42,237 nt of DNA, from positions 1 through 42,237 of IMG/VR virus record IMGVR_UViG_2880361019_000002. The stretch is one strand, 5' to 3'. This document shows, one piece after another, positions 1 through 42,237 of this stretch (positions are counted from its first letter, which is position 1; each line of letters starts with the position of its first letter). The position numbers were made by a program, and so were the translations under genes. A model generated the notes under the pieces. That model ran no database searches. It saw only the letters and a program-made list of their open reading frames with translations, and had not been told where the DNA came from. The stretch comes from a virus. Lineage: Duplodnaviria; Heunggongvirae; Uroviricota; Caudoviricetes.

Positions 1-426
1 TCATCGTCCCCTCCCGGTCAGTTCACGGATCAACAGCGTGAGCAGCTCTGGCGATGGATTTTCCAGCGTCATGTTACCGTGACGGAACTCCACCTTGCAG
101 GAGCCGGCACTGACACTGGTCTGAGTGGAAGTGGATAAAGACGGCGCAATGGCCGCCACCGGTTCTTTCTGCTCATCCGGCGTTATTTCTACAGGTAATA
201 ATTCAACGCCAGTGTCAGAAGAGGTCGTTACCTGAAGACGCCGTGATATACGCCCTTCGTTCTGCCAGAGCCTGAGCCATTTGAACAGGAGGTTATCATT
301 GATATCGTGTTCCCGGGCAATACGGGCAACAGAGGCTCCTGGTTGTGATGCCAGTTCCACCATACGAAGTTTGAATTCATTCGAATAGTTTTTACGAGGT
401 TCTTTTCGCCAGTCCTGTAATTCCAT
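1..426 (-). CDS. IS66-family accessory protein (orf1/TnpA-like)
   Basis: 141-aa ORF with the F-K-L/I-x-M-V-E-L...A-R-E-H-x-I-N-D-N-L-L-F-K-W motif shared with the orf1 at 609-1013 but clearly a different family member. Confidence 0.7.
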   Translation of the reverse strand: MELQDWRKEPRKNYSNEFKLRMVELASQPGASVARIAREHDINDNLLFKWLRLWQNEGRISRRLQVTTSSDTGVELLPVEITPDEQKEPVAAIAPSLSTSTQTSVSAGSCKVEFRHGNMTLENPSPELLTLLIRELTGRGR

Positions 427-511
427 ACTTAGATGTCCGTCTATATCAGATGGGCGTCTAAGTTACCAATTTTCGTCTGATGGCTACATACGGCGGTCAG
501 TTTACGCTTAC
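1..511 (-). mobile_element. IS66-family insertion sequence, partial (continues beyond window start)
   Basis: orf1-type accessory gene at 1-426 and a terminus reading GTAAGCG on the minus strand (plus 505-511 CGCTTAC), the typical IS66-family end. Confidence 0.55.
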
Positions 512-608
512 TGACAACTCGATGGCGGTAAGCGTCGTCTCAGCACCGTCTGGCAGATCCTGAAATTCCTGAGAGAATAGTGGACACCAAATATGGTGGA
601 CGCTATCC

Positions 609-1013
609 ATGAAATCATTAACCGCAGTGCGTAAAAAAAGCCCTAATTATCCCGTTGAGTTCAAAATCAAAATGGTTGAACTCTCGCATCGACCAGAGAT
701 CTCCGTAGCGCAACTCGCTCGTGAGCATGGGATCAACGATAATTTGCTGTTCAAGTGGCGCCAGTACTGGCGCGAAGGAAAACTACGTCCTCCTTCAACA
801 ACAGAAAACAACGTGCCTGAGCTGCTCCCGATAACACTTGATGCCGAAGATGTTGTCCCTACAACCTCCCCCCGGTCACAACCTGTAGCTGCTGCGACAC
901 CTGAATCACTCAATATCAGCTGTGAAGTGACGTTCCGGCACGGATCACTCCGTCTGAATGGTGCCATCAGCGAAAATATCCTGAACCTGCTGATACGGGA
1001 GCTCAAACGTTGA
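609..1013 (+). CDS. IS66-family accessory protein orf1 (TnpA-like)
   Basis: 134-aa ORF, helix-turn-helix-like N-terminus, first gene of the IS66 three-gene unit. Confidence 0.8.
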   Translation: MKSLTAVRKKSPNYPVEFKIKMVELSHRPEISVAQLAREHGINDNLLFKWRQYWREGKLRPPSTTENNVPELLPITLDAEDVVPTTSPRSQPVAAATPESLNISCEVTFRHGSLRLNGAISENILNLLIRELKR

Positions 1014-1357
1014 TCCCATTACCATCAGGGACAAAGATCTGGCTGGTCGCTGGCATCACCGATATGAGAAACGGCTTCAACGGCCTGGCGGCAAAGGTGC
1101 AGACGACGCTGAAAGACGATCCGATGTCAGGTCACGTTTTTATCTTCCGTGGGCGTAATGGCAGTCAGGTAAAGCTCCTCTGGTCTACCGGCGATGGACT
1201 GTGTCTGCTGACCAAACGGCTGGAGCGCGGCCGCTTCGCCTGGCCGTCAGCCCGGGATGGCAAAGTGTTCCTCACACCGGCACAGCTGGCGATGCTGCTG
1301 GAAGGTATCGACTGGCGGCAGCCTAAAAGACTGCTTACGTCCCTGACTATGTTGTAA
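1010..1357 (+). CDS. IS66-family orf2 (TnpB-like)
   Basis: 115-aa ORF overlapping orf1 stop (ATGA-type coupling), characteristic small orf2 of IS66 elements. Confidence 0.8.
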   Translation: MIPLPSGTKIWLVAGITDMRNGFNGLAAKVQTTLKDDPMSGHVFIFRGRNGSQVKLLWSTGDGLCLLTKRLERGRFAWPSARDGKVFLTPAQLAMLLEGIDWRQPKRLLTSLTML

Positions 1358-1405
1358 GCCTCTTTATCCTGGTCGACGCTGAATGAGCCTGGTAATATAC
1401 CCGGT

Positions 1406-2944
1406 ATGAGCAGCTCACTTCCTGACGATATCAATGCACTGAAACGTCTCCTTGCCGAACAGGAGGCGCTGAACCGTGCCCTGCAGGAAAAGCTGAACGA
1501 GCGTGAACGCGAAATAGACCATCTGCAGGCACAGCTGGATAAGCTGCGCCGGATGAACTTCGGCAGCCGCTCGGAAAAAGTCTCCCGTCGTATCGCACAG
1601 ATGGAAGCTGACCTGAAGGCACTTCAGAAAGAAAGTGATACCCTTACCGGTCGGGTTGACGACCCGGCCGTGCAGCGCCCGCTGCGTCAAACCCGCACCC
1701 GCAAACCGTTCCCCGAATCACTCCCCCGCGATGAAAAACGGCTGCTGCCGGCAGCGTCATGCTGCCCGGAATGTGGAGGCTCGCTGAGCTATCTGGGTGA
1801 GGATGCCGCCGAACAGCTGGAGCTGATGCGCAGCGCCTTCCGGGTTATCCGGACTGTACGTGAAAAGCATGCCTGTACTCAGTGCGATGCCATCGTGCAG
1901 GCCCCCGCGCCTTCACGGCCCATCGAGCGGGGTATCGCAGGACCGGGGCTGCTGGCCCGCGTGCTGATCTCAAAGTATGCAGAGCACACCCCGCTGTACC
2001 GCCAGTCTGAAATGTACGGCCGCCAGGGCGTGGAGCTGAGTCGTTCACTGCTGTCGGGCTGGGTGGATGCATGCTGCCGGCTACTGTCACCGCTGGAAGA
2101 AGCGCTTCAGGACTATGTGCTGACTGACGGTAAGCTCCATGCTGATGACACGCCTGTCCCGGTGCTGTTGCCAGGCAATAAGAAAACGAAGACCGGGCGG
2201 TTATGGACCTACGTTCGTGACGACCGTAACGCCGGGTCAACGCTGGCGCCGGCGGTGTGGTTCGCTTACAGCCCGGACAGAAAAGGCATCCATCCGCAGA
2301 CCCATCTTGCGGGGTTCAGTGGTGTACTGCAGGCGGATGCATACGCCGGGTTCAACGAGCTGTACCGGGATGGCCGGATAACGGAAGCCGCCTGTTGGGC
2401 TCACGCCCGCCGTAAAATCCACGATGTGCACGTTCGCACCCCGTCAGCCCTGACGGAGGAAGCGCTGAAACGGATCGGCGAACTGTACGCCATCGAGGCA
2501 GAGATAAGGGGAATGACGGCGGAGCAGCGCCTTGCCGAACGTCAGTTGAAAACGAAACCGCTGCTGAAATCCCTGGAAAGCTGGCTGCGTGAAAAGATGA
2601 AAACCCTGTCGCGACACTCAGAACTGGCGAAAGCGTTCGCATACGCCCTGAACCAGTGGCCGGCGCTGACGTACTATGCAGATGATGGCTGGGCTGAGGC
2701 GGACAATAACATCGCTGAAAATGCGTTGCGGATGGTCAGTCTGGGCCGCAAAAACTACCTGTTCTTCGGTTCGGATCATGGAGGAGAGCGGGGAGCGCTG
2801 CTGTACAGCCTGATCGGGACGTGCAAACTGAACGGAGTGGAGCCAGAAAGCTACCTCCGCTATGTCCTTGACGTCATAGCCGACTGGCCGATAAACCGGG
2901 TCGGCGAACTGCTCCCCTGGCGCGTAGCACTGCCGACTGAATAA
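1406..2944 (+). CDS. IS66-family transposase (orf3/TnpC)
   Basis: 512-aa ORF with N-terminal coiled coil/leucine zipper, CxxC...CxxC zinc-finger motif and DDE-type core typical of IS66 transposases. Confidence 0.85.
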
Positions 2945-2981
2945 CACATCCCCGTCAATACGGTTCTTGCTGCACGCTTAC

Positions 2982-4478
2982 GAATTGCCGCACTCTGGTC
3001 TTCCAGTTTCTTATTGACGGTCTGCGTGATTTCATTGCTGACATCCGTAATGGACGTCCTGATTTCAGCCAGGTCAGGCGCAAGCTGACCGTTATCAATC
3101 TGCGTCCACAGCTCCTGAGCCAGATGGGTTTTCCCTATCTCGCCTTTGAAAAAATCCAGATAGCCGGATGCATCATCACTCGGCTGACCAACAGCCTCCA
3201 CGAATGCCGATTTGCCAACGGTGTTCACACTGCGAACGTAAAAATAATAATCATGGCCCGGTTTGATATTGATACTGGCGGCTATCCAGTACAGCGCCGT
3301 ACCAAGATAGCGGGCTGTGGTTTCAACCTGCCTGATATCGGTAATCCGCTTTTCCGAGAACCAGAACTCAAACTGTACCGTCGGATCATAAACCGCAAGA
3401 TGCGGCGTGGCGGTTATCTGAAAATAGCCCGGTGTCAGCTCAATCCGAGACGGCGCTGCCGGTGCGGCAATCCGGAACGATACCGACGCCGGATCGCCCT
3501 GCTGCCCCCGGGCATTTGCCGCCCGGACTGTCAGCCTGTAGTTTCCCAGCGCCAGCTGCCTGAAGCGGTATGTGGTTTCCGTCGTCCGGGCTGTGCTGAC
3601 CAGCCGCTCACTGCCGTCTTCTGCTGTCACGGTCAGACGAAGCAGGAAGCTCACGCCCTTCACCACCTTCGGCGTATCCCAGCGCGCCAGCACCTGATAT
3701 TCCCCGCTGTCTGCGGTGACTTCGGCAGTCAGGTGCTGCACCGCTGGCGGCGTGACACCATTCACCGTGCCGCTCTGGTCGCCGTCAAAGTGCGCCCCGT
3801 TATCCACGATGGCTTCTTTTTCCGGCACGTGCTGCACCGCCGTGATGGCAAAGGTGCCGTCCGTGTTTTCCCGGATGGAGACACAGCGGAACAGGCGACG
3901 ACGCAGTGACGGCAGGGAGAGTCCCCATACACCGTATGTCTCCACACCATCAGGCAGGGTGCTGACCTGTATCCGGTCCGGCGCGGGGTGTGCGGTGATG
4001 TCCACACTCACCGGCTTACCGCTGCCGTTAATCAGGTTCACCGTGGCGGCACCTGTCTCCGGCAGGGTCACCTCACGGTCCAGTGTCAGGGTGCGGCTGG
4101 CGGCATCGATGGACAGGATACGTCCGCCGGTCATGGTCCCGGCATAGTCGTTATCACAGATTTCAATAATGTCACCGGGTGTGTGACGCAGCCCCTGTGA
4201 CCCGAGCGTGAAATCCACCGTCTGCGTTTCCAGCAGTCCGGTCTTTATCACCCACAGCCCGGCACTGTGGGCCTGACCGCGACTGGTGCAACCGAACGCA
4301 TCCATCTTCAGCAGGTTGCGCCCGTAGCGCAGTATGGCTTCCGGGTCTTCCACCAGTTCCGTGGAGGTCTGCCAGCCGTTCTGCGGGTCGGTGTAATTCA
4401 CCTCCACCGCCGTGTGGCGGTCCTTCAGGGCGCTGAAGCTGTAGCGAAACCCCACGCCGTTATCATCCACCACCACAT
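2982..4478 (-). pseudogene. J: Tail tip / host-specificity protein J, central fragment (C-terminal third missing, cut by IS66 end at 2981)
   Basis: Translation matches the central region of lambda gpJ (e.g. [12 protein letters not shown]..., [19 protein letters not shown]...); reading frame runs into the IS66 terminus. Confidence 0.8.
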
Positions 4479-4671
4479 TGCGTATTTTCATGAAAGGAGA
4501 TCACTCAATAACTTCCATCGAGATCGGGTAATAACATTTGAACAGATCGCTGAATAACATCGATGGAGATCACTTTTGACTCATTTTGTTATTCAGTGAT
4601 CTCCATCAATGTTATTGGAACTTCACAGGTGTGTTGATCTGTATCTTTTGCCATTCCGGTAAAGGATACCT

Positions 4672-6213
4672 ATGCCAACAGTTCCAATTTCTATGAGAAA
4701 ACTTAAAGAAATTCTTAGGCTTAAATACGGTGTTGGACTCAGCCATCGACAAATTGGTCGTAGTCTTGCAATCTCCCCTTCCGTTGTATCCAGATATGCT
4801 AATCGGGCGGCTCAACTTGGCATAAAGCAGTGGCCCTTACCTACAGGATGGGATGATACAAAACTAAAACATGCGTTCCTTCAGACCCAGGTTAAGATGA
4901 AGAAGCACTCTCTGCCTGACTGGGCTACAGTACACCGGGAACTGCGTAATAAATGCGTGACGCTGCAGCTACTCTGGGAAGAATACTGTGAGCGTAATCC
5001 AGGCGGTTTTTACAGCTATAACCATTACTGCCGGATGTACCGTGAATGGCTCAAAACCACTTCACCATCAATGCGTCAGGTACATAAAGCTGGCGAAAAA
5101 CTTTTCGTTGATTACTGTGGACCTACCGTTGGCGTTACCGACCCTGAGACCGGAGAAATAAGAACTGCTCAGGTCATCGTAGCTGTTCTCGGGGCATCAA
5201 GTTACACATGGGCAGAGGCCACCTGGTCTCAGCAGCTTGAAGACTGGGTGATGAGTCATGTTCGCTGCTTCCAGTGGTTGGGTGGCGTTCCTGAACTTGT
5301 TGTTCCGGACAATCTGAAAAGCGCCACATCCAGGGCATGTAAGTATGATCCTGACGTTAACCCTACCTACCAGCAGATGCTTGAGCATTATAATGTCGCA
5401 GTTTTGCCTGCGCGGCCACGTAAACCGAAAGATAAAGCCAAAGCTGAAGTTGGCGTTCAGGTTGTTGAACGCTGGATCATGGCCCGAATCAGGCATGAGA
5501 TCTTCTACAGCCTTGCATCGCTTAATCAGCGCATTCGGGAGTTGCTGGAAAGACTGAATAACAAAATAATGCAGAAGTTGGGTTATTCACGTGCAGAACT
5601 CTTCATCCAGCTTGATAAACCCGCACTGAAGCCTCTTCCTGAAGCCAGTTACAGTTACACCCTGGTGAAGAAAGTCAGAGTTCATGCCGATTACCACGTG
5701 GAAATCGACAAACATTACTACTCGGTTCCATGTTCGCTGTTAGGCCAGCAACTGGAAGCATGGATCTCCGGAGAACTGGTAAGACTCTTCAATCAGGGGC
5801 AGGAGGTTGCTGTGCACCCGCGCAAGCGTACTTATGGCTACAGTACCCGCAACGAGCACATGCCTGAAGCTCATCGACAGCATGCCACCTGGACGCCAGA
5901 GCGTCTTCTGGAATGGGCGGGGCACATAGGCAGTGAAACTCATAGTTATGTGCTTCATATACTGAACTCTCGTCCACATCCGGAACAAAGCTATCGCTTC
6001 TGCCTTGGACTCCTGAACCTTCATAAAAAATACAGTAAAGCCAGACTTAATGCAGCATGTGCAAGAGCTCTGAAAACAAAGGTATGGCGTCTGTCAGGTA
6101 TTAAATCGATCCTGGAAAAAGGTCTGGATAAACAACCTGTTCAGGATCCAAAACCAGATCTGTTATCCACGATGGAACACGAAAACGTACGCGGCAGTGA
6201 GTATTACCACTGA
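4672..6213 (+). CDS. istA: IS21-family transposase IstA
   Basis: 513-aa ORF with N-terminal HTH and integrase-core (DDE) region, followed 11 bp later by istB. Confidence 0.8.
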   Translation: MPTVPISMRKLKEILRLKYGVGLSHRQIGRSLAISPSVVSRYANRAAQLGIKQWPLPTGWDDTKLKHAFLQTQVKMKKHSLPDWATVHRELRNKCVTLQLLWEEYCERNPGGFYSYNHYCRMYREWLKTTSPSMRQVHKAGEKLFVDYCGPTVGVTDPETGEIRTAQVIVAVLGASSYTWAEATWSQQLEDWVMSHVRCFQWLGGVPELVVPDNLKSATSRACKYDPDVNPTYQQMLEHYNVAVLPARPRKPKDKAKAEVGVQVVERWIMARIRHEIFYSLASLNQRIRELLERLNNKIMQKLGYSRAELFIQLDKPALKPLPEASYSYTLVKKVRVHADYHVEIDKHYYSVPCSLLGQQLEAWISGELVRLFNQGQEVAVHPRKRTYGYSTRNEHMPEAHRQHATWTPERLLEWAGHIGSETHSYVLHILNSRPHPEQSYRFCLGLLNLHKKYSKARLNAACARALKTKVWRLSGIKSILEKGLDKQPVQDPKPDLLSTMEHENVRGSEYYH

Positions 6214-6224
6214 TACGGGATCCA

Positions 6225-6974
6225 ATGATGAATCATCTTTACGAACAACTGACCGCACTTAAACTCACCGGCTTCCGTGATGCGCTTAAAAAGCAACTTG
6301 CTCAGCCGGGCACATACCAGGAGCTGGGCTTCGAAGAACGCCTGTCATTACTGACAGCAGAAGAACTAACCTGCCGTGAAAACAGGAAGGCAGAGCGTCT
6401 GATCAAACATGCACGGTTCAGACTTAATGCTGAGTTATCAAAGCTGGATTATCGTAACAATAGAGGGCTGGACAGGGCCCTCATCCGTTCACTCAGTCAG
6501 GGAAACTGGTTAACCCTGAAACAAAATATTTTACTGACCGGGGCCACCGGCAGCGGTAAAACGTTCCTGGCATGTGCACTTGGTCATAATGCCTGCCGAC
6601 AGGGATACAAGGTCTACTATTATCGCCTTAAAGCGCTGATGGAACAGTGCTATCAGGGGCATGCTGATGGAAGATACAGCAAACTTTTGACCAGGCTGAA
6701 TAATAGCGATCTGCTGCTTCTGGATGACTGGGGGCTGGAACCTCTCTCATCAGAACAGCGTAGCGACCTGCTGGAAATAGTGGATCTGATGTACCAACGA
6801 GGCTCAATCATCGTAGTGAGCCAGTTGCCGGTGGAAAACTGGTACAAAATGATCGGAGACTCCACACATGCGGATGCCATCCTAGATCGACTGGTTCATG
6901 GCAGTATCAAGATCGAACTTAAAGGAGAATCAATGCGGAAAATACAATCTCCGTTGACCGAAGGAGATCAGTGA
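6225..6974 (+). CDS. istB: IS21-family ATP-binding helper IstB
   Basis: 249-aa ORF with Walker A motif GATGSGKT and DnaA/IstB-like AAA+ core. Confidence 0.85.
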   Translation: MMNHLYEQLTALKLTGFRDALKKQLAQPGTYQELGFEERLSLLTAEELTCRENRKAERLIKHARFRLNAELSKLDYRNNRGLDRALIRSLSQGNWLTLKQNILLTGATGSGKTFLACALGHNACRQGYKVYYYRLKALMEQCYQGHADGRYSKLLTRLNNSDLLLLDDWGLEPLSSEQRSDLLEIVDLMYQRGSIIVVSQLPVENWYKMIGDSTHADAILDRLVHGSIKIELKGESMRKIQSPLTEGDQ

Positions 6975-7059
6975 AGGTAATTTAAAAACGGTTCTGTGAA
7001 AGTGACACGAACCGATCTCCATCGATGTTACTCACCGATCTCCTTCACGGTAATACGCA

Positions 7060-8189
7060 ACCACATCGCAGTTGGTGTACGGCCACACCACATCCGACGG
7101 GCGGTCCTGAACGAACGTCAGCGTCTGGCCGTTCCATACCGGCATACAGCGCATCGCCGAGCAGAAATCACTGAGAACGTCCCACGCCTTACGCTGTTGT
7201 GACAGGTACGCATTAAAGGTCATCCGCGGCTCTGTGCCCCCGAAACCATCCGGGACCGTCTGGTCGCAGTACTGCGCAATGGCATACAGCGCCCATTTGT
7301 CCACATCCGCCGCCCCCAGACGTTTTCCCATGCCATAGCGCGGGTGAGTCAGCATGTCCCACAGGCACCAGGCCGGGTTGTTGCTGTATGCCGGTTTCAG
7401 ACTGCCGTCCCAGATGCCGCTGTAAGTGCGTTTTTCCGGGTCATAGTTTGACGGCACCTGGATGATGCGACCTCGGATATGGTAGTTCACCGTCATCTGC
7501 TGACCGCCAAACTGCTCCGCATCCACCTGCAGCCCCACAATCGCCGTGTTCGGGTAGCACTGTTTCACATCGATGATTTCGGTGTATGACGACCAGAGCG
7601 TCTTATTCTGCAGCTGGTCCGAGGTGCTGTCCGCTGTCTCCCGGACCATCCGGATGTTAAAGGGCCGCTCAGGCAGATTATCCAGAATCACCGACGCCAG
7701 GTACTGTGAGGTGGTCTTGCCGTTAATGGTGACATCCTTTTCCGTCACCCAGTTACCGTTACGCTGCAACTGAATCAGCAGCCGGACAGAAGAGGGATTA
7801 CGGTCGCCCTTTGAGGTGGTCTCCAACAGTGACTGCACCCCGAAGGTGACCCGCAGGCGGTCAATGTTCGCGGATGTAATGGTGCGCGTTACCGGCTTTG
7901 CCTTCGTCACTTCCACGCCCAGTCCGGTTTCAGCTCCGGAGGACTCAAAGCCTTCCGGTGGTGTCTACTCCTGCTCCCCGGCACGCCAGACCGCGGTCAC
8001 ACCGTGTATCACGGGATTACCGTCCGTGTCCGTCAGCGGGGTTTTGTTCACCAGGATACTCTGCAGTCCCTTCACCGGGCCTTCTATCGGTCCCTCACCA
8101 ATCGCATCAATCACACTCATCATCTGCGTGGATTTGAGATTGTCCTTCGCCTCGCGCGGTGTGTGCGCCTTGCCGCCACCTTTGCCCAT
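7060..8189 (-). pseudogene. J: Tail tip / host-specificity protein J, N-terminal fragment with in-frame amber codon
   Basis: Starts MGKGGGKAHTPREAKDNL (lambda J N-terminus); TAG at 7965-7967 replaces the Gln of ...AGEQE-Q-TPPEGF...; frame continues unchanged to the IS21 junction. Confidence 0.8.
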
Positions 8190-8424
8190 TGTCTCACCCT
8201 TTACTGTGATAACTGTTACGCACAAAAACAACAGGCATCCCTGAGGATGCCTGTATCATCACTGAATAAAACTTCTGAATATCTTCACATTTTCACAAAC
8301 TGACTGTGGTGCTAATAATTTCTCTGCGTTAATGTTTTTTGTCGTGACATAAGAATAATTCCTTACACTTAATCTTCGTAACTCTCCCGCAGTTCCGCAA
8401 CTCTGCGGGATTTTTTTATTCTTT

Positions 8425-9105
8425 TTACCCCTGCCGCCCGATAACCACGACCTTTCCGCCCCCGCCTTCATTACGGGTGCTGATGTCCTGGGATATCCGT
8501 CGTGAACCAACCAGCATTTCCCCGTAAGGCACCGGCATCGGGTTACCCTGGGCAATCATATTGTCCAGTGACGAAAAATACGTGTTCTGTTTACCGTTAT
8601 CCGTTGCGCGGTAATCCGGTGTTTTTGCCTTCGGTGCCAGCATCTGGGCCACACCGCCCAGAATCATACTGGCACCCAGTGAAAACAGCATCGTGGTGGC
8701 AGAAAAACCACCGGCACTCAGGGCTGTACCCCATAACGCCATCGAGCCTCCGGCAGTGAAGAAAGAGCCCACGATGGCTGCCGCCCCCAGCACAATCTGC
8801 AGTCCGCCCTTTCCGGCTCCGGCCAGTCGCGGCACAATGTGGATGACCGCCCCCTCACCCAGAGGTTCGTGAAGACGGGCGTACACCGCCTCCGGTGCCG
8901 TGTCCTCACCGCGAATACGTATCTGGTACCAGCCTTCGTTCATCTGACGGCGGAATCCCGGCACCTGTAACGACAGCGCCCGGATGGCTTCCGCTGCCGT
9001 GTTCACGTACAGGCTGAGGCGGCGGCCAAATCGTTGTAAATCCCCGTGAAGGCAGATGCGTGCCAGTGGCGGTGACGCCAGACAGAATGCGTTCGTCGTT
9101 GCCAT
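8425..9105 (-). CDS. I: Tail assembly protein I
   Basis: 226-aa ORF closely matching lambda gpI (ARICLHGDLQRFGRR..., C-terminal hydrophobic/Gly-rich region); overlaps the 3-prime end of K. Confidence 0.85.
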   Translation of the reverse strand: MATTNAFCLASPPLARICLHGDLQRFGRRLSLYVNTAAEAIRALSLQVPGFRRQMNEGWYQIRIRGEDTAPEAVYARLHEPLGEGAVIHIVPRLAGAGKGGLQIVLGAAAIVGSFFTAGGSMALWGTALSAGGFSATTMLFSLGASMILGGVAQMLAPKAKTPDYRATDNGKQNTYFSSLDNMIAQGNPMPVPYGEMLVGSRRISQDISTRNEGGGGKVVVIGRQG

Positions 9106-9746
9106 TTTTCGGAATACCTCTCCCGTTTACTCAGTTGTTCAGGCAGATGGTGAAGCAGTTCACCGTTGCCGCAGTAAATGGCGGCATGATTGGCCACCGA
9201 TGCGCCAAAGCAGCACAGCAGGATATCGCCCGCCTGTGCAGAGGACAGGGGCACCCGGTAAAAGCCTGTGACCGCCATATTGTCCAGGTAAAGGTTCTGA
9301 CCGTTGCGCCACCAGTCATCCTCACGCTCAAAATCCGGCATATCAATTCCCGCCAGATGGTAGGCATCCCGGAACAGCGTGTAACAGTCCGTCACCCCGT
9401 GCTCAAAGCGCCGTCCTGTCAGATGTGGCACACAGCGGAATTTATGAATTTCCCCCCGGCAGACCAGCCACCAGGACAGTGCACTTTTTATCTGCAGCCG
9501 CCGGTCGGCCTCGCTCAGCCAGGGCAGACCACCGGGATGACTGTGGACCAGTGCCACAATCTCCCCCTGCATCTCTGCCCGCAGCCAGTCTTCCGGTGCA
9601 ATACGAAAATACGCCTCCGGCTCTGCAGAGATATTCACACAAGGGATATACCGCTCCCCCTCCGGCGTTCTCACCACGAAGCCGCACGACTCCGCAGGCA
9701 CACACCGCCGGGTGTGTGCCAGAATCGCTGATTCTGTCTGTGTCAT
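9003..9746 (-). CDS. K: Tail assembly protein K (JAB/MPN plus NlpC/P60-like)
   Basis: Start taken at internal MTQTESAILAH... matching the lambda gpK N-terminus; HSHP metalloprotease-like motif present. Confidence 0.8.
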   Translation of the reverse strand: MTQTESAILAHTRRCVPAESCGFVVRTPEGERYIPCVNISAEPEAYFRIAPEDWLRAEMQGEIVALVHSHPGGLPWLSEADRRLQIKSALSWWLVCRGEIHKFRCVPHLTGRRFEHGVTDCYTLFRDAYHLAGIDMPDFEREDDWWRNGQNLYLDNMAVTGFYRVPLSSAQAGDILLCCFGASVANHAAIYCGNGELLHHLPEQLSKRERYSEKWQRRTHSVWRHRHWHASAFTGIYNDLAAASACT

Positions 9747-9756
9747 AAACCGGGAT

Positions 9757-10455
9757 TTACTGCGAAAGTTTATTAATGGAAAGGAAACCGCCAAAATTAG
9801 CCACCATGCCGCGCATCTCACACCCGCGCATGCACTTGCTGCATCTGTCCTTACGGATATCGGTGGTGGGTTTATCGAACTCATCCGCCACAGCCCCGCC
9901 CGTGTAACCACACTCATCAGAGCGGTAGGTCCACATACAGGTGTTCGCCAGCATGATACGACCGGGAAACAGCGCCCCGTCCGTCTCGGTCGGTGTGGCC
10001 AGCACAAACGAGGCCGTCATGGCTGTCAGCTGCGACATCTGCTCCACCACCCAGCGGTCGCTCAGCTCCTGCTCCGGGTCCGCTTCCGGATTGCCCGCCA
10101 CAAAATTCACCGCATCCAGAAAACGGGCATACACCCGGCGGCGGACCACCGTGGCCCCCACCAGGCTCTGCAGGTCCTCCGCCATTCCGGTGACAAGGCC
10201 AAACAGATTGGACACCGTCAGCGACGGTCTGGCACTGCTGCCCTTCCCGTTCATCTCAAAGCCGCTGCCGTCAATCGGGTACGCCTGATATTCACGCCCC
10301 TGCCAGGTGACCGGCTCCCCTTTTTCATTCAGTTCATTGCAGAAAAAATAGCGCTCACCGCCCTGCACCGTCAGGTCAATTTCCCAGAGCACCACCCGCG
10401 GTGACTGTTCTGATTTAACCGACTCGTTCAGGCTTTCTTCATGAATATTCTGCAT
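9757..10455 (-). CDS. L: Minor tail protein L
   Basis: 232-aa ORF nearly colinear with lambda gpL (VVLWEIDLT...GERYFFCNE..., C-terminal Cys cluster). Confidence 0.9.
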   Translation of the reverse strand: MQNIHEESLNESVKSEQSPRVVLWEIDLTVQGGERYFFCNELNEKGEPVTWQGREYQAYPIDGSGFEMNGKGSSARPSLTVSNLFGLVTGMAEDLQSLVGATVVRRRVYARFLDAVNFVAGNPEADPEQELSDRWVVEQMSQLTAMTASFVLATPTETDGALFPGRIMLANTCMWTYRSDECGYTGGAVADEFDKPTTDIRKDRCSKCMRGCEMRGMVANFGGFLSINKLSQ

Positions 10456-10796
10456 CAGTTCACCACCTGCTCAATCGTACAGCTGAAATCACTGTACCGG
10501 GCGTTATCCGTGACGCTCCACTCCCGGCACACCACCCTCACCGTCCGGTTATGTTTCGGCGGTCGCCACAAAAAGGCACGGTAACCACCATGCCAGGATA
10601 AAAATTCATCCAGCCAGCGCCGGGTTGACTCATCCGTCACCCGGAACACCGCCTGAAACGTCTTCAGTTGAGGATTCAGCCCTGTGGGGCGACGCTGTTC
10701 ATAACCGTCACCAAACCGTACCCTCGCCACCGACGGTTTCTCACTCACCTGCATCCCTTCACGCGGGACCAGATGCAGCGTTTTTATCTCAGCCAC
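10455..10796 (-). CDS. M: Minor tail protein M
   Basis: 113-aa ORF in gpM position and size, stop overlapping L start. Confidence 0.8.
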   Translation of the reverse strand: MAEIKTLHLVPREGMQVSEKPSVARVRFGDGYEQRRPTGLNPQLKTFQAVFRVTDESTRRWLDEFLSWHGGYRAFLWRPPKHNRTVRVVCREWSVTDNARYSDFSCTIEQVVN

Positions 10797-11391
10797 TCAG
10801 CATTCCTCCGTCACGTCGCATGGACAGCATCACCGCCTGCACCCGCTGGTCAATCAGTTGCACAAGGCTGCCTGCCGCCTCCGGCCCTATCTGGCCATTA
10901 GTCCCGTCATTCTGAATGGCGATATGGTAGACCGGGGAATACACCAGACCCGCACTGCCGTACATACTACCCACCGCGCGCACACCCAGCGAGCCATCCG
11001 CCGCCCGCGTCAGAGGCATAATGGCTTCAGGTCCGGCCTCCCCCATCAGCCCGGCCCCTTTTGCAAAGGCAAAGTACGTGGGCGTATCCACAATACTGTT
11101 GCTGTACGCACTCAGGTTTGCCGAGGTATACACGCCGCCTTTTGCATTGGCCACCGCCCCGCCCAGCCAGTCACCAATGCTGCCGAGAAATCCTCCCGCA
11201 CCGGACATACCGTTTGCCGCCGTCTTAATTCCGTTGACAATCGCGGCATTCATAAGAACTTTTGATATTTCCTGCAGCACTGATGAGGCCCAGCTGCGCC
11301 ATTCCACTTTATTTCCGTTCAGCATCTCCGTGATGTTATTCACCATCCCTGAGATCCCCTCCGTCGCAAGCTGTGCTGCCTGTGAGGCGTG
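10789..11391 (-). pseudogene. H: Tail tape-measure protein H, C-terminal remnant (5-prime part replaced by truncated IS1)
   Basis: Gly/Ala-rich C-terminal tape-measure-like sequence directly upstream of M; homology to IS1 stops immediately after the insA stop at about 11391. Confidence 0.65.
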
Positions 11392-11667
11392 TTACCGACT
11401 GCGGCCTGAGTTTTTTAAGTGACGTAAAATCGTGTTGAGGCCAACGCCCATAATGCGGGCTGTTGCCCGGCATCCAACGCCATTCATGGCCATATCAATG
11501 ATTTTCTGGTGCGTACCGGGTTGAGAAGCGGTGTAAGTGAACTGCAGTTGCCATGTTTTACGGCAGTGAGAGCAGAGATAGCGCTGATGTCCGGCGGTGC
11601 TTTTGCCGTTACGCACCACCCCGTCAGTAGCTGAACAGGAGGGACAGCTGATAGAAACAGAAGCCAC
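11392..11667 (-). CDS. insA: IS1 InsA
   Basis: 91-aa ORF identical in translation to the insA ORF of the second IS1 copy ([18 protein letters not shown]...). Confidence 0.9.
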
Positions 11668-11722
11668 TGGAGCACCTCAAAAACACCATCATACACTAAA
11701 TCAGTAAGTTGGCAGCATCACC
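11392..11722 (-). mobile_element. IS1, truncated copy (IRL plus insA only)
   Basis: IS1 left inverted repeat GGTGATGCTGCCAACTTACTGAT (minus strand, ending at 11722) and insA; sequence departs from the intact IS1 copy (22572-23339) right after the insA stop. Confidence 0.85.
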
Positions 11723-12445
11723 GACATCCCGGGCGTACTGCAGTTTCTGTCTGAACACCCCGGCAGGCGGTTCATTCGACTGGGTGGTTGTGTACACCAC
11801 AAATCCTTCCGGACGGGAGGCAAGCCCGCCGATGGCTTCACGTAGCATGTCTTCCGCTTTGTACTGCTTGCCAAACAGCCACAGTTCATCAATCAGTGTC
11901 CCCACGGACTTGATACCGGACACCGTATTCGGATCGGCTGCCACCACCTTCAGGGTGGTGTCCGTCACCCGATGGGTGATGGTCCGGATATGTGTCTACA
12001 CCTGACAGAGGTCATCCAGATCATCGTCCCGTCGTACCATATCCCTGGCAGGGTTGAAGGCGTTAGCCGCCACCTCCACGGTCGGGGCCAGAATGGTGTA
12101 GCCCGCCGCCTGCCGCCAGTTCAGTAACAGCGCCGTCATCATGATCCCCGCGGCCAGCGTGGACTTACTGTTTTTCTTGGGGATAAGGATAAACACTTCC
12201 TTGATATGGCGAACACCGGTCTGCGCATCGTAGGAGCCAAACAGGGCCGCCACCAGGTCAAACACCCACGGTGCACAGGACTCCCCGAATGTCGGGCTAC
12301 CCGGTGCATCCACAATTCGCAGTTGTTTAAAAATCGCCAGTGCATGTGCAGCCAGGTCCGGATAAATCGGAGCCGGAATAATCGACAGCCCCTTTTTCAG
12401 GCGCTCTGCCCAGTCCGGACATGCCGTGCTCCATACAGGTATCAT
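11723..12445 (-). pseudogene. Terminase large subunit, N-terminal remnant with in-frame amber codon, truncated by IS1
   Basis: Walker-A-like KKNSKST motif; start overlaps terS stop; TAG at 11996-11998 is in frame with the downstream continuation; reading frame ends inside the IS1 IRL. Confidence 0.65.
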
Positions 12446-13005
12446 CCGCTTTCCTCATTCTGGTTATTCACCACCAGCCGGGGAGGTGGTGGCACCGCAA
12501 AACGGTTAGCCGCTTTTTTCGCGGCATCACCTTTTGCCGATTTTTTACCGGCATCGCCTTTTTTATGGTGTGTGAACTGCGCCAGTCGCCAGGCCGCATC
12601 CAGTGCCAGTTTCGGGTCAATTATCAGGTTTTCCACCAGGATCTGCCCCATAGCTTTCACCGGATCGGGAAGACCATCCTCCATATATTCAATACCATGA
12701 GATATCACCGCGGGCGGAGGCATCTCCGGATTGTTTTCGTCCGGCTGTGGTATTGCAGCCACCTCACGGCGACGGGGTTTATCCTCCTGCTCTGATTTTT
12801 TCTGCCGGTAAACAGGAACCTCATCCACCTCCACCGTTTCGCACTGTTTACGGGCTATAAACGCGAGCACCTCCGGATCTTTTGCCAGCTGCGAGCCTTT
12901 AACCCTGGCGGTCTTCGCCGAATAACCGGCGGCAATGGCTGACGCTGTTTTGTTTTTCCCGGACATGAGCGCCAGCGCAAATTTTCGTTTTTGCGTTGTC
13001 AGCAC
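12442..13005 (-). CDS. Terminase small subunit
   Basis: 187-aa ORF with N-terminal HTH-like region and Lys/Ala-rich C-terminus, immediately upstream of and overlapping the large-subunit start. Confidence 0.6.
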   Translation of the reverse strand: MLTTQKRKFALALMSGKNKTASAIAAGYSAKTARVKGSQLAKDPEVLAFIARKQCETVEVDEVPVYRQKKSEQEDKPRRREVAAIPQPDENNPEMPPPAVISHGIEYMEDGLPDPVKAMGQILVENLIIDPKLALDAAWRLAQFTHHKKGDAGKKSAKGDAAKKAANRFAVPPPPRLVVNNQNEESG

Positions 13006-13039
13006 AGCCTCCTCCCGGGTCCATAACGCACTCAGCCGG

Positions 13040-13260
13040 GTATGGTTCAGCCCATTTTTCCCGGCGTCTCATGCCGCAAATGTTAACTGCTGCCTGGTTA
13101 ACATTTGCTGAAAAAGCCAGTTAACATTTTTTTCGCACAACAAACTGAATAATAAAGATAAAAACCGAAAAAATGCCCAGGCAGCCAGTTAACATGTTAA
13201 CTGGCCTGAAACAGGAATTTTTTCTCTGCATGAGACGGGGGGCGGTGTCCGGGGCGATCG
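13040..13260. promoter_or_regulatory. Putative DNA packaging site region (cos/pac-like) between HNH endonuclease and terminase small subunit
   Basis: Non-coding gap containing perfect palindromes built on GTTAAC (AAATGTTAAC...GTTAACATTT; GCCAGTTAACATGTTAACTGGC) and a G/C-rich run; HNH-terS architecture typical of cos phages. Confidence 0.3.
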
Positions 13261-13294
13261 TTTTTTTCGCCGGATGATCCCCCCCCGGGTCGGG

Positions 13295-13660
13295 TTACAG
13301 TCCGATGATGTCGTCCGCTCTGCCACTACCTCTGAACACCTCCGGCAGCATCGGGTCCGGCATACCACTCACCGCTTCACGAGCAGACTTTTGTCGATGG
13401 CATTCGGTACAGAGCGTCCAGAGATTCGTCTCCTCATTACCACCACCGAACTGAAGTGCAATTCGGTGATCGAGTTCACTGTCACAGAGGTCAACCACAC
13501 GACCACAGAGACAGCACTGCCCGGCATCCCTCAGCCAGATATGACGCTTGAGGGAAACCCGGGCACTGCCACTGACACGACGCTGTTCCCCCTTCAGAAT
13601 ATTCACCCGTCGGGTATTCAGTGTTTTGATTCTGCTCTGGAGTGTACGAAGCTCAGCCAT
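13295..13660 (-). CDS. HNH endonuclease (terminase-associated)
   Basis: 121-aa ORF with Cys pairs and DHRIALQFGG...NLWTLCTECHRQK HNH motif. Confidence 0.8.
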   Translation of the reverse strand: MAELRTLQSRIKTLNTRRVNILKGEQRRVSGSARVSLKRHIWLRDAGQCCLCGRVVDLCDSELDHRIALQFGGGNEETNLWTLCTECHRQKSAREAVSGMPDPMLPEVFRGSGRADDIIGL

Positions 13661-13701
13661 GTAAAATCCCCGTCATATAACTTGTCACCAGAGGAAAGAA
13701 A

Positions 13702-13902
13702 ATGTCATCGAAAAACCGGACCCGCAGAACCACAACCCGCAATATCCGTTTCCCCAATCACATAATTGAACAAATCAACATAGCCCTTGAGCATAAAGGG
13801 TCCGGTAACTTTTCAGCGTGGGTTATTGAAGCCTGCAGGAGAAGGCTGGCAACAGATGCAACGCATCTGCGCCCGGCCAGCATGACAAATAACGAGAAAT
13901 GA
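13702..13902 (+). CDS. Ribbon-helix-helix (Arc/MetJ-like) DNA-binding protein
   Basis: 66-aa ORF, RBS AGGAAAG upstream; pattern R-F-P-x-x-I-x-E-x-I...G-x-x-N-F-S-A-W-V-I-E resembles Arc-type RHH. Confidence 0.45.
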   Translation: MSSKNRTRRTTTRNIRFPNHIIEQINIALEHKGSGNFSAWVIEACRRRLATDATHLRPASMTNNEK

Positions 13903-14033
13903 ACGTTCGGTTACAGGAGCAGGTACCCACTGTCCTCCAACAATATTTCATCTTCATATCCGACGGAACAAGACTTACCCTGCCGGGATGTACAGAATAA
14001 CAACAGAGTGATAATTAATTTCTGATGAAATAA

Positions 14034-14375
14034 TCAGGGTGCAGAAGGACTAAAGATAAACGTTTTCTTCACGCCTTTACACGGCCTGTCCTTCTCAAAT
14101 CTCCATTTTGCCATCGCCTTTACAACCTGCTCATCAAACAAATGGTGCGGCTCTGAACGGATAAACTCAATTCGGGTGACAGTACCATCAGCACCAATAT
14201 CAAACTTCACATCAACCCGTCCCTTTATATAATTTGCCGCTGCATAGGCCGGATATTGTGGTAATGCCTTAACCAACTGTCGGGGCATATCTGTTTTATG
14301 TTGCGTACAGCCCATAACCAGAGAAGACAACAAAATAATTAACGGAAGATTTCTTTTCATTTTCATTCCCGGCAC
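14034..14375 (-). CDS. Lipoprotein with TonB C-terminal-like domain
   Basis: Signal peptide plus lipobox LVMGC; C-terminal YP...G.V...F.I...G....I...S....FD..VV.A...WRF pattern of TonB_C domains; true start may be MKMK at about 14366. Confidence 0.55.
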   Translation of the reverse strand: MPGMKMKRNLPLIILLSSLVMGCTQHKTDMPRQLVKALPQYPAYAAANYIKGRVDVKFDIGADGTVTRIEFIRSEPHHLFDEQVVKAMAKWRFEKDRPCKGVKKTFIFSPSAP

Positions 14376-14698
14376 AGATAAGAATAAGTCTTATTCTAAC
14401 AATGCCACCCTGTCGGTCATCAATCCTCTGCTTAATGGCAACGACAATTATCCGACTTAAATCACAAATCAGACACATGACATAACAGAGCTTGCGAGGT
14501 AACACATCGTCCGGTTTCTTCCACCATCGCACCGGACCAGCGACCATGAGGGGACAACGCCGCGCTCCGTTAACGCGGTAAACCCCGGTGTGTATCGTTT
14601 TTGATTATCCCCGCACACTCGCGCAGAGGAGTCTCCCTGTCGGGCTGCGGTCTCTGTTAATGAGGGAATACAGCGACGATACGGCGCATCAGCAAAAC

Positions 14699-15157
14699 TT
14701 AGTTCAGGCACTGAGTGCGGATATAGTCCTGTGCCCCTTCCAGCTGCTTCTGCATTGTCATCAACCGTTCTCTGAGGATGAAATAATCCCGTTCAGCGGT
14801 GTCTGCCAGTCGGGGGCCGGTTGCATTATCCACGCCGGAGGTGCCGGTGGCTTCACGCACGGTACCGGAGCAGGTGGCGTTGATCCGCAGGCGCTTACGA
14901 CCAGCGGCAACATCAGCACGCAGAGTTTCATTTTCAGCTCTCGCATCGGCTAATTCCCTCGAGTATTTTGCATCGAGCGCAGCAACATCGCGCTGGCGCA
15001 CCTGCATATCAGTAATGGTTGCGTTTGCCAGCTCCAGCTCTCTGGCTTTTTTATCGCGCTGCGCTTTGTAGGTGATGGCGTTATCACGGTAATGGTCTGT
15101 TGCCAGCCACAGCGCACCACAGACCACCAGCAGAATAACGGTAAACGCGGAAAGCAT
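14699..15157 (-). CDS. Rz: i-spanin Rz
   Basis: Start taken at MLSAFTVILLVVCGALW...; strong match to lambda Rz (NHYRDNAITYKAQRDK...DAKY...ADTAERDYF). Confidence 0.85.
   Translation of the reverse strand: MLSAFTVILLVVCGALWLATDHYRDNAITYKAQRDKKARELELANATITDMQVRQRDVAALDAKYSRELADARAENETLRADVAAGRKRLRINATCSGTVREATGTSGVDNATGPRLADTAERDYFILRERLMTMQKQLEGAQDYIRTQCLN
14761..14946 (-). CDS. Rz1: o-spanin Rz1 (embedded in Rz, alternate frame)
   Basis: 61-aa lipoprotein ORF MRELKMKLCVLMLPLVVSACG... with Pro-rich body, matching lambda Rz1. Confidence 0.85.
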   Translation of the reverse strand: MRELKMKLCVLMLPLVVSACGSTPPAPVPCVKPPAPPAWIMQPAPDWQTPLNGIISSSENG

Positions 15158-15394
15158 TCGGTTTATGCTCACCCCACCAACCCTGCCGAAGTCAACGCCA
15201 TCCAGGTTATGGAAAGAAAAAGAGCAACCAGCATTAGTGAAAATGAAATACCGACGATTACACAAAGGCCCTTCGCCAGCATTATGAGTTTGTCTGACAT
15301 CTTTACCTCTTAATAGCAGTAATTAACCGGGCAACCACCCATAAAAACGGAATCAGCCAGACCAGCAAAAATTTCCAGTCCATTTTTATCATCT

Positions 15395-16090
15395 TCATGC
15401 TGCGGTAGCTCTCCATGCAGCAAGCAGACCAGCAATCCACTGAACACCTTTTGGGGTGAATTTAACCTGCGTAAAAGCATGACCATTGCCCGCCTCGCCC
15501 GTTTTCACGCTAAACCGCCCCGCATCCAGGTGATGCGAGTAAGGCGTCATTTTTCCAGCGAGGCGATACATTATTCCGTTCTCCAACAAAAACAGCCGGA
15601 AATCGGTTTCTTTGATACCGAGTAACTTAGCAACTTCCCGGAATCCCATCAGACCAGATGCTTCAACATAGTTATCAACAAATTCAGCCTTCGGCGCTGC
15701 TATTGCCAGTTGATTTTCCAGCACTGCTTTCTGTTCAGCCAGTTTTGCCGCAAATCGCAACGCCTCAGGTAAAGTCCGGGGGATCTGAATACCATGCATC
15801 GCTTTGAGTCTTGCCAGCACAGAACGACGAACGGCCTTTGACTCCCTCATGCCAACGAGCATCATCTGGTCAAAATCCAGATCATAGTATGCCGTTCTTG
15901 TCTGGTTATTGTTTAACCGGGATTTTTTTCCGGTTCCATCAAGCTCTAGCTCATCCTCAATTTTTGCAAGAAACTTACGCGGTTCATGAGGGACTTCTCC
16001 GGCTTCTGCCCGGGCTGGATTAATAATGTTATTCAGAAAATCCAGACTACTCATGGATATTTCATGATCGACAGAAATCATCTCTTTCAT
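15395..16090 (-). CDS. Phage antirepressor (KilAC-domain family)
   Basis: 231-aa ORF; composition and position resemble the antirepressor-like protein found between R and Rz in some lambdoid/Stx phages. Confidence 0.5.
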   Translation of the reverse strand: MKEMISVDHEISMSSLDFLNNIINPARAEAGEVPHEPRKFLAKIEDELELDGTGKKSRLNNNQTRTAYYDLDFDQMMLVGMRESKAVRRSVLARLKAMHGIQIPRTLPEALRFAAKLAEQKAVLENQLAIAAPKAEFVDNYVEASGLMGFREVAKLLGIKETDFRLFLLENGIMYRLAGKMTPYSHHLDAGRFSVKTGEAGNGHAFTQVKFTPKGVQWIAGLLAAWRATAA

Positions 16091-16363
16091 GGTTGATTCC
16101 TTTTAGTGATGAACCCTGCGCACAGGAATAACCAGCCCAAAGAGGGTTAACCAGACCACTGCCGGTTATCCACCAGGGCTCATCCTGAAAGGTTCTTTGG
16201 TTTATTTACGCTTGTGCGAAGCGCAGAAATGACAAAGGCACCATTACTGTGCCTCTGCGTGAAATAATCTGCCTAACTTTATTCACTTACATTTTGCCAG
16301 TTCGCAGGATTTCGTGTTATCCGCCCGGGCTGGCCAACGTCATTTTTCAGCAAAATATTCTGC

Positions 16364-16897
16364 TTATCTGTCGATTCCCCAGCACGCCAGAGCGCTCTCC
16401 TGGTCACGACGGGATACCTGACCATAACAGTTATTTGAGCGAATACGGCAGTCTCTGCCACAGTCCTTAATCCACCAGCGAATCGCTTCGCAGGCACCTT
16501 TTCGATCTCCTGCATTAATTCGTTTATAAAACGTCGACGGGAAACACTTACCTGGGCCAATGTTGTAAGGACAGAATGACGCAATACCCGCTTTCTGGGG
16601 TTCAGTCAGTGGCACTTTGATGTTTTTCGCCACCCATGCCAGCGCCTTATCACGTTCAATGGCGTTAACCTGGTCGCATTTTTCCTTCGACAACTTCATG
16701 CCCGGGAGGACAGGCTTACCATCCACCCGGGTGGCTCCACGGCAGATGGTCCAGATACCCGCACCATCACGGTATGCCGTGGTGTGGTTACCTTCCTTTT
16801 CATCCAGAAACTGGTCGAGAATGTCAGGCGCAGGCGCACCTGCGGCAATCAGCGCCAGAACGGCAGCCGACAGGCCGTATCTGATTTTTGCGTTCAT
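16364..16897 (-). CDS. R: SAR (signal-arrest-release) endolysin, T4-lysozyme-like
   Basis: N-terminal weakly hydrophobic SAR segment GLSAAVLALIAAGAP followed by E...D...T catalytic spacing; phage-21-type. Confidence 0.8.
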   Translation of the reverse strand: MNAKIRYGLSAAVLALIAAGAPAPDILDQFLDEKEGNHTTAYRDGAGIWTICRGATRVDGKPVLPGMKLSKEKCDQVNAIERDKALAWVAKNIKVPLTEPQKAGIASFCPYNIGPGKCFPSTFYKRINAGDRKGACEAIRWWIKDCGRDCRIRSNNCYGQVSRRDQESALACWGIDR

Positions 16898-16947
16898 GGA
16901 TATTTATCAGGGTTTATCGATTTCAAATCCCTGGATATGTTAAGTCT

Positions 16948-17292
16948 TCAGGCCAGCGGTGGAGTCTTCAGAGAACCAGTAATTATTCCCGGTAGTTTTC
17001 CTCTGTAGGTTATCAACACATCCTGCGCCTCTAAAATTACGGGGCGCTTTTCCGGCAACGGACCATCCCCTTCACATAACCCGGCAGCAACATCCATGAA
17101 AAACTGCTTCGCCTGCTTTTTCGCCTCAGCTTCGTAAAACTCCAGCGTGGCACCTTCAGTACGGTCAAGACTAATCGCCACATCTGGCAACAACAGTGAC
17201 GGATACCCACCAATTTCCAGTGCCACAGTAACAGTAATCTTATCCGGGTAATTATTTATCCCTTTAACACCCAGTTCGTATTTTTTCTTCAT
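16948..17292 (-). CDS. Hypothetical protein inserted between pinholin and endolysin
   Basis: 114-aa ORF filling the S-R gap on the same strand; no family recognised. Confidence 0.45.
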   Translation of the reverse strand: MKKKYELGVKGINNYPDKITVTVALEIGGYPSLLLPDVAISLDRTEGATLEFYEAEAKKQAKQFFMDVAAGLCEGDGPLPEKRPVILEAQDVLITYRGKLPGIITGSLKTPPLA

Positions 17293-17296
17293 CGCT

Positions 17297-17512
17297 TTAC
17301 TCCCCCCGCGCCGCCTTACGACGGTCCTCTCTGATTTTGAAATACAGGTTAGTCAGATACGTCAGCAGGCCAAACAGCAGACTCCCCAGCACACCGATTG
17401 CCACCCACTGGGACGGAGAGACTTTGTCCAGCAGCTGCAGTAACCAGTATCCCGTCCCCACCGCTGACGTGGTGTATGACACACCTGTTGTGATTTTTTC
17501 CATCTGGTACAT
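17297..17512 (-). CDS. S: Pinholin (phage-21 S-like), dual-start motif
   Basis: [10 protein letters not shown]... with two hydrophobic segments and C-terminal [19 protein letters not shown]; upstream in-frame extension in the ORF track judged non-coding. Confidence 0.8.
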
Positions 17513-17661
17513 ACCCCGTCTCCCGTTATCCGGAAGCTGACAACAATAAAAAAGCCACCAGTTAACTACTGATGGCTCTGATAACTCATGCAGGCGTCTC
17601 AGACGACCCACTGACACTACCGGTGAGTTTAACGATACCTTCCATTTGACTGGCTCACTTT

Positions 17662-19515
17662 TTATGATGATGCCGGTGCATTTATCTCCAGCACCAGACT
17701 TTCTATCTCAACGCCATACGCTGCATTTTTTGTAACATCCGTCAGCGTCAGCGCATTCAACCCCAGTGTCAGACTGTCTTTTATGACCTGGAATGCCGGG
17801 CCAGCCACTCCATTCAGTTTCGGAGTAACCGTGGCACTGCCGGCGGTGAACACCAGCTCCAGCGTCTGCCAGTCGTTACCGTAATCGCCGAACTCCCCCA
17901 GCTTCGTGTTTCCGGCTTTCCTGTGATGCATCAGATTCACTCTGCCGTCAGTGGTCTGAGTGAAGTACGACATCAGGAACGGATTACCGGTACCCGTCAT
18001 CGCCACACCATCAGGAACGGGAGCATCCGTATACAGATAAATCCCCAGCCCGAACTGATTGTTGGTCAGTGCGCCTGACAGGCGGAACTTACAGGTCAGT
18101 CTGCCGCCCTGTGTCAGCAGGGTAATTGCGTCATCCACCGGATGCGTCAGGGACCAGGTTTTATTGCTCTGCTTGGCAATCTTAAATACACCATCTGACA
18201 ACTGAATTCCGCCATCCTTAATGCTCCAGCCCTGCGCAGCAGCCTCTCCGGCTGCCGGCAGCAGGGAGATTGTGCGAACGGACGTATCTGCAGACGGACC
18301 CGATGGCGTGTTGCCGCCGGGCGAGGGTTTGATTTCCGGTGCCTTACCACTGATGAAGGCTGAGGTGCGCCCGGCTGCGTTCAGAATAGCGGTTGCCAGA
18401 CGATCCGGAATAATGCTCCTGCGCGCCCATGAACTGAAATGTGTCGGGCGGTTTGATGATACCTGGTTTCCATTCGTTCTCGATGCCGCACCGTAATATC
18501 CTGATGCCGGAATATCCGGATCTTCTGCCGGCGCGTTAGTGGCGGTATTGACGCCGTTACCGTCTGTCATGAAGGGCACAAAATAAACGCCCTCACTCTC
18601 CCTGTTTTTATACCCGCCGTACACGGTGTCGTACTGGGTAGCGTATGTATTTTTCCAGTAATACGTCGTGTCACCACAAATCCACGGCACATCTGCAGCA
18701 CTGCCACCATGGCACTGCGCGTTAAACACGGAGAGGTCAGCACGAAACTGTGTCAGCATGGCTGTAAACAGCGCAGGTTGCTGTGCGTGGGTGGCGGCGC
18801 TCATGTCAAACTCACCCTGCATCCAGCAGACGGCCAGCAGAACGTTTTTGGGATTTTTCTGCAATGCCGCTTTTGTGCGGGAAATCAGATCCTGATATAA
18901 CGGCTTGCCCACCCCCCAGCGTGCCGAATCCTGACTGGCCCCCGTGGACTCGCTGAATGTCCCCTCCGCGCCCTGGGTAAATGCCGAACCACCACGACAG
19001 CATGGTACCAGCAGGATCCCCGCGTTATTCGGGATATACGGGAGCAGTTTTTTGGCAATATGTAAACCCTGGCCGACACAGCCGTACTGCCCTTTGCTCA
19101 GGTCAGCCCTCGGATGATTCAGCGTACTCATATCCTGCACATCATGCAGACAGTGGTCAGCCGGAATAATATCGTTATATCTGCAGGCAGCCCCGCCCGG
19201 CGTCACTGTACTGCGGCGCGCCAGCTGTTTAATGCGCGGATCCGGAGCATCGTATGAATCCGGCAGCGGAAGCCCTTCACAGTAAGCCATGGCATTGGAC
19301 TGCCCGGCCAGTACGATGACGTAGTACCAATCCGGCTCAGATGAAGGGCCGACCTGTGGCTCTCCTTCAATAGCCACCGCCTGCATCAGTGTGTACGGCG
19401 TAATGGCAACCGGTCCTCCGTATGGCTGCCAGCCCTCTTTCAGTTTGTGTGTCAGCTTTTCCGCAAGGTCTGACGGCGACGCCGCCCTGACAACATCATA
19501 ATGTTTAATCGACAT
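17662..19515 (-). CDS. nanS-p: Prophage-encoded sialate O-acetylesterase (NanS-p-like)
   Basis: 617-aa ORF; DUF1737-like N-terminus then SGNH esterase signature ([14 protein letters not shown]); position between tRNA region and lysis genes as in Stx phages. Confidence 0.75.
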
Positions 19516-19595
19516 CGAATTTCTCCCGTGTACAGGAACAGAGTTAAAAAGCCGGAATCAAATCGCAGGATGAACATCTGCCAGTGGCTGGTCGT

Positions 19596-19622
19596 AAAAA
19601 AAAGGCCGCGCCATGCGCAGCC
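19596..19622 (-). terminator. Intrinsic terminator upstream of nanS-p
   Basis: Minus strand reads GGCTGCGC-ATG-GCGCGGCC followed by TTTTTTTT (8-bp stem incl. one G-U, 8 U). Confidence 0.6.
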
Positions 19623-19837
19623 GGAAATAAAGGGATAACGATGATAGTTTGAGAAAAACAGAAATAACACTTTTGTGGCAAAGCATGGTGCCGGGTGCCT
19701 CCCGGTGAATTCAGCCGGTGTCACTGAACCCGCGTCGGCTTGCCTATAACATAATAAATGCTACCCACACCAGTCGCCCCTCCGCACAGGGGGATTCACC
19801 ATGCAGAAGTGTTTTTAATAAACAGCAAACAAAAAAA

Positions 19838-20005
19838 TCAAGCATTATGCAGGCTGTTTCTTTTTATCACCGGCCACAGCAATACCACAATGCCGCAGAC
19901 CAGCACCCCATCCGCCAGCACCGACATGATTCTGCTGGTGAAATCCACCATCACCACCAGAAACAGCAGGAGTGCAGCCACAGCCAGGCGCAGTTTTACC
20001 GTCAC
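19838..20005 (-). CDS. Small predicted membrane protein (about 55 aa), translationally coupled to upstream gene
   Basis: GTG start overlapping the TGA of the 20002-20463 ORF (GTGA), GGAGAA RBS; two hydrophobic segments (LRLAVAALLLFLVV, VLADGVLVCGIVVLLWPVI); not in ORF track (short). Confidence 0.35.
   Translation of the reverse strand: MTVKLRLAVAALLLFLVVMVDFTSRIMSVLADGVLVCGIVVLLWPVIKRNSLHNA

Positions 20006-42237: not shown

Follow-up and report, generated by a model that had tools for sequence, protein, structure and literature searches.

The 42,237-nucleotide stretch of DNA analysed here (the window) carries a lambdoid prophage whose host-specificity gene, J, is found in pieces between mobile elements, raising the question of which lesions disabled the gene and how each of them arose. 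The window is an exact match to Escherichia albertii 2010C-3449 (CP034212.1), the record of a finished 4.92-Mb chromosome. This region very probably represents a tail-tip (host-specificity) gene, J, that has become a pseudogene within a defective lambdoid prophage and carries three independent lesions. A sequence-only reading had described J as inactivated in three ways, and each of these lesions was confirmed at the position given there.

J occupies the minus strand, with its ATG at 8189-8187, downstream of homologues of M, L, K and I; its neighbours match Phage_min_tail, Phage_tail_L, NLPC_P60 and Lambda_tail_I. Three fragments of the coding sequence, all on the minus strand, can be aligned with the 1163-position NCBIfam profile NF049904 (lambda_TipJ). 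Codons 1-74, followed by a premature amber codon (7965..8189), correspond to profile positions 1-74. Codons 76-374 and the first base of codon 375 (7067..7964), in the same frame as codons 1-74, extend to an ISEc12 element and correspond to positions 93-373 (283 aa tested). Codons 375-873 (2982..4478) correspond to positions 377-871 and end abruptly at the right end of an ISEc22 element. These fragments score 142.9, 663.2 and 991.4 bits, against a curated cut-off of 1950 bits for the profile, and a full-length match in a single open frame is not present, given the TAG, the split by an insertion sequence and the absent 3' quarter. The window copy is a J pseudogene rather than a J gene. When ISEc12 (4479-7059) and one copy of its flanking repeat were excised in silico, 2620 nt remained, representing 873 codons with a sole stop at codon 75, so that both the J frame and a gapless lambda-like alignment were recovered, as had been predicted. 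The restored product shares 80% amino acid identity, with 0 gaps, with residues 1-836 of lambda J (NP_040600.1) and 87-88% identity with 1158-aa E. coli gpJ proteins, to which it aligns over residues 1-871.

The split at codon 375 is caused by a 2581-bp IS21-family element on the plus strand (4479..7059) with TG...CA termini, which is 99.7-99.9% identical to copies annotated as belonging to the ISEc12 family; the names ISEc12 and ISEc22 used here rest on the RefSeq annotation of such near-identical copies. Its ends read TGCGTATT...AATACGCA, and the first 8/8 bases of these imperfect terminal inverted repeats match. GAGATC/GATCTC motifs are present at both ends, 7/9 of them lying within about 125 bp of an end. 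The element encodes, consecutively, istA (4672-6213; DDE transposase) and istB (6228-6974, in an ORF that opens at 6225; AAA+ helper ATPase), and Pfam rve and IstB_IS21 matches are on record. IstA (513 aa) scores 310.5 bits on NF033546 (cut-off 160) and IstB (248 aa) 270 bits on NF038214 (cut-off 200); both proteins are intact and identical in sequence to those of E. coli copies. The window copy shares its termini and its 2581-bp length with each of six further ISEc12 copies from E. coli.

The element is flanked by perfect copies of the 7-bp repeat ACCACAT (4472..4478 and 7060..7066). Across the excision junction, 60/60 nt are identical to the uninterrupted J of E. coli L011, and a chance 7-bp match between the flanks has a probability of about 6e-5. 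The length of the repeat is atypical for ISEc12, which usually duplicates 5 bp, but lies within the 4-8 bp range of the IS21 family. Among other ISEc12 copies, one has no duplication and the rest have duplications of 5, 5, 5, 5, 7 and 8 bp, with 1 mismatch in the 8-bp repeat. A 5-bp duplication extended by a chance match was ruled out, since the frame and the 60/60 match to intact J are recovered only when 7 bp are removed, and the 7-bp duplication is for this reason considered genuine. An intact ISEc12 thus evidently entered codon 375 by ordinary transposition, duplicating its 7-bp target ACCACAT, and the preservation of the duplication implies that this copy has undergone no rearrangement since insertion. 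The earlier description of this lesion, as a 2581-bp IS21-family element at 4479-7059 flanked by a perfect ACCACAT repeat, is exact in length and coordinates and agrees with the empty site in L011; its further claim, that the TG...CA termini and the duplication fix both the boundaries of the element and the pre-insertion J, is upheld by the coincidence of the ends with those of independent ISEc12 copies. The J/ISEc12 junction was absent from the GTDB species representatives, and no record among the complete E. coli genomes of the RefSeq set covered this arrangement. The insertion therefore appears to be strain-specific. Likewise, ORFs that span the junctions were found in the public collection in this one assembly only.

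The 3' end of J has been lost at a second element. J breaks off after 873 of its roughly 1158 codons, leaving 285-292 residues (about 25%; lambda_TipJ profile positions 872-1163) missing, and a search of the whole window found no J C-terminal coding sequence. In lambda J, this portion contains the receptor-binding region at the C-terminus. The sequence-only reading had the C-terminal third of J replaced by an IS66-family element ending at 2981; the element, its end and its effect were correctly identified, whereas the share of J that is missing is a quarter rather than a third. The element is a 2454-bp copy of ISEc22 (IS66 family; 528..2981, plus strand), bounded by GTAAGCG...CGCTTAC and identical in length and ends to 13 other copies. 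It reads GTAAGCGT...ACGCTTAC, with its left end at 528 and its right end, ...GCACGCTTAC, at 2981, and differs from three E. coli copies by 6-7 mismatches. It carries tnpA (609-1013), tnpB (1010-1357) and tnpC (1406-2944; DDE transposase), with profile scores of 82.8 bits on NF047595 (cut-off 74), 119.9 on NF033819 (50) and 467.8 on NF033517 (180).

Despite this, the ISEc22 copy has no 8-bp target duplication, as it is flanked by CGATGGCG on the left and GAATTGCC on the right, whereas perfect 8-bp duplications flank 13/13 of the other copies, all of 2454 bp. The absent duplication reads as a rearrangement of a bona fide ISEc22 after its insertion and is no mark against membership of the IS66 family. 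The left flank is unrelated to J. It consists of 16 bp from the remnant of an IS3-family transposase (OrfB) gene, TGACAACTCGATGGCG (512..527), which in E. coli L004 runs uninterrupted into the integrase-core remnant 'DNSMAESINGLYKAEV...'. Beyond this, positions 1..511 hold the end of another IS66-family element on the minus strand, with its terminus (GTAAGCGTAAAC) reading from 511 and a tnpA of 141 aa at 426-1 (87.6 bits on NF047595), and form part of a cah/GTPase/dynamin genomic island. Positions 1-527 are 100% identical to many E. coli genomes. A related arrangement exists in E. coli O111:H8 7-55 62A (NZ_CP077506.1; L025), where an ISEc22 with 6 mismatches in 2454 bp interrupts gpJ in the same orientation relative to J, 33 bp from the window junction. 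L025, however, retains both halves of J and an 8-bp duplication (TGACGGTC), whereas the window lacks both the distal half and the duplication and, unlike L025, has the other end of its ISEc22 abutting the genomic island.

The missing duplication and the mixed flanks establish that this ISEc22 copy is a chimeric junction. Since the 8-bp duplication is absent and the left flank belongs to an unrelated island, we infer a later rearrangement mediated by the insertion sequence rather than a simple insertion: a secondary event, the candidates for which are homologous recombination between copies in J and in the island IS3 remnant and, alternatively, intramolecular transposition. Both mechanisms would have removed or displaced the 3' quarter of J together with lom, the side tail fibre genes and the end of the prophage. 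The first model, which has a slightly better than even chance of being correct, proposes that two ISEc22 copies, one in J (duplicating GAATTGCC) and one in the IS3 remnant of the island (duplicating CGATGGCG), recombined to give a deletion or inversion. In support of this model, a genuine, unbroken version of each flanking site exists at other loci (for J, L011 and L015; for the IS3 remnant, L004), every other ISEc22 copy carries its 8-bp duplication, and ISEc22 enters J independently, as the L025 copy 33 bp away illustrates. An inversion by such recombination would leave two reciprocal junctions, in which GAATTGCC is joined to GTAAGCGTCGTC and GCACGCTTAC to CGATGGCGGAGAGCATC; in the orientation of the window these would read ...GAATTGCC followed by GTAAGCGTCGTCTCAGC (J 3' and the ISEc22 left end) and ...TTGCTGCACGCTTAC followed by CGATGGCGGAGAGCATCAATGG (the ISEc22 right end and the IS3 remnant). 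Against it, the window contains neither a second ISEc22 nor a reciprocal junction, and a search of the window for extra insertion sequence copies found none. An exact look-up of the widespread ISEc22 TnpC, which matched 7,837 blocks, returned only other genomes. A second model, possible but rather doubtful, is that an ISEc22 resident in the island transposed intramolecularly into J in one step, deleting or inverting the intervening DNA and leaving a single copy without a duplication. This would produce the same flank pattern, with no duplication and one flank from each locus, although the window sequence fits recombination equally well and, to our knowledge, frequent adjacent deletions are not documented for the IS66 family, which counts against it.

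The remaining lesion is a nonsense codon. Codon 75 is TAG (7967-7965), as the sequence-only reading had noted in placing an in-frame stop where lambda has Gln, and both lambda J and the closest E. coli J, that of L011, have CAG (Gln75) at this position; a C-to-T transition clearly converted this CAG to the amber codon. The codon lies in the context GAGCAGAC, so that deamination at a Dcm hotspot (CCWGG) was rejected as an explanation for recurrent C-to-T change. The identical TAG occurs in a second J allele, in the independent assembly L015, which differs from the window J at about 5% of nucleotides and is otherwise a clean 1158-codon frame. Because this diverged allele shares the TAG, the nonsense mutation cannot be explained simply as one private to the window J. 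An 87-nt patch surrounding the TAG is identical in the two alleles. No copy of the amber allele turned up in 5,426 complete E. coli genomes, in 50,697 phage records, in IMG/VR, among the GTDB representatives or in JGI metagenomes. Most exact matches to the 74-aa product come from draft contigs that break off at J nt 222-224, where they read the wild-type CA..; these are artefacts and only the L015 match is real.

These observations permit a broader proposal, which we nevertheless consider unlikely: that the amber recurs at this site, or moves among lambdoid prophages, whether co-resident or successive, by short-patch gene conversion, and that ISEc22 prefers the lambdoid tail module, the two together amounting to recurrent and possibly selected silencing of the tail tip. 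The supposed preference is based on the two independent J insertions 33 bp apart and on the location of about half of the sampled ISEc22 sites in tail genes. It is very unlikely that one or more of the lesions are artefacts of assembly or sequencing, arising from a misjoin over a repeated insertion sequence or from a base error that created the TAG. Insertion sequence copies are repeats and classic points of misassembly, and no matching arrangement exists in the RefSeq complete E. coli set, but the record is a finished chromosome, the perfect ISEc12 duplication and perfect empty-site match are not products of a misjoin, and an independent assembly shares the TAG. The least probable alternative of all is that the amber at codon 75 is tolerated or functional (through suppression, read-through or selection of an 'off' allele) rather than a random inactivating hit: it is found on two J backgrounds about 5% apart, one of them (L015) otherwise intact, but it is missing from every large collection searched, its 87-nt identical patch fits a short gene-conversion tract, and the window J is destroyed twice more downstream.

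The damage to the prophage extends beyond J. Head and tail genes amounting to 11.4 kb are missing at an IS1 fragment, and ninG is split by a complete IS1. Judged from sequence, any one of the three lesions in J would abolish a functional tail tip, and, combined with the IS1-associated 11.4-kb deletion, they probably leave the prophage unable to form particles; it may accordingly be scored as a non-inducible remnant. J should be annotated as a pseudogene, and the 543-aa and 294-aa ORFs called here are chimeric artefacts that run into the ends of insertion sequences. The disablement of J exemplifies the ordinary decay of a prophage through known mobile elements, a phenomenon that is already known, and its significance outside annotation is slight. 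Nevertheless, the locus adds one more documented ISEc12 target and indicates that this element makes 7-bp as well as 5-bp duplications, while the missing ISEc22 duplication marks a join, mediated by the insertion sequence, of the prophage to the cah/GTPase/dynamin island, which is useful for understanding the genome structure of E. albertii ST5390.

In common with phage lambda, J is placed here after homologues of I, K, L and M; unlike lambda J, the window copy reads amber in place of Gln75, is interrupted at codon 375 and has nothing past codon 873. The closest counterpart of the ISEc12 lesion is the insertion of ISEc12 into tssM of E. coli ST131 clade C/H30, where the duplication is 5 bp, ACTGC (PMC10711316). 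The same insertion sequence is involved, the ST131 copies being 99.8% identical to the window ISEc12, and in both cases a simple insertion, with a target duplication, has divided a large gene for a structural component of a contractile or tail-like machine into two recognisable fragments. The case described here differs in its 7-bp duplication, ACCACAT, in having a prophage gene of E. albertii as its target and in being found in one assembly only. More broadly, the Rac, Qin and DLP12 elements of E. coli K-12 are defective lambdoid prophages, and the Sp prophages of O157:H7 Sakai carry defects associated with insertion sequences. The prophage described here shares with them a lambda-like decay through insertion sequences, associated deletions and point mutations in morphogenesis genes, and they likewise persist in part in the chromosome. 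The host (E. albertii) and the insertion sequences (ISEc12, ISEc22 and IS1) differ from those of the K-12 and Sakai prophages, but the mechanism is alike.

The lambda-like tail-tip (host-recognition) gene J carries three lesions: a premature amber codon, an ISEc12 insertion and a truncation at ISEc22. The observation made in the sequence-only reading, that J has been inactivated three ways, is confirmed and its interpretation supported, with refinements. An exact-protein look-up with a chimeric 543-aa ORF (2860-4491, minus strand) identified a single source chromosome, CP034212.1 (GCA_003864075.1), to which positions 1-14491 align with 0 mismatches. A published strain table gives this accession as Escherichia albertii 2010C-3449 (ST5390), isolated from a human in 2010, with a chromosome of 4,923,641 bp (PMC10673567). 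The window contains a near-complete lambdoid prophage on the minus strand, with the integrase and early genes at the far end and late and tail genes collinear with those of an E. coli prophage (L012). J is located at the near end, 3' of the M, L, K and I homologues.

As first described, J is split by a 2581-bp IS21-family element (4479-7059) lying between perfect ACCACAT repeats (4472-4478 and 7060-7066). The element, which starts TGCGTATT and ends AATACGCA, is ISEc12, being 99.7-99.9% identical to E. coli elements designated 'IS21-like element ISEc12 family' in RefSeq. Its IstA (513 aa) and IstB (248 aa) are protein-identical to E. coli copies and score above the NCBIfam IS21 cut-offs, and GAGATC-type repeats are grouped within ~125 bp of both ends, as IS21-family termini should have. 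The proposal that the termini and the 7-bp duplication define the boundaries of the element agrees with the six independently inserted copies extracted, all of which are 2581 bp long with identical first and last 15 bases. In-silico removal of 4479-7066, the test that the sequence-only reading had itself suggested, restores the frame and the lambda-like alignment: the parts of J form one 873-codon frame whose only stop is codon 75, the junction is identical to the nearest uninterrupted E. coli J (L011) at 60/60 positions and the protein shares 80% identity with lambda J 1-836 with 0 gaps. The duplication is therefore truly 7 bp. This length is unusual for ISEc12, though not unique, as duplications of the other copies are mostly 5 bp (n=4), with one of 7 bp (GCCACAT) and one of 8 bp with one mismatch, whilst a seventh copy lacks a duplication and the ISEc12 in tssM of ST131 has one of 5 bp (PMC10711316). 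Both 7-bp duplications contain CCACAT (ACCACAT here; GCCACAT at 306-312 / 2894-2900 of L005, a locus with another ISEc12 copy), several of the 5-bp duplications are CCAC- or ACCA-like, and duplication length varies between copies. This hints at a target preference of ISEc12.

The history of the amber codon is less simple than that of the other lesions. From the start ATG (8189-8187, minus strand), 74 sense codons are followed by an in-frame TAG at codon 75 (7967-7965, minus strand). The aligned codon is indeed CAG (Gln75) in lambda J. L011, the E. coli allele nearest to this J (98.8% identity in the first 1.1 kb), has CAG as well. The change is one C-to-T transition. The same TAG occurs in one other assembly, GCA_030821115.1 (L015 6223-6225), in a J that is otherwise open over its full length of 1158 codons and carries no IS. 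Across their first 1.8 kb the two alleles are ~5% different at the nucleotide level, with 14 differences falling within codons 1-74 (14/14 synonymous), and the sole identical stretch is an 87-nt patch surrounding the TAG. Either of two histories would account for the shared codon: short-patch gene conversion between prophages, or this position having been hit a second time. The TAG allele had 0 perfect matches among the 3,355 places matching a 61-mer in 5,426 complete E. coli genomes, and was not found in 50,697 phage records, IMG/VR, GTDB representatives or JGI metagenomes. Many draft contigs (L016-L023) end at exactly J nt 222-224, which suggests that a long repeat common to co-resident prophages begins near there; a 74-aa truncated J product of the same sequence is present in 82 index blocks.

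The IS66-family element, ISEc22 (528-2981; 2454 bp; GTAAGCGT...ACGCTTAC), has 6-7 mismatches to E. coli copies that carry the ISEc22-family annotation and encodes tnpA, tnpB and tnpC, all 3/3 above NCBIfam cut-offs. What remains of J runs to 2982, the first base of codon 874, and its alignment ends at residue 871 against both 1158-aa E. coli J proteins and the 1163-position lambda_TipJ profile. The claim that the C-terminal part is cut at an element ending at 2981 thus holds, but the 'third' said to be lost is in fact ~25%. In lambda J, the C-terminal receptor-binding region falls within the part missing here.

At eleven distinct sites elsewhere, 13/13 ISEc22 copies are flanked by perfect 8-bp target duplications; comparison of both flanks of the window copy revealed none (CGATGGCG left versus GAATTGCC right). 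On the left, the flanking DNA is not of phage origin: it consists of a 16-bp piece of an IS3-family OrfB remnant (512-527) and the terminal part of another IS66-family element (1-511), upstream of which the source chromosome carries GTPase, cah-type autotransporter and dynamin-family genes (L013 14066-21632). Many E. coli genomes, O55:H7 among them, have this island with a sequence matching positions 1-527 at 100% identity; there, the IS3 remnant runs on uninterrupted and the island adjoins the aerobactin (iut/iuc) genes. Such a match between this E. albertii strain and E. coli indicates that the two species have shared the island recently. Neither J C-terminal coding sequence nor a second ISEc22 copy is present within the window. 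The missing duplication, the non-phage left flank and the lack of the J 3' part in the window together make the ISEc22/J junction chimeric. It could have arisen when an ISEc22 copy in J recombined with another in the island, or alternatively by an intramolecular transposition event; the outcome would be either a deletion or an inversion. An independent ISEc22 (L025 5001-7454) lies in J 33 bp from the window junction (equivalent to window 3015-3022), in the same orientation and with an intact 8-bp duplication, TGACGGTC. Roughly half of the ~12 distinct ISEc22 sites are in lambdoid tail genes or intergenic regions (K, J, the J-I spacer, the tape measure and near the major tail gene), a distribution that may reflect a target or niche bias.

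The 543-aa ORF takes its ATG from inside the ISEc12 left end and its stop from inside the ISEc22 right end, and a 294-aa ORF (7032-7916, minus strand) terminates inside the ISEc12 right end. These gene-caller ORFs are chimeric pseudogene fragments, not genes. In the public collection, the source is the only assembly with the ORFs that cross the J/ISEc12 and ISEc12/J/ISEc22 junctions, and the junction sequence was not found in GTDB representatives.

Elsewhere in the prophage, a 332-bp IS1 fragment (11391-11722, IRL end at 11722; flanks 10789-11390 and 11723-12445) has the C-terminal 185 tape-measure codons directly on one side and the N-terminal 149 codons of terL on the other; relative to L012, ~11.4 kb is missing, with genes for the tail shaft, connector, portal and capsid. 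A complete 768-bp IS1 (22572-23339), with a perfect 9-bp duplication, TACGGCTTG, interrupts the homologue of ninG (recombination protein). The J lesions therefore belong to a general decay of this prophage, which is predicted to be unable to make particles.

In textbook accounts, prophages decay as ISs insert and duplicate their target, as ISs mediate deletions or inversions, and as morphogenesis genes acquire nonsense mutations. The inactivation of J shows no departure from these mechanisms, and both ISEc12 and ISEc22 are elements already described. One of the closest documented parallels is the ISEc12 insertion in tssM of ST131 (PMC10711316). The other is the independent ISEc22 insertion in J of E. 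coli O111:H8 7-55 62A (L025; NZ_CP077506.1), where, unlike in the window, both J halves and the duplication have been kept.

Follow-up and report, generated by a model that had tools for sequence, protein, structure and literature searches.

The window, which is the whole stretch of 42,237 nt that was analysed, is a prophage of Escherichia albertii 2010C-3449 (CP034212.1), and the source record is a closed chromosome (PMC10673567). The prophage is lambda-like and of the Stx-phage type (Pankowvirus-like), without stx genes, and it has kept a lambdoid backbone that comprises an integrase, an S24 repressor, the O/P replication genes, a Q antiterminator, a lysis cassette, terS and the tail-tip genes. 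Its lesions are extensive: the morphogenesis block is absent, terL is truncated and carries a nonsense codon, an IS1 lies in ninG, and J is split by IS21-family and IS66-family elements, the IS-related lesions being four in number. With the backbone present and virion-essential genes missing or broken, this is a defective (cryptic) lambdoid prophage, unable to build heads or tails or to make virions by itself. We describe here the scar at which a terminase remnant, a truncated IS1 and a tape-measure remnant stand side by side, and the features concerned are collected in Table 1.

Table 1. Features at the terL/IS1/tape-measure scar and related features of the window.
Feature	Position	Strand	Remarks
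Minor tail protein M gene, intact	10455..10796	-	PF05939 Phage_min_tail; directly downstream of the tape-measure remnant
Tape-measure C-terminal remnant	10789..11390	-	last ~200 of 1080 codons; stop 10789-10791
Truncated IS1	11391..11722	-	nt 1-332 of 768; IRL, promoter region, insA and A6C kept; insB' and IRR lost
insA, intact	11392..11667	-	91 codons + TAA (11392-11394)
A6C (AAAAAAC) programmed -1 frameshift motif	11410..11416	-	IS1 nt 307-313
IS1 IRL	11700..11722	-	GGTGATGCTGCCAACTTACTGAT on the minus strand; identical to the full copy
terL N-terminal remnant	11723..12445	-	codons 1-241 of 553 (723 nt); ATPase domain only
In-frame TAG, Q150*	11996..11998	-	CAG to TAG against both intact references (Q at codon 150)
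Terminase small subunit gene terS, intact	12442..13005	-	187 aa; PF03592 Terminase_2; directly upstream of the terL remnant
Full-length IS1	22572..23339	+	768 bp; 9-bp target duplication TACGGCTTG; in a ninG-like gene; intact 232-aa InsAB'

On the terminase side, the frame of the terL remnant adjoins the IRL of IS1 directly, and the left end of the element reads ATCAGTAAGTTGGCAGCATCACC on the plus strand at 11700-11722. The remnant shows 99.7% DNA identity to its counterpart in E. coli E110019 and matches PF03354 (TerL_ATPase) with 47.4 bits (cut-off 23.7) over model positions 5-175 of 178, and the profile search found in it no PF20441 nuclease domain, which the intact relatives carry. Thus, of an HK97/Terminase_1-type TerL, the ATPase is present, whereas the nuclease and an uninterrupted frame of ~553 codons are not. 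The TAG at codon 150 is a separate point mutation that is unrelated to the IS1 event, and the identical TAG occurs in L005 and L253, which come from other assemblies. The 'internal stop' of the E110019 terL was considered as the same mutation and rejected, because the codon differs. Upstream, 2,758 blocks of the public collection contain the exact TerS protein, and in the intact relatives listed a 553-aa TerL always follows it; terL codons 1-241, terS and HNH are collinear with the references up to the IRL.

The IS1 stump, which belongs to the IS1A-type element of Escherichia and Shigella, amounts to 43% of the element, includes its 23-bp IRL and is identical at 332 of 332 bases to the full IS1 copy of the window, and this identity stops abruptly at 11391, so that the break lies one base past the insA stop. 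Both InsA domains score above their cut-offs (PF03811 Zn_ribbon_InsA, 76.4 bits; PF12759 HTH_Tnp_IS1, 106.6 bits). Hence, of the parts of a functional IS1, the IRL, the InsA zinc ribbon/HTH and the A6C motif are there, and insB' with its DDE domain is not. The tape-measure remnant lies in the same frame as insA and is parted from it only by the stop codon, and frameshifting in the stump is predicted to yield a product of 110 aa with a tape-measure-derived end and without a DDE domain, compared with 232 aa for the full copy. Where the stump meets the tape-measure gene, sequence comparison revealed neither an IRR nor a second copy of the terL target, whereas the full copy has both an IRR and a target repeat. 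An IS1 that lacks its IRR cannot move, and the IS1 promoter is repressed by InsA (PMC12903888). The stump, with one end and no transposase, is immobile, but it retains the capacity to encode the repressor InsA.

On the other side of the stump, the tape-measure remnant matches TIGR01541 (tape_meas_lam_C) with 130.6 bits (cut-off 104.75) over model positions 167-332 of 332 and PF09718 with 41.2 bits, and its DNA is ~95% identical to the tape-measure genes of phage YYZ-2008 (L007 8029-8630) and of E110019; the ORF of the gene caller starts only at the ATG at 11346. The tape measure of intact relatives is a protein of 1080 aa with PF20155 and PF06120. Of a lambda-type tape measure, the remnant thus has the C-terminal domain (as a partial model match) and lacks the full length of ~1080 aa with the N-terminal TMP_3/HK97_TLTM part. 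The exact M protein occurs in 789 blocks, and in the intact relatives listed a 1080-aa tape measure always comes before it; from M on the tail-tip block is retained with M, L, K, I and two J fragments. Because these matches are long and near-identical, they are not chance resemblances. A preliminary description made from the sequence had stated that the terL frame runs into the IS1 left end at 11722, that the element is cut after insA at about 11391, that the last about 200 tape-measure codons follow directly, and that a TAG lies in frame at 11996-11998. All of this was confirmed: the frame from 12445 to 11723 abuts the IRL at 11722-11700, the position 11391 is exact as the point where identity to the full IS1 ends, the tape-measure stretch carries the TIGR01541 match and ~95% DNA identity, and the TAG is Q150* relative to both references.

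We used YYZ-2008 as the intact reference, and also E. coli E110019. The window prophage resembles YYZ-2008 (Pankowvirus, with the related Stx1a/Stx2c-converting phages) in being collinear with it and in its sequence, at 92-98% identity across most of the late and early genes, but differs in that it has no stx genes, has lost an 11.4-kb morphogenesis block and carries the four IS-related lesions. In the intact relatives listed, terS and M are without exception parts of a single conserved module, terS-terL-capsid-portal-...-tape measure-M-L-K-I-J. No match to the 11.4 kb that lie between the two points in YYZ-2008 was found in the window. Alignment with an intact related prophage, which had been proposed for sizing the deletion, gave 11,369 bp of missing phage DNA against YYZ-2008 and ~11,205 bp against E110019, in addition to 436 bp of IS1. 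The lost block held the nuclease half of terL, the protease-capsid fusion, the portal, connector, head-closure and gp10-like genes, the tail-completion, major tail and tail-chaperone genes, and ~880 tape-measure codons. The preliminary description is right that head and portal genes are gone, but its claim that most tail genes are absent was overstated: the tail-shaft and assembly genes are lost, whereas M, L, K, I and J pieces remain. Because the rest of the window is collinear with intact relatives, a single deletion accounts for the structure. The junction of IS1 with the tape-measure gene shares 0 bp of sequence, and microhomology at this junction was rejected on that ground.

A comparable loss is found in E. 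coli ESDR8 (NZ_CM169472.1), where the same module has lost the same head/tail block between terL and the tape-measure C-terminus. In ESDR8, however, no IS is involved and the breakpoints are different ones: an almost complete terL, broken at its end, continues in frame into the final 77 codons of the tape-measure gene, with an overlap of 4 bp at the junction, and the open fusion frame gives a protein of 627 aa that is annotated as 'terminase large subunit domain-containing protein'. Since this deletion is free of any IS, deletions of the module can arise without one.

The scar is probably best read as an insertion of IS1 into terL, followed by an illegitimate deletion with one end within IS1 and the other within the tape-measure gene. 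As suggested by the structure, IS1 would have inserted by transposition after codon 241 and before codon 242 of terL, in the orientation of that gene, and an insertion after codon 241 would be expected to duplicate the 9 bp CGGGATGTC (coding strand). One deletion of ~11.6-11.8 kb would then have taken IS1 nt 333-768, including insB', the IRR and the second copy of the target duplication, together with 11.2-11.4 kb of phage DNA; the structure that it left is seen directly in the window, and its mechanism is what we infer. The CAG-to-TAG change that puts a stop at terL codon 150 is likewise seen directly and is unrelated to these two steps, before or after which it may have occurred. The deletion is best classed as illegitimate (homology-independent) recombination and not as a transposase reaction at an IS1 end, because neither of its ends lies at an IS terminus and the joined sequences have 0 bp in common. 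This class is a diagnosis by exclusion, and mechanism and order are deduced from one end state. The intermediate before the deletion, a full IS1 at this site of terL, was found neither in the E. coli genomes nor in the search with the junction ORF.

IS1 is repeated, with two copies in the window alone, and repeats are a classic source of misjoins, so that both junctions might be absent in the cell and stem from reads collapsed across IS1 copies, the assembly artefact by which the preliminary description thought its reading could be overturned. The chance of this is negligible, because both junctions recur in independent assemblies and CP034212.1 is a closed chromosome. In SRR15338057, an independent short-read assembly, both unique flanks run into IS1 at 100% identity, with contigs that extend 25 nt into the element from the terL side and 30 nt from the tape-measure side. 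GCA_043679955.1 carries both junctions at 99.95-100% identity, and its locus L010 spans the entire stump into the tape-measure gene, while L253 covers 126 nt across the terL junction. Moreover, a collapse of repeats cannot produce a truncation at nt 332 with a unique flank. A junction-specific ORF of 90 aa occurs only in three assemblies, all with the same structure; neither junction was found in 5,426 complete E. coli genomes, and the exact junction was not found in metagenomes. In GCA_043679955.1, a 50-kb contig joins an fdoH-fdoI-fdhE flank to the IRL of the same stump with its tape-measure junction and shows a G-to-A SNP at IS1 nt 27, and the terL/IS1 junction lies on a separate contig of 700 bp. 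This fdhE linkage sits uneasily with the preferred reading, as the local history may include IS1-IS1 recombination. It shows, or mimics, an exchange of the IRL flank between IS1 copies, and relative to the E110019 prophage the terL flank is 99.7% but the tape-measure flank only ~96% identical, as would fit a history in several steps, with IS1-IS1 homologous recombination or two prophages, in which the two junctions arose at different places (through a deletion that involved two lambdoid prophages or through a large inversion, for example) and were later brought together by recombination within the shared 332 bp, the DNA lost then not being simply 11.4 kb. We consider such a history rather unlikely, because unequal identity is normal lambdoid mosaicism, the fdhE linkage may be a chimera that the assembly of short reads made through the 332-bp repeat, and both flanks in the window have the orientation, order and neighbours of one prophage, an arrangement unlikely to be restored by chance after an inversion; the junction of nt 332 with the tape-measure gene would in any case still need an illegitimate join. 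The full IS1 lies 10.8 kb away and is inverted relative to the stump. A link between the two by inversion or as a composite transposon was rejected, since the genes between the two copies run collinear with those of the references, a 9-bp duplication of its own flanks the full copy, and the IS1 termini face the intervening segment with the bodies of the elements outside.

The preliminary description had proposed an IS1-mediated adjacent deletion, of which it holds that a deletion joins the terL remnant to the tape measure with a truncated IS1 at the scar; it does not hold for the endpoint, which is inside IS1, with the IRR and insB' lost. The classical adjacent deletions of IS1 are Shapiro-type intramolecular transpositions, and those of Reif and Saedler (1975), at gal and other loci, are said to start exactly at the IS terminus and to leave the IS intact. 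The present deletion is like them in that DNA next to IS1 is lost and the opposite flank is unchanged, but it differs in that a start at the terminus of a whole IS is not seen: the endpoint is internal (nt 332/333), and 436 bp of the element including the IRR are gone. With the IRR and the whole of insB' gone, IS1 went the same way as the phage genes, and the deletion was not driven by the element from one of its ends. The only version of the proposed IS1-mediated deletion that the structure allows is an intramolecular transposition with the tape-measure gene as its target, in which InsAB' would have acted on the IRL and on a cryptic end within the element at nt 332; terL', IS1 nt 1-332 and 'tape measure would then be left joined, and the remainder would be expelled as a circle. 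The geometry fits this exactly, with an untouched IRL flank and a blunt junction without microhomology; the product would show no target duplication, the intact IS1 with its 232-aa InsAB' 10.8 kb away is a potential source of transposase, and one unrelated IS1 fragment also stops at nt 331/332. Nevertheless, we hold it to be quite improbable. The nt-332 end does not look like an IS1 end: its match to the IRR tip, 8/12 by eye, was unremarkable after a scan of all internal positions, 8 of which match better and 20 equally well, and the terminal GG is unmatched; over 23 positions the match is 11/23, and 25 internal positions are better. To our knowledge, no such cryptic end has been described for IS1. 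In large collections with hundreds of IS1 copies, moreover, truncation at nt 332 is practically missing, and among the partial IS1 copies of 121 sampled loci the ends lie at many positions, none of them 332.

The 185,579 species-representative genomes contained no match to IS1 nt 307-332 followed by a non-IS1 base, compared with at least 120 matches for the intact control. The same pattern gave 0 matches in metagenome contigs, where a positive control was not possible, and 1 in viral contigs, against at least 119 intact matches and none at three control positions. Such sparse counts do not support a hotspot at nt 332, and the literature on truncated IS1 gave nothing on a break there. The single viral match, L132, holds IS1 nt 207-332 in a patchwork of short IS1 and IS2 pieces, which microhomology does not explain. 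That this fragment, unrelated to the stump, ends at nt 331/332 as well is an unexplained coincidence; it does not favour the preferred reading and could hint at a preferred break site. One might go further and suppose that IS1 has a preferred internal break or cleavage point right after the insA stop (nt 331/332), generating immobile InsA-only stumps (IRL, promoter, insA) that would persist as an extra trans-acting InsA repressor and damp IS1 in IS-rich genomes. We regard this as a very long shot, its only hints being that two unrelated fragments, the stump and L132, end at this point and that the stump keeps a complete, expressible insA.

With IS1 insertion and a subsequent illegitimate deletion as the preferred reading, the terL/IS1/tape-measure scar is most likely explained as ordinary prophage decay, with no new system. 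The cryptic prophages DLP12, Rac and Qin of K-12 are lambdoid and likewise inactivated. The Sp prophages of O157 Sakai resemble the window prophage in being inactivated by point mutations, IS insertions and deletions of morphogenesis genes; in the lambdoid prophages of that strain, frameshifts, deletions and IS insertions are common and include an IS in a terminase gene (PMC2669165). Compared with the Sakai and K-12 prophages, the window prophage lies in E. albertii and has a junction of its own, but mechanistically there is nothing different. The importance of the scar reaches little beyond annotation, in which three pseudogene fragments (terL', truncated IS1 and 'tape measure) now have exact coordinates in a region where gene callers report four small ORFs. 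Both junctions are lineage-specific and, because neither was found in the complete E. coli genomes, could be used as markers to recognise this E. albertii lineage by PCR or k-mers. The scar also advises caution, since an IS at the site of a deletion is no proof that the IS caused it, and here the IS itself was cut.

On the minus strand, the reading frame of the terminase large subunit (terL) opens at 12445 and continues for 241 codons to 11723, with the IS1 left inverted repeat (IRL, 11722-11700) beginning at the very next base, as the preliminary description had it. A three-way comparison of the translated remnant with TerL of E. coli E110019 and Enterobacteria phage YYZ-2008 revealed only three differing positions, among them codon 150; there the in-frame TAG noticed earlier at 11996-11998 is indeed a lesion, the codon being glutamine (CAG) in both references (Q150*). 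The only domain for which the remnant passes the threshold is the TerL ATPase (PF03354; 47.4 bits over model positions 5-175 of 178), and the nuclease domain present in intact relatives is absent from it. The closest full-length terL found, that of E110019 (L008, 15067-16728), is 99.7% identical across the common part and is itself a pseudogene; its internal stop replaces a glycine near codon 360 and so differs from Q150*, and the portal gene of E110019 is frameshifted. The module has thus decayed independently in this other host.

Nucleotides 1-332 of IS1 (11722-11391) are 332/332 identical to the complete IS1 in the ninG-like gene, and the match then ends abruptly, one base past the TAA of insA, which agrees with the claim that IS1 is cut right after insA at about 11391. 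The insA gene (11667-11392) is complete with both Pfam domains; the remaining 436 bp of IS1 (nt 333-768) have been lost, together with the second copy of its target duplication. An IS1 without its right inverted repeat (IRR) is immobile, and InsA represses the IS1 promoter (PMC12903888). The stump has one IS1 end and no transposase, and a -1 frameshift product from it would be a 110-aa dead end; its insA, intact with the promoter region in the IRL, could possibly add to the InsA pool. The full IS1 is inverted with respect to the truncated copy, so that their IRLs point towards one another with 10.8 kb of phage late genes in between; an inversion between them was rejected because the intervening genes are collinear with those of reference phages.

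Directly after IS1, as had been proposed, comes the end of a lambda-type tape-measure gene, its last ~200 codons running from 11390 down to the stop codon at 10789-10791. This stretch scores 130.6 bits with TIGR01541 (cut-off 104.75; model positions 167-332 of 332), and its DNA is ~95% identical to annotated 1080-aa tape-measure genes. It lies in the same frame as insA with only the TAA between them, an agreement that arose by chance. Thus every element of the preliminary description of the scar was confirmed, with coordinates accurate to the base. The deletion, which that description had left to be sized by alignment with intact relatives, measures 11,369 bp against YYZ-2008 (L007, 8631-19999) and about 11,205 bp against E110019. 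The lost interval comprises the last 312 codons of terL, a 645-aa protease-capsid fusion, a 73-aa ORF, portal, head-tail connector, head-closure protein, HK97 gp10-like protein, tail-completion protein, major tail protein, two tail assembly chaperones and the first ~880 tape-measure codons, and comparison with YYZ-2008 found no match to this block anywhere in the window. The wording that most tail genes are absent was too broad, since the prophage still has M, L, K, I and pieces of J. The exact TerS protein occurs in 2,758 blocks of the public collection and the exact M protein in 789, and in every intact relative among the matches listed the two belong to the same collinear module, so that a single deletion within the prophage is the simplest account.

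The junctions are independent of any one assembly. In SRR15338057, contig L004 reaches 25 nt into IS1 from terL and contig L011 reaches 30 nt into it from the tape-measure gene, both with 100% identity, and both stop there, as a de Bruijn assembly is expected to do on meeting a repeat. In GCA_043679955.1, a 700-bp contig (L253, JBIDQJ010000168.1) covers the TAG and the terL/IS1 junction with 700/700 identity, and a 50-kb contig (L010, JBIDQJ010000144.1) runs through the whole 332-bp stump into the tape-measure and tail genes with 99.95% identity. Other assemblies hence reproduce both junctions, and the suspicion of an assembly artefact was not borne out. However, the latter assembly carries a complication: at 2223-2956 of L010, the same stump, with G changed to A at IS1 nt 27, has fdoH-fdoI-fdhE in place of terL beyond its IRL on a single contig, the terL/IS1 junction standing on its own short contig. 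This linkage reflects either an inversion, by homologous recombination of the stump with a further IS1 near fdhE, or a chimera from a short-read assembler misresolving the 332-bp repeat. In the window, the order, strand and neighbours of both flanks of the stump fit a single prophage, and we therefore treated the window arrangement as primary. Neither junction was present among 5,426 complete E. coli genomes, nor was the tape-measure/IS1 junction found in the metagenome collection; the scar is thus specific to a narrow E. albertii lineage.

The earlier attribution of the loss to IS1-mediated adjacent deletion is partly supported: the deletion is real and sized, but it cut IS1 itself, and IS1 was not demonstrably its cause. 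According to Reif and Saedler in 1975, adjacent deletions arising by intramolecular transposition reportedly begin exactly at the IS end and leave the IS intact, whereas here the endpoint is internal to IS1, and the right end and the transposase-specific frame are lost. The IS1/tape-measure junction reads ...GAGGCGT|GTTACC... on the plus strand and has no bases shared between the two parental sequences, so nothing points to slipped mispairing of short repeats. A transposase-driven event could have been rescued by a cryptic IRR-like end at nt 332, where GCAGTCGGTAAC matches the IRR tip GGAGTCATTACC by eye at 8/12 positions; however, in a scan of all 1,391 positions and orientations 8 internal sites scored better over the 12 positions and 20 tied, 25 scored better over 23 bp, and the terminal GG is unmatched, so this explanation was not supported.

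Recurrence of the break was searched as IS1 nt 307-332 with a next base that departs from IS1. The pattern was absent from 185,579 species-representative genomes (intact version at least 120) and from metagenome contigs, and occurred once in viral contigs (intact version at least 119; none at three control positions), and partial IS1 copies at 121 sampled loci ended at many different places, none at 332. The sole recurrence (L132, IMGVR_UViG_651053022_000007, 905-1900) is a composite in which IS1 nt 207-332 lies between a side-tail-fibre N-terminus (52 aa) and a fragment from inside the IS2 transposase, with a tail-fibre-assembly gene as its further part. At most 1 nt is shared at the junction, and no complete E. 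coli genome has this composite. Although its IS1 piece stops at nt 331/332, in coincidence with our stump, it is a second case of haphazard joining and no evidence for a site-specific reaction. We regard a preferred IS1 break just past insA, making InsA-only stumps, as highly improbable. Because of the internal IS1 endpoint, the lack of shared bases, the lack of support for a cryptic end and the scarcity of breaks at nt 332, we favour an order in which IS1 would first have inserted into terL and an illegitimate deletion would then have joined an internal site of IS1 to one within the tape-measure gene, Q150* being a separate event independent of both.

The window is 100% identical across 20,450 bp to CP034212.1, the closed 4,923,641-bp chromosome of Escherichia albertii 2010C-3449, an stx-negative ST5390 human isolate from 2010 (PMC10673567). 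The prophage is lambda-like, of the Stx-phage type, and its nearest annotated phages are Stx1a/Stx2c-converting phages and YYZ-2008 (Pankowvirus). There are no stx genes in the window; related phages carry them between Q and the SASA esterase gene, and the corresponding 19515-21068 is without toxin genes. A second tRNA-like stretch at 20514-20647 is homologous to the ESDR8 tRNA region and was not called by ARAGORN. Antisense to the early-right operon lies a 590-aa ORF (24681-26453, plus strand) with no match in Pfam or PADLOC and a full-length match to phrog_9230, a family of unknown function, and it is a cargo gene conserved among phages. A small ORF (14034-14375, minus strand) with a signal-peptide-like N-terminus, located between the HNH gene and the lysis cassette, has conflicting annotations, a TonB_C Pfam domain versus a PHROG family labelled Rz-like spanin.

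Layout of the prophage, read on the minus strand from the right end of the window leftward
Feature	Coordinates	Strand	Remarks
Integrase	40951-42237	+	Right end of window
Ea22-like gene, RecT, S24-type repressor, O, P			In this order after integrase
ninG-like gene			Split by full IS1
Full IS1, 768 bp	22572-23339	+	Intact 232-aa InsAB'; in ninG-like gene; 9-bp target duplication TACGGCTTG
Metallophosphatase, Q, one tRNA, SASA esterase, lysis genes			Leftward of ninG-like gene
tRNA, anticodon CAT	20679-20754	-	One tRNA in 19515-21068, alongside TerB-domain ORF and DUF3927 ORF
HNH endonuclease, terS			Leftward of lysis genes; then terL/IS1/tape-measure scar
M, L, K, I, J			Left of scar; tail-tip genes; J broken by two other IS elements
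IS21-family element in J	~4479-7059		istA 4672-6213, istB 6225-6974; between J fragments 7032-7916 and 2860-4491; ~7-bp overlap in reference, consistent with target duplication
IS66-family element	ORFs 609-2944		Cuts C-terminal end of J near 2990
IS3-family orfA	1-426

The same head/tail block has been lost independently in a prophage of E. coli ESDR8 (NZ_CM169472.1; L001, 6490-8370), but with no IS involved: a nearly full-length terL continues in frame into the last 77 codons of the tape-measure gene, the two overlapping by 4 bp where they join, and the 627-aa product carries the annotation 'terminase large subunit domain-containing protein'. Since ESDR8 lost this module without an IS, an IS is not needed to lose the block from terL to tape measure. 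The parts in our window belong to known families (IS1, HK97-type TerL and lambda-type tape measure), and none of them qualifies as a complete, functional member. Such decay is well documented, for example in the E. coli O157 Sakai prophage pool, with an IS even in a terminase gene (PMC2669165). The scar is already known in kind, and overall this lambdoid prophage has been inactivated by IS insertions, deletions and point mutations in combination.

Follow-up and report, generated by a model that had tools for sequence, protein, structure and literature searches.

ydfR, a gene between the pinholin and SAR-type lysozyme genes of a lambdoid prophage, and its possible link to RNase E

Results

Gene order in the lysis cassette

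The window is the whole stretch of DNA that was analysed, that is, positions 1 to 42,237 (42,237 nt) of IMG/VR virus record IMGVR_UViG_2880361019_000002. It is a lambdoid prophage in which the late order is Q, tRNA, TerB, DUF3927, NanS-p-like esterase, S, YdfR, R, Ant, Rz and terminase. The genes downstream of Q include a tRNA (anticodon CAU), a TerB-family gene, DUF3927, and a NanS-p-like sialate esterase (DUF1737+SASA+DUF6645), with intervals at 20002-20463, 17662-19515 and 20679-20754, all on the minus strand. The TerB/DUF3927 region occupies the position that stx has in Stx phages, and the window prophage is a non-toxin relative of Stx prophages.

The S gene, at 17297..17512 on the minus strand, encodes an S21-type class II holin (pinholin) of 71 codons (PF04971, E 4e-32; phrog_9876, holin) that is 79% identical to both EssD and EssQ of E. 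coli K-12. The mechanical ORF extends to 17617; the gene proper begins MYQM, with the Met1/Met4 dual start that is typical of S21. Next on the same strand is a single ORF of 114 aa at 16948..17292, with an ATG start and with the stop codon counted in the interval. Its translation start context (17293..17307, minus strand), as read from the sequence, consists of the TAA stop of S at 17297-17299, a 4-nt gap, and a GGGGAG Shine-Dalgarno sequence within the last holin codons. A DNA alignment showed that the junction of S with this ORF is conserved across all variants aligned, and the distance from the holin stop to the ATG was 4 nt in every Escherichia locus sampled (ten loci, two other alleles), with a 177-aa lysozyme next.

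A 50-nt spacer (16898..16947, minus strand) separates the stop of the 114-aa ORF from the start of R. In a DNA alignment with the 176-aa, 116-aa and K-12 forms, the 3' part of the spacer matched the conserved R leader. A regulatory RNA structure in the spacer was considered and rejected, as no significant structure was found there (z = +0.85). R itself (16364..16897, minus strand; PF00959; phrog_7, endolysin) encodes a 177-aa rrrQ-type lysozyme, 90% identical to K-12 RrrQ and 31% to RrrD, with a SAR-like N-terminus that is Gly/Ala-rich and weakly hydrophobic. No recognizable Shine-Dalgarno sequence was seen upstream of the R start at 16897 (16898-16915, minus strand; …CCCUGAUAAAUAUCC AUG). With no evident Shine-Dalgarno sequence for R, and with the start of R and the stop of ydfR overlapping (ATGA) in the K-12 Qin prophage, the lysozyme may rely for its translation on the ORF before it.

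Between R and Rz lies an Ant/KilAC antirepressor-like gene at 15395..16090 on the minus strand (PF03374, E 2.7e-28; phrog_63, anti-repressor Ant), for which the RefSeq annotation in FORC_042 is 'phage antirepressor protein'; this Ant was found downstream of R in only two of 71 IMG/VR loci with an rrrQ-type lysozyme. It is followed by a strongly hydrophobic 43-codon ORF just upstream of Rz (15169-15300, minus strand), a 'hypothetical protein' in FORC_042. Rz is at 14699..15157 on the minus strand (PF03245, E 6e-50; phrog_13); its raw ORF extends to 15265, and the start given here is that annotated in the near-identical FORC_042 prophage. Embedded in Rz is Rz1 (14761..14946, minus strand), an ORF with a lipobox-like LVVSAC. 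An earlier note on this DNA had described a same-strand 114-aa gene between an S21-type pinholin gene and a SAR-type lysozyme gene, with an antirepressor-like gene between R and Rz. The gene and this gene order were confirmed, the coordinates agree, and the strand is the minus strand. The note had also expected the gene to be expressed together with the lysis functions. No promoter or terminator excess was found within the cassette of the window and no such site flanks the 114-aa ORF, and both this ORF and the Ant-like gene must be co-transcribed with the lysis genes.

The 114-aa ORF is ydfR

The earlier note had taken the 114-aa product to be of an unrecognised family, which it is not. The protein matches Pfam PF07041 (DUF1327) with E 3.5e-45 and 152.6 bits, the Pfam cut-off (gathering threshold) being 25 bits, and residues 1-112 align to profile positions 1-92/93. 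It also matches phrog_406 in PHROGs (E 7e-64); NCBIfam held no model for it. A gene of E. coli O145 RM9872 annotated 'YdfR family protein' (WP_000731192.1) is 100% identical at the DNA level. The homology search that the note had proposed thus placed the protein in DUF1327 and phrog_406, and gave no PDB sequence match. An intact frame with at least 99% identity was found in 432 genome records, and likewise in viable phages. Judging from the full-length DUF1327 match, the phrog_406 match, and a dN/dS of 0.21-0.26 over codons 1-74, the ORF is a genuine gene and a chance ORF is excluded. It is ydfR, a member of a catalogued and very common family, so that no new entity is added here.

A 58-codon ORF is open in another frame within ydfR (17037-17213, minus strand), and a similar ORF of 52-59 codons is open in both diverged ydfR alleles; it probably stays open as a side effect of the conserved main frame. 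In the RM9872 prophage with the identical ydfR (locus L001, 4104-5950), the lysozyme gene is split by an IS3-family element, and the lysis cassette of that copy is thereby inactivated.

Modular structure and selection

The protein consists of two modules. Module A, the conserved DUF1327 N-domain, covers codons 1-74 (17071..17292, minus strand), as delimited by AlphaFold2 prediction, alignment and dN/dS. It is predicted to form three antiparallel strands and one long helix (pLDDT 70-85, aa 5-73), aligns without gaps to residues 1-74 of K-12 YdfR (46% identity), and also aligns without gaps to stand-alone homologues of 72-76 aa, in which the LEFYE motif is kept; Tyr53-Glu54 is invariant in 16 diverse DUF1327 sequences. 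Module A is acidic, with a pI of 5.07 (4.5-5.2 for the N-domain across the family), and no transmembrane segment or signal peptide was found in the 114-aa protein (maximum Kyte-Doolittle 19-residue mean, 1.18). These properties show the 114-aa product to be a soluble, acidic protein of predicted cytoplasmic location. Against diverged alleles the dN/dS of module A was 0.21-0.26 at a saturated dS (about 1.7), and by this estimate module A is under purifying selection.

Module B covers codons 75-114 (GDGPLPEKRPVILEAQDVLITYRGKLPGIITGSLKTPPLA; 16951..17070, minus strand), residues 75-112 being PEKRPVILEAQDVLITYRGKLPGIITGSLKTPP, and is present in only a subset of the family. AlphaFold2 gave no confident fold for it (pLDDT <50), and it may be disordered. 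Its dN/dS is about 1, a value from only about 11 differences, with no sign of purifying selection. The divergence drops sharply between modules A and B, which indicates that the gene is a recombinant mosaic.

Long E. coli relatives carry in addition module C, a coiled coil, and module D, of about 120 aa, giving proteins of 268-333 aa. Module D is predicted to contain three strands plus helices (pLDDT 60-83). The window form ends exactly where the long relatives go on, modules C and D being absent, and DNA alignment with the 176-aa form showed a deficit of about 460 nt directly after module B, the absent stretch holding module C plus a convergent 86-codon ORF. At least four different tails (PPLA, PPESQP, PPKW and PPE) follow module B among the short forms, suggesting that modules C and D were lost repeatedly while A+B was retained. 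Among E. coli loci, relatives with the A-B-C-D modular structure range from 103 to 333 aa (S|R gaps of L047, L082, L039, L052, L040 and L050); some S|R loci carry C+D only, without the DUF1327 core, and unrelated opposite-strand ORFs of 86-233 aa share the S|R slot in several loci. Module D had no Pfam, PDB or fold match; Pfam likewise returned nothing for module C or the partner ORFs, and neither the family profile nor module D gave a match in PDB sequence searches. The possibility that module D is a diverged duplicate of module A, both having three strands followed by helices, was rejected by hhalign (probability 0.2%).

Comparison with known relatives

The comparison with the cassettes of related phages that the earlier note had proposed was carried out, and ydfR proved to be conserved in the S-R position in Qin, H-19B, mEp460, BP-4795 and Stx2 phage 86. 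In the Qin prophage of E. coli K-12 the order is essQ-ydfR-rrrQ-rzpQ, and YdfR (b1555, P76160) belongs to the same Pfam family, with an S21-type holin before it and a 177-aa lysozyme after it. K-12 YdfR differs after residue 74, where an unrelated 29-residue tail takes the place of module B, and K-12 ydfR overlaps rrrQ by 4 nt where the window has the 50-nt spacer. In the DLP12 prophage essD directly abuts rrrD, so that K-12 shows both arrangements. The Stx1 phage H-19B (AF034975.3; L194, 2501-2842) carries a 98% identical 114-aa ORF in the same S-ORF-R order; in its GenBank record the 400-nt S-R gap is unannotated despite this ORF. Annotated copies are found in BP-4795, Stx2 phage 86 and mEp460, and dozens of records of Stx1a and Stx2c phages also contain the gene. 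The H-19B and Stx-phage copies show no substantive difference from that of the window, being the same gene in inducible toxin phages.

Association with lysozyme type

According to the earlier note, S and R are normally adjacent in cassettes of the phage 21 type. This statement held for one of the two lysozyme types. The 165-aa R21/rrrD-type lysozyme is found in cassettes with adjacent S and R, e.g. in K-12 DLP12, and S abutted R, with ydfR absent, in all 80 of the IMG/VR loci closest to this type. For the rrrQ type, 71 IMG/VR loci were usable; the N-domain lay in the S|R gap in 59, another insert (C+D) did so in ten, and S and R were adjacent in two. Both sets are made up of close relatives of the two queries and are not independent, so that the association of ydfR with lysozyme type may be plain linkage. 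S-ydfR-R is the usual arrangement with the 177-aa rrrQ-type lysozyme, as seen in Qin, in 59 of the 71 loci, and in H-19B, BP-4795, Stx2 phage 86 and mEp460.

The S|R gap took more than 20 lengths between 379 and 1310 nt. The full range of S|R gaps was 4 to 1310 nt, and the presence of DUF1327 varied between otherwise collinear phages. At one ydfR-bearing locus, L027, the holin protein is identical to EssD of DLP12, which has no ydfR. The occurrence of one holin allele with and without ydfR, together with the locus counts, indicates that ydfR follows the lysozyme type rather than the holin, and that the slot is hypervariable.

Distribution of the family

By megablast, 3006 of the 5426 complete E. 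coli genomes contain related DNA, in up to eight copies each; the S21-type holin gene was present in 2450 genomes of the complete E. coli set. The matching phage records were all from Escherichia phages (101/101). A scan of one genome per species with a narrow alignment found close relatives in Escherichia coli, E. albertii, E. ruysiae and Shigella, and nowhere else apart from two MAG bins. These two Firmicutes MAGs, one assigned to Veillonella parvula (L008) and the other to Bacillota (L010), contain a ydfR locus of the K-12 type, and the two loci are most likely mis-binned E. coli prophage contigs. The DUF1327 family is narrow, with 89 clusters at E <1e-3 in an exhaustive HMM search of 1.84 billion representative proteins, and it contains many frameshifted and fused variants. 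Its more distant members are proteins of 72-99 aa from Yersinia and metagenomes; viral contig scans with two distant family members as queries gave no match.

DUF1327 in a mobile cassette outside lysis genes

In Yersinia prophages and related metagenomic contigs, stand-alone N-domain genes lie in lambda-like tail-tip clusters, in the slots gpM|gpL, gpL|gpK and gpI|gpJ. These Yersinia-type genes are on the late strand and are followed by a small opposite-strand ORF. One 755-bp segment of Yersinia enterocolitica was found at 97% identity in two different tail slots (L013 and L014, 4971-5725). The segment starts with the Shine-Dalgarno sequence of the gene and ends, immediately ahead of the following tail gene, in a GC hairpin and T-run, and the cassette holds the 72-aa DUF1327 gene, a convergent 98/99-aa ORF, and the hairpin with its T-run. 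The S|R slot of E. coli phage Evi (L195, 2501-3040) likewise contains a 72-aa DUF1327 gene and a convergent 98-aa ORF, the latter 61% identical (E 3e-45) to the Yersinia partner ORF. The Evi/Yersinia pair is an exception, as the convergent partner ORFs elsewhere belong to at least six unrelated families; the window copy of ydfR has no partner ORF. The two tail slots and the S|R slot of Evi show that the DUF1327 core travels in a moron-like cassette among several late-operon positions.

Lambdoid morons include bor and lom of lambda. The DUF1327 gene is moron-like in that its presence or absence varies between collinear late operons, and in that relatives lie in a short mobile cassette ending in a hairpin and T-run. 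It is unlike a moron with its own promoter and terminator in that none was found for the gene here, which reads with the late operon. The location of the Yersinia homologues among tail genes points to a late-operon accessory gene and argues against a lysis component; a mobile DUF1327 cassette is hard to reconcile with a dedicated lysis role.

Discussion

A possible role at RNase E

The sole experimental information found on YdfR comes from one study, and concerns the K-12 protein (PMC13232886, RNA Biol 2026). In that work a two-hybrid screen yielded residues 1-72 of K-12 YdfR, which correspond to module A, on three occasions, and these residues were found to bind the catalytic half of RNase E. 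Full-length Strep-YdfR co-purified Rne(1-598) together with DNase-resistant nucleic acid, although the authors could not rule out a contaminant as the RNA binder. YdfR overexpression changed few transcripts and caused no growth defect, and ydfR had almost no reads in the uninduced K-12 lysogen (PMC13232886). A second paper, given as a source on ydfR, reports an envelope screen (PMC3879167), but ydfR does not appear in its main text. A Keio ydfR::kan insertion, lying upstream of rrrQ, could cause envelope leakiness by a polar effect, a candidate explanation.

The RNase E data lead us to prefer, tentatively and at somewhat less than an even chance, a model in which YdfR is a late-expressed cytoplasmic accessory protein outside the lysis machinery, whose N-domain docks on RNase E and adjusts RNA decay. 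In this model the Q-dependent late promoter would drive ydfR of the window together with S, R and Rz, and translation would begin from the Shine-Dalgarno sequence within the end of S. The N-domain, by homology to K-12 YdfR, would dock on host RNase E at its N-terminal, catalytic half, perhaps with RNA, and the docked domain would adjust RNA decay late in the lytic cycle. The model builds on the identity of the gene, the selection on module A, the solubility of the product, the late-operon placement and the mobility described above; its RNase E step would be carried over from a paralogue. Several points weigh against it: that paralogue is only 46% identical in the N-domain, its overexpression altered few transcripts, and the RNA binder in its preparation may have been a contaminant; an acidic domain is unlikely as a direct RNA binder; module B lacks any sign of purifying selection; and the tight tie to one lysozyme type and the translational coupling to the holin are also predicted by a role in lysis.

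Phages encode several RNase E modulators, among them T4 Srd, T7 gp0.7 and phiKZ Dip. If the K-12 result transfers, YdfR would be a further small phage protein that touches RNase E in lytic growth, at the N-terminal half as with Srd; the window protein shows no homology or fold similarity to Srd, gp0.7 or Dip.

Alternative explanations

The earlier note had suggested that the gene might modulate lysis timing, and this suggestion gained no support. In such a scheme the acidic cytoplasmic protein would bind the basic C-terminal tail of the S21 pinholin, or would control the rrrQ-type SAR lysozyme. The 4-nt distance from the holin stop and the Shine-Dalgarno sequence within the holin gene, both constant over the Escherichia loci sampled, are what a lysis regulator would lead one to expect, as are the co-occurrence with the 177-aa lysozyme (59/71, against 0/80 for the R21 type) and the possible need of R for translation of an upstream ORF. 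The protein, however, has no transmembrane segment or signal sequence that would target it to the membrane or periplasm, and Pfam, PHROGs, NCBIfam and PDB sequence searches showed no similarity to any antiholin or releasin. The known families for comparison are the antiholins S21-71, T4 RI, P1 LydB and P2 LysA and the releasin Mu gp25, and Pfam, PHROGs and NCBIfam returned only families of unknown function. Further, the distant homologues sit in tail clusters, the N-domain is absent from 12 of the 71 rrrQ-type cassettes, the same holin allele works without ydfR in DLP12-type cassettes, the two locus sets are close relatives whose association may be plain linkage, and overexpression of the K-12 paralogue is without growth defect (PMC13232886). 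A lysis regulator is thus quite improbable. The other suggestion of the note, that the gene is cargo, fits better than lysis timing. As cargo other than an RNase E factor, YdfR might serve in anti-defence or self-immunity, or might be the counterpart of the variable convergent genes found with it elsewhere and, for example, neutralize a prophage-expressed partner at lytic onset. The mobile-cassette behaviour, with DUF1327 followed by a convergent small ORF and a hairpin, is in keeping with this, and so are the unrelated opposite-strand ORFs after the DUF1327 gene in many loci and the small size and acidity of the protein, features of many phage inhibitor proteins. This explanation is nevertheless unlikely: the window copy has no partner ORF, partners from at least six unrelated families make a specific pairwise relationship unlikely, PADLOC found no match for YdfR, its long form or five partner ORFs, the gene has no promoter of its own, and there are essentially no transcripts in the K-12 lysogen (PMC13232886).

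The 114-aa form might instead be a truncated leftover of a 268-333-aa gene, decaying in a slot that is neutral and supplies ribosomes to R. Such decay would account for the roughly 460 nt that the 176-aa form has, and the 114-aa form lacks, directly after module B, in a family in which full forms of 296-333 aa are common and frameshifted and fused variants are many, and for the dN/dS of about 1 and lack of a confident fold in module B. The N-domain, on the other hand, is under purifying selection, 432 genome records and viable phages keep the frame intact at 99% identity or more, and both Yersinia and phage Evi have N-domain genes that stand alone, all of which make a decaying remnant the least probable of the explanations considered here. 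The earlier note had allowed that the gene might turn out to be an already characterised, conserved component of lysis cassettes or a non-expressed remnant; the family is indeed catalogued and common, and the remnant reading is contradicted by the selection on module A and the intact frame. In sum, the interpretation offered in the note was partly supported.

Significance

Extending the RNase E-docking model to the family, one would see the DUF1327 N-domain as a temperate-phage RNase E modulator carried on a small mobile cassette, in the S-R slot in Escherichia and among tail genes in Yersinia, that shapes late mRNA stability, burst size or toxin yield; this is possible, though we consider it rather doubtful. 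In a variant of this reading, the strict company kept with the rrrQ-type SAR lysozyme would reflect a new cytoplasmic control of that lysis system. Useful by-products of the work are a module map of the family, the linkage to one lysozyme type, and the occurrence of the core domain as a mobile cassette outside lysis cassettes. Few uncharacterised genes are as common as ydfR in the lambdoid and Shiga-toxin prophages of E. coli, and it is co-transcribed with the genes for phage and toxin release. Should its N-domain act on RNase E, ydfR would encode the first factor of this kind described for temperate lambdoid phages, and could affect late expression and toxin output.
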